Program-made: the position numbers and the translations under genes
Part shown: one piece after another, positions 1 to 64,000 of the stretch
Layout of the letters: every line of letters begins with the position of its first letter
Position numbering within the stretch: the first letter of the stretch is position 1
Notes under the pieces: model-generated
Seen by the model: only the letters and a program-made list of their open reading frames with translations
The model's database searches: none
What the model was told of the DNA's origin: nothing
Assembly (NCBI RefSeq): GCF_018977255.1
Contig: NW_024704742.1
Span: 102,984,001 to 103,048,000 of the forward strand
Direction: 5' to 3'
Length of the DNA: 64,000 nt
Source: Callorhinchus milii
Taxonomy: Eukaryota

Positions 1-376
1 GTACAGGATTGATTCCTGAGTTAATGTCTTAATTGGTGTGCTGCAATTAGCATTCAATACCCTGGGTTACAGAGGCGGAAAAATAAATGGATTCACACTT
101 TTGATTTGCTATCCAAAGTAGTCCAGTCATAGATGTGCAAATGTGGACATCAGGTCAAGAGAGAATTGTGTTTTCCCACAGTAGAAAAGCCTACCAATAC
201 TTAGTCAAGGCTCACACATGAATATTGGTCACTTGAATGAAAGGGGACTCTGTACAAAATACTCAAGTAGAAGAAAAGGAGTCGATGCCTTCAGGAGAGA
301 AGGGTTTTAAAAAGTCATAAAACTAGTGAAGAGAAAATGCATTTACAAGACATCTTACCACTTTTTTTTCAAACAG

Positions 377-613
377 ATGGAGTCAGCTTGTGTCACAATG
401 CATGAAGCCATGAAAACTGTCATTGATTATCAGACCCATTTCCGTCTAAGAGAAGCCCAAGGACGAAGTCGTGCAGAGGACCTGAATTCAAGGGTTGCCT
501 TTTGGTCCATTGGAGAAGCCCTCATCTTGTTGGTTGTGAGCCTTGGCCAGGTGGTTCTCCTCAGAAGCTTCTTCTCAGACAAAAGAACCACTTCTACACG
601 TGTTGGTTCATAA
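377..613 (+). CDS. TMED7: Last coding exon of p24-family cargo receptor TMED7 (coiled coil, TM helix, cytosolic FF tail)
   Basis: Acceptor ttttttttcaaacag|ATG at 376/377. Translation [78 protein letters not shown] closely matches the recalled vertebrate TMED7 C-terminus. TAA at 611-613. Upstream exons lie outside the window. Confidence 0.96.
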
Positions 614-3279
614 CAAGAGTAGTCATGATGCAAAAGGTCTAAGCAGCACCTAACAGTTTTTCTGCTCTGACTCGCCTGTTTTGAAGATTAAGTGCAGGAA
701 GGCTGTTAAGATTAAAATCCTTATTGACTGATTTTTTTCATCATTTTGGACTATTTACCAGAGAAAATATTCTGAGAATGAAATACTGTAATTTCACTGC
801 AACTAGATGTCCAACCGATTACAGTATCATAGGCTCTAAGCATTCACTGCAGCACAAATTTCTAGGTAATTGATTACATTTTACTGAATAAGATCTGCTG
901 GGTCTTGATTATTTAATTTGTGCTGTATTTGTGATTCCAGCAATAAGCAATCTCTCATCCTTTGCAGTCATATTAGTGAATATATGATTCTCAGGGGACG
1001 TTTCAAGGCATTTATTTAAATTGCTAGTTGACTTATGCAGCTGTAATCTACTGGACATCCAGGTGTTTAAAATCCAGACCTTTCTTAAATAGCAAGTAGC
1101 AAGTGTTTCGATTTTTCACTAATCTTGTTTTTGTTCAGTAAAAGTGATGTAACAGTAAAAATAATGTTGCAACTCTTGGGCATAAAACTCTTCACATTAC
1201 AACCATTTTGTACCTTTTCACTGGATGTGCACAAAGTTTGTCTAATAGCTTTGGATCAGTATTTCAAAATATAGTTCCAACCAACAATTGTTACATTATG
1301 GAAATGCTTCATCTATTTTTAAGCTCTTTAAATTGTCTGGGTTTTATTGTGCAGCTTTGTCTACAGTGGCATAGCTATGCTTAAGGTTTTAAGGTTGTAG
1401 TTGGAAATATGTGGTTCTGAAGGCAAGACACTTCCTGGTCTTCACTTCAGTTTTCTGAAAGCTTGTGTTTATGTACTTCTCAACCGCCAAATGTTGAGTA
1501 AATCAACCATTAAGGATTAAAAGGAAGGGGGGATTCGGGGTTATTACTATATATGCCACGGTGTAAATTTATTTAGGATAAGAGGATAAAAGTGAACAGT
1601 CCATGGCATATTTCACACAATGTGAACTGATAAAATGTTAATGATTTTATTTAAGGTCAAATCTTTATGAGAAGTTGTGCTACAGGTAAAATTAAAAACC
1701 TCAAAACGATGCTTTATATATTGACTGTTAAACATTAACAAATGTATTAATGTTTTTTCACAAACGTAACATTTTGCTATACTTCTATCATTGATAAATT
1801 CTCATTGAATTGGAGAATACTAACTTGTCTTTGAACTCTTGTTTTCTTGTAGAAATGTACTAAAGACTGTGTAAACTGATGAAATGACCCAGCTATTGGC
1901 TTCATTTTTTTTCCTCTTCCCTATTCCTTAATGTGATCAAACTTGGAAACAACCATAAAGGTTTGGCCTTGCACTTACATTTGTGTACCCATGGCAGTTT
2001 GAATAGTTTGTTTGCCTTTGGAGATCTGTCGTATGGCATAAGTTGGGCAGAGTGAGTGTCTTCAGAACTATTAAATGGATTATGGCAGTGTATCTTCTGC
2101 CAAAGATAAGTACTTCTAACAGAATATTACAGTCATTGTTTAAAATGTCCTCGGGATGAGAATAGTTATAACTTTCATTTTCTGATTTTATTTGAACATG
2201 TTAATGCACTGTAAATTTCTAAGCAATGGGTGCTTAACTTTATTTTGTATGAGTGAAAGGCAGGATTTGATTTTTTAAAAAAGAGCATAAATCTATTGAA
2301 CTGCAAGGCATTGTGTTGCTAAACATTGTTTATATTGTGTTTTGTAGCTTTGATCACCGTGCATGTGGGTCCTACTCACTATTCATTTACAGTTCCTCCA
2401 AATCAGACCCTCAATTTTAGGCATCAAAATGTGAATCTGATTTGGTAAAGATTATCAGATGTAAGAATTGATGCAGACCCTGTGGAAATTGGACAATAAA
2501 AAAAAATGATAAAAGTTGTGTGCCTGTCTTGAATTTTGAAGTCTTAAATAAATGTAGGAACACCATTTTGTGATTGGGTTTATAATAAAACATTTAAATA
2601 AATGTGTATATGAAAGTAAGAATTGTCTTTTTTTAAAATTGTATGTTTAGGGAAAGGGTTGATTTTTCTTCTGGGCATTTTCTTTAGAAAATATAATTTC
2701 TGTCTTGCTACTTTGGTATTTGCGATTGTTACCCTTTTGGGTAGAATTGTTAATTCTAGATGACAACCTACTTCATACATTTTAATTGAGGCTGAATGAT
2801 GCAGATTTGCACAAAATTTATAAATTGGGTGATTTCAAAACCAGGTTGTTCATGAGGTTATCATCTGTCACACTAATTTTAATGTTGCTTTAATAATCTG
2901 GTTTACACAAACTACAGTATTTAGACTTTATATTAAATTCTCAACATTGTTGTGGTTGGCTTCTTGGACTCGAGTTCAAATACTGTATATTACATTGATC
3001 CATATGCTGCTTTTATTGTATGTTGTGGTTCCTTTTAACATAAGTATCAACACTTTTAATACAATTGTACTAGCAATGCTGCCTATAAAGAAATAATTAT
3101 ATTGTAGGATATACAGATTTTGTGCATTTTGTAGTTGCCCAGGGTTTACAGGTAGTGTCCAAATGCTTCTTTTAAAGAGAGAAAATCAGGCGTTATGTCA
3201 TCCAGACCTGGCATTTGCACTCCTCCTGTAATTCAATCAAGAAATGCAAGCCAAAGATTAGAAGTAGGCTGCTTAGGGC

Positions 3280-3617
3280 TTGGTTGTTGTTGTTTTGGTG
3301 TATGTAAGTGAGGACCAGGATCTTGAACTGGATCCTCTGAAGGATAGGGAGCCAATGGAGTTGGGGGAGATGGGGTCACGGAATTTGGTGTGGGAGAGGA
3401 CACGGGCTGCAGAGTTCTGGATGATCTGCAGCCTGTGGAGGGAGGAATTGGGGAGGCCGACAAGCAATGAGTTTGCATAGTCAAGCCTCAGTGTAATGAA
3501 AGCATGAATGAGAGTTTCGGCGACCTGTGGTGTGAGACAGTGGTGGAGCTTGGTGATGTTGCGGAGGTGGGGAAGGCAGAGTGGGACATGGAGCAGATGT
3601 GGGGCAGAAAGAACAGT
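3280..3617 (-). mobile_element. LINE-2 ORF2 3' fragment
   Basis: Minus-strand translation LLVGLPNSSLHRLQIIQNSAARVLSHTK is the typical L2 ORF2 C-terminal motif. Confidence 0.85.
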
Positions 3618-3789
3618 ACAGTTAAGTATAAGATAGTCACAACAAGAGCAAAAGAAGAGCTTAGATTTTTTTTACTCAGTTGTTGGAATAGCCTATCGAG
3701 TAAAGTGGTAGAGGCAGAGTTAATTGTTGGTTTCAAATGGGAAGTAGACGGAAATGTGAAGGATAGAGGCTTGAATTGAACGGATTGGC

Positions 3790-4175
3790 TCGCGCCAGCA
3801 CCTCTGCACCTCAGGCTCTGGCAATATCAACCTCCATGGTTGCACACTTCAACTCACCAAGCCAGTCAGGAACCTAGGTGTCTCGTTTGACCCTCAACTG
3901 TCCTTTCTCCCCCACATCCAAGCCATGACCTGCTCTGACTTCCCTCACCTCCGTAACATCGCCTGACCCGATTATGCAAACACCCTGCCTGTCGGCCTTC
4001 CCAACTCCTCCCTCCATAGGCTGCAGATAATTCAGAATTCTGCAGCCCATGTTCTCTTCCGCACCAAACTCTGTGACCCCATCTCCCTCATTCTCGCCCG
4101 ACTCCATTGGCTCCCTATCCTTCAGTGGATCCAGTTCAAGATCCTGGTCCTCACCTACAAACAACACCACCAAGA
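3790..4175 (+). mobile_element. LINE-2 ORF2 3' fragment, inverted relative to 3280-3617
   Basis: cttcccaactcctccctccataggctgcagataattcagaattctgcagcc; same L2 segment as the neighbouring minus-strand copy. Confidence 0.85.
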
Positions 4176-5369
4176 TTACATTTGTATAACCCAAATGGAT
4201 GGCAAAGGATTTTTTACAAATCTTTTAAACATTCACCAAGTATGATGAAATAAAAATGTTATACTTTTTTTTAATAATTATTTAGAAAATGCTAACTTTC
4301 CCTCAGGCCAGTGAATTAATTTGTATTGCCTTCAATGTGCTGCCTTTTGGTATTTGTATCTGCTGTCAACTTGTTTGTAAAAAGAATTGTAAAACTTCTT
4401 GGCTTTCCTGAAGGCTCATTTTCATCCCAGGACAAAAAATTATGGTCAGTTCATTAGTGATCATTAACAGATTTTTCTTTGAATGTTTTATATTTTTTAT
4501 GTATATAATCTCAATAAAAGATGAAAGTACCATCAGGTATCGCCAACATCAACAAACAAAATATACTGTTAATATAGTTTTGATTAAATATGCTCTACTT
4601 AAAATGCATCTCTGTATAGCATGGATATCAAATACAGTAGAAACATTTATTAATCAATGACTAAAAGTGCTATATGGTATGGCCCATCACTCTATATGTG
4701 TGAAATGCATTGTGGTGGTTACAATTACATCCACTCCATACTTGTACATCCACTGAGAAATTACCATAGTAAGTATTATTCTAATTATTCAAATATCTTG
4801 CTTTTTGTGTTACATTATTTGCATTCCAATAGTACCCTGGTCGAATTTAAAAATTGGCGGCTGGTTGTTAGTTTCTATTTTGTTAATGTTATAATTGGCT
4901 TAGCAATTTCCCAATTTTGCACACTGAGCAGCCCGTGCCCAACTCACTTCCCTCTTTTAAGAATCAAGTTCACAACTGAGAAAAATACCAGCAGAATCCT
5001 CCATTTACAAAAGGAATTTGGACTAATATCAGGATCAGCCTACACATCAGATCCAGAAGCAGATCCAACAACAACAACAAAATTACATTTGTATCGTGCC
5101 TTTCATGTCGGGAGGACGACCCAAGGCGCTGGACAAACAGAGTTATGGCCTTCAATTGCAGGTAAATATCACTGTCCTTCTCAGCTGAACAGACCCCATT
5201 GGTACATTTCATACTATGTTAACAGTCCACCAGTTCAAACAATTTTAATTATCAAACTGATAATTCCAAACTGTGCTTGTAGATGGTAAATTAGTAGTAT
5301 ATCACTACATTTAGAGGATATAATTTTTCGGGGCAGGTGTGACGTTTTAATTTTTTTAAATCAAGATGT

Positions 5370-5727
5370 GTACCTTGTGGCTTCAAATCCGTTCACTCCC
5401 TGGCACCTCCCTACCTCTCCGACCTCCTCACTCCCTAAAACACCATCTCCACTCGACTGGCACCGGCCTCCTGCTCGTCCCTAGCATTCACCGTCCCACC
5501 ATCGGAGGTCGTGCTTTCAGTCACTACACCCAAAAACTCTGGAACACTCCCTCAATTCCTCCGCCTTGCCCCCTCTCTCCCCTCTTTCAAGTCCCGCCTG
5601 AAAACTTTCCTCTTTGACCGTGCTTACGGCCCCCTCCCCCCGACTTGGGGTCAGGCTCCACCACTGTTAAGCTCTCTGTGACACAACTCTTTGGAGGGTG
5701 CTATATAAGTGCAAGTTGCTGTTGTTG
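5370..5727 (+). mobile_element. LINE-2 3' end
   Basis: cccaccatcggaggtcgtgctttcag...tttgaccgtgc...gctatataagtgcaagttgctgttgttg tail. Confidence 0.8.
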
Positions 5728-6709
5728 GGTTATCGTGTGTGATATCCAGTATGTGATGTCAGAATCCAGAAAGTCACGTTTTTTTAAAAAATTCTGTTGA
5801 GCTTCCTGCTCTCTACTCTAACAATGCATTTCAGGCAAAAGCTGAAAACACACCAGTATCAGATCTTCCAGTCTCCCACATGAGCCACACTGTGGTCTCT
5901 GACTGATTGCAGGACATCAAATGTGTTGTGCAAATACTACTAGGAAATGCAATTCTTGGACTCCTGAGCACCTCTATTGCTCTCCCACATTCTTTGAATG
6001 GGAAATAGACAATGTACGATAACTACAGACTCTGAGAAAAACTCCCTTCTCTTTTCAAATAGTGCCATGAGATCTTCAAAACTTGGTTTAATAATAATAA
6101 TAAACCTTGCATTTGATACAGCACGTTTCACGTCGGGAGGCAGTCTCAAAGCATTTCACAGCATATGCTGTACAGTATATGGCTGTATTCTATAAATATG
6201 ACACAGCAACTAATTTGTGCGCAGCAATGTTGTACGTCTCATCAGAAATGTTACCTTCGAAAAAAATCACATCAAACGCAATAATCCTCCGGCAAGCTGA
6301 GTCTCAAGTTGAAAAAGATGGAAGAAAGATCATCTAAGTATTATGTTTACATATGAGGCAAGTGCCAACTTAGTTCAGTTGAGTGACTTTTGTCTTTGGA
6401 TCAGAAAGGTATGGTTCAAAACAACATTGAAACTTGGACTCATAATCTGAATCTCCTTAGCACAAAAGTCTAAGAAAATTAGATAGAATTCTAGATTGAT
6501 ACTACACCTAGTGTGTGTTCCATTGGTGACAAATTAAATCAGTGGAAAGGGTGGTACAGTTTTGTTATAAATTTATATTGACAGTTAATTAATGAGTCAC
6601 TAATTAGTACTAAGTATCCACCCACTGTATTAAGTATTGTACTGCATCAGTGGGCCAATGCCTCCTGACAAGTCAGATATTGTTGGGACTGTGGGAGGAA
6701 CAATTTTTT

Positions 6710-6930
6710 CCGGGAGTAATAATTTCTTCAAAAAAATAACAATAATAATAATAAATTGGTCACTTCAATCCACGACTGTTTGTGGGACACAGCTGTGCAC
6801 AATTGGCTGCCACGTTTCACCCACAAAATGCATAGTTAATTCACTTTATAGTATGTTCTGTGTAGTGCTTTGAGGCATCTCGAAGATGTGAGAAGGTGCT
6901 ATGTCAAGTACAACAATTATTATTATATTA
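6710..6930 (+). mobile_element. 5'-truncated SINE (Deu domain + L2-type tail)
   Basis: gactgtttgtgggacacagctgtgcacaattggctgccacgtttc plus (tta)n tail; matches the full copies at 54181 and 62937. Confidence 0.8.
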
Positions 6931-7439
6931 TATTGGTGAGAGTGTGATATGAAGCCGAAAAGTGGTGCATAAACATTCAAATCTATGGTAAGAGAAGGAA
7001 ATGTATTTTGTTTAGTTTTTTGCAGAAGAGTGTGACAATGCAAGTGTGCCAGAGGAGGAAGTTTAGAGTGATTAGAAGAGTTAACAAAAGAAAAAGCAGT
7101 GATACTAAAAAAAGTGCCAAGTCGAAGCAGAAACTCCAAGCCCTGATGGCATGCAGTCTAGAATGATAAGGGTAAGACAGTGAGGAAAGAGGAGAAGCCC
7201 AACAACAAGCTTTCAAACATCCTCGGATATAAAGTAAAACCGCTGTTCAATAAAGGAGAAAGGCTTAGCCCAGTTATTACAGTTTGGATCAGTCACCCTA
7301 ACATCTGTGGCAGGAAAACTTTGAGAAGCCAGAAATACGGGATTAAATTAATAATCACTTAAAGAGTCGTGGATTAATTAAAGCCAACCAGCACGGTTTT
7401 CAAAAGGCAAGTTATGCCAGATAAATTCAATAACATGTT

Positions 7440-7680
7440 CAAGTGGATGTTAAAGACCACATGATACTATTTGAAAGGAGAGTTTCTCTCAGTGTTCTGG
7501 CCAACAACTCCCCAGATAAAATTACTCTTTCACTTCATGGCTGTTTGTGAGACATTGTTGTGCACAAGTTGCCTGCTGCGTTCACCTACAGATACAGTCA
7601 TTACACTTCACAGTAAAAATGTGTGAAGCACTTAGAGACATTTTGATGATGATACAGCAATATATCAAATGCAAGTATTG
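7440..7680 (+). mobile_element. Old Deu-domain SINE (SacSINE/AmnSINE-like), partial
   Basis: gtggatgttaaagaccacatgatactatttgaaag...gctgtttgtgagacattgttgtgcacaagttgcctgc. Confidence 0.65.
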
Positions 7681-7882
7681 TTTTTTGAGGACATCATTGA
7701 GTGTACTGATAAAGGGAATGTAGATTTTGTGTTTAGGGATTTTCAAAAGGTGCTGTTGCATAGGAGGTTTGTTGAAAATAAAGTTGGCTAAAGTACAGCA
7801 AGATGTGTGTATGTGTATATATAGAGAGAATTGATGATATTGTTTTTCTCCCTCTCTATTTTATGTATCTATATATATATTA

Positions 7883-8280
7883 CTAGCTGTACCCGTTGCA
7901 GCTTCACTTGCAACCAAAGTATCCAATATGAAGTGTAGTCAGACAATTCATCTTTATCTAGACTCCTGTGGGAGGGCTCCTGTGGGAGGAATCAGCGGTT
8001 TAAAAATGTAATATTGTTGTTGTTGCTGAGCTTAGCTTTGTGTTTGTTATTTTGTTCTCGCCGCCGCTTGGCTACGTGCGTACGCTGTGATGCAGCATGC
8101 GGCCACCATGTGTAACTGCAGTGTGTGCATACGTAGGTGCTCTGTGACGCACGAGGCCACAGCGCCATGTTGACTCAGCAGCCACCAAGTGTAACTGCAA
8201 TGAAAAAGGCAAAACTGAAAATAATTTATGAACAACCGGAGATACCCCAAAACAAATATGCCCATGTCACTCCCAGTAGA
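7883..8280 (-). mobile_element. Putative non-autonomous Helitron (~400 bp)
   Basis: Minus strand ends ...CTAG|T (plus 7883-7886), 8 nt after a GTTGCA-N8-TGCAAC hairpin (7895-7914). Candidate A|TC 5' end at 8280/8281. Internal direct repeats gccacca(t/a)gtgtaactgca. Confidence 0.5.
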
Positions 8281-9129
8281 TGTATGTAATCTTGACTTGG
8301 CTATAGCAGGCACAATACCAAAATTTACAGATACTACAAAATGGGGAACATAACTAATTGTGAAGGGAACTGTAAGTAACTTTAAGTGGCTGTGGCCAGG
8401 TTAGGGGATTGACCAAATAGATTGCAGAAAGGCTTTTGGAAATGCACTGGCGGAGAAAGAATAAGAGAAAATGGTCACTAAATGGTAAAACTAAATTAGC
8501 AGGGAGTTTGAGTGTTCCTGGATCTGTGATTATTTCTGGGTTGCTGGGAACTCCATGCTACAAAATAACTAAGTCAAATTCCAGCACTTCCAGCCTCTGG
8601 CTTACTTACAAATTGGTTCTGTTTGAATCAGTTAAAGATTCTAATGCTAAATGCAGAAAAAAAGGTAGGAAATTGTTAAATTGTTTCTCTGATCACTTTC
8701 TTTGAGGTCAGAACAATGCCAACTAGTTCTATATAATGATAATTTAAGCTATGCTGTCTGATTCACTAGAACATGCAGGGCTGGAACAGATAATTACAGA
8801 ATATCTGGCTTATCCCATTTTCAAATAGTATTTCTTACCATATCAACACTCCCAAAAAATACACCTCTCTTGATATTCCATATGTTAAAGTAGTTAACCA
8901 CTGGGATCGGCCTCATTGCTCTCTGTCATAGATCACATAGATCAGCTTCGCCTCCAATGTCAGAGTTTGAGGTTGCCTTCACTTCCTCATTGCCACATTC
9001 TTACAAAGCTGTAACCAAAACTAATCATGTACTCAGGCTGTGAATTATGTTGTGATTTTGGTTACAATTTCCTTCTCTAAAGAAGTTATAATTCCCTATT
9101 ACTCAGAAATGACAGCAGTGCATTTTGAA

Positions 9130-9740
9130 AATAAGAATCTTCACGTTTGATACAACTCCGATATTGGAGTGAGCCGGGTGGGGAACATGGAGCAGGTCAG
9201 TGCCCACCGAGTGGAGGGAGTGGACAGGTTGGTAGGGTTTTAGAAGGTTACAGAGGTAAGAAGGAGCAAGACCATGGAGGACTTTAAAAGTGAGGACAAG
9301 TATTTTAAACTCTATCCACTGGGGGATGGGAAGTTAGTTAGTGAAGCCGGGTGAGGATGGGTGTTATCGGCTTGCTGAGCTCAGTGTAGGAACGCCAGAT
9401 CTACGCAAGCCCATCAACCCTATCCTCGCTCAGATCTCCACATTCCCTGGTGGATCAAATTCAAGTATCTTCATGATCTCCATGTGCTACCCTACCCCTA
9501 CAACCTCCTGCAACCCTACTGTCCAGCTGCTCACTCCACTCAGCAAAACTGATTTAAATTCTCCAACCGTTCTGCCCACTCTCTCTGAATCTCCATCCCA
9601 GAGTTTTCCTCTTGTGCTTTCAAAACCCACCTTAGGACTTATCTCTGATCACACTTCAGCTACCTTTCCCACCCCTCCACGCTCCGCTCAGGATACCAGT
9701 CATTGTTGTAAAACACTTTGAAATATCCTCCCATAAATGT
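9130..9740. mobile_element. Two decayed LINE-2 3' fragments head-to-head (minus ~9130-9385, plus ~9395-9740)
   Basis: Minus: ggagcaagaccatggaggactttaaaagtgaggacaag. Plus: cccatcaaccctatcctcgctcag...tggatcaaattcaag. Confidence 0.65.
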
Positions 9741-10229
9741 AAATTGTCTTTTTGCTTTTATTGTTCTTCACTTGCATGAATGTTATTATAGTGAGGTCCA
9801 AATTCTGATATAATAATGATAATCGCTGCATTTAATAGTTCCCTATCACATTATTGAGACATCTCAAAGTGCTTTGCAGGATTTTACTGTAAGGTGTAGT
9901 GGCTGTACATTTGTAGGTGAATGCGGCAGCTGATCTGCACACAGTGACTTTGCAATTTCAAACAAGATTTACTAATTATGAAATTCCAGTAACTGGAAGT
10001 ACAATATTCTGACTTGTGGAAACACACCCTGAAATTCGATCACATTGTAGGGATTTCCTGGGAGTCCACCTAGCATATTAATTCAATAATTAAAGCTTGA
10101 AATTGTCACAAACAACAAATTACATTTGTATAGTGCCTTTCACGTCAAGAGGACATCTCTCTAGGTATCTGTGTGAGCCTTGGGTGAGGAAAAGATTAGT
10201 TTCAAGTGTAATGTTTCAGTATTCCCCCC

Positions 10230-10680
10230 AAACTCCGCCGCCTGCAGACTCACCCACACTAAACTCCGTAACCCCATCATATGAGTTCTAGCCAGACTCC
10301 ACTAGCTCCATATCACTGAATGGATCGATTTCAAGATCGTCATACTCCTCTTTAAACCTCTTCATGCCCTGGCACCTCCTTACCTCTCCGATCTGCCTAC
10401 TCCCCAACCTGCTGCCACTTCTGTTCGACTGGCTCCAGCCTCCTGCACGTCCTCGCTTTAAGCCACTATTACCCCAAAACTCTGTAAAACTATACCTCTA
10501 TCCTTCTGCCTTTCACCCTCCTTCCCCATTTTCAGGTTGCGCCTGAAGATCTTCCCCTTCAACCGAGCCTGTGGTCACCTTCCCCCACTCCCTGGTCGGT
10601 GTTCTGCTCCGCCACAGTCAAGTGGTCTGGGACAATACCCTGTGTGAGGGGTGCTATATAAATGCAAGTTGTTGTTGTGG
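10230..10680 (+). mobile_element. LINE-2 3' end
   Basis: ggatcgatttcaagatcgtcatactcctctttaaacc...gtgctatataaatgcaagttgttgttg. Confidence 0.8.
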
Positions 10681-10989
10681 ACCCTCACTGTTAGTGCTCA
10701 CAGGTGAATAACGCCCACTTAGGTGAGATACCAGAAGTTGCCTATCCCATGGAATTGTACTGCAATAGCAGGATAAAATAGTCAAATGCCTTCACAGGTC
10801 TGTTCTGGGTGCCATCAGTTTTTCTATAAATCGTGATTTTATATACCCTCAAACATTACTCAGTTACTATTCATCCAGCTCATATATTATCATCTGGAGA
10901 TGAAATGAGTGTGGATTGGAGCTGGAGGGATTATGTCACAGATGTGCAATTATTGCTGCAAAAATGAAACTCAAGGTATGTAATTTTAA

Positions 10990-11014
10990 TGCTGATTGTT
11001 ATTTCTTATTTCAG
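10990..11014 (+). promoter_or_regulatory. Candidate splice acceptor for the TICAM2 coding exon
   Basis: Branch-like ctgat at 10992-10996, then tgttatttcttatttcag| with exon start at 11015. Confidence 0.4.
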
Positions 11015-11067
11015 GGTTTATTTTTGTTTAGGAATAAAAGGTTATATATCAAATTGGTGGATAAATA

Positions 11068-11294
11068 AAGTCAAACCTGTTCAAGCAACCACCTCCATTT
11101 AGCCAACCACGGCCTTCTATTAACAACAAGCCTTGAACAGTCCAGCCAGCACAGTCCACATACCTATCCTTGCTCAGATCCACTGCTCCACATTCCCTGG
11201 TGGATCAAATTCAAATCCTTACTCAGAGGCCACCCTTATTTAAAAGCTACTTTGTCCCAGTTCCCTGAGTGGTTGTGGAAGACAGGTTTGACTG
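11068..11294. mobile_element. Tc1/mariner-pogo(Tigger)-like MITE immediately upstream of the TICAM2 ATG
   Basis: Terminal inverted repeats TA|aagtcaaacctgt ... acaggtttgactg|TA with TA flanks; internal aaccac/gtggtt subterminal motifs. Confidence 0.6.
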
Positions 11295-11323
11295 TATATT
11301 GTAAATGTTTTTAATTTCCTACA

Positions 11324-11968
11324 ATGGGGGGCTGGACATCAAAACCTGAGGCCGCCGCGCTCCATGATGTGGACCCGCTCTGCATAGCGGAGACAGATGG
11401 TCATGAATGCCAAACTGAATCAAAATCAAGTAATGGATCTGAACAGGTGGCTGGAGAAAGCGGGGACAGTAAAGCTAATGGCAGTGATGATGAGGAGCAG
11501 AATACGGATGATGCAGACAATGAAGATACGTTCTATAAGTTTGTGATCCTGCATGCACAGAATGACACAGACGAAGCCCTCAGACTTTTAAACCTACTGG
11601 AGAGTCCAGGCTCAGCCTGGACTATCCTTCTCCTGACAGAAGACTTTTTGAGTGAAGCCTGGTGTAAATTCCAATCATACATCACACTGATGAACTCCTT
11701 GAACAAGCAGCATAAATATAACACTGTGATTCCAGTGAGAATTCTCAATAACCCGCTTCCTCACAAAATGACCCCTTTGGTCATACAAGCCATCAATGCA
11801 CTGGAGGAAGGAAACCCTGCCTTTGATAGGCAGGTGAACCTGACTTTTCAGGATTCTACATACGAGCAACAAAGAACTATATGGCACAGGGAGAGAAAAC
11901 TGAAGCAACAAGGAATATCAGCGTTCAATGGAAATAAGACAAACAAATCAAGGGCTGAGGAAGGCTAA
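11324..11968 (+). CDS. TICAM2: TICAM2/TRAM-like TIR adaptor, 214 aa, with internal in-frame deletion of the BB-loop region
   Basis: MGGWTSK fits the N-myristoylation consensus. Acidic linker, then TIR segments KFVILHA..DTDEALR..NLL, GSAWTILLLTE.FL, LMNS.N.QHKYN.VIP.R.LNNPLP and INALEE matching recalled human TRAM. Lies between TMED7 and FEM1C as in human. Confidence 0.92.
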   Translation: MGGWTSKPEAAALHDVDPLCIAETDGHECQTESKSSNGSEQVAGESGDSKANGSDDEEQNTDDADNEDTFYKFVILHAQNDTDEALRLLNLLESPGSAWTILLLTEDFLSEAWCKFQSYITLMNSLNKQHKYNTVIPVRILNNPLPHKMTPLVIQAINALEEGNPAFDRQVNLTFQDSTYEQQRTIWHRERKLKQQGISAFNGNKTNKSRAEEG

Positions 11969-12110
11969 AGTGTAGCTTTATGTAATGATGAAACTGGCAG
12001 TGTAGTATTTCTGCCCTCTTTCTTACTTTGATCTGACAGAGGTTTGTAGAAATGGGTTTGGACAAACCCCAAGCCTGAATAGTACACCAACAATAATTTG
12101 CATTTATAAA

Positions 12111-12116
12111 AATAAA
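12111..12116 (+). terminator. Candidate TICAM2 polyadenylation signal
   Basis: AATAAA ~140 nt after the TAA stop, followed by GT-rich sequence. Confidence 0.5.
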
Positions 12117-12364
12117 TAAGAGATGTGTTTGGTACCCAACCTATTTGACTGTTGTCCATGTGCATGCAGAGGGTGCTTGCAGACAGACCAGATGTGGGAT
12201 CCTTGAATGTTTTTAACTTCTTACCCAGGGCAAATTTAATCTCTCCAGCAAAATCAGCACAGATCAGGATTTGAATTAGTGAATGCCTAGTTCATAAGCT
12301 GCAGAAATATCCACTACACCATCAGGCTGCCCTATCTCACGCTGTTTTCCTGGGCACTCTGAAA

Positions 12365-14035
12365 TACAACAAGAACAACAAAATTTGTATACCGCCTTTC
12401 ACGTCTTGAGGATGTCCCAAGTTCACTGGGCAATCTGTTTCAGACCTGAGCTGGGAGTCGGGATCGAGCAGGGGGGAAAGGAGGTTGATCAAAGGCACGG
12501 TCAAAGAGCAGGGTCTTGAGACGGCTCTTGAAGGAGGCAAGGGAGGGGGCGAAGCGGAGGGACTTTGGGACGGAATTCCAGAGGGTGGGGACAAAATGAC
12601 TGAAGGCACATCCGTCAACGGTGGGGCAGGTGAGGCAGGGCGTGAAGCAGGCTGGCGCCCACTAAGTGAAGGGACCTGGAGTCGAGGGTGAACGCAGAGA
12701 TAGAGTTGGGTGTCATCAGCATACTTGTAGAAGTTGACCCCATGTCTGCAGATTATGTCACTAAGAGGGAGCATATAGATATTGAAGAGGAGGCGACCAA
12801 GGACAGAGCCCTGAGGAATGCTGCATGAGATGGTATGGGGAATAGCAGAGAAACAGTTTGTGGAGATGGTGTGAGAGGTATGATCTTAACCATTCCAGAA
12901 TGGAACCATGAAGGTTGAGGTGAGAGGAGAGATGGTGGATGCGTGGTCAATGGTATCGAAGGCAGCAGAGTGGTCAAGGTGGATGAGGAGGCAGAGGGAG
13001 CCCTGGTCGCAGATGGACAAAATATCATTTGTCACTATGACCACTTTGTGGGCGACACGGAAACCCGATTGGAGGGGTTTGTGAGGGGAATGGCAAGAGA
13101 GGAATGAGGGAAGCTTGGAAGCAACGACTCATTCCAGGACCTTGGCAAGGAAAGGGAGGTTGGAGATGGGGCGATAATTTGAGAGCAGGAATGGGTCTGG
13201 GGAGAGTTGTTTAAGGATACAAGTGTTGATGGACATTTTTAATGGGGTGGGAATGGTGCCAGTGGACAGGGAGAGGTTTATGATGTCTGAGTAGAGGGCA
13301 AAGGAGGTGGAGTTGGGAGGTAAGGATGGGGTTGTGGGAGCAGGTGGTCAGTTTCATATGGTTTATAGTGGTGGTGAAAGAGGAGGGGGAAACAGGTTCG
13401 AAGGTGTGAAGGGAGGGATGGGTGGGGCTGGGGTATTAGGAGGAGATGGGGAGGGGGTAGTAGTTGGAAGGGCAGAGGCAGCTGAGCGGATGCCCTCAAT
13501 TTTGATTTCAAGGATGTCCAGCATCTTCTTGCAGTTGGCATTGGAGGAGGAGATGGGAAAGGGTTGAGATGGTGGGCGGAGGAGCCAATTGGTAATGGAG
13601 AAGATGAGCCTGGGGTTGTCCTTAGCTTCCGAGATTATCTTGGAGTAGAATGAGAATTTAGTGGAGGCGAGGGTGGAGTCGTAAATTTTGATCAGGTTCA
13701 GTGATGGACTGTTAAATTAGATTTGGGCCAGGTGCATTCAACGGCACACACCTGTGCCTTGAGGGAGCGAAGATGGCTGATGTACCAGGGTGACTTCCAT
13801 GAGTAGGAGGAGGTTTGGGAAGTGAGGGGAGCAAGGGCATCGAGTGTTGTGGAGAAGAGTGACCGAGGAGAATAGGTCATTGTGGGAGGAAGCCCAGAGG
13901 GGGAGGAGTTCAGATGACTCCATGGCAGCAGAGAGGGAGTCATGGGGGAGATTTTTCCAGGGTTGATATGAGATGGAGGTGGATTGGGTGGCAGTGGGGA
14001 GAGGGATTGAGGAGTTAAGGGGATGAAGTAATGGG
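12365..14035 (-). mobile_element. Internally deleted LINE-2 (RT region + 3' tail)
   Basis: Minus-strand [26 protein letters not shown] (RT YADD motif); tail caacaagaacaacaaaatttgtat at ~12365. Confidence 0.9.
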
Positions 14036-14564
14036 TTATAATCCTTTATAACTGTTCCATGGCCAGAAAATACACTGCAAGTAATTCAATACAAAGCTTG
14101 AGTAGCTTCTGAATATGTGTGGAATGGCGAGGTTAAGCAGTGACTAAAAAGGTAAGCAGAAGTTCACAGATAGCCAGTTGCTGAAGCACCTTTAACACCA
14201 ATCCAAACAGATCACCAGTTGCTAAGTGCAACTCTGGACCACATAAAGTTACAGGTTTGAATTTAGCTGAGCTCAAGCAGGACTACAGTTGGCCTCAGTG
14301 GTCTCTGGTTTAGGAAGTAGAACATTAGATAGAGTTCATGATACCTATACAAAGAACATTGCCTGAACATGTGAACCTCAGATAAATATAGGATTGTGTC
14401 TGGACTGGCCTGTTATACAACAACAATTTTTTTTGTACAGTGCCTTTCACGTCAAGAGGATGTCCCAAAGTGCTCAATATACAGTGTTGAGGCTCATATG
14501 TGAGTGTGGCTGATTAAGTGAAGAGGTGGATATTTTCCAGCTCCTCAGGAACATCTAGAGCAAC

Positions 14565-14778
14565 ATGAAACTCTCAAGATTTTAATCTGATTGTTATTTT
14601 TTGTTTCAGGTTTTTTTTTAAATAACGGGATATGTATCAAATTGGTGCATGAATAAGTCAAATCTATTCAAGTGACCACCTCCATTCAGCAACCACGGCT
14701 TCTTTTTGACAACCACCCTTTAACAGTCCAGCCAGCCAACAGTCACACACCAACAAACCCTTACTCAGAGGACACCCT
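14565..14778 (+). repeat. Diverged direct duplicate of 10965-11235
   Basis: Shared atgaaactc..., ctgattgttattt...tttcagg, tatcaaattggtg, aagtcaaa.ct.ttcaag..accacctccatt, aacagtccagccagc and ccttactcagagg.caccct. Confidence 0.8.
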
Positions 14779-14779
14779 C

Positions 14780-15545
14780 CTCCAGCTGTGACTCCAAGTC
14801 TGCTGATGCTCTGTCGACATCAGGGTCCGGATGAGCGCAAATTATGAATTTGTATAATTAAATGTTTGGCAAAACGGAAGCCATATTCCTTGGTTCCTAT
14901 CAATTTCTTCTGTCCTGTGGCTTTGATCTCCTCAACCTCCTCGGCCTAACCCTCAAATTCACTGAACCAGTGCACAACTTAGGTGTGAGGTTTGACCGAC
15001 AGCTGTCCTTCCTCCCCCATATCCGGTCCCTGACCAGGACTGCCTTCCTCCACCTACTCCACATTGCCCGCCTCCGAGAGTACCTTACCCCAAACGCATC
15101 TGAAACACTCGGCCATGCGTTAGTCACCTCCCGATTTGATTTCTCAAATGCCCTCTTTGCCGAGCTCCCCAGTTCCATCGTACACAAGATCCAACTAATC
15201 CAAAACTCCGCCGCCCGTACACTCACCCACACTAAACTCCGTACCCCTATCAAACAAGTTCTAGCCAGGCTTCACTGTCTCCTTATCGCCTCACTCTTGT
15301 TTTCAAATCCCTTCATACCCTGTCACCTTTCTACCTCTCTGACCTGCTTATCCCCAACCGCTGCCTCTGCTCGACTGGGTCCAGCCTTCTGCATGTTCCT
15401 CGTGCCCTCCGTTCCACCATCGGTGGTCACACCACTACAGCCTGAAACTCTGGAACACTCTTCCTCTATCCCATTTCCTCGACCCCTTCTTCTCCATCCT
15501 CAAGTCACATGAGGAGCGCTATATAAATGCAAGTTGTTGTTGTTA
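14780..15545 (+). mobile_element. LINE-2 3' portion
   Basis: ORF 14862-15512 KTEAIFLG...NLGVRFDRQLSF...SRFDFSNALF...IQNSAARTLT; tail tataaatgcaagttgttgttgtt. Confidence 0.9.
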
Positions 15546-16552
15546 GCATCTCTCAGTGACCATCACCAGAGATTTTGTTTGGCCACAGTCTCCCCTTCCC
15601 CCGCCCCAGCCCTCTCTCTCTTCGTCTCTCCCTACCCGCCGTGATACAGATTACGAAAAGTCACAACACCGCCACCAGTAAGATGGTTGAGTATCACTGA
15701 TCTAGAGCAAAAGTAAGTGCCTTTTGGATTGCAGAGTAGGAAGACGTTATGGGGAAAAGGGGGCTTAAAATGTATAATTTACCTATTATGAAAAAATCTT
15801 ATATTTAACATAGCCATAGTTTTTCTTTCCTTTGACACTCCAATGATGTATTGTAAAGGGAAGAGCTCAAATGTGACTTAAAGCAGCTCCTTTGGGTTAG
15901 AGGGGTGGGTGCTTGAGACTGGCCTGCTTGGGAATCCATCTAAAAACACCAGCCCTCAGAAAGCACACAAGAGGTAACTGCACAACAATAGCTCACCAGT
16001 GGAGATCGTCACAGCAGAGCACAGCATTAGCAGAGACAGTAGCCGGCTGCAGGGCTGGTGCCTGGTATATAGAAGGACCCTTGCAAGGCAGGGTAGAAAT
16101 AGCATAAAAGGGAAGCAACTCATTCTCAATCTCGACAGAAGGCAAAATGGTTGATGTTCAATATAATAGTTCAATGTTTATCAATCTTATGGAATTTCCC
16201 TCATTCTCAACAGTTAGTCTTTTTTTATATACTGATGTATAGCATTTGAGATCTGTGATATTGCTGCTTCTATTACCACAAGGCTTCCGAGCATAGATTA
16301 AACACATAAATCATCATTTTTTAGAAGGTCTTGATTTGCATCTGCGTCTGAGCTTGTATCTGTGAAAGGAGCAGTCAGATCAATCAAACCAGGGAGCACA
16401 GTGCATTTCAAACACAAAAACATATAATTTACCAGAAAACAGGGTAGTTCTGAGAGAGAAGGTCTTGAACAGATTATTGTAGAGATAGGAGAGAGAGAGA
16501 GCTTTTTAATGGATTTTGTTGAAGAAAATTGAACAAATTATAATTCATTTAG

Positions 16553-16571
16553 TGACCACCAGAGGGCAGGA
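16553..16571 (+). promoter_or_regulatory. CTCF motif candidate
   Basis: TGACCACCAGAGGGCAGG fits the core consensus CCASYAGRKGGCRS. Confidence 0.5.
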
Positions 16572-16996
16572 GCAAAGTAAATGTTTGCAAAAAGCAAACA
16601 TAATCAAATATGTCAGCAGTCCAATAATCTTCACTGTTTTGTTATTAAATTAATAAGTTTATGGAGTTTGCATCTTATTTGACTTCATGATTTGGTTTTG
16701 TATTTCTAATTTAATATATCTTGCACAAGACCTCAAACTCCAGCATCTTGGGACGTCCTCCCAACATGATAGGCACTATATAAATGTAATTTTGTATTGT
16801 ATTTTGTAAAGGGAATTTATGGCTGATGAAGAAATTAATTCTATTCCTTAATATGACAGAATTGTACAACGTTACAACACAGAAATAAACTATTCAGTCC
16901 ATCAAGTCTGTGCAGAAGACATCAGACATCAACACAGAGTTTTTAAATCCAGACAGGGCTCTAAATAATATTGGAATGTTTCATATTGGTAAGATA

Positions 16997-17473
16997 TGTA
17001 GTTCTTAGGTTTCAGTGGTTTATCCAGTTACCGAGTATAATTGGTCCCGAGGCAGGGACCTCTTCCCAAACAAGGAACAAACAAGTTTTGTGGCCTTCAA
17101 GACCATCTGGTTCGGGCTGACAGATACCTTTTCTTGTGTTTATTCCTCATTTAACAAAAGACAATAATAATATTATAATAAAATATAATATTGCATTTCA
17201 TATAGCGATTTTATGTCTTCGAGACGTCTCAAAGCGCTTCACAAAATATACTGTAAAGTGAATTGACTGTATATTGACAGGCAAAACAGTTTGAATATTC
17301 TGCAAGATCACCTAATTATCACACACAGTCACCACTTCTTTGTCTTTTGTCTCAATAAACACAGACTGCCTATTGTACATTCCTTTTTGCCACGTAACTT
17401 TACCAGATACAGCAAGGACATTAGATAAAGGAGGGATAGACACTATTCATTTCTAGCAAGTAACCAGGTTACA
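16997..17473. mobile_element. Possible solo LTR interrupted by a SINE tail (~17163-17290)
   Basis: TGTA...TACA ends and LTR-like internal motifs (cagata, acaagg, aataaa). No TSD identified. Confidence 0.25.
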
Positions 17474-17566
17474 CAAGTATTACAATCGTCAGCAAAAGTC
17501 AATTAAAGATACAGCAGTACAAATCAAATGTTTAATAATTATCTCTTATAGGCAAAATACACAGTA

Positions 17567-18020
17567 TGGTGAAATTCTGTTAATTGAATACTCAATGTGA
17601 CAGTGACAATTATTCAGTAAACTGAACTATTTATGTAACTGGACTAAACATTAGAGATTCCAGTGGAACTGGAAACACTCTTCTCCACCATTCAGATCCA
17701 TCCTCACTCAAACACAGTCAAGCAATCAAGCGCCAGCGCCCTCTGTGTGGAGCGAGGGGTGGGGAGGAGGAGAGGACACTGGCGATGTTCGCACTGCGCT
17801 TTAGAAGGTTGTTGTTTAGGACTATGTGTTTATCCGGACTCAGATTAATTGATTTTTATATGAATGGCCATGGAGAAAATTATTCAATAAACTGAATTAT
17901 TTGTATATCTGGTATTTAGGTAACCAATCTATAATGTTAGATTAGATATGGAATTTCAAAATTCTATTCCATAAACTGAACTATTCGATTATCTAAGGTT
18001 CAATTAACTGAATTTCACTG
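17567..18020. mobile_element. pogo/Tigger-like MITE (~450 bp)
   Basis: TA|tggtgaaattctgttaattgaa ... ttcaattaactgaatttcactg|TA; ~22 bp TIRs, terminal differences consistent with CpG decay. Repeated internal taaactgaa(c/t)tatt. Confidence 0.7.
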
Positions 18021-18083
18021 TAATACACAGCAAAAGTCACTCAAAAAGATTGCTTCAATCTAGTGTGAAAGTGATTACAAATA

Positions 18084-18480
18084 CAGTAGAACTCACATAA
18101 ATTTTATCTTTATAAATTGTATAATCACCTAAGTCATACATTCACCCAAGTCCCATTCAGTTTCCTATTAAAACCACTTTTTCTTTGCACTAGTCGTATT
18201 TATCACCTGAGTCGTATTTGTCACCACTCGTAACGCCGCTCCCCTATCCACACTTACCAGCTGCATTTAATTGCATGAAACGTAGTCTTGATCAGTCACC
18301 TCATGTGCACTTACCAGCTGCAATGACTAACTACCACATGCACACGTACCAGGTGCATTGAATTACACATGCACAGTGTAGATTACTGATTAAATCGATT
18401 TTATACGACTTATACAAATTTGTCTGCAACCCGTGTAAATGTTACAGTCCTGACTGGTTTGATTTATGTTAGTTTTACTG
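18084..18480. mobile_element. pogo/Tigger-like MITE (~400 bp), different family
   Basis: TA|cagtagaactcacataaa ... tttatgttagttttactg|TA. Internal repeats tcacc..agtc.ta and cacttaccagctgca. Confidence 0.7.
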
Positions 18481-18614
18481 TATATGCTTCATGCTGGCAA
18501 AGCTTAGCAATAGTATATATTCCCATAATGAATCATTCTTATGTCAAGAACAACTCACCTTTAATGTTTCACCTGGAAAGGCTGCAAATGCAAATGCAAA
18601 TGCAAATGCTAATA

Positions 18615-19405
18615 ATCTTCACCTCCGGAATATCGCCAGATTACGGCACTACCTCACCCCTCACGCTGCTGAAACCCTGGTTCACGCCTTTGTCACCTCA
18701 AGGCTGGACTATGGGAACTCTCTCCTTGCCGGCCTTCCCACCACCTCCCTCCACAAGCTGCAGGTCATTCAGAACTCTGCAGCTCGTGTACTGTCCCGCA
18801 CCAGGCTTCGGGACCACATCACTCCCACCCTCGCTCGCCTCCACTGGCTCCCCATTCCCCAGAGGATTGATTTCAAGATCCTCATCCTCACCTATAAGGC
18901 CATTCATGGCCTTGCTCCCTCCTACCTCTCCAACCTACTATCCCCCTACCTACCTGCCCGTACCCTCCGTTCCTCTGGCTCCGGTCTGCTCCACGTCCCC
19001 CGCCCCAACCGCCCTACTATCGGTGGTCGGGCCTTCAGCCTCTCAGCCCCAGGCTCTGGAACTCCATCCCCCAGTGCCTTCGCCTTGCTTCCTCCCTTTC
19101 CTCCTTCAAGGCCGGTCTCAAAACCTTTCTCTTTGACCGTGCCTTCAGCTCCCCTCTCGACTCTCTTCCTCCTCCTCGCTCCCTCCCTTCCCTCCCTCAC
19201 CCTGACCATTTCCCCCCTCCTCTCTCCCTCCCTTCCCTCCCCTCACCCTGACCATTTCCCCCCTCCTCTCTCCCTCCCTTCCCTCCCCTCACCCTGACCA
19301 TTTCCCCCTGCTCGGGTCATGACCCAACTGTGCAGCGCCTTGGGACGTCCTCCTGACGTGAAAGGCGCTCTATAAATGGAATCTTGTTGTTGTTGTTGTT
19401 GTTGT
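18615..19405 (+). mobile_element. Young 5'-truncated LINE-2
   Basis: Nearly open frame HLRNIARLRHYLTPHAAETLVHAFVTSRLDYGNSLLAGLP...LHWLPIPQRIDFKILILTYKA; (ttg)n tail. Confidence 0.95.
19175..19308 (+). repeat. 46-bp pyrimidine-rich tandem repeat (~3 copies) in the L2 3' UTR
   Basis: cctgaccatttcccc recurs at 19201, 19247 and 19293. Confidence 0.85.
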
Positions 19406-19510
19406 AACAAACAATGACAAACAGCGAGGAAGCATTAACTTTTTTGTTCGTAGAGCACCAGTCTCCATCAAGAAACCTGCTTCTATCTTAAATCTACTGA
19501 GAGGAAATGA

Positions 19511-19827
19511 ATAATAATAATAATCCTTGCATTTGATATAGCGTTTTTCATGTCGGGAGGACGTCCCAAAGCGCTTCACAGAACACACTGTAAAATGAAT
19601 TGACTGTATATTTGTGGGCGAACGCGGCAGCCAATTGCGCACAGCAATGTCCCACAAACAGTCGTAGATTGAAAATGACCAATTTATTATTGTTTTTGTT
19701 TTTGGAGGTATTATTATTAGGCGTGTGGAGTAAGGAAACTTACCCAAGGTTTCGTCCTGCCTGGAATTGAACTCAGGTCTCTCGCTTGCAAAGCGAGTGC
19801 TCTAACCACTGAACTACAGGACTCCAC
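19511..19827 (-). mobile_element. Full-length tRNA-derived SINE (young subfamily)
   Basis: Near reverse complement of 62937-63249: tRNA head with A/B boxes, ccttgggtaagtttcctta, Deu-like core, L2 tail, (att)n. Confidence 0.92.
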
Positions 19828-19993
19828 GATGTAATGGTAAATTACAGGGTGCTAGCACTTTGAAAGAGAGGCTCCTTTGAGAAGGAGAAAGAAGAAACAT
19901 AAGAGCTGCACATCATTTTGTTCCAATCACATAACAAGCAAATACACCAAATAAATAGTCTCGCACTTCACAGAAAGTGTTTTCTTTTAGCAT

Positions 19994-20210
19994 ATAATAA
20001 TAATAATAATCCTTGCATTTGATATAGCGCTTTTCACGTCGGGAGGACGTCCCAAAGCGCTTCACAGAATAGACTGTAAAGTGAATTGACTGTATATTTG
20101 TGGGCGAACGCGGCAGCCAATTGCGCACAGCAATGTCCCACAAACAGTCGTAGATTGAAAATGACCAATTTAATTATTGTTTTTGTTTTTTTTGGAGGGA
20201 TTATTATTGC
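19994..20210 (-). mobile_element. 5'-truncated copy of the same SINE
   Basis: Nearly identical to 19511-19720. Confidence 0.9.
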
Positions 20211-21339
20211 TTGGATGTTGAACTACTATAATCTTCTGTCCCCTCTTTTCTTTTGTTATTGATCAAATCAAGAATTCAGATGATGGCTTAGCATTTGGTT
20301 GTGCTTTTCTCTGAACTCTGAGACACTCTCACTGTATTAGGGATAATGGATATAGGAAAAGTGATCCTGGTTGTACAATAGGTTATGACTTGGGCCAATA
20401 AAAAAGTGTGGCTGCACTTTTCCCACGGAATCCACTACAAACGAACCCTCCGCTACAAACCTGTACACACAGTTTGCTAGGCCCTGGACTTGTGCGCGCT
20501 GTTTGTCGATCCTGCTACTATGAGGGGAGCAGCTCCTGTCACACACGTGGAGCGGGGAGTGTGGGGATTGCGGTAATTGGCTTCGCCTGCTAGTGAGTGA
20601 ACCACTACAGAAATACCAGCTGTGTCACACTACTGCCATCTATTTGCCCAGCACCCAGCCTAAACTGAGCTCCTACAATGAATTCTTGGTAAGTCCTGTA
20701 CTATTCAAATTAACATTTTTAGTATTTTAAACATAACTACATTTTCAGGAAATATATGCCTATAGTTTTAATCTGGGTTGTTTCACAAAATGCATATCAC
20801 CAATCAACCTTCCTCAATCTTCCGCAAAATTTGTCAAATGCCCTGCAACTTTTGGCAAATATTTTCACAATTTTCTAATGGCCCAGGTTATAACACTTTA
20901 AGCAATAGTACTTGGCTTCAGGTTCAGCTGCCTCTCTTTGTTAGAATCCTATCAAAATAAGTTTAGCCAGCCTCAACCTAGTCATTGATTTGTGGAAGTA
21001 TGCAACATAAAACTAGCCATACTTTATCATTAAATAGCTGTAAAAAAAAAAATTCTAGAGACTACAAAGATAATTGACATGGGAATAGGCAAAACAAACA
21101 GTACTGCTAAATTTGGGTTGCAGAGGATCAAAGTTGGAGAAGGGAGTACTAACGCTGGGTTTACAATGTTCTTGTATAGAATGCACAGCAATTTGACTGA
21201 ACTATTCCCTATAGATGTTTATACTCCACATGAGTTTCCATCCACTGCTTACTCCCTCCCACACCCTTCTGTTGCCTTCTCCCTCATGTGTAAATATACC
21301 TTTGTCTTAAATGCATTTACAGTACACTACTGATTCAAC

Positions 21340-22290
21340 CACCACTTCAGGCAGTGAATGGCTCTGGGATGGAGTTTCAGAGGGTGGGGCAGAAAATCTG
21401 TATGCCCAACCGCCGATGGTGGAGTGGACAGGGTGAGGCACATGGAGCAGGCCAGTGCCCACTGAGTGGATGAGGATCTTGAACTTGATCCTCTGGAGGA
21501 TAGGGAGCCAGTGAAGCCGGATGACAATGGTGGTGATCAGCTCACGGTTTAGTGTGGGAGAACAATAATTTCTTCAAAAAAAAATAATAAATTGGTCACT
21601 CAACCCACGAATGTGTGTGGAACATTGCTGTGCACAATTGGCTGCCACGTTTCGCCCACAAAATGTGCAGTCAATTCACTTTACAGTATATTCTGTGAAG
21701 CACTTTGGGACGTCACGAAGATGTGATAACGCACTACATCAAATGTAAGAATTAATGTTATTATTATCTACCTGTGTTGCTAGTTTTAGAGTTTTATGGA
21801 TCTGAATTCTCAGATCTTTTAGGTTTACGAGATGGCAGCTATGGTTAAATAGGAAGGTCGTCAGATGTGATCCGAAGATGGTCAAGGACAGGGAAAAACT
21901 GAGACATTGAGGCATTCATAGTCTCAGAGCAATGCCTGAAAGCATAGTCGCCAATGGTTGAGTGGAGGGGACAAGGGATATGCAGAAGGTCACAGCTAGC
22001 TGAGAATCTTGAAATCAATATATTCTGCAATAGGGAGCCGATGGAGCTTAGCAAGGACTGGGGCAATGAGAATATGGAGTTCAGTATAGGTAAGGAGTTT
22101 TGAATTATTTGGGTTTTATGAATGGTGGAGCTGGAGAAACTAGCGAGGAGAGCATTGGAAAAAATTGAGGTGGGAGGTGACAAATGTGTATATACACTTC
22201 ACGTTTCACTTCACAGTAAAATCTTGTGAAGTGCTTTGAGATGTCTTGATGATGTGATAGGGTGCTGATCAAATCCAAGGATTATCATTA
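21340..22290. mobile_element. Cluster of decayed L2 (-) and SINE (+) fragments
   Basis: L2 minus at ~21340-21560 and ~21900-22185; SINE Deu/tail plus at ~21560-21770 and ~22200-22290. Confidence 0.7.
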
Positions 22291-22434
22291 CTGACTTAAA
22301 TTCATGAAGTTTTTATAACAAATATACAATAAAACTGGAATTATTCCCGTATCACAGTCCGGATAAATAAAAATAATTTTATTCCGACAAACAGTCCACC
22401 CCATCTGATTTTCTTGCTTTAAAAGCGCTATAGG

Positions 22435-22660
22435 GGAGGTGAGGAAGCATTTCTTCACAAAGAACTGTAAATGTGTAGAATGCTATGACCCAATAACCTG
22501 TACTGGTGGACTCAATAGGGATGTTTAAAAGGATGATAGGCAGATATTTGGATAATAGAGGCAAAAAGTGTATGGAGAAAGAGAACGGGCACTGGGTTTA
22601 ATATCTAATAAACTGGTCGAAGAAGTTCAATGGAATGAATGACCTGCTTCTGTTTTCTAA
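22435..22660 (+). mobile_element. Old CR1 3' end
   Basis: gtgaggaagcatttcttcacaaagaactgtaaatgtgtagaatgc...gaatgaatgacctgcttctg. Confidence 0.6.
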
Positions 22661-23260
22661 TACTTAGGAGAGCAATAGTTTGAGGAATATTTACAGAAAT
22701 AAGATGGTTGAATTTGTCTCCTCCATTTCCACACTTCTCCAGCACCTCATATGTTTCTTCCACAATTTAGAACCTAATCTCGATCTTGATGGACACAGTT
22801 ACTTTAGGAGATTTTTCTGTTTCTGCTCATGTAACATCTCGAACAAGGTCTGCTCAAAATCAGTTGAGCGGACAGTTACTCAAGGACGCAATGGAAGCAA
22901 AGTTGTGTGTTGACAAATGAATCAATTGAGGGGTATGAGAGATGGATTATTGATTTTGATTAACTTTGGAATCAGTCAGATGAACTGCAACAATTCTTTC
23001 CGGTCTTGTACATTCCTATACTTCTATGAACAGCTACACTCATGATGCCAACTTGTTATACAACATTTAGTATGAAGATTCTTGAGTTTTCCATTAAAAT
23101 AGGCTGTTCAAGTTTACATGCAGAGAGATTTGAAACTACAGTATATCCACCCACACAATCCTAACCCAATTCTACAGCCTCTGATCGTGACTTTCAAATC
23201 AATCCTGCAACACCAAACCTTCACTCTGCAACTTCCCAATACACTCAAGGAAATGAAGGT

Positions 23261-23662
23261 AATAATAATAATAATATAATAATAATAATCCTTGCATTTG
23301 ATACAGGGTATATCACATCTTTGAGATGTCTCAAAGGCTTCACAGAATATACTATAAAGTGAATTGACTGTTTATTTTGTGGGTGAAACGCAGCAGCCAA
23401 TTGAGCGCAGCAGTGTCCCACAAACAGTCATGTTTGTGACCAAATTATTAATATTTTATTATTAAACATTTTTTTGAAGGGATTATTAACCCCGGAAACC
23501 GATTCACCGATTGACTAACAACCGGGTCCCTACTTACTGCTAGGTAAACAGAGGCCTCAGGTATAAGGAAACGTGTCCAATGCTTCGCCCTGCCCTGGAA
23601 TTGAACCCAAGTCCTCTCGCTTGTGAGGCAAGTGCTCTAACTACTAAGCTACAGGACTCTAC
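23261..23662 (-). mobile_element. Full-length tRNA-derived SINE, longer/older subfamily
   Basis: Head (minus) gtcctgtagcttagtagttagagcacttgcctcacaagcgag. Extra middle segment ctctgtttacctagcagtaagtagggaccc shared with 62573-62936. Confidence 0.88.
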
Positions 23663-24142
23663 AGTATCTGCCTACACTTGGCTGGACATGTTATTGTATG
23701 CCTTGAATGCATTTTGCTACATTGTTGGGACATTGGGTGTAAGTTTTCTTGCGTCACCATGTACTGGGAAAATTAATTGCAAATGACGTACATAACCCGG
23801 CACCGCCTTAGGTGTCATACTCTCAAGTGTGGTGACCAACACCTACTTCACTTGGCCTAGGATACTTTGAAGGGCCCCAGAGGTTTCCTTATCAGAATTA
23901 CTAACTTCCCTTGAACGTGACAGAAAGTTACCAAAGATATAAAGGCAAAAGTTTATTTAAAAAACAATCGAGTATAATGATAATCTTTGTATTTGAAACG
24001 TATGTCAAAAAATATCTCATGGTGCTTCAAATGTAATTTCTGTTGTGTGTAGTGACTGTACTTGTAGCTAAAAAACTACTGTAATTTTAAAATTCAAAGT
24101 AAAAACAAACTGAACAAAAAGTGAACAGATATTGGGTTTGCA

Positions 24143-24330
24143 GTAATAATAATCCTTGCATTTGATATAGCGCTTTTCACGTCTTCTCGACGTCTCAAAG
24201 CGCTTCACAGAATAGACTGTAAAGTGAATTGACCGTATATTTGTGGGCGAAAGTAAATCCGGTGAAGCGCTTTGAGACGTCTCCACAACGTGATAGGGCG
24301 CAATATCCAATGCAAAGATTACTATTGTTA
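24143..24330. mobile_element. Two SINE/L2-tail fragments in opposite orientation
   Basis: Minus tail 24143-24250; plus tail gtgaagcgctttgagacgtctcc from ~24262. Confidence 0.75.
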
Positions 24331-24384
24331 CTACACACTGCACAGACATTACAGACATCTGTTTAATAATAACAGTGGTTAACA

Positions 24385-24760
24385 CTAGGCGGCGCTGCTC
24401 TATTGCGGGGCGGCTTTGCGCACGGCTGGCGATGAATGAGCAGAACCAGACCCGAACTCTAGTCCCGCCCCCCCTAACCCTTTGCCGCCTCCTATTGGCT
24501 CCGCGGGAGTGGGGGGGGGGGTTCGCATGGAAACCCGATCCCTGGGCGACGTCACAAAGAACGTCATTGCGTAACTCCCGGCCATTGGCTGCTCGGCTGT
24601 CAATCAAGCGGGAGCGGAAGGGACGCGGGGGGAGAGAGAGGAAAAAAAGTTCCACTTCCGTTGGTAAAGTTCCGCTTCGGCTGCGCCTCGCGATGGCGGT
24701 GAAATCCTCTCCGGTGTCGGGGGCCGTGTGCGGCCGCGCGGGAGTCGTGACAATCGTGTG
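24385..24760 (+). promoter_or_regulatory. FEM1C CpG-island core promoter
   Basis: CpG-dense. GC boxes (ggggcgg, cccgccc), inverted CCAAT (attgg ~24494, ~24584), CRE-like gacgtca (~24548), ETS cggaag/acttccg, YY1-like gatggcgg (24692). Confidence 0.8.
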
Positions 24761-24893
24761 TCCCTTTTATTTATTTAATAATATACAATAAGAGGGCGAG
24801 AGCTCCTGACGCTTTCGGTCAATTCATCGGCGTTTCGTTGCTGTGGTGCTGGTGGGTCTCACCTCCTCCTCCTCCTCCTCCTCCTCCCAAAAA

Positions 24894-25803
24894 GAGAGAC
24901 AGAATATAAAAGAAACTGTCAGGAGGAAGAGAGAGAAAGAGGAAGAGAGACCGGAGAGAGGGAGAGACCGGAGAGGGAGACCGGAGAGAGGGAGAGAGAG
25001 ACCGGAGAGAGGGAGAGAGAGACCGGAGAGAGGGGGAGAGAGACCGGAGAGAGGGAGAGACCGGAGAGGGAGACCGGAGAGAGGGAGAGAGAGACCGGAG
25101 AGAGGGAGAGAGAGACCGGAGAGAGGGGGAGAGAGACCGGAGAGAGGGGGAGAGAGACCGGAGAGAGGGAGAGAGAGACCGGAGACCGGAGAGAGGGAGA
25201 GGGAGACCGGAGAGAGGGAGAGGGAGACCGGAGAGAGGGAGAGAGAGAGACAGCCGGAGAGAGGGAGAGAGAGAGACCGGAGAGAGAGAGAGAGAGACCG
25301 GAGAGAGGGAGAGAGAGAGAGAAGGAAAGAAAGATGAACTCGGAGTAACCACAGGCGAAGCGAAGTGCGGACAAGGAGAGAGAGAGAGAGAGAGCGGCAA
25401 CTCCGGTCTGTGGTAAAACAGGGAGGAAAAGTTCAGCCAATACAAAGTCAACGCTCAAGAGAGGAGAACCAGAGGGACAGAGAGAGAGGGAGAGGAGGGA
25501 GAGGCGGGGAGGGGGACAGGAGGGAGGGAGAGAGAGAGAGGTAAAGAGAGGGGGAGCGAGTGGGGGAGAGAGAGGTAGAGCGAGAGTGAGGTAGAGAGGG
25601 GGAGGAGGGAGAGAGGGGGAGGAGGGAGTGGGGGAGAGAGAGGTAGAGAGAAGGGGAGGAGGGAGAGAGGGGGAGAGGTAGAGAGAGAGAGAGAGGTAGA
25701 GAGAGAGGGGGAGGAGGGGGAGAGGTAGAGAGAGAGAGAGAGGTAGAGAGAGAGGGGGAGGAGGGGGAGAGGTAGAGAGAGAGGGGGAGGAGGGGGAGAG
25801 AAG
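24894..25803 (+). repeat. Polypurine GA-rich tandem array upstream of the FEM1C ATG
   Basis: Units of gagagaccggagagagg(g) over ~24945-25310, then gagaggtagagagag/gggggagg units over ~25480-25800. Preceded by (cct)n at ~24862-24888. Confidence 0.9.
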
Positions 25804-25928
25804 CGGTGGTGGAAGCCCGAGCGGCGCGAGGTTCCGATAGAGAAGGCGGCGGCGGAGTCTGCGGCGGAGCGGGAGCGGGTCAGGAAGGCGGGAGAGGGAG
25901 GGAGAGGCCGCAGTCACAGCCCAGGAGG

Positions 25929-26472
25929 ATGGACATCAAGACGGCGGTGTTCAACGCGGCCCGAGACGGCAAAGTGCGGCTGCTGCAGAAGCTGCTGTCC
26001 ACCAAGACCCCGGAGGAGGTGTCGGCGCTGGCGGCCGAGAAGTCGAACGGGGCCACGGCGCTGCTGATGGCCGCCCGGTACGGCCACCTGGAGGTGGTGG
26101 TGTACCTGCTGGAGCGGTGCGGCGCGGCCGTGGAGCTGGGCGGCTCGGTCAACTTCGACGGGGAGACGATCGAGGGCGCCCCGCCGCTGTGGGCGGCCTC
26201 GGCGGCGGGACACCTGGCGGTGGTCAGGTCGCTGCTGGAGCGCGGGGCCTCGGTCAACAACACGACCCTCACCAACTCCACCCCGCTCAGGGCCGCCTGC
26301 TTCGACGGCCACTTGGACATCGTCAAGTACCTGATCGAGCACCGGGCCGACATGGAGGTGGCCAACAGGCACGGCCACACCTGCCTCATGATCTCCTGCT
26401 ACAAGGGCCACAGGGACATCGCCAAGTACCTGCTGGAGAAAGGAGCCGATGTCAACAGGAAAAGTGTCAAAG
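25929..26472 (+). CDS. FEM1C: FEM1C first coding exon (ankyrin repeats; CRL2 C-degron substrate receptor)
   Basis: aggATGG start; MDIKTAVFNAARDGK...GADVNRKSVK; phase-1 donor AAAG|gtaact; 544 nt. Confidence 0.97.
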
Positions 26473-29400
26473 GTAACTCCTTGGAAGATGGTGTCTGGGT
26501 GTCTGTGTGTGTCTGTGTGTGTATATATTGTCATACAAAATGTACGGTCCCCGATTGATTCACTTTACAGTGTACTCTGTGAAGCCCTCTGAGACGTCTC
26601 GGCGACGCGCTCAGGCGCTGTACCAAACGCGAGGGTTATTCTTGCTCTGGCGCAGGGTTTGGAGGGCAAAGGAATGGCCTTGTGGTGACAATGTGAAGGG
26701 GCTCCTTTCGCCGTTTGACTGACGTGAATGGGAGATATTTCTGTATTCTCTCGCGACGCCGTGAATCGGGTCAGTTTTCAGGATGATAGTTGGGTTCACG
26801 AATTCGCATTGGGGTCTGTCCCAACGACGCCTTGCGTTCGCGCAGCGGCCCATCACGAAGAATAGCTTCTCGGGGCGCTGCACAGTGTGGGATCGGATGC
26901 CCGAGCGAGGGAGGTGACTATAGTGGATGGTGAAGAGGTGGGTGTTCAGGTGGGAGGTGAAGATGGGGGAGGTGGGGCGATAGAGCCAAGAAGTTCCAGA
27001 GTCCGGGGGTGCAGTTGCTGAAAGTGGCCATCCAAAGAGGTTGAATTACCAGTAAAACAGTGCTGCATCCAATTAAATAACAAGGTTAATGTGACCTACC
27101 TAGAGCTTAGATTATCCATGAAATATATTTTTAAAATGTACTTATTAAAAATGGTAAAATTAATAAAAAAGGACAAAAGTCCTGTTTTTTAAATCACTGA
27201 GATACTAAAGCTGTTTAAAATATGAGTGAAACTTTTTTTTTACAGAAAGGCCTCTTGCTTTTGTTCTTGAACTGGTTGTTTTCAGTTGAAATGGGCTTGT
27301 AAAGTTGTCTTAACTTTTGTTTCGACGGAGTGAATCCGTTCTGGATTTAAAAATATATATTTGCAGCGAAGCACAATACAGTATTAGATCCATAAATCTG
27401 CCGCACGTGGAGTATGAGCACTCCCCTCCCCCATAAATGAACTTTCTCTAATAAAACTCTGATCAACTTTCTATTGATAAAAGCTGTGATGAATTTATGT
27501 AAATACTGTAGTCCCATTAGTGCAGTTTCCTCTTCAACTTCCACTTCTATCTATCTCTTACACCCCCCATGCACGCACACCCTTACTCACGCACGCGCTC
27601 TGATAAGTTGCAGTAAACTGCTGGCAGTAGTTTGTGAACCTGCACTTGTCAGATATCAAATGACCAATCAACGTCTATCCTGGGGGTGGGGTTGGGAGGA
27701 GATAAGCAGGTTCACCTGACAGCTGAGCTGGTTACAAATTGATCTGCTTGGCAACAGAATGTCAGACTTGACTGATATCTCTGATAGTCGAGGTGCTCCA
27801 CTTCCTGAGCGAGGTGGGTCCTAATTCCGAAGTACTCTAAACTTGGAGTAATGTAATGGAAGGCCAGCTGGACGACTTCACTGATGGGACTTGGAGGAGC
27901 AAACTGGTCACTGATTCTTTCCACTCGGCTCCTATTAACTGCGCAAGCGAAAGCCCTCATGTCGAAAACAAGATGGACAAGCAGGAGGAAACTTGCCAGA
28001 CAATATTCTCAATGACGAACTATGCACTTAGCTTGTTGAACTTAAGCAACACCCCAACATACACTGGGGTGTGGGGGTGTCTCCCAAGCCTTGGCTATTG
28101 TAAACCTCTGCCTAATACTCTGAATTAGGCAGACAGCGTGTGTTCCTCCAGGGAGAGAGTTGACGTTCCATTCTAGATGTGGAAATCGCCATGTGTAGGT
28201 GGCATGCCTATATGGAACTTGTTTGTATATATGATAATGGTTTCCGTACGTGTCAGACACCAGGCTGACCAAAAACAAGTGAGCATGGAGTTGCATCAAT
28301 ATGAGAAACATGTCCATCATCAATATAAATGCAGACTCTTTTATTCTGGAGAGTTTTTGTACACGCAAAAATCTTCACATTCCAGGTGACCAGGCCAACT
28401 TGTGTAACTTTTATACCAGCATGAAGATAAAATAAAATTTAAGGCAATCATTGAGTATAGATAGATGCAGTACATCACTCATTGAGTTGACATTAGGTGG
28501 ACTTACAGATATGCTTGTTATAGAAAATACCATAGGACAGGGGTCTCCAACTGGTTGTCACAGCTAGTTGTCCTCTCGCACATGCTCAATTAAAAACAAG
28601 ACAGAGAGTGATATCTACTGCAGTTTAAACAATAACCTTTATATTTTTTTCGAGATGTGACTGAAGTACCAGGACTATATAACTACACGGTTGTATTGCT
28701 CCTTAATCTTGTCTTTTTGACTATGCAATGGAGCATGAGTGACCTAGCTGCAACCGACTGGTTGAAGACCCCTGAAGTAGTAGATCAGATAGGCATAGAA
28801 ACAGAACATTTAGGTTTTAATAGTGGGTGGTCTTATCACCCTTTCGAGGTTGATTGGCTGAGTATTTTTAAAAGCAAATCTGCCTGGAGTTTGGGCCAGG
28901 TAAGTGAGATTACCCTATGGAGACAACATTGGCTTTGTTTTAATACAAAATGGTGGTGGCCAACTAGCCTTTCTGCCTTACCAATTAGTCTTTGAATTAT
29001 TGACATATATTCTCAACCCAACAAGCCAAAGGCCTAGCAGAGTGGTCTGTCCAGCGCTTTGGGACATCCTCCTAACTGAAAGGCACTATACAAATGTAAT
29101 TTGTTGTTGTTGTCCAGCCTGGGAAAGTCTTGTGATATTGATCTATGCTTTGTATTCTTAAAATATGCAAATACAATGTTGTAGAGAAAAGTGTTTAAAC
29201 GTGTTAATGATACCTGTATTCTCATTGAGCTGATGTTGTACCTTGATCTTTCAAGGGCTTTATAAAATGAAAATGGGAAAACAGGAGGAGAATTTATTTT
29301 CTGTTTCCACTCAACTAAGCTATTTTTAAGATTAACAGTGAAGAAAATGTGCTATTTATACTATGTATAAGCAAATGCTGACATAAGAATGGTTCGTTTC

Positions 29401-30159
29401 ATTCTAAATATAATTTGTTACTGAATGAGCTTCCTCTTTTGTATATTAAAATAAGCAATAGGGATTTTCCCGGTGGTTCAGAGACTTAATTCCACAATAT
29501 GGTCATATAGTCAACCAATTCATCCCCATTAGCAGCTCTTAACCTGGGCAGAAATAATGTACTGAAGTTGTGCTTCCAGAATAGTGTTTGTGGAAGAGTT
29601 GTCTACTTACATTTTCTTATTATTTACTGGTTCCTGTTGAGATAATGCAGTTAGGCATAGCTGTAATATACCCTATTGGTAAAATAATCTGCAGTCACTG
29701 ACGACGTAGACTCGGGTAAGTAAAGTGATTTGAGTAGTTGGGTGCATTGGGACCAAAGGCTTATTCCTGCTTTAAATGCAGAAGTCATCAGCGTAATAAG
29801 GAAAGAAGGGAGGGAGGGTATAGAGAAATACAAATTAAACCCCGCAGAGTGTGGGCGTTGGAGGTATGATACTGAATAATCAGTTCTACTGGCATCTACA
29901 ATTGAGATCCAGGCAACTAATTCCCTATCCTGTAGTTGAAAAGGAAGGGCTGATCGATGAAGTGGAAGTGAGTTGTCCTGATGTCTTCAGTTTTTTAAAA
30001 AATAAATAGCATTCATTTTTATTTTTTTTGGCTGAAAGGCAAATCTCGATCGAAAAAAGCTTTGTGGATTGGACGAGTTAAATCAATTTGAAGCAAATCC
30101 AAGTTTAAATCCAGCACACTTTGTTTCAAATTGACACTGGTAGGAATTAACATTTGGAA

Positions 30160-30715
30160 TAATAACAAGAAGATTGCATTTATAGAGTGCCTTTCACGTC
30201 GGGAGGACGTCCCAAGGCGCTGGACAGTTGGGTCAGGACCCGAGCAGGGGGGAAATGGTCAGGGTGAGGGGAGGGAAGGGAGGGAGCGAGGAGGGGGTAG
30301 AGAGTCGAGAGGGGAGCTGAAGGCTCGGTCAAAGAGAAGAAGGTGCAAATGTGGGACAGGGGACTGCATGGATCAAGAGGGAGTATAAGACCTGTGACCC
30401 ATTCCCTCCCTTATATCTTTACTTTAAGATTGGTGAGGTACAGGACAGCCAATGTGTAGCAGCCAATGGTGCTTAACTGTAATTGTGCAGAATTACAGCT
30501 GCCCCCACCGTTTGGAACTCCATCCTACAGACCCTTTGCCTTGCCCCCTTCCTTGCCTCCTTCAAGGACCATGTCAAGACCTACCTCTTTGACTCTGCCT
30601 TCGGTCACCCTCCCTTGCCCTTCACCCCAGCTTGGGACCAAATCCTTGACTATCCAGAACGTTGGGACGTCCTCCCGACGTGAAGGGCGCTTTACAAGCG
30701 TAATTTGTTGTTGTT
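30160..30715. mobile_element. Two L2 3' ends head-to-head (minus 30160-30340, plus 30495-30715)
   Basis: Both carry the gggacgtcctcccgacgtga tail motif; the minus copy closely matches the 3' end of the L2 at 18615-19405. Confidence 0.85.
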
Positions 30716-30822
30716 GCAGAAGTGCTGTCATTGTTTTACAAAGAAGAACAAAATGTTGAGGCTTATCTTTTATATGCCTGAAGAATACAACCACTCTTCT
30801 GTAGATTTGCTCCCCTCCCCCC

Positions 30823-31153
30823 ATAATAATAATAATAATGATAATCCTTGCATTTGATATAGCGCTTTTCACGTCGGGAGGACGTCCCAAAGCGCTTCAC
30901 AGAATATACTGTAAAGTGAATTGACTGTATATTTTGTGGGGGAACGCGGCAGCCAATTGCGCACAGCAATGTCCCACAAACAGTCGTGGATTGAAAATGA
31001 CCAATTTATTATTGTTTTTGGTTTTGGAGGGATTATTATTAGGCTCTGTGTGGAGTAAGGAAACTTGCCCAAGGTTTCGCCCTCTGCCTGGAATTGAACT
31101 CAGGTCTCTCACTTGCAAAGCGAGTGCTCTAACCACTGAGCTACAGGACTCCA
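30823..31153 (-). mobile_element. Full-length tRNA-derived SINE (young subfamily)
   Basis: Same structure as 19511-19827. Confidence 0.92.
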
Positions 31154-31209
31154 TCACCACATTTGTTTACCATGTACTGCTAGCCTGATTTTGCTAATTC
31201 AGTGACGTT

Positions 31210-31570
31210 ATGATAAGTAACGTTAACTGTTCCCTAATGTCACTCCCTCCCCCTCCCCTATAAACCATTAACACTTAACCTCTGGTTCTTAGATGCATCT
31301 GTTCGTTCTATAACCCCTCTATTGCCTTTTGTTTTGCTCTCCTCTGGTCTTATCATCTTCTGTCCTCCATCTAAAAATGTTTCCTTTGTCTTTCTTTCCC
31401 CGCCCACTTCTCTACTTATCTTTATAATCTGCTCCCTTCCAACATGACGAAAGGTCATAGACCTGAAACGTTAACTAATTTTCCTCTCTCCATGGATGCT
31501 GTGTGTTCCCAGCAACTTCTGTGTTTATACCAGATTTCTGGTTTTTACTAGCAATTGCCTTTTATTAACT
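31210..31570 (+). mobile_element. Penelope-like element terminal fragment
   Basis: tgacgaaaggtcatagacctgaaacgttaact...ctctctccatggatgctg...cagcaacttctgtgtttat..cagatttc resembles the recalled shark Penelope terminal repeat. Confidence 0.6.
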
Positions 31571-32819
31571 GTTACTGGGTGTGCTGGAGAAGGAGATCCC
31601 CTTCCTTGACAATGTTGCTTTATGGTCATGTCTGTGAAGTTGACCCTGCTGTGTATTAGACTCTCACGTCACTACATGGACTACCAGGGAGTGGGCTGCC
31701 AACTTAACCTTAAACAAAGAAAGCAAATCTCACAACCCAACAATCCAGTGCTGTGACCAGACACCCAGCACACATTTAACTTTTCCCACTGCACTGTGTT
31801 GTCTAGCTGGATGCTCAACTACTGTTCCTGCTGTGTAATTTAGGAATACTCATCCGTTTTATCACTTGCTTTTCACCTTTATTATGTCCTATCTTATAAC
31901 ATGGAACCTGAGGACTGTCTTAGATCAATGCAGCTGTACAGTCAGGATCAAGAACATGCCCAGGTAGTCCAGGCTGACTGACTGCTTCTTCCAGCACAAA
32001 ACAAGTGCCTGTCTTATACTGGGGTTCCTGGCCCTGGTGCTTACATAGTGACATAATCCAGCACACATCACAGAGGAAATCATAGGCTTTAACTGAGCTC
32101 TGTCCCCTCGATGTTTCAGTGTTGGGAACTCCAGTGCACATTGGCCTCCTAAGAAACCGAATCTTAAGTACAAACTAGTTGGACAAGCAGCAGGAAAGCC
32201 TGTTAGACAGCAATATCAAGGGCAAGCTATGTGGTTTTAGCTGTTGGACTCTCATCAGTACCTGAACCCACACTCTGGGGTCCCCTACCCGTGCCAACCT
32301 GTGCCTACTACTTTCTGGAATTAGTTAAGCAGGATGCATCCCTCCAGGAAGAGTGTATGTGTACCATTCCAACAATCTATCTGGGATTTCCATGTGTAGG
32401 TGGGATGCATCAAATTCTCCCTTGGTTTGGATACTCGTAAGCATGGTGATGGGTTTCCTCATGTTCCAGACACCCAGCTGACCCCCCCCAAAAAANTACA
32501 GACTATAGGAGGGTCACAAGGGCTCTGATCATTGTTTGTTTGAATTTCACAAAAGGCTTTTTACTCAAAACCACTTTTGTTTTTTATCAGTTTAGATGAG
32601 ATGGCAGTCTATTTTCTGCTGAATGCTTGGCTTGCCACTGCTGTTCGATGAGAAACATACAACTTTTATTTATAATTTGTTCTTATTTTTAGGTGATGTT
32701 TGAAATATTCAAAACTACAGCTGTGAATAACATTGCTGCATTTTGTCAAAATGTTTAGACTTGTTATCGTTTTTCATGCCTTGTGACTTCCTCCTACTCT
32801 TTCAGTATTTACTTTCACT

Positions 32820-33270
32820 AATGTGTCCTATTACTGTTTTGACCAATTGTGCATCAGACATCAAGTCCTGGATGAGTTCTAACTTGCTATGGTTCAACGT
32901 CGACAAGACTGAAGCTCTCTTGTTTAGCTCCCCTTAGGGTCACCTCAGCAGCTGACTACATCTACCTGCTCTTGCTCACTTAGCTTTTCCTCTAATCTGA
33001 AGCATTGCCTGCCTCCACCACTAATCTCTTTTTCTTCTTTTCCTCTCTCTCCCCCCACTCCCACTTTCCAAGTTGCACCCCTCCTGCACAAACCTCTGTG
33101 AACACGTTCCCCCAACCCCATCCTCGAAAAGGTCCACTGTCTCCCAATCCCCATCCCCAGCAAATCAAATTCAAAGTTCTCATCCATGCTTTCAAATGCT
33201 TCCATGGCTTCACTCAATCTTCTGTGACCTCCTGCCCCCACCACATAGAAAACACTGGCTTGCTTCACAC
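32820..33270 (+). mobile_element. Highly decayed LINE-2 fragment
   Basis: cagacatcaagtcctggatgag...caacgtcgacaagactgaagc; cagcaaatcaaattcaaagttctcatcc. Confidence 0.65.
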
Positions 33271-33869
33271 CCATTAAAGAAATCCCGGTTTTCATTAAAT
33301 AAACCTTAATTGGAATCGAAATATTGTTTTAATCCATGCTCCATATCTAAATGGAGATCCAGTATTATGTATTGGTGAGAGAGAAATTCAGCAGGGAAAG
33401 AAACATAGTAAACAATATATTTGGATCAATGTTATGGGAGTGAAATATTGTTGATTTGCAATCAATTGATGGGGGTGCTGACTGATTGAAGAGTTGAATA
33501 ATATCTGCTGAAAGCCAACCGAGCTTCTTCCTGGTATCAAATCTTTTCATTCATCAGATGTGTAAAATGAAAATTATAGATATCTCTTTCCAGATAGAGG
33601 GGAATTTTAAGCAATGATATATTAAGGTTACGAGTACTATAGCACATTATACTTGAGCTATCTAAGTTTTACACAGAGCTATATCTACCTGCTTTAAGAT
33701 CTTTTTGAATTGAAAATGAGTGATTACAACCCATTTACTGGATCTATTTAGTCTAATAAAACAAATACCCTGTAATTCAACATTGATTATTTTGCCCAGA
33801 TGTCCAACATATGCTGCTGCAAGAAATGGAAACGTCTCACTGGTGCAGTCAGCACTCTCGCTTATCATT

Positions 33870-34250
33870 GCCAGCCTCCTGTAGTAGCACTTGCAGCCCC
33901 CAACGCGATTTGGGATCCATATTGTCCAGGCTGACACTCCAACACAGAGCTGGGGGTGGACTGCATTGTTTGAACTGTTGTCCTTTGGATGAGATGTTAA
34001 ATTGTCTGTTCAGGTGGACATGAAAATCCCATAGCACTATACAAAAAGAGAAGGGAGTTTCTCCCGGTGTCCTGGTCAACAAATCCTCACTTCATGGCTG
34101 TTTGTGGGACGTTGCTGTGTGCAAAACTGGCTGCCGATTCACCCCAAAAATAGTCGTTCCACTTTACAGTATGTCCTGTGGAGAGCTTTGAGATGTCCTT
34201 CCAACATGAAAGGCATTATACCAAATGTAACGATTATTATAATTATTATT
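33870..34250 (+). mobile_element. Old Deu-domain SINE (SacSINE-like)
   Basis: tccaggctgacactcca...caggtggacatgaaaatcccatagcacta...gctgtttgtgggacgttgctgtgtgcaaaactggctgcc plus tail. Confidence 0.75.
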
Positions 34251-35459
34251 TTTAGAACAGAGTAGGGTAAGCTTTATATATATATATATATATATCTGCT
34301 GCTGCCACTGAATCTCAACCAAATCTACAAACAAATTTTCTACACTACCTTTTGCAATTTAAAAAAAAACTTCAGTATAAATGAGATTAAAAGGAAGAGG
34401 TATCACATTGCTGTTTGAGGGTTTCCTTGCACGGTATTAAGGTATCCATTAGGAGCAATGTGTTCTTTCTAATTGCAGAGGATAATGATACGTGGAAGTG
34501 AGTTTACAAGGTGGCAATTGAGGGTTCGCGTGAAGGATGAGCAGTTTAACTGGTTGGCTGGACTCCTTGATTCGGTCACTGCCTGTTAGGTTATCTCATG
34601 GTATGTTATTTTTATAACTTCCATTGTTTTAATGGGCTGTTTTTGTTATCACTGCAGACACTATCTGCCGGGTCCTTATCCATTAATTCATGCTGGTTGT
34701 CCTGCAGGATTAACCTGTATTGTTGCAGATGTATTGAGAAATGCTTTGCAGCTGACTTCTAGAAAATTCTGGCCTGTATTATATTTATGTGGATAGCCTT
34801 CAAATCGGTGACTATTGGTCAATGAACAAAGTGCAAAGGTTAGTTCAAATTGACCCCTTGCTGGTTGTCGTGATTAGGATCCCACACAGTTTGTGGGTTC
34901 CCCATTATAGAAAAACACTGCTGACTGAGTGGTACTCTGAATTTATAACCTCAAACTGATTCCTGCAGTATCATAACCTCAGTATAATGCAGCTCAAAAT
35001 GCTCTCCAGGCACAACACCCAGTTGAGAGAGCAAAATCTAGAATTACGGTAAGTGTGTTTTTCCTCAAGGACACGATATGAACATTTTACATATCCAGAA
35101 TGACTACTCTTTACTGAAGCCCTAGCAAAACAAGACAACTGATGTTGAACTGCACATTTTACACACGCCTACGATTGCACTTTACCAAAATTCCAAAGCT
35201 GGAGTGCAGAAGTAGAGTTAGGAACACTCCCGGATAAGTCCTTAAATTAGCTTTATTCAGGAGTGTTCCACAAATGAACCTTTTTCTTTAGAGAAATACC
35301 TTGGACAGTGAGTATACAGATTGGAACTAACAGTGGTATATTTAGGTGATTGGAGCTATTATTAGTTGAGGTCTATACGGACCATAAGTAGTGTGTTATA
35401 CTGACTAGAATAATGAGCGGTGCAGTATACTAATTGGAACAACTATTACAGTTTGGATC

Positions 35460-35840
35460 CTTGCTCCTCCCAACCTGCCTCTGCGAACGTTTAAAACTTC
35501 ACCAATCTGTCCGTTCCCTCCGCTTTGCAGGCACTGACCTTCTCCACTTTCGCCACCCTGCCTTCTACACTATTGTTGGGCGGGCTTTCAGCCTTTCTGC
35601 CTCCACCCTCCAGAACTCCCATCACTGTCCCTCCGCCTCGCCCCCATCAAGTCTGTCTCAAGACCTTCCTTTTTGACTGTGCCTTTGGTTATCTACTCTC
35701 CTCTCCACTTGTCCTCATCCCCTGCCTGATCAAGACCTGCAGCTTGGGTGCAAATTCCTCAATTTCCAGCGCCCTGGAACGTTCTGATGTGGAAGTTTAA
35801 GTTTAAACTTAATAAATACAATTTGTTATTCTTGTTATTG
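35460..35840 (+). mobile_element. LINE-2 3' end, decayed
   Basis: gggcgggctttcagcctttctgcctccaccctccagaactcc...tttgactgtgcctttgg. Confidence 0.7.
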
Positions 35841-37164
35841 TTAAAGACTCTCACTCCTTAAACTTGCCTGTCAGCATCTCTACGTTTAAGCTTGAGGCTG
35901 AGGGACCAAACCAGCTTGTTTCTGTGCCATATGTATAAAATGAAATTGAAAATCTACTTGGGAGACTGGCTACTGAAGGGTAGTAAAGTGTTTAAATCTT
36001 CTTTTTGCCACAAGTGTATGTCTCTTGGTTGATGGATTGGTGGTACAGTTGCAATTGAGCAAATTGCCTTCAGTGCTGCCAATATAGGCTTGTGGCTTCC
36101 TATTTAAAAAGGGCAAGCTTCTAAAAATTCTTGCATCAGAACTTCTTCATGTGATATGCCTTCAGCCATTGTGCCATTTCCTCTGGAGTTTTTAGCCTAA
36201 ATCTCTGCCTTGCTGCCCTCATGTCTTCAAAAACTTCTTGAAAATGCTCACCACCTGCCATGGGTCCCCATCTCCCACCCTCCCAGCTTGATGACCAGTA
36301 AATTCTGCTTGCTCCTTGCTTCTCTGCTAGCTCTCCCTCCACTCAGCTAACATTGCCCTCTGCTGTGTGTGTGTGTCCCACCCCCACAGTGGCCCAGCCA
36401 CTCGAACTGTGTCCCACCCCCACAGTGGCCCGAGCCACCTCTGTGTCTATCTTTAAAGCGTGCCTTGAAGCCTACCTCTTCGCCCCCAGTTATGGGCATT
36501 TTCCCCTTCTCCCTAGCTCACCATCCAACCACTGAGAAGTGATCCAAGGTGTTATATCATCTTACTTGAAGTGCGCTTTATAAATTCAAGTTGTTTAAAG
36601 AGCGTCAAGATAACCAAACACACAATAAGAAAGCAAGTTGTTTCAAGTAATTTTTTATTTAAAGTTTGGAGTTTGACTTTCGAGAGTACAGCACAATAGG
36701 CCACCCCTCTGGTTGCTCTGAATAGTTAATGCATCACAAACCTGTTTTAAACAGCTGCATAAAACACTGAAAGTTATTGGGTCATCAGGTTTTAGTGATG
36801 ATTTTAGACTACTCTAGTAAAAAATAACTCGAATTCCACAGTGTGTTGAGATAAAAATAATTCCTAATTTTAGAAATTGTATTTTAAGCTTGAACAGCAT
36901 ACAGAAATTTTGATCTATATTACATTAAACACATTGCACATCTGAGACACCATGTAACAGTTTGGACTAACTGCACTTGATGTTGAACCTGTTTGGAAAT
37001 GGCAGGGGGCAGTTTTTTATGCACACTTGGAATACTTGCTTGAAAAAGGGCTGTGCTAATACCGAAAGAGGCTAAATGCAGCTCTGTTGTATAGACTAGG
37101 AGGCCTTGGTCGATGCTGAATAAGCTGTTCTCAGGGGGTGTATCAGTTATAATATTACACTAAT

Positions 37165-37625
37165 TATAAAGCTTGCATTTGGTATAGCACCTCATCATGT
37201 CATCAAGGTCTAGAAGACATGAAAAGTACTAAATCAAATGTTATTATATGGCCTTAAAGATCTACAAAGAAATTTACAGTAGTGTAGTGACTATCTGTTG
37301 GCAAACACGGCAGACAATTTGGATACAGCAATGTCCAATAAACTACCAGACAGTGAATGACTAATATGTTTCAATTGAGAGATTGTTGGCTGTGAAATGA
37401 AAGGAAAAAAACTCCCTTCTGTTTTCCAATGGTACCATGGGATCTTTAACCTCTGTCTAAATAGGCAAACTGAGCTGATGAATTTATCATCTCATCCAAA
37501 GAAAAACACCTTTCATAATGCAGCACTCACCCATCACTGCAATGGAGTTCTGGGAGAGCGCTGCATTTATGAGCATTATAAGCTCAAAGTCCCATTCAGA
37601 GATGAGAGTGCTGCTGACTGACATC
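37165..37625 (-). mobile_element. Old Deu-domain SINE
   Basis: ccatgggatctttaac...catctcatccaaag...aatgcagcactc...cagagatgagagtgctg. Confidence 0.65.
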
Positions 37626-38504
37626 AGTTGTCCGTGTACGCCATTGATTAGGAATTCTGCTCTTTGTCACCATCCAGTGTCCATTCTGGCAAATGTGGAT
37701 CTTGAGTAAAATTGGCTTTACTGCCTCCTCAGGTTGAATAGCCTGATTAATATTTTCCCAATATAAATTCACATCTGAAAAATGACACTTAGGCAGAATG
37801 TAGGTACACGTCCATCCCATCATAAGAAGAGGAGAAAAGTGGCCTTCCCCTCCCAAAAAGCTATGTACATATTAACTTCTCTTAAACTCTCCCTCTGTTG
37901 CTTTGCAGAAGTCATGTAAACAGTCTAGGGATGGTGAAATCGATCTGGACATTGAGAGGTGGAAAGAAGACAAAGTTGCGATTGAATCCCAAGATTAGAT
38001 GTGAGCAAAGCTGTGGTAGAGCAGCTCCTTAAAAGCCATATTGTGCAACAGAAAGAATCCAAAATGTATGAATCTAGGCACTGAATAATTATTAGACAAC
38101 TAGTCATTTTGTTTGTGTCAAACACAAAAAAATGAATTTATTGAGATGCCATTTTCCCAAGTGACTAGCACATTCACCAAAGTGACTATCAGATTCTTGT
38201 TACTTACCTTACAGAGACAACCGACTTGCATTTATATAGTGCCTTCACATGGGGTAGTGTTTCAAAGTACTTAAAATTAGCCAAGCCTGCAAGGTCATCT
38301 TACAAAATGTCCAGTTGTTGCCTTAGTGAGACTGGTGAATAAGGGTTTGGAGTACTATGGCTGCTCCAAGTGAGAACATCTTGCAAATCAAAGAACTCGT
38401 GATTTGTTTTGTCACTGCCAGCTGATCGTAAGGTGGGGTGAATCTTTTGTGGTAAAATTAGTTGAATGAGTGAACTTTGGTTTCCTGTGCCGGTCGGTAT
38501 CAAA

Positions 38505-38850
38505 CTGGCTCAGTTGGTAGCACTCTCTGCTCTATCAGAAGGTTGTGGGTTTGATTTCCATGTTGGAGCTTTGATCTCAGGTTAGCCGGATGCTCCATTC
38601 AGGGCTGCATTATTGAGGTGCTATCCTTTAAATGAGACATTAAGCTGAGTCTGCCAGTTTAGATGGATGTTAAAGATCCCATGACATTATTGGAAAACAG
38701 AAGGGAATTTACCAGGCATCCTGGTCAACCATGCCCCAGACTAAAACTAAAATTGTCATTCACTCATAAAACACATCCCTTGATGCATTTTTGAGACATT
38801 TTGATGACCTAAGGCAGGCACTATATCGAATGCAAGGATTATTATTCTGA
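38505..38850 (+). mobile_element. Old tRNA-headed SacSINE-like element
   Basis: tggctcagttggtagcactct...tcagaaggttgtgggtt...gatggatgttaaagatcccatg. Confidence 0.65.
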
Positions 38851-39469
38851 TTGCCTAAAAAGGAGAATATATTTAGAATTTGAAGGGCAGATCTTTGAAG
38901 TTGGGTAGAAATTCAGCTGTTGCATTCTCTATCCTTAAAGTTGTTAATTGGTCTCCTTTCTCTTTCCAAGCACTTCCATTTATACAGTATCTGAAGGGCA
39001 ATTATCTACATTAATTGGGACCTACCCCATTGTGCGTTAGCAAACAGTGTGGATAATTCAGAAGAAATATGGCTGCTACAGGCAATATTATTATTAATAC
39101 TATTTTTAAACTTTAGTTTTCATTGATCTAATCACAGTAAAAAATTTTTTTAAAAAAGCAAGTTTAATTCACGCAGTTTTTCCCACCATTGTAATGGTAT
39201 GCAGTGTATTTGTTCAGCATTAATGATCTAAAGATGACCTTGTGCTCTTTTGTCCCATAGCCCTATTTGTTAAAGCACATTGTTACGTACCACCCCCTCC
39301 CCCCTTGTTTAGTTGCCTATTCTGAAAAGGTGAGGATTAAGCTGATGTTTCAGTTTACTTCTACAGAGTATTCTAGGTTTACCAGAGTTAGGTGTTGTTC
39401 TCAGCATTTTGCTTTTAAAAAGTATACTCCAGCGAAAATATATTTTTTCCCCATGGGTATGATTCGACA

Positions 39470-41120
39470 ATAACAACAAAATTACATTTGTATAGCGCCT
39501 TTCACTTCGGAAGGACATCCCAAGGCACTGGACAGACCCGAGCTGAGGGTCGGGGAGGAAGTACGGAGATCAAAAGCACGGTCGAAGAGGTGGCACTTGA
39601 AGGTGGTGAGGGAGGGGGCGAGACGGAGGGACTGCGGGATGGAGTTCCAGAGGGTGGGGGCAGAGTGGCGGAAGGCCCGCCTGCCGATAGTGGGGTGAGC
39701 AAGGTTAGGGCCCTGAAGCAGGCCGGAGCCCGCTGAGCGGAGGGAGCGAACAGGGTGGTAGGGGGTTAGGAGGTCGGAGAGGTGGAGGGGGGAAAGACTG
39801 TGGAGGGCTTTGAAGGTGAGGACCAGGATCTTGAACTGTATCCTCTGTGTGATGGGAAGCCAGTGGAGTTGGGCAAGTATGGGGGTAATAGGGCGTGGAG
39901 CCTAGTGCGGGAGAGAACACACCCTGCCGAGTTTTCGGTGATCTGCACCCTGTGGAGAGAGGAGTTGGGGAGACCGACAAGCAAGGAGTTTGCATAGTCA
40001 AGTCTCGATGTAATAAAGGCGTGTATGAGGGTTTCGGTGGCCTGCCTATGTAAGACAGTGTCGGAGCTGGGCGACATTGCAGAGGTGGGGGAAGGCAGAG
40101 TGGGTCATGGCGCAGATGTGGGGTAGAAAGGATAGTTGAGGGTCAAACAAGACCCCAAGGTTCTGGACTGGCTTAGTAAGGTGGAGTGTGCAACCATGGA
40201 TGGTGATGCTGTCAGCGTCTGAGATGAGGAGACGTTGACAGGAGCCAATCAGGAGAGTTTCAGTCTTGTTGACGTTCAACTGAAAAAAGTTAGCTCTCAC
40301 CCAGGACTTGATGTCTGACAGACATTCTGTCAGCACAGCAGTGGTCCTGGTGTCAAGGGTGGAGGCAGAGAGATAGAGTTGGGTATCATCCGCATAAATG
40401 GGAAGTTGACCTCATGTCTGCGAATGATGTCACCAAGAGGAAGCATATAGATGTTGAAGAGGCGGTGGATGAGGATAGAGTGGTTGACAGTGTTGAAAGT
40501 AGCAGAGAGGATGAGGAGGCAGAGGGAGCCCTGGTCACAGATGGACAGAATGTCATTTGTCACTTTGACCAGGAGGAAGGAGCGAAGCTGAGGAGCAACA
40601 ACTCATTCCAGGACCTTGCAGAGGAAGGGGGATTGGAAATGGGGCAGTAGTTAGAGAGCAGGGAAGGGTACAGGGAGGGTTTTTTTAAGGTTAGGAGTGA
40701 TGACAGAAGTTTTTAAAAGAGTGGGAACAGTACCAGAGGACAGGGAGATGCTTACGATGTCAATGAGTAAGAGGGGCAAGGAGGTGGAGATGGGAGGAAA
40801 GGAGTGGGGTAGGGATGGCGTCGAGGGAGCAGGTGGTGGGTTTCATTCGGGTTATGGTGGTAATGAGAGAGGAGGGGGAGACGGGTTCAAAGGTGTGGAG
40901 AGAGGGGTGAGTAAGGGGCTGGGGTGGGAGGAGAAAATGGGGAGGGTGTAGCAGTTGCAGAGGGAGCTGAATGGATTCCCTCGACTTTGGATTTGAGGAA
41001 GTCCAGCATCGCCTCGCAGTTGGCATTTGAGGTGAGGATGGGTGAGGTGTGAGAGGGTGGGCGGAGGAGTCAGTTCGTGATGGAGAAGAGGAGCTTGGGG
41101 TTGTCCTTAGCCTCCTTCAA
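39470..41120 (-). mobile_element. LINE-2 with internal deletions (RT + 3' end)
   Basis: Minus ORFs LSDIKSWVRANFFQLNVNKTE, SRLDYANSLLVGLP, MKPTTCSLDAIPT; tail at 39470. Confidence 0.92.
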
Positions 41121-41689
41121 AGATTCCTTCATTTGCATAGGATAATAAGCCTCAACGTGACCCAACTTCCAATTTTTTTAAATAAACAAATATTGGTGGT
41201 TGTGGGTAGAAATTATTGAAAAGGCTACAGCGTTTAGTGAAATCGCATGGTACCATGCTTTTGGTTTTACCCGTGTAGTTGAGGAAAAATTGAAGAGTCT
41301 TATTAGTGAATCACAAAAGTATGCACTTGCTATGGGTTTGAACAAACTATTAGCTGATCAGAGTAATAATAATAATCCTTGCTTTTGGTTTTGCTCCTTT
41401 CACTTTGGGAGGACATCTCAAAGCACTTCACAGGGTCTGTGTTTTATGGGCAAACATGGCAGCCAACTTGCATAGAACAATGCTCCACAGACAGCCATAA
41501 CAGCCAAATTTTGTCCATGGTCAGGTTGCCTTTGGCAGGTGTCCTATGTGACCCAGGTGGCCAAGTGATTATTGCTGTGCAGTGTTCCAGAGGCAAATTC
41601 ATGCTGTGTTACAAGCTTTCATGGGTTTGTAATCCAAGGTGACCGAAATGTTGTGACACCAACAACAACAACATTTCTAGAGTGGGAGA

Positions 41690-42420
41690 GACTAGGTAGT
41701 GTTACTGTTCAGAGGGTGACCTTGTACACCAGTCACAAAAAGTTAGTATGCAGATACAGAAAGCAACTAGGAAGGCTAATGCCATGTTGGCGTTCGTTGC
41801 AAAAGGGTTAGAGTACAAGAGTAGGGAAGTCTTGCTGCAGTTGTATAAGACGTTGGTGAGACTGCACCTAGAATATTGTATGCAGTTTTGGTCTCCTTAT
41901 TTAAGAAAGAACATACTCACCTTAGAGGGGGTGCAGTGTAGATTCACTAGGTTGGTTCCTGTGATGAGGGGGTTGACCTATGAGGATAGGTTGAGTAAAC
42001 TAGGCCTATATTCTCTAGAATATAGAAGAATTAGAGGTGATCTTATAGAGACCTATAAGATTCTTAAGGGTCTTGACAGAGTAGATGCCGTGAGACTGTT
42101 TCTCTTGGTTGGAGAATCTAATACTAGGGGTCGTAGTCTCAAGATTAAGGGACAGCTTTTCAAACTGAGTTGAGGAAACATTCCTTTACTGAGAGGGTCG
42201 TGAATTTGTGGAATTCTCTACCCCAGAAGGCTGTGGATGCTCAGTCCTTGAACATATTCAAGACTGAGGTTGATAGATTTCTAAAGGATAGAGGGATTAA
42301 GGGATATGGGGATGGGGCAGGTAAATGGAATTAGGTTAGAAGATCAGCCATTATCTTAGTAAATGGTGGGGCAGGCTTGAGGGGCCAAATGGCCTACTCC
42401 TGCACCTACGTCTTATGATC
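41690..42420 (+). mobile_element. CR1 LINE 3' portion
   Basis: ORF 41748-42173 KANAMLAFVAKGLEYKSREVLLQLYKTLVRLHLEYCMQFWSPY is a typical CR1 ORF2 C-terminus; 3' end gggccaaatggcctactcctg...tcttatgatctta. Confidence 0.93.
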
Positions 42421-43702
42421 TTATTACATTTATAAAGCACCTTTCATGTCGGGAGGACGTCCCAAGGTGCTGAACAGTCAGGAGTGTGGGCGGCAGGTGT
42501 GGGATGAGGGAGGGCAGAGAGGTAGGAGGGCGGCTGAAGGCACGGTCAAAAAGGAGGGTCTTGATTCGTGCCTTGAAGGAGGCAAGAGAGGGAGCAGGGC
42601 AAAGTGATTGTGGGATGGAGTTCGAAAGAGTGGGGGCAGAAAGGCTGAAAGCCCGGGCCACTCATGGTAGGGTGTGTCGGGCGGGAGACCCGCAGCAGGT
42701 CGGAGCCGGCTGAATGGAGGGAATGGACAGGTTGATAGGTCAGCAGGTCAGAGGTATAGAAGGGGGCAAGGCTATGGAGGGTCTTGAAAGCGAGGACAAG
42801 GATCTTGAATTCTAACCTTTGAGGGTTGGAGAGCCAGTGGAGCCGGGCGAGGGTGGGGGTGATGCGTTCACGGAGCCTGGTTCGGGAGAGGACACGATCT
42901 GCAGCTTGTGGAGGGAAAAGTTGGGGAGATCGACATGGGGGGAGTTTCTATAGTCAAGCCTTGAGGTGACGAATGTATGTATGAGGGTTTCGGCGACCTG
43001 AGGGGTGAGGCAGTGGCAGAGTTGGGCAATGTTGCAGAGGTGCGGGAAGGCAGAGTGGGTCATGGCACGGATAGGGGGGGAGAAAGGACAGTTGAAGGTC
43101 GAACAAGATGCTCAGGTTCCTAACTGGCTTGGTGAGGTGGAATTTGCATCCGTGGATGCTGATGCTACAAGTGCCTGAGGTGCGGAGACGCTGGCGCGAG
43201 CCAATCAAGAGGGCTTCAGTCTTGCTGACACTCAGCTGTGGAAAGTTAGCTCTCATCCAGGACTTGATGTCTGACAGAGTCTGTCAGGACAGCAGTTGTC
43301 CTAGAATCGAGGGTGGAGGCAGAGAGATAGAGTTGGGTGTCATCCGCGTACATATGGAAGTTGACCCCATGTCTGTGGATGATGTCACCAAGGGGGAGCA
43401 TGAACAGGTTGAAGAGGAGGGGAGTGAGGACAGAGCCCTGAGGAACACCACACGAGACAGTGCAGGGGCTGGAAGAGAAACAGTTGGCGGAGACAAATTG
43501 GAGACAGTGGGAGAGATAAGACCTGAACCATTGAAGGACAGAACCTGGAAGATTGAGGTGAGAGGAGAGGCGGTGGAGGAGGATGGAGTGGTCCACTGTA
43601 TCGAAGGCAGCAGAGAGGTCGAGGAGAACGAGAAGGCAGAGGCGGCACTTGTCACAGATGGACAAAATGTTGTTTGTCACCTTGCCCAGAGCAGTTTCCA
43701 TG
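42421..43702 (-). mobile_element. LINE-2 RT region + 3' end, tail-to-tail with the CR1
   Basis: LLDLSAAFDTVDH...GVPQGSVL.PLLF...YADDTQLY. Confidence 0.95.
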
Positions 43703-45309
43703 CGTTCCAGTTTTGGTCAACTTGTATTTTCCTATTTGGCGAGATGTGATTTACCTGGGATGGCAAGTGGCAATACTACAGGGTGGCAAACTTGGTTAAA
43801 TCCCAAGGCACTTGACCTATTTGTAACCAATGTTGTCGGACTTTCTGCCCTCTTACTGGGAATAGTAATGGAATAAGGAGGCACAATTTAACATTGTTAA
43901 TGTATTTATCCACTTCCAGGTTTTGCAAAATTGCATTTTTTTTACGTTTGCGTGAGACTGTGCCTTTCTCTTCCGCCTGAAAGAAAACGCAAAGTAAAAG
44001 CAACAATTAATCAGAATTCTTTTTAATCTCACTTTTGGGATTTGAACATGTGCTGATTTTGTTAACTGGCAATATTGGGCCGGACAAGAAGTCTTAAACT
44101 AGGGCATCAACTACCTAGTTAGCTGTGGTGAAGAGCGGAGCTGGGAGAGAGAGAGGAAACATCATGTTTTCGAGGTGGATTTGAGACCCAGGTTTCAAAG
44201 GCAACGGATATCATGAAACATGCTGCTCCTTCACACTGCTCCTCCTGAGCTATTTTAATCTAATGTTTAAAGCACTTGGCTGGTACCTGGGGGAGATTTT
44301 TGCTAAGGAGGAATAAAGGAAGGATGGAATGAAAAAAGGTCATTCAGCCCATGAAGCTTAATCCTTCCAGAGTTCATCTGTGCATCTTTTCTTTCCTATC
44401 CAACCCAGGTAGCTGCCTGAGGAAAAGTCTTGAATAATCTAATTGGTCTGTTGATGTAACCATTTTCTATATACGGTGCTGGGTAACGAATCTGGAAGCT
44501 TCCGTTTTCTAGTTCCTGTAATAAATGTCAGTACCTCAGTACTAGTCATATTTGTAATCTTGCTGTGGATGTGGGAATGTTTAAAGAGTACTGTGTGCAT
44601 GCCATCAGTCTTGTCAAATACATTTAGTAAAATATTATGATATTGCTCTTGAATTCAGAAACTGAGATCTAATTTGATGGAAACCAAGCCTTGCTGTGTC
44701 TGCAGTTTCAGATGTTTGTTCACCTATTTCCTGGATTTTCAATAAGGGCCAATTAAAACCTTTCTTGGCATTCTTACAAACTCCTAAATAAATTCATGGC
44801 AAGGCAATGTCATACAATCATAGCTGTAGCTGCAAAACAGTTTTCAACATGTTTCTGACTAACCTGCAGCAGGGGGACCTGAAGCTTGCATGCAAGCAGT
44901 CTGTATCTTTTTACCATTACAATAAAGGCTCTGCATTGCAAGAGCACTTAAATAATAATCTTAGCATTTGACATGTTGTGATTCATTCAAAAGTCTCAAA
45001 GCATTTCACAGATTTTATTTAAGCTGAAGTTTAACGACTGTATTAGTAGGGAAAGTTTTGGTGTTTTGTTACTCTTGGCACATGGCTTCTAATTTGATGG
45101 AGAGTTAGAATTCTTGTTGAAGACATTCTAGGAATCGCAAATGAGTTGCTAATTATAATTGCATTTGTGACGATAACAGGCAGTAAAATGAGCAAAATAC
45201 ATAGACTTACAGCCCAGAACTGACCAACTAGTCTGTGCCAGTGTATGTACGTAAATGTGAATTTGAACTCTATTGCACAGATCACATTGTGACTGTTTTC
45301 CTTTCCGTC

Positions 45310-46290
45310 TACAAATTTACAGTGCTTTGACCCAAATGTGGGAAGGTTGGGATCAGGGAGAGGGTAGGTCTGAGAAAGGAGGAGGGTGGCCGAAGGCACG
45401 GTCAAAGAGGAGGGTCTTGTTGCTTGCCTTGAAGGAGGAAAGGGAGGGAGCGAGGCAAAGGCAATGTGGGATGGAGTTCCAAAGGGTGGGAGCAGAGAGA
45501 CTGAAGGCCCGACTGCTGATTGGGAAGGGGGGTGGGCGGGGGACACGGAGCAGGCCGGAACCTGCTGAGCGGAGTGAATGGTTAGGTTGATAAGGAGTTA
45601 ACAGGTCGGAGAAGCAGGAGGGAGCAAGGCCATGGGGGGCCTTGAAGGTGAGGATGAGAATTTTGAACTGGATCCTCTGAGGGATGGCAAGCCAGTGCAG
45701 CCGGGTGAGGGTGGGGGTGATGGGATTATGGAGCCTGGTGGGGGAGAGGACACGAGCTGCAGAATTTGGGATGATCTGCAGCTTGTGAAGGGAAGAGTTG
45801 GGAAGGCCAACAAGCAAGACATTGGCATAGTCAAGCCTGTTTGTAATGAAAGCATGTATAAGGGTTTCGGAGGGCTGAGGTTTGAGGCAGTGGCGGAGTC
45901 GGGACATGTTACAGAGTTGGGGAAAGGCAGTGCGTGTCATGGTATGCATATAGGGTAGAAAGGACGCCTAGGTTTCTTGACTGGCTTGGTGAGGTGGAGT
46001 GTGCATCCTCTCCCTCAATCCCTCCGCTTTATCTCCCCTCTCCCCTTTTCAAGTCCCGCCTGAAAACTAAGTATTGCCGACGTTCAACTGTAACAGTTAA
46101 CTTTCATCCAGAACTTGATGTCCGACAGCCAATCTGTCAGGACATCAGTGGTCCTGAGGTCGAGGGTGGAGGCAGAGAGGTACAGTTGGGTGCCATCCAC
46201 ATACATGTGGAAGTTGACCCCATGTCTGCGGATGATGTCACCAAGAGGGAGCATGAACAGGTTGAAGAGGAGGGGACCAGCAACAGCCCT
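45310..46290 (-). mobile_element. LINE-2 3' portion with a short opposite-strand L2 insert (~46005-46070)
   Basis: Minus ORF 45353-45949 RLDYANVLLVGLP...LHWLAIPQRIQFK; GPLLFNLFMLPLGDIIRRHG. Confidence 0.9.
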
Positions 46291-46713
46291 GAGCGACACC
46301 GACCCATCTGGCAGCACATACTTGTTTTGATTGGAAATAAATCCTTTAAAGGTGTCGGTTTGCTCAGTTGGTAGTATTCTCGGGTTAGAAAATTGAGGAC
46401 TTGAGTTCACAATGTAGGACAAGAGGGGGGATTTCCAAAATAGAATTGTATGTCCAAACTTTGAGATTCACAGTCAGATTGAACCTGACTGGGAATCTCC
46501 ATCTCCCGACCCACACCAACCCCCCACACCACCCAGTTTCCACACAAGTGTTCCAATTTTTAAGATTATATTGAATATTTATTGTTCCATCCTTCCTGAC
46601 TTTTTTTTAATCTTCTCGCCAATATGTTTTGACACATTTAAAATCCTTTAAATGTACTGCTAATTTGAAACATTGGTGCCATTGGCTAATGATTCTTTCA
46701 TTTTACTTTATAG

Positions 46714-48023
46714 GAAACACAGCTTTGCACGACTGTGCTGAGTCCGGGAGCTTGGAGATCATGAAGATGCTGCTTAAATACGGAGCGAGGATGGAGAAAG
46801 ATGGGTACGGAATGACCCCATTGCTCTCAGCCAGTGTGACCGGTCACACCAACATTGTGGACTTTCTAACCCAGCATCCACAAACCAGCAAGGTCGAGAG
46901 AATCAATGCCCTGGAGCTCCTGGGAGCCACCTTTGTTGACAAGAAGAGAGATTTGCTGGGAGCTATGAAGTACTGGAAGAGAGCTATGGACATGCGATAC
47001 AGCGATATTGCTAGAGTCCTTGGGAAACCTGAGCCCAAGGAGTTAGTGATGGCTTATGATTATACCAAAGAAGTAACGACTGTGGAGGAACTGGAAGCCT
47101 TGATTGCTGATCCAGATGAGATGAGGATGCAGGCTTTATTGATCAGAGAGAGAATACTGGGCCCCTCTCACCCAGATACCTCTTATTACATCAGGTACAG
47201 AGGTGCAGTCTATGCCGATTCTGGCAACTTTGAAAGGTGCATCAATCTGTGGAAGTATGCGTTGGATATGCAGCAGAGCAACCTGGACCCATTGAGCCCC
47301 ATGACCGCCAGTAGCTTGCTGTCTTTCGCTGAACTTTTTTCTTTTATGCTACAAGACCGAACGAAAGGTGTCTTGGGAACGTCCGTGTCTTTCTCTGACT
47401 TGATGGGGATACTGAGCAAAAGCGTCTTTGAGATAGACCGGGCCATTAAACAGATACAGTCTCCCCCAGATCCTACGCAGCTAAGCAAAGCCCTGTCCAT
47501 CATCTTGCATTTAATTTGCTTGCTGGAGAAAGTGAAATGCAGCTCTGAGCAGGAGCAGTTCAAGAGGCAAACCATCTACAGGTTTCTGAAGCTAAACTCC
47601 AGAGGGAAAGCTGGGTTTTCTCCACTTCACCTCGCAGTCGATAAAGACACCACCTCTGTCGGTCGCTATCCAGTTTGTAAATTCCCATCTCTGCAAGTCA
47701 CAGCAATGTTGTTGGAGTGCGGAGCAGACTTCAACTCAAGAGACTTGGACAGCAACAGTCCTTTGCACATTGCTGCACGCAACAACCACCCTGAGATCAT
47801 GAATCTTCTGATTAAGGCAGGAGCACACTTTGACACCACAAACTCCCAAAAGCAGACAGCCTGCGACTTACTCGATGAGAAGGAAATGGGGAAAAACTTA
47901 ATTCAACCTATCAACCATACAACTTTACAGTGTCTTGCTGCCCGTGCCATAGTCAAACACCAATTGGTTTACAGAGGACAGATCCCAGAAAAATTGGAGG
48001 CATTCATTTTGCTGCACAGATGA
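46714..48023 (+). CDS. FEM1C: FEM1C last coding exon (ANK, TPR, ANK, C-terminal VHL/BC box)
   Basis: Acceptor ttttactttatag|GAAAC restores G-N-T-A-L-H-D-C; ends ...TLQCLAARAIV...FILLHR*. 544+1310 nt = 617 codons + stop, the same length as recalled human FEM1C. Confidence 0.97.
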
Positions 48024-49370
48024 TTGATTGCTTCATAAGCTCTCTTTTTGTAAATATGGGAAGAAATTGTTCAAGTACTTAAGTTTTCATCTTGCGCTAA
48101 GGGATGTTGAATGGATTCAGCAGCTTTTAGTGAATGATGACAGCTGCATGCTTTGTTTTGCCTTGTGGCCAACCACGCACCACAGTTCATGCACAGCAGT
48201 AATGCATGTATGTGTATATATAAATATATTGTAACTTTCATCAGTATTTTAATGGTGTCTGGTGCTGTATGCCACAAGTTTGCTTTTGGGTAAATTGGGC
48301 ACGGTTCAGCCTGTAATGCCTTTTGAGCTCTAGAAAAATTTCTGCCAAATGTGATTTTCGTTCTAACCATATTTTACTATTTACAAAGTATCAGGGTATC
48401 TGAAGCTGACTTTTCAATTCCTTTTTGTGCTGGTTAGTGTAGATGCAATTTTCACAATTTTTAAGAAAAACTTATCTGTTTTGCCTCTGTTCACAACTGT
48501 GAGCCATTTAATTAATCCTTGCAAGCTGTTTAAACTAGCTTTAACATCAGCAATACCTGAAGTGCTTTTAAGTTTCCAGTGCACTGGCTTGGACGAATGA
48601 CTGTTCTGTGTCGGAACATTTCTCTGCAGATACTGCATCCTGAATGGGACATTGGGTATCTTTTCCATGCGATACTTTTCCTTTTTGAAGCGCTCATTCA
48701 TCAAAAACGTCATAGGTATTTTTAAATTGGCAAAAGATGTATTCTGACCTCTTGCAACTGATGGAAAGCACCTGTGGGCTTTTTTTGTACAAATTTAAAA
48801 ATAGGGCTTTACCCTCAAGGTTGCTGCATTGTGTCCTTTAATGTCTTGTTAGTGAATGAATGGGGGGAATGAGCTACCTTTTGATCCGTGAGCAAATGCA
48901 TCTTTAAAATGGAGACTTTGAGAAGTTTGCTTTTAATGCCTTTTGTAGAGTAAACTGAGGTGTGGTTTCTTTGGTTTGAAGTGACCTCCTGCCTTTGAGG
49001 TGTTTAAAATCAATCGTTATGGAGATTACATCAAAGTACCTTGATAAACAGTGCATAAGAACCGTACTACTGTTGTAACACAGAGGCTGACCTGATTGAG
49101 AGAGGAGTTGGATTCAGGTAATTACTGTAATTCTGCACTTTATTGATAAGTTATGGCACGTGGGCCATGTAATGTCTTAATTGAAGTGTTCACAATAAAA
49201 TGCAAGAAAGTTTCACTCGCCTTTGCCAGTGTCAAATTTGCTGTGTTGCCAATTGTTGTTCATGGAGTGGATATTTCCAGCCTGTAAAGGAATTGCTGCT
49301 TTTAAATGTACTTTATACAACATGTGGTGTGTGTAACCCATAGAATAAAAGTTATTCTATGACTGTAGAA
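48024..49370 (+). other. FEM1C: FEM1C 3' UTR (minimum estimate)
   Basis: AT-rich, no recognisable TE; AATAAA at 49194 and 49344. Confidence 0.6.
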
Positions 49371-52300
49371 CAACTTCCATGAAAGAAAATGACTGGAATT
49401 TATTTGTAATTTCACCTTTTCAGAATCATAAAGCTTACATAAATGTTGCACAAATGTCCAGTATTTTGTTTCAGGCATGCATGTTTGTGACATGTCTGAT
49501 GCAAATTCATAAAATTGTTGATCTTTACAGACACGTGTTTCAAACCTCAAATTAATTTTACACAAACTTATAAGCATAATTGTTTTTGGTCAGCCGACTG
49601 TCTGACACACCCATTACCATGTTCAAGAGTATCCAAACCAAACTGCGAATTCTCCTAGAAATGCAGCAGAGAAGCTTCCTCCCACCCAAGGATTAAAAAA
49701 AAGGATTAGCCATACTATTGGGGATGTACTGCAGGTCAAACCACAGAGGAAAAGTAGATCTAATCAGGCAGATAAGGGAGATGAGCAAAAATATTGAAAA
49801 AATAATTATGGGGTAATTTCAATTATCCTCAGATAATGGGCAAAGAAAGTGTACAATCAGCCAGTATTCCTGCTTCTGTTCATTTTCAGTTTTTGACGTA
49901 CCTTGTTTGAAAGCTTGAAAATGCACGTGGATGAACATTGGTCCAGGCTTAACTGAGAAGCTCCACAGTCGGAGCCTGCTATCCTCCCTATCTATGCTCG
50001 TCCATTAAGAATGGCCACTTTGGGAATGAGTTGGTAGAGCGTAGTAGCTGGGAATGAGAGCAGCAGCACCTATAGAATTGTAACCAGTAAATGTCAAGTT
50101 ATCACCATTAGGAATGGAGGATGGAAACACTGATTGTCCAATGCCTTGGGACGTCCTCCTGACGTGAAAGGCGCAATACAACTAATTTTGTTGTTGGAAG
50201 AATATTGGCAAATATACTAATAACCCTTGCATTTTATATAGCGCCTTTTATGTCGAGAACATCCCAAAGCACTTCATAGGATTCACTGTAAAAAGTGTTC
50301 TGTATTTTGATGGAGAACACCTGCAATAGACTATTAAACCTAATTTAATATATTTTCTATACTTTGTGGAAACTGGATTGAGAGGGTTGACAGGTGTCCA
50401 GAAATATTTCCATGGCCTGTGCTAAGACCAGGTAATATTGGAGTTCAGACGTCTAGTTGGCTTAGTTGAGTGTTGCTAAGGTAACTACTTGTTTCGGGTG
50501 ATACTGTACTTGTTTTGTGTGAAGGCACATTGAAGCAGCATAGAGGAATCCCTTAGGAGTGCTTGGTACTGTACTTTGCCCATGATAGTGTTTGTGGGGC
50601 AGGTGAGTGGAAAGAAGTTGACGGAAAATCGAAAGGAACAAAAAAGCCAATTCCCAGTCATGATCATGACCGAATGATCCACCCTAAGTCCGAAAGAAGG
50701 ACTAGGGAAGTGTTAAGGGAGGGAACATTATATTCCATGGTAAGTATTGAAATGCCTTTTGTTTTGTAGCTCCTGATATTCAGAATGTTTATTTAAAGCA
50801 TTTGGTAAATTTTATACTTCTCGAGATGAACAATGTTAGTTTTACTAAGTGAAATACCCATTCAGCCATCCAATATCATCATTAACTACTCCCAGATTAG
50901 ATGCTCTCTAGTTGGGCACGGACAAGTTAAATGCTTCCTCTACTTTGCCCAAGAAATCTGCTCTAAGATGTAACTTGTTACTATGTCAGTATTACCATTT
51001 CACTTTGTACTTCAGCTATCCTATGGCTTTTTAAATGGAGCGAGTGAATGCTCTGATGCCCACTGAAACAGATGTGGCTATGCTGCATAGTATGTAGCAG
51101 AGAACCAGATGCATTTGTATTACACCAATTCATCATATACATAACTCACTTGGGATTGACCCATTCTAGGTTTTCCTTTCATTCAGAATAGCTAGTTATT
51201 ACTGTCCTTATTGTGTATCATTTATGAAGAGATTACTCCATATGTTCCATGCTTTGCTGATTTAAAAAGGAAAGGTTGGACAACTGTTTAGCTCTTTAAC
51301 GATCACAATTTAATTATGACAATCAGTTATGACAGAATAATGTTATTCGTACTGCCAGGACTCTCTTCTCAAATGTGTGCATTTGTTGCTGAGAAATTCC
51401 TCATGATTGAGCAGCCTGCTGCTGCTGAACATCGACATAAACGTCTACAATGATAAGGAATAGGATGACTATTTACACTTAAATGCTCTAAAAGCTGAAA
51501 TGCTCTAAAAGCACAGAATAGTACTTTCTGGAAGGAGAGGAAAACTATTGGAGAAGGGATAGATATCATGCTGGTTGTCGCTCTTGAAAAACAATAGCTT
51601 TTATTTATATGAAATATCTTTGTTGTTAAAATTGTACAGATGTGCCACTGTTAGGGGAGCCACTACAGAGAATTGCTTCAGGTGAATTAAAATTGGATAA
51701 GGAAACTATTGGGATGCATCAACCAAATAGCATAAATATGCCACAGATAAACTATGGGATTCATGTCCAATTCTGGTTATAATCTCTATTCCCAATTCCA
51801 GTTTTATAATTTGGAACAAAATAGGCATAGGTTGAAAAATAAGACTCAATGTTGGGTTATTTCCTGGAATCTCTTGCTTGTCTGTTTTGAATAATTTTTA
51901 TTGTTCTAGACAGAATAAATGCTAATATAATTAGACTTCCCATGTTGCGTAATTGTGTGAATTGCTTCAGTGTGCGTCAGTGCTGTGGCATTCCGATAAT
52001 CGCCTTCACTTGCTCTTGAGCAAGATGCAATCTTCAAATATCAATGGAAGTTAAGTACATGCATGGCATTCTGTAATGGGAATCTCCCTTTCTATTAAAG
52101 GGAACCAAGAACAGGTCAACCGATTGATTTAATGTTTACTAAACCTTGGGGAGATGCCTAAAATAACACTAATATATGAATGCAAATAAATACTTTTCTA
52201 ATGAGGCGACGACTGAGAATTTGAATTTGAGCTACTTGCTACGATTGTTCTACTGAGAATAGTGCTTCAGTTGTGGCAGATGAGAGCGCAGGTTGGAAGA

Positions 52301-52442
52301 ACAGCAACTTCTTTCCTGTAAAAGAGAGATCTGGCACATGATGTTGCTTTGCAGTCAATGGAAAGATTCCTTATATATTTAAGAGAATCCTTTTCTTCAT
52401 TGACAACTGCCTGTGGGTCTGGCTCTACACATCAAGTAATTC

Positions 52443-52581
52443 ATATTCATTACTTGGGTCTCTAATTTAGACAGGAGGTTAAACCCCAAAATTATAATGC
52501 TGGCAGTATAATTACTGATGCTTATTCTGTTGATTTACATAGAACCTTTGTTACATTATGTTTGAATTAAACGCAGTCCTG
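52443..52581 (+). repeat. ~140-bp direct repeat, copy 1 (copy 2 at 57713-57841)
   Basis: atattca.tacttgggtctctaatttagacaggaggttaaa.cccaaa.ttata...ctggcagtataattactgat...agaacctttgtt is present at both sites. Confidence 0.9.
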
Positions 52582-53199
52582 GATCTCAGTCGGACTGTCT
52601 TCACTGGAGGGTGAATTTGAGGACAGCTGTGTATTCTCATCCACCAGATATGTCAACCCATTTTCCAGGCAATAATCCTAGGTTTACCAATTTGCAAACA
52701 GCAACTCAAGCAATGCAACGCCCCAACACTACAGTGAAATGAGCCCAGTCTATATAAGCTCAAAGCCCTGGGGTGAAGCTTGAACCCAATCTTCTCACAT
52801 ATAGACAAGAGTGCCCCAACGAGCCAAGTTGGCACACTTTGCTACAATTGGATTACAATCTACATCTTAAAAAAAAATATATTAGAAATTTAGTTTTAAC
52901 AAATGGGGAAGAACAATCGATTAGTATCTAAAAATAGAATATTTTAAACGAGATTCATCTCAATTCTGAAAATTTGTCAAACTTTTAACCTATTTTTCTC
53001 TTTCAGATTCTAATTAACCTGTTGCAGATTTCAGTATTTATTTATAATTTGAAATCTGGTGTTAGATTGGGGAATATTTATTCAGAATTAACCTGGTGTG
53101 ATGGATTACATCCATGATGGGTTAAGATTAACAATCCTTGCATTTAATACAGCACCTATAAAATCAATGTCTCAAAGCACTTCACAGGCAATTGCTTTA

Positions 53200-56100
53200 A
53201 ACAACGAAATTACATTTGTTTAACGCCTTTCACGTTGGGAGGACGTCCCAAGGCGCTGGACAGACAGTTAAGGACCCAAGCTGGGAGTCGGGGGAGAGTG
53301 GAGGGCAGGGGGGAAAGCAGAAAGATCGAAAGCACGGTCGAAGAGGAGGGTCTTGAAGGTGGCGAGGAAGGGGGCAAGACGTAGAGTATGCGGGATAGAG
53401 TTCCAGAGGTTGGGGGCAGAGTGGCGGAAGGCCTGCCCACCAATAGTGGGGTGAGCAAGGCGGGGACCTGAAGCAGGCTGAAGCCCACTGAATGGAGGGA
53501 GCGAACAGGGTTGTAGGCTTTGAAGGTAAGGACCAGCATCTTGAATTGTATCCTTTGTATGATGGGAAGCCAGTGGAGTTGGGCAAGGATGGGGGTGATA
53601 GGGTCGCGGAGCTTAGTGCAGGAGAAGACATGGCTGCAGAGTTCTGGAAGGATCTGCAGCCTGTGGAGGGAGGAGTTGGGGAGACCGACAAGCAAGGAGT
53701 TTGCATAGTCAAGCCTCGAATGTAATAAAGGCGTGTATGAGGGTTTCGGCAGCCTGTGGTGTAAGTGTCGGAGCCAGGCAACGTTGAGGTGGGGGAAGGC
53801 AGAGCGGGCCATGGCGCAGATGTGGGGTAGAAAGAATAGTTGAGGGTCCAACAAGACCCCATGATTTCGGACTGGCTTAGTAAGGTGGAGTGTGCAACCA
53901 TGGATGTGGATGCTGTCACCGCCTGAGGTATGGAGGCTCTGACGGGAGCCAATCAGGAGAGCCTCGGTCTTGTTGACGTTCAACTGAAAAAAGTTAGCTT
54001 TCATCCCGGACTTGATGTCTCACAGACATTCTGTCAGGACAGCAGTGGTCGTGGAGTCAGAGAGGTACAGTTGGGTCGTCATCCACATACATGTGGAAGT
54101 TGACCCCATGTCTATGGATGATAATAATAATAATTTTCCTTGCATTTGATATAGCGCTTTTCACATCTTCTAGATGTCTTGTGGAGTCCTGTAGCTCAGT
54201 GGTTAGAGCATTCGCTTTGCGACTGAGAGACCTGAGTTCAATTCCAGGCAGAGGGCGAAACCTTGGGCAAGTTTCCTTACTCCACACAGAGCCTAATAAT
54301 AATCCTCCAAAAAAAAACCAAAACAATAATAAAAATTGGTCATTTTCAATCTACGACTGTTTGTGGGACATTGCTGTGCGCAATTGGCTGCCGCTTTCGC
54401 CCACAAATATACTGTCAATTCACTTTACAGTGTGTTCTGTGAAGCGCTTTGGGACGTCCTCCCGACATGAAAAGCGCTATATCAAATGCAAGGATTATTA
54501 TTATTAAAGCACTTCACAGAATACTGTAAAGTGAATCGACTGTATATTTGTGCGCAAAATATGGCTGTCAATTGCACACAGCAGTGTCCCACAAACAGTC
54601 ATGGATTTATTATTGATGTTACCAAGAGGGAGCATATAGATGTTGTAGAGGAGGAGACCAAGGACAGAGCCCTGAGGAATGCCGCACGAGACTGTCCGGG
54701 GGCTAGAGGAGAAGCTGTTTGAGGAGATGAAGTGCAGGCGGTGTAAGGGGTATGATCTGAACCAGTCAAGGACAGCGCCGTGGAAATTGAGGTGAGATGA
54801 GAGGCGGTGGATGAGGATAAAGTGATCAGTGTTAAAAGCAGCAGAGGTCAAGGAGGATGAGGAGGCAAAGTGAGCCCTGGTTGCAGATGGACAGAATGTC
54901 ATTTGTCTGTCTGCGACCAGGGCTGTTTCTGTGCTGTGGGTGGCATGGAAACCCGATTGGAGGGGTTCGAGAAGGTAGTGGTGGGAGAGGAAGGAGCGAA
55001 GCTGAGAAGCAACAACTTGTTCCAGGACCTTGGAGACGAAGGGGAGGTTGGAGATGGGGCAGTAGTTAGAGAGTAGAGAAGGGTCCAGGGAGGGTTTTTA
55101 AAGGATTGGAGTGATGACGGCCATTTTTAAAGGGGTGGGAACAGCACCAGAGGACAGGGAGAGGTTAACGATGTCAGTGAGTAGAAGGGCAAGGAGGTGG
55201 CGCTGAGAGGTAAGGAGAGCGGCAGGGATCTGGTCAAGGGAGCAGATGGTCAGTTGCATACGGGTTATGAGAGAGGAGGGGGAGACGGGTTCAAAGGTGT
55301 GGACGGAGGGATGGGTAGGGGCCGGAGTGAGAGGAGGAGATGGGGAGGGGGTAGAAGATGCAGAGGCAGCTGAACTGATTCCCTCGACTTTGGATTCGAG
55401 GAAGTCCAGCATTGCCTCACAGTTGGCATTTGAGGTGAGGATGGGTGAGGTGTGAGAGGGTGGGCGGAGGAGCTGGTTCGTGATGGAGAAGAGGAGCCTA
55501 GGATTGACTTAGCCTTCAAGATTGTCTTGGAGTAGAACATCGACTTAGCAGAGGCGAGGGCAGAGTGGTAGGATTTGACATGATCCAGCCAAATCTGCCA
55601 ATGGACAGCTAGGTTTGATTTAAGCCAGGCTCAGCGGAACTGGCCTGGGCTTTAAGGGAGTGGAGGTGGCTGATCTATCAAGGTGACTTGCATTAGTAGG
55701 AGATGGTTCGGGAAGAGAGGGGAGCGAGGGAATCAAAAGTGGAGGAGAGGGAGCTGTAGAGAAAAGTGACCGAGGAGGGTAGGTCAGTGAGGGAGGACGC
55801 CCAGAGGGGAAGGAGTTCAGATGACTCCAAGGCAGCCAAGAGGGATGGGAGGTGGGGAGATTTTTTTCTCAGGGGAGGTATGAGATGGAGATGGGTTGGG
55901 TGGTGGTGGGGAGAGGGATTGACGAGTTAAGGGAGATGAAGTGATGATCTGAGATTGCTTTGTCAATGATGGTGAGGTCCAAGATGGTGAGGCCCCGAGT
56001 GATCACCAGGTCGAGGGAGTGACCATGGACATGGGTGGCAATGTGGAGGGAGTGATTGAGGGAGGAGGTAAGGGAGGAAAATTCAACAGAGGTAGAGCAA

Positions 56101-56470
56101 GAGGGGGTGAAATGAAGGTTGAAATCGCCAAGGATAAGGAAGCGTTCAGAGCAAAGGGAGAGGGAAGATAGGAGGGTGGAGATGTTGGGGATGATGGTGG
56201 GGGAGGACTTGGGGGGGTGGGGGCGCTGTAGATGAGGAGAATTTTGAGGGAAAGGTTGGAGGTGTGATAAAGGGTAAGGTGCTCAAAGGAGAGAAAAGTT
56301 CCAATGGAGTAAGTGGATAGGCCGAGCGGGGACCGGAAGATGAGAGCCACACCACCACGGCGGCATTTAGATTGTGGGGTGTGATGGAAGGTGTAGCCGG
56401 GTTGTGTGGCCTCAATCAGGGAGAAGGTGTCGACTGGAGTGATCCGGGTTTCAGTGAGGGCGAGAATGTA
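53200..56470 (-). mobile_element. Longest LINE-2 in the window: APE endonuclease through RT to 3' tail, frameshifted and interrupted by SINEs
   Basis: ILALTETRITP...PGYTFHHTP...GGVALIF (APE N-terminus) at ~56330-56470; GIPQGSVLG and YVDD motifs; tail at ~53200. Confidence 0.93.
54181..54505 (+). mobile_element. Full-length young tRNA-SINE nested in a minus-strand SINE fragment (54121-54180 + 54506-54613)
   Basis: gtggagtcctgtagctcagtggttagagc...caaggattattattatt. The two flanks join into one minus-strand SINE tail. Confidence 0.9.
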
Positions 56471-56477
56471 AAGTATT

Positions 56478-56760
56478 AGAGACTGTGTGTTTGTGGGTGA
56501 ACACGGCAGCCAATTTGCTTGCAGCAATGTCCTGAGAAATGAAGGACCATTTATGTGGTGATTGTAACTTTCCTTTTGAATAGTGTTGTGGGTTCTTTAA
56601 CGTCCACCTGAACAGGCAGATGGGACCTTAGTATAATATGTCATCTGAAAGACTGCAGCTCTGACAATGTGAAGCTTCCCCATGACTGCATTGGTTTTCG
56701 CCTAGACTGAGCTCTTAGTCCTGACATGAGCCATGAACCTAAACCTTCTGATCCAGAGAC
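56478..56760 (-). mobile_element. Old Deu-domain SINE
   Basis: gtgggtgaacacggcagccaatttg...tctttaacgtccacctgaacaggcagatggg. Confidence 0.7.
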
Positions 56761-57712
56761 TGGTGTCAGGTTATATATAGCCTGCGGAAGAGTTGGATTT
56801 ATTGGGACATCTTTTGCAATTTACATTTTATCATCTTAAAACTTTTTGTGAAGATACAGTGGTTAGAATTTGAGGAGACTGCAGATAATCATATCCATCT
56901 ACACCTCAGAATAGAATGCTCTGAAAATAGCATTGATCACCCAAAAAGTTTTCTTGGCAACATACAGGCAATATCTATCTATGTTGCCATAAGTACTCTT
57001 GCTCTACAATCCGTTTTTCTATGTTTTTGCAGTGCTTTTTAACCTTTTTTAATTAAAAAAAATTGTAGATCATAATTTTAACAAAAGAGTCGTGCTGGAA
57101 AAAGCTGTTCAATTGTTAAATGCTGCGCTTACATGACGGGAGGCGAGATCTGTGTAAGGAATTCTCTCGAGTTATGTTCAGTGACTGATTGATTGAGAAT
57201 TTGGCTGCAGATCCCTGGATGTTAAATTACCATTGCATATAACTGACCTGGTTCTGTACCAATCTCGAATCAAACAAATCGGATGAAGCAAAAGAAAGGC
57301 CTCCTTGACGAGGAGAAATGTTACATTTTCTCATAAAATTAACAATTCCAAATAGGATGCATGATAATACCAGATATTTGCAGAATAAAAAAGCAAAGTA
57401 CTTGGACTTAAATATAAAATTAAAATGAATGTAACTTCAAAAGATTAATTGAAAGAAGTTGTGCCTTTAAATATGCAATTAAAATCCTGTGCCATTCACA
57501 TGAAAGCTCTTGTAATCCAAAAATAAATTCATGAAGATTTTCTGACTCACATTCTGTGGTCTGTGTGTCATCGAGGTGCTGGTTTTATAAAGCCAGACTG
57601 AAGTGAACAATGGTCTGCAAAGGAAGTTTGGAAATGATCGTGACTCGGAGCAAAGTGCTCAATGCTGCTGCACCCACTCAACCCGACACGCACAAATGGA
57701 AGGCTGCAAATT

Positions 57713-57841
57713 ATATTCAGTACTTGGGTCTCTAATTTAGACAGGAGGTTAAATCCCAAAGTTATAGTCCTGGCAGTATAATTACTGATATTTATTCTGT
57801 TGATGCATATAGAACCTTTGTTTGCATTAAACTGAGTCCTG
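57713..57841 (+). repeat. ~130-bp direct repeat, copy 2
   Basis: See 52443-52581. Confidence 0.9.
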
Positions 57842-57949
57842 TTTTATACAGCAACTGTTTTAAAGAGTTTTTTTAAAAAGACTCTTAGCAAATTATATTC
57901 TACTTGTGAAAAGCAACAGTTTTCATTTAGAAATGTTATGTGTGAGCTA

Positions 57950-59250
57950 CAACAGCAATATTTCATGTCGGAAGGACGTCCCAAGGCGCTGGACAGACAG
58001 AGTTTCGGACCCGAGCTGAGGGTCGGGATCGGGGTGGGTGAAGGCCAGGGGGGAAGCAGGGAGAACGAAACCACGGTCAAAGAGGAGGGTCCTGAGGTCG
58101 GTCTTGAAGGAGGCAAGGGAGGGTGCGAGGCAGAGGGACTGCGGGATGGAGTTCCAGAGAGTGGGTGCAGAATGGCGGAAGGCCCGCCTGCTGTTAGTGG
58201 GGCGGTCGAGGCAGGGGATGTGAAACAGGCCGGAGCCCACTGAGCGGTGGGATGGAGCAGGATGGTCGGGGCTTAGGAGGTCACAGAGGTAGTGGGGAAC
58301 CAAGCCTATGGAGGGCTTTGAAGGTGAGAACCAGGATCTTGAACTATACCCTCTGTGTGATGGGAAGTCAGTGGAGTCGGGCGAGGATGGGGATGATAGG
58401 GTCACGGAGCCTGGTGCGGGAGAATACACAGGCTGCAGAGTTCTGGATGAGCTGCAGCCTATGGCGGGAAGAGTTGGGGAGGCCGATAAGAAAGGAGTTT
58501 GCATGCTCAAGCTTTGATGTAATGAAAGCGTGTATGAGTGTTTCGGTGGCCTGTGGAATGATACAGTGGTGGAACCGGGCAATGTTGTGAGTTGGGGGAA
58601 GGCAGAGAGGATCATGGCACAGATGTGGGATAGAAAGAATAGTTGAGGGTCAAACAAGACCCCAAGGTTCTGGACTGGCTCAGTGAGGTGGAGTGTGCAA
58701 CCATGGATGGTGATGCTGTCAGCGCCTGAGGTGTGGAGGCGCTGACGGGAGCCAATCAGGAGAGCCTCGGTCTTGTTGACGTTCAACTGAAGAAAGTTAG
58801 CTCTCATCCAGGACTTGATGTCTGACAGACATTCTGTCAGGACAGCAGTGGTCCTGGAGTCAAGGGTGGAGGCAGAGAGGTAGAGCTGGGTGTCATCCGC
58901 ATACATGTGGAAGTTGACCCTATGTCAGGAATCATGTCACCAAGAAGACGCATATAGATATTGAAGAGGAGGGGACCAAGGACAGGACCCTGAGGAACTC
59001 CGCATGAGAGGGTGCGGGGGCGAGAGGAGAAACCGTTTGTGGAGATGAAGTGGAGGCGGTGTGAGAGGTACGATCTGAACCAGTCAAGGGCAGAGCCGTG
59101 AAGTTTGAGGTGAGAAGAGAGGCAATGGATGAGAATAGAGTGGTCGACGGTGTCGAAGGCAGCAGAGAGGACTAGGATGCAGAGGGAACCCTGGTCACAG
59201 ATGGACAGAATGTCATTTGTCACTTTGACCAGGGCTGTTTCTGTGCTGTT
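57950..59250 (-). mobile_element. LINE-2 RT region + 3' end
   Basis: [49 protein letters not shown]. Confidence 0.95.
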
Positions 59251-60109
59251 TCTGTGCTATGAGCTATCATATTCTCCCTTGCTAGAAAATTGGAATTTGC
59301 TTTATTTCAAGTTAAAGTGGACTAAAATTTAGTTTTTCTTTTAAGACCTCAATCCAGTTCAAAAGAATCCACTTTTCAGATACTCTGACTGTATATTTCA
59401 ATTTACCAGCTTTATTCTAATCAAATTTTCCTTGCCTCCATCACTCCTTCTTGTCCCTTCTTTGCCACCCTGACATGAAAGGGGTTATGCAAATGCAATT
59501 TTGTATAGTATTCAGATCACACCTGAAGACTTTCCTCTTCATCTGTCCCTAGGGTCACCTCCCCTTTCTCCCTGGCTTGGCATCAAAGTACGCCAATGTT
59601 AAACATTCTGCATGAAGCATGCTGTATAAATGCAAATTATTGGTGGTAATTTTCTCTGGGATGTTTTCCAGCCATAATTTTACTCGGCACAACTGAATAT
59701 TGTCTTATGCAATGATGTCTCTACCCCACAAAACAGCTAGGGAGTTTAGTTGGCAAACAGTTCCACATATATTTGATACCATTTTAGGGCCATAGCTTTG
59801 CTGTTGCTTTCTGGGATGGGAGAACAAATATTTATGCCTCCATGTATTTAGAGTCCGCTGATGGCTGTTTCAGAGCTCTGTGGGAATGAGCTTGACAACA
59901 ACTTGGTTCATTTTTCTCGAATATAACCGAGTCCAATAATGTTTCAAAGGGAATCACATGAATAATTAAATGATACAGGGCACAAGATTTAGTGAACTCT
60001 AGTAGAGCTCACTGATTTGCTGAGTCTCTCAAGAGGTAACTGAATACCAAATAAAGGATGCCTGTGAAAACTGGATGAAGAAATGATAATGTGCTTAAGT
60101 AAGGTCATA

Positions 60110-60850
60110 ATGATCCTTACATTTGATACAGCAGCTTTCATATTGGGAGAAAGTCTCAACGCACTTCATAGGATTTTACTGTATTGTCTATTTTGTAGAC
60201 AAATGCAGCAGCTGATTTGTACACAACCATGAAGTGAATGACCAATTTTATTTGAGGGATTGTTGGCCAGGAGCCTAAACTTGCCATGGGATCTTTAATG
60301 TCCACCTGAACACACAGCCACGACTTTGGTTTAACATCTCATCTGAAGGACAGCACCTCTAACAATGCAGCACATCCCCAGCACTGCACTGGGGGTCAGT
60401 TTAGACTGTAAAAGTTCTGATGTGTGGCTTGAACCCACAACCTGATACGGAGGTGAGAGTGTTACCAATTGCCAAGCTGACACAAAGGTCATGTATGGAA
60501 TAGTATTTTAGTCTCCCTTTATAGCTGACTTTGAAGCAATAAAATTGGGCTTTATTTTTGGTGCCTCATTTGTTAGCTTGGATCAGTTGATAGCACTCTT
60601 GCCTCCTGAGTCAGAAGGCTAGAGGTTCAAGTCCCATAACCTGGATTTTTGCTCACACTCCAGGCTAAAACTCCAGTGCAGTATTGGGATAACACTGCAT
60701 TGTTAAAGGTGTCCTCTTTCAGAAAAGATGTTGCAACTGAGGTTCTCTGATCTACATTGTCTTGGAGTAAATGTTAAAATTTCCTACTGATACAATTCAA
60801 AAAAGATAATTTTCTCCTAAATCCTGGCCAATAATCCTTCATATAAATTG
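60110..60850. mobile_element. Two old SacSINE-like SINEs head-to-head (minus ~60110-60480, plus ~60570-60850)
   Basis: gccatgggatctttaatgtccacctgaa (minus copy); agcactcttgcctcctgagtcagaagg...ggttcaagtccc (plus copy). Confidence 0.7.
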
Positions 60851-62572
60851 GTTACTGTGATATCAGAGGCATGTAACAATGGCAAATGAAGATCAGACCA
60901 ACCCTGTCCTCTCCAGCAACCTGTAAACTGTCTTCCAATTTGAGACCTTTTCCTGAATTACTGCACAATCTTAAATGTAGTCCTTATAGTGAGGACAATG
61001 TGGGATTTCATTCAGCTGTTCCTATGGATATAGCAGTGCATGCTTGTTGATCAGGAGCAAGGCAAGAACTGTAGCTAAGATTTTATTTCCATGTAGCCCA
61101 ATAACACATTTCCCAATGTAGTGGCCCTGCTTCCTTCCTAAAGTGCTAACTGAGATTAGGAATCAAATCTTGCACTTTCCTTGTCTGTTGTGGCTCAGTA
61201 TCATACTAAACTACATTTACATTTATCTCCTGAGCAATTGAGGAGACTAACAGCTGATCATCATATTTGTTCATGGTGTTTGCTCTGCAGAGTTTTTAAT
61301 GCAAATGTGCAAGGTCAGCCACTGACTTCAGTTGTCAATGATCGGAGTTGGCATCTATTCAAATGGACACACCTGCTCTGTTGCAACAGAACAAGCAGCT
61401 GTCCAACCATTGTTACTGGATTATCCAATTGCTCTGCAAAAGTCTCCCCAACACCTCCCCGCTGTAACTGTGTTATTATCAGGTTTAAAGGCAGCATTGA
61501 TTTTATTGTTGATGGCCTGCATACTGGTAGAATACTGGACACTTTGCTTAAAGGGGTGGTGATGTATAATTTTTTTTTGGGGTGGGACAGGGTGGGGGGG
61601 GAGAACAATAGAAGTTGCAAATTTCACAACTGAATAAAATGTCTATTTTTAACACCGTGAACCTGTATCATGCACTGAAGCAGTGTGTCAATTTTTACTC
61701 TGCTAATTTGTTAAGAGTCAAATGATTTCCTAAGAGTTAATCCTTCATGGAAAAGCCCTCCTAGTGAATGGCAGGCGATTATTCGACCACAGATAGGATT
61801 GTAGCCATGTCCAATCTTACTCTATCTTGACATTTCCACACAGCCATTCTCCACTGCATTTCTATCAGGACCACCTTAGCCTTCTTGATATCTCAGACCT
61901 TGAATATTTGGGCATAGAGGAGCTTCATGATGTGTGTCAATCAATATCACACTGAACAATGCAAGAAGAGATTTTTAAAAATTTAATACACAGTTTTAAA
62001 GTTTTACTAAAGTCTCTGGCCATTTGTACATAAAACGACAAACACTACTTGCTTCATGTCCAACACTCTGTCCGCCCCATTCTTTAGTTTTAAAGAAAAT
62101 CCCCCAAAATTAACTGATCGATCGAAACAAACAGATTTTTCTTTATAAAAATAATAATCTTTGCATTTGCTATGGTGCCTTCCAAGTCAGGAAGACATTA
62201 CAGAACACTTCACAGGATTTCCTGTGAAGTATAGTGACTGTATTTTGTAAAATGTAGACAGGTTTATCTTGAAAACATGGTACTGATGGTGACATTCAAT
62301 TAACATTTCTTTAATTGGTTATTATTGGCATTAATATTTCTGTCAGAAAGCAATGGGTTCAGTACTTCAACAATTGCTGCTCCTACTGCAAGATACGCTT
62401 CACACACTACACCACACTCAGAGACCAGCATAGCAAGACCACCATACACAACTGTGCTGCGGACATCGAGCTGGCGGAGATTAATGTTGTCGTTCCCTAG
62501 AGAGTAGGTGGGTGAGTGTGGAGAACATTGAGGAAGGCAACACGCAAGGAAAATTCCTCCATTTCCTGATCT

Positions 62573-62936
62573 GTGGAGTCCCATAGCATAGTGGTTTCCA
62601 CGCTCGCCTCACAAGTGAGAGGACCTGGATTCGATTCCTGGCCAGGGTGAAACCTAGGCAAGTTTCCTTACTCCACACACTCTGTTTACTTAGCAGTAAG
62701 TAGGAACCTGGTTGTTAGTCAATTGGCGGACCACTTTTCCTCCAAAAATTAAGTAAATAATAATAATTTGGTCACTCAATCCATAAATGTTTGTGGGATG
62801 CTGTGTGCAGTTTGCTGCTGCGTTTCGCCTACGAAATACATGGTCAATTCACTTTACAGTATATTGTGTGAAATGCTTTGAGATGTCTTGAAGACGTGTT
62901 AAGGCACCATATAAAATGCAAGGTTTATTAATATTA
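62573..62936 (+). mobile_element. Full-length tRNA(Val)-like-headed SINE, older subfamily
   Basis: tagtggtttccacgctcgcctcacaagtgag head; extra middle segment; Deu-like core; L2 tail. Confidence 0.85.
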
Positions 62937-63249
62937 AGTCCTGTAGCTCAGTGGTTAGAGCACTCGCTTTGCAAGCGAGAGACCTGAGTTCAATTCCAGG
63001 CAGGACGAAACCTTGGGCAAGTTTCCCTACTCCACACACCTAATAATAATCCCTCAAAAAACCCAAAACAATAATAGTCATTTTCAATCTACGACTGTTT
63101 GTGGGACATTGCTGTGCGCAATTGGCTGCCGCGTTCGCCCACAAATATACAGTCAATTCACTTTACAGTGTGTTCTGTGAAGCACTTTGGGACGTCCTCC
63201 CGACATGAAAAGCGCTATATCAAATGGAAGGATTATTATTATTAATAAT
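62937..63249 (+). mobile_element. Full-length tRNA(Ala)-like-headed SINE, young subfamily, abutting the tail of the previous SINE
   Basis: A box tagctcagtgg, anticodon arm ctcgc-tttgcaa-gcgag, B box gagttcaattcc, ccttgggcaagt, Deu-like core, L2 tail. Confidence 0.92.
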
Positions 63250-64000
63250 CACAATTTCTATTTAATAGGCCTTTCATGTTGGGAAGATATCTCAAAGCAC
63301 TTCACACAGCTGAATGGGTGATCTGAGCTCGCTGGGGATAGGTGACCAAACGCACAGTGAAAAAGATACATCTAAAGGCAGACTTTGAAGGTGGACAGAG
63401 TGGGTGTGTGGTTTAAGGACTCCAGGATGGAGTTCAGTAGAGTTGGGGTAGGGTGGCTGAAAAACAGGTGTGGGGCAGATAGAGTGTTGGACATGAAGCT
63501 GTGCTTGTTTCCTGTACAAAATGGCTAGATGCTTTAGCAACTGATCAAAGGGGTGAATTAGTCACTGGGATGATCAGAATTTGGTATAAGTGCAAAAAGC
63601 CATCAATCTCTCAAGTTCAGTTAGTCTACTTTGAATCAGACAAATACCAGACTCCGAGAATGTCATCCCAATGTCTGTGTTGCTGTCTAAACCTGTCGAG
63701 ATCTGCCTTTTAGTGAAGGTCTGGAAGTTGGATGGTTTAGATCTGTCTGCCTGCTGGTCCTTTTCTTTGTTTTTTGTAAATATAAATGCACATTCTGAAA
63801 AATGGTAAAATGTAAAGAACAGTGTACTGAATTCAATAGCTTTTGGAGTGTTTTGTTGTATTTTTAAGAAAAAGTGCTTTTCCTTTGAAACCTTTTCTGT
63901 TTACAGTATAATACAATTGACATTTATATAGTGCCTTTCATATCGGGTGGATATTTTGAGGTGCATGACACTGCTAGCTGGGCACTTGAACTATTGGCAG

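Follow-up and report, generated by a model that had tools for sequence, protein, structure and literature searches.

The adaptor gene TICAM2 (TRAM) of the elephant shark, Callorhinchus milii, lacks the centre of its TIR domain in the reference DNA, and we assign a probability of roughly two in three to the reading that this DNA carries one segregating allele of the gene, created by a template-switch deletion, probably without function, and tolerated with the TLR4 arm dead. The intact gene exists in the species, since a cDNA-derived protein record, a prediction from an older assembly and a contig of a public sequencing run all hold it. The deletion is a second allele; the assembly has it, and so do two of the three informative runs. 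The window, as the term is used here, is the whole stretch of DNA that was analysed (64,000 nt, positions 102,984,001-103,048,000 of a chromosome of 139,202,109 bases).

The preferred reading can be broken down into steps. One complex mutation would have removed 86-88 nt of TIR coding sequence and put in 5-7 nt, a net loss of 81 nt that stays in frame, and the inserted letters were probably copied in reverse complement from about 10 nt downstream by polymerase template switching or fold-back repair. The product, devoid of the end of alphaA, of betaB, the BB loop and alphaB, would be unable to form the head-to-tail BB-EE interface of TRAM filaments; it probably folds poorly, making the allele a loss-of-function one. 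The allele may segregate since the canonical receptor arm (TLR4, MD-2, CD14) was already defunct in the species.

The TICAM2 frame of the window and its missing part

The features of the window that define the gene and its surroundings are the following.

11324..11968, + strand: TICAM2 (TRAM) coding frame, deletion allele, 214 aa and stop; 212/241 identities to NP_001279313.1 with one 27-aa gap
11324..11344, + strand: N-terminal MGGWTSK, which by sequence fits the MGxxxS/T pattern
12111..12116, + strand: AATAAA polyadenylation signal, about 145 nt past the stop codon
25776..26555, + strand: first ankyrin-repeat exon, probably of FEM1C (Ank_2, E 2.5e-32)
46611..48020, + strand: large FEM1C exon (8pql_H, 'Protein fem-1 homolog C', E 2.5e-251, chain 182-617)

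The initial annotation, which was made from the letters only, had taken the frame for TRAM, and the structural database, the homologues and the species' own protein all bear this out. In a phmmer search the best PDB match of the window ORF was the TIR domain of human TICAM2 (2m1w_A, E 7e-45; 9dlg_B, E 9e-44), whereas TICAM1 was far weaker (E 6e-08). Together with the names of the homologues and the 212 identities found by BLASTP, this places the gene as an orthologue of TICAM2 rather than of TICAM1 or another TIR adaptor. FEM1C lies beside TICAM2 in the window, the neighbourhood that has been reported for this gene as for tetrapod TICAM2 (PMC9440496). The polyadenylation signal that the initial annotation had placed downstream is the AATAAA listed above. 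The gene and its intact protein are already known, and C. milii TRAM has been described as the earliest-branching TRAM with a conventional TIR_2 domain (PMC9440496, PMC6043800, PMC11788365). The allele of the window resembles the known C. milii TRAM in being the same gene at the same locus next to FEM1C with 212 identical residues, and differs from it in having S-P for N94-N122 and in falling under the Pfam TIR_2 cut-off.

Some further observations concern the surroundings of the gene. A high-copy interspersed repeat occupies 11041-11122 and 11205-11297, just upstream of the start codon, and ends 27 nt before the ATG; its summed contig depth in the sequencing runs described below is 500-1500, as compared with 6-9 for the ORF, and many contigs diverge from the window at 11065/11069, 11103, 11212 and 11296/11297. 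The same repeat is present on the contig that carries the intact allele. Decayed fragments of LINE-type retroelements (RVT_1, Exo_endo_phos) lie at 12337-12885, 43249-43716 and 54507-59256, all on the minus strand. At 24000-27000, in the surroundings of the first FEM1C exon, each of the six frames has ORFs of 140-340 codons, probably a reflection of a stop-poor, G+C-rich region or a CpG island. The window is complete except for a single N at 32496.

The missing part was delimited in two ways. The phmmer match to 9dlg_B is in two parts, query residues 69-94 corresponding to chain residues 2-27 and query residues 95-195 to chain residues 55-155, so that 27 residues of the chain are skipped without any gap in the query. 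BLASTP against NP_001279313.1 gave a single gap of 27 residues: N94-N122 of the intact protein, 29 residues, are represented in the window ORF by S-P, and residues 96-214, the C-terminal part of the TIR domain, are identical to the intact allele. The open frame of 214 codons without betaB, BB loop and alphaB is thus as it was first described, with the end of alphaA lost as well. The net loss of 27 residues (81 nt) also stands, but the replacement of 30 residues by 3, given originally against the human sequence, becomes one of 29 by 2 when the protein of the same species is used.

The lost piece is not elsewhere. In the 64-kb window tblastn did not find it (the best chance match had E 0.93), and the missing residues 95-122 had no match in the whole assembly. 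Searched with NP_001279313.1, the assembly yielded residues 1-94 and 123-241 at the TICAM2 locus, and otherwise only TRIF on C21. A second TICAM2 copy was rejected on these grounds, there being no TICAM2-like locus in the assembly apart from TRIF. An intron in place of the lost stretch was likewise rejected: the letters are absent from the genome, and the intact form is present as DNA in one of the sequencing runs.

Aligned with other TICAM2 proteins, the lost stretch turned out to be a well-kept part of the domain. A search of 5.8 billion proteins returned 181 candidates, 118 of which matched at E <= 1e-5, and all 29 lost residues are kept in 118 of these 118 homologues. After the C. milii protein itself the next matches were 47-57% identical, the named ones being tetrapod TICAM2; about 30 of the 118 were unnamed, and among the named ones there was no other cartilaginous fish. 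Mean column conservation was 0.86 in the lost stretch and 0.82 and 0.85 in the TIR flanks. Six columns of the stretch are invariant (P100, G101, P108, G110, L117 and N122 of NP_001279313.1); P108, G110, L117 and N122 all lie inside the deleted residues, and the window ORF lacks the invariant proline of the BB loop together with the filament-interface residues of alphaB. It may be mentioned that the intact shark TRAM itself departs from the majority of the 118 matches at residues 105, 106, 109, 111 and 118, in the BB loop and alphaB. Its residues there are N and D (A and E in at least 90% of the matches), A (C in about 60%, this being the position of human C117), N (R in about 70%) and S (D in about 80%).

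The domain scores fit this picture. Pfam TIR_2 scored 18.6 bits on the window ORF against a cut-off of 28, covering only profile positions 51-106, whereas NP_001279313.1 reached 36.8 bits across positions 1-106; a complete TIR_2 domain above the gathering score is therefore found in the intact allele and not in the window ORF. AlphaFold2 models built from alignments of 64-65 sequences had a mean pLDDT of 49.9 and a pTM of 0.27 for the 214-aa form, and 53.7 and 0.30 for the 241-aa form. Confidence was low even for the intact protein, and the foldability of neither form was read from the models.

The N-terminus is unaffected by the deletion. MGxxxS/T is an N-myristoylation pattern, and the initial annotation was right that the motif is kept, MGGWTSK fitting the pattern and G2 being nearly invariant in the alignment. 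A conserved N-myristoylation motif has been reported in TRAM orthologues (PMC9440496).

What the deletion would do to the protein can be judged by comparison with human TRAM, in which a protomer inserts its BB loop into the EE pocket of the following one, the loop thus forming the intrastrand interface of the filament; the mutations P116A, C117H, L122A and L125A abolish filaments, and several of them abolish signalling (PMC11745336). Like the human BB-loop mutants (P116A/H, C117H), the shark deletion allele has no BB surface. The human mutants are, however, point changes that leave the TIR domain complete and folded (crystal and NMR structures 9DKI and 2M1W), whereas the shark allele is also without the edge strand and the helix that covers the sheet. 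From the sequence we infer a poorly folding, non-signalling product, and the segregating allele is probably non-functional. The open frame is weak evidence of function because a net loss of 81 nt is in frame by arithmetic.

The strongest competitor is a natural decoy, an idea found in the initial annotation as well, with the allele kept by selection. A myristoylated product folded well enough to keep its EE surface (betaE/alphaE) would dock on the BB loop of a wild-type TRAM or TRIF protomer, offer no BB loop to the next one, and in this way cap the filament and damp signalling. The open frame, the retained MGxxxS motif and the unchanged C-terminal part of the TIR domain would all suit such a role, as would the head-to-tail arrangement of the TRAM filament, BB onto EE; moreover, the allele may not be rare, given that the assembly and two of the three informative runs have it. 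The BB-loop cysteine mutant of human TRAM (C113H in the numbering of the 2003 paper, equal to C117H) blocks LPS-driven reporters when overexpressed (PMC2194210). These dominant-negative data were, however, obtained with point mutants that stay folded, whereas here a core strand and a helix are lost as well as the loop and the TIR_2 score is below the cut-off. An in-frame outcome has a chance of one in three and needs no selection, and none of the 118 homologues shows a form of this kind. We consider the decoy unlikely. Still more doubtful is its fuller version, in which a common BB-less, EE-keeping allele would act as a membrane-anchored filament cap under balancing selection in a species with a dead TLR4.

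Two natural variants of TIR adaptors can be compared with it: TAG, a negative regulator of TRAM, and MyD88s. The allele of the window resembles both in being a natural TIR-adaptor variant that could inhibit its full-length counterpart, but TAG and MyD88s are splice isoforms with an intact TIR domain, whereas the window carries a genomic deletion allele with a truncated one. TAG is known as a TMED7-TICAM2 read-through isoform with a GOLD domain (PMC9440496).

Two forms of TICAM2 in one species

The intact C. milii protein of 241 aa is found under several accessions: NP_001279313.1, AGN91176.1, UniRef V9NEN6 and the older XP_007895568.1. AGN91176.1/NP_001279313.1 is derived from cDNA and XP_007895568.1 is a prediction from an older assembly; all of them hold the missing stretch. 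The GenBank protein record and the NP_ accession are also the one sign of expression, and it concerns the 241-aa form. The exact 214-aa sequence had no match in a collection of 15 billion proteins. NP_001279313.1 is annotated on the same chromosome as the window, and is 27 residues longer than the ORF of that chromosome, therefore the annotation carries a transcript-derived protein and not the translation of its own DNA. The mismatch between genome and annotation is invisible unless the DNA is translated.

To see which forms occur in sequencing data, we compared window positions 11000-12200 with Logan contigs of four public runs, designated X1, X2, X3 and X5. X1-X3 belong to one study and X5 is the only run from another. 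It must be noted that these are contigs and not raw reads, from which minor variants have been dropped, thus they tell of the presence of the forms and not of genotypes or frequencies.

Run X2 holds the intact form. Letters 1-534 of one of its contigs (record 11, 1556 nt, depth 8.85) correspond to window 11070-11603, and letters 621-1212 to window 11609-12200; between these two matches the contig has 86 letters and the window 5, which makes the contig longer by 81. Together with the A at 11603 these 86 letters give 29 codons, which equals the number of residues lost. From the size of the contig gap and from NP_001279313.1 we infer that the 86 letters code for N94-N122. The bin depth of X2 (7.77) is wholly accounted for by this contig.

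Run X1 carries the deletion. Its record 1 (503 nt, depth 5.92) corresponds without a gap to window 11131-11633, with one difference (11602 G>T), and contains the deletion junction, although with 25-30 letters on the right side of the junction it is under the 31-letter rule for calling a bridge. In X3 the contig of the left flank stops at 11601 and that of the right flank sets in at 11609; a further contig, of depth 4, shows T at 11602 and, as far as its end, which lies 31 letters beyond, no other listed difference. The bin depths of X3 exceed the depth of the flank contigs, thus both forms seem to be present in this run. The right-flank contigs of both X1 and X3 begin exactly at 11609, where the two forms rejoin. 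X5 covers 11672-12056 of the single-copy part, so it does not reach the junction.

The haplotypes of the left flank, at positions 11404 and 11545, are T-G in X1, C-G in X2 and C-A in X3, the window being T-G like X1; with three left haplotypes at least two individuals must have been sampled. As single-nucleotide differences from the window these are 11404 T>C in X2 and X3 and 11545 G>A in X3, both inside the coding frame, to which 12004 A>C in X1, X2 and X5 can be added.

The palindrome at the deletion junction

The junction is part of an inverted repeat, made up as follows.

11602..11608, + strand: junction letters, found where the stretch was lost; 86 letters of the full-length form have given way to 11604-11608
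11599..11627, no strand: near-perfect palindrome of 29 nt; the arms 11599-11612 and 11614-11627 pair at 13 of 14 positions, the mismatch being 11602 versus 11624
11614..11627, + strand: native coding sequence, codons S-A-W-T-I, probable template of the inverted copy (from the inverted-repeat search and alignment)

The two arms of 14 nt are separated by one base. Letters 11604-11608 are the reverse complement of 11618-11622, about 10 nt downstream. Native sequence makes up the right arm, with the S-A-W-T-I codons of the conserved betaC, and also the outer three and the inner four bases of the left arm, only the middle of which is new. In a search for inverted repeats with arms of 14, at most one mismatch and a spacer of 0-5, this was the only one in the 64 kb, and there was none in 20 block shuffles. 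At position 11602 the window has G, whereas the X1 and X3 deletion contigs have T; this T pairs with the A at 11624, so that in these contigs all 14 pairs fit and the palindrome is perfect. If the T form is the true allele, the junction reads D-S-P and not E-S-P. As to the G of the window, it could be conjectured that it is the mixed consensus of a heterozygous animal, or the state before a second switch that perfected the palindrome.

Inserted letters that are the reverse complement of adjacent sequence and give rise to an inverted repeat are what identifies a template switch, and the junction is, as judged from its letters, the signature of short-range template switching or fold-back synthesis. 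Such a mechanism of mutation, known from quasi-palindromes, has been described (PMC7954356, PMC8794818, PMC8604942, PMC7202029). The window resembles the quasi-palindrome mutations in that its new letters are the reverse complement of nearby sequence, that an inverted repeat is created or perfected, and that there is microhomology at the switch points; it differs from them in that 86-88 nt of coding sequence were lost along with the switch. From the ancestral form, known at the level of the protein and by the length of the contig stretch (86 letters), the four switch points are placed only approximately.

The structure of the junction also bears on the question whether the deletion was made by the assembler or polisher from an animal that had the full-length gene only. 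The DNA of the chromosome is 81 nt too short for the RefSeq protein annotated on it, at 11602 the window disagrees with the deletion contigs from the runs, and palindromes can trouble assemblers, all of which would be in keeping with an artefact of assembly or consensus. On the other hand, the contigs of X1 and X3, with different flank haplotypes, have the same junction, their ends coincide with the points at which the two forms diverge and converge again (11601/11602 and 11609), and the junction is structured like the product of a known mutational mechanism; the template-switch signature therefore speaks for a real event and not for a mis-assembly. We regard an artefact as very improbable. 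The initial annotation had foreseen that the missing 81 nt might turn up in reads or transcripts and would then point to an assembly error or a rare allele. They did turn up, in the protein records and in X2, but the assembly error did not follow, the deletion junction being carried by contigs of X1 and X3.

That a BB-loop-less TRAM is fixed in the holocephalans, as an early pseudogene or a neofunctionalised adaptor, has in its favour only its occurrence in the reference assembly and the reportedly dead TLR4 of the species, and is refuted by the intact form in the cDNA-derived AGN91176.1/NP_001279313.1, in XP_007895568.1 and in X2, leaving this reading practically no probability.

TRAM next to a TLR4 arm reported as defunct

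The suspicion voiced in the initial annotation that this lineage may lack a working TLR4/MD-2 pathway accords with the literature, where the TLR4 of the elephant shark is described as a pseudogene containing stop codons, or a fragment, and where CD14 and LY96 are reported to be missing (bioRxiv 10.64898/2026.03.23.713620; PMC9533005, citing the 2014 genome paper). In the assembly the TIR profile PF01582 gave 22 matches, 12 of them TLR-like. Nine of the 12 were typed, eight against the PDB and one by its 96% identity to a typed locus:

L004: best PDB match TLR13
L005 and L011: best PDB match TLR15/TLR1 family
L006: best PDB match TLR1
L007: best PDB match TLR2; L008 is 96% identical to L007
L009: best PDB match TLR2/1
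L010: best PDB match TLR15, E 2e-85
L022: best PDB match TLR3

TLR4 was the best match of none of the nine typed loci, the typing covering all of the 12 but L014, L015 and L021. These three are 40-49% alike and have open frames of 1041-1053 aa; they may be TLR7/8/9-like. The TLR2-like L007 (C1, 24.62 Mb, minus strand) and L008 (C1, 24.66 Mb, plus strand) lie in opposite orientation about 37 kb apart, their 96% identity extending over 652 residues.

TRIF is intact in the assembly (L003 on C21), as an open frame of 714 aa with TRIF-NTD and TIR_2. The elephant shark is reported to have kept both TRAM and TRIF, with TLR4 a pseudogene and MD-2 and CD14 absent. NP_001279313.1 keeps 42 of the 42 columns that are invariant among 64 aligned TICAM2 orthologues; together with the intact TRIF, this leads to the conclusion that TRAM has been constrained for most of the history of the lineage. 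Comparison of the sequences argues that TRAM may still matter in this lineage despite the dead TLR4, and speaks against simple decay.

Under the preferred reading, that of a segregating and probably null allele, the dead receptor arm could explain why such an allele is tolerable. Of the decaying TLR4 adaptor proposed in the initial annotation there remains a weaker version: an allele that segregates and is probably null, and not the state of the lineage.

The passages of the literature that were covered held no description of a BB-loop deletion allele of elephant shark TICAM2, of the mismatch with the reference chromosome or of the template-switch signature. For users of this much-used comparative genome the finding means that the reference DNA encodes a TRAM 27 residues short of its RefSeq protein, and translating the reference DNA alone would lead to the wrong inference that chimaeras have a BB-loop-less TRAM. 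For the study of mutation mechanisms it offers a clear case in which a coding deletion comes together with a templated insertion in inverted orientation, and in which a second variant (11602) makes the palindrome perfect. If the doubtful filament-cap reading were true, it would mean that TRAM has a TLR4-independent job worth tuning. As regards the evolution of the TLR4 arm, a segregating allele that probably destroys the TIR domain of TRAM would be a natural test of whether TRAM is still needed.
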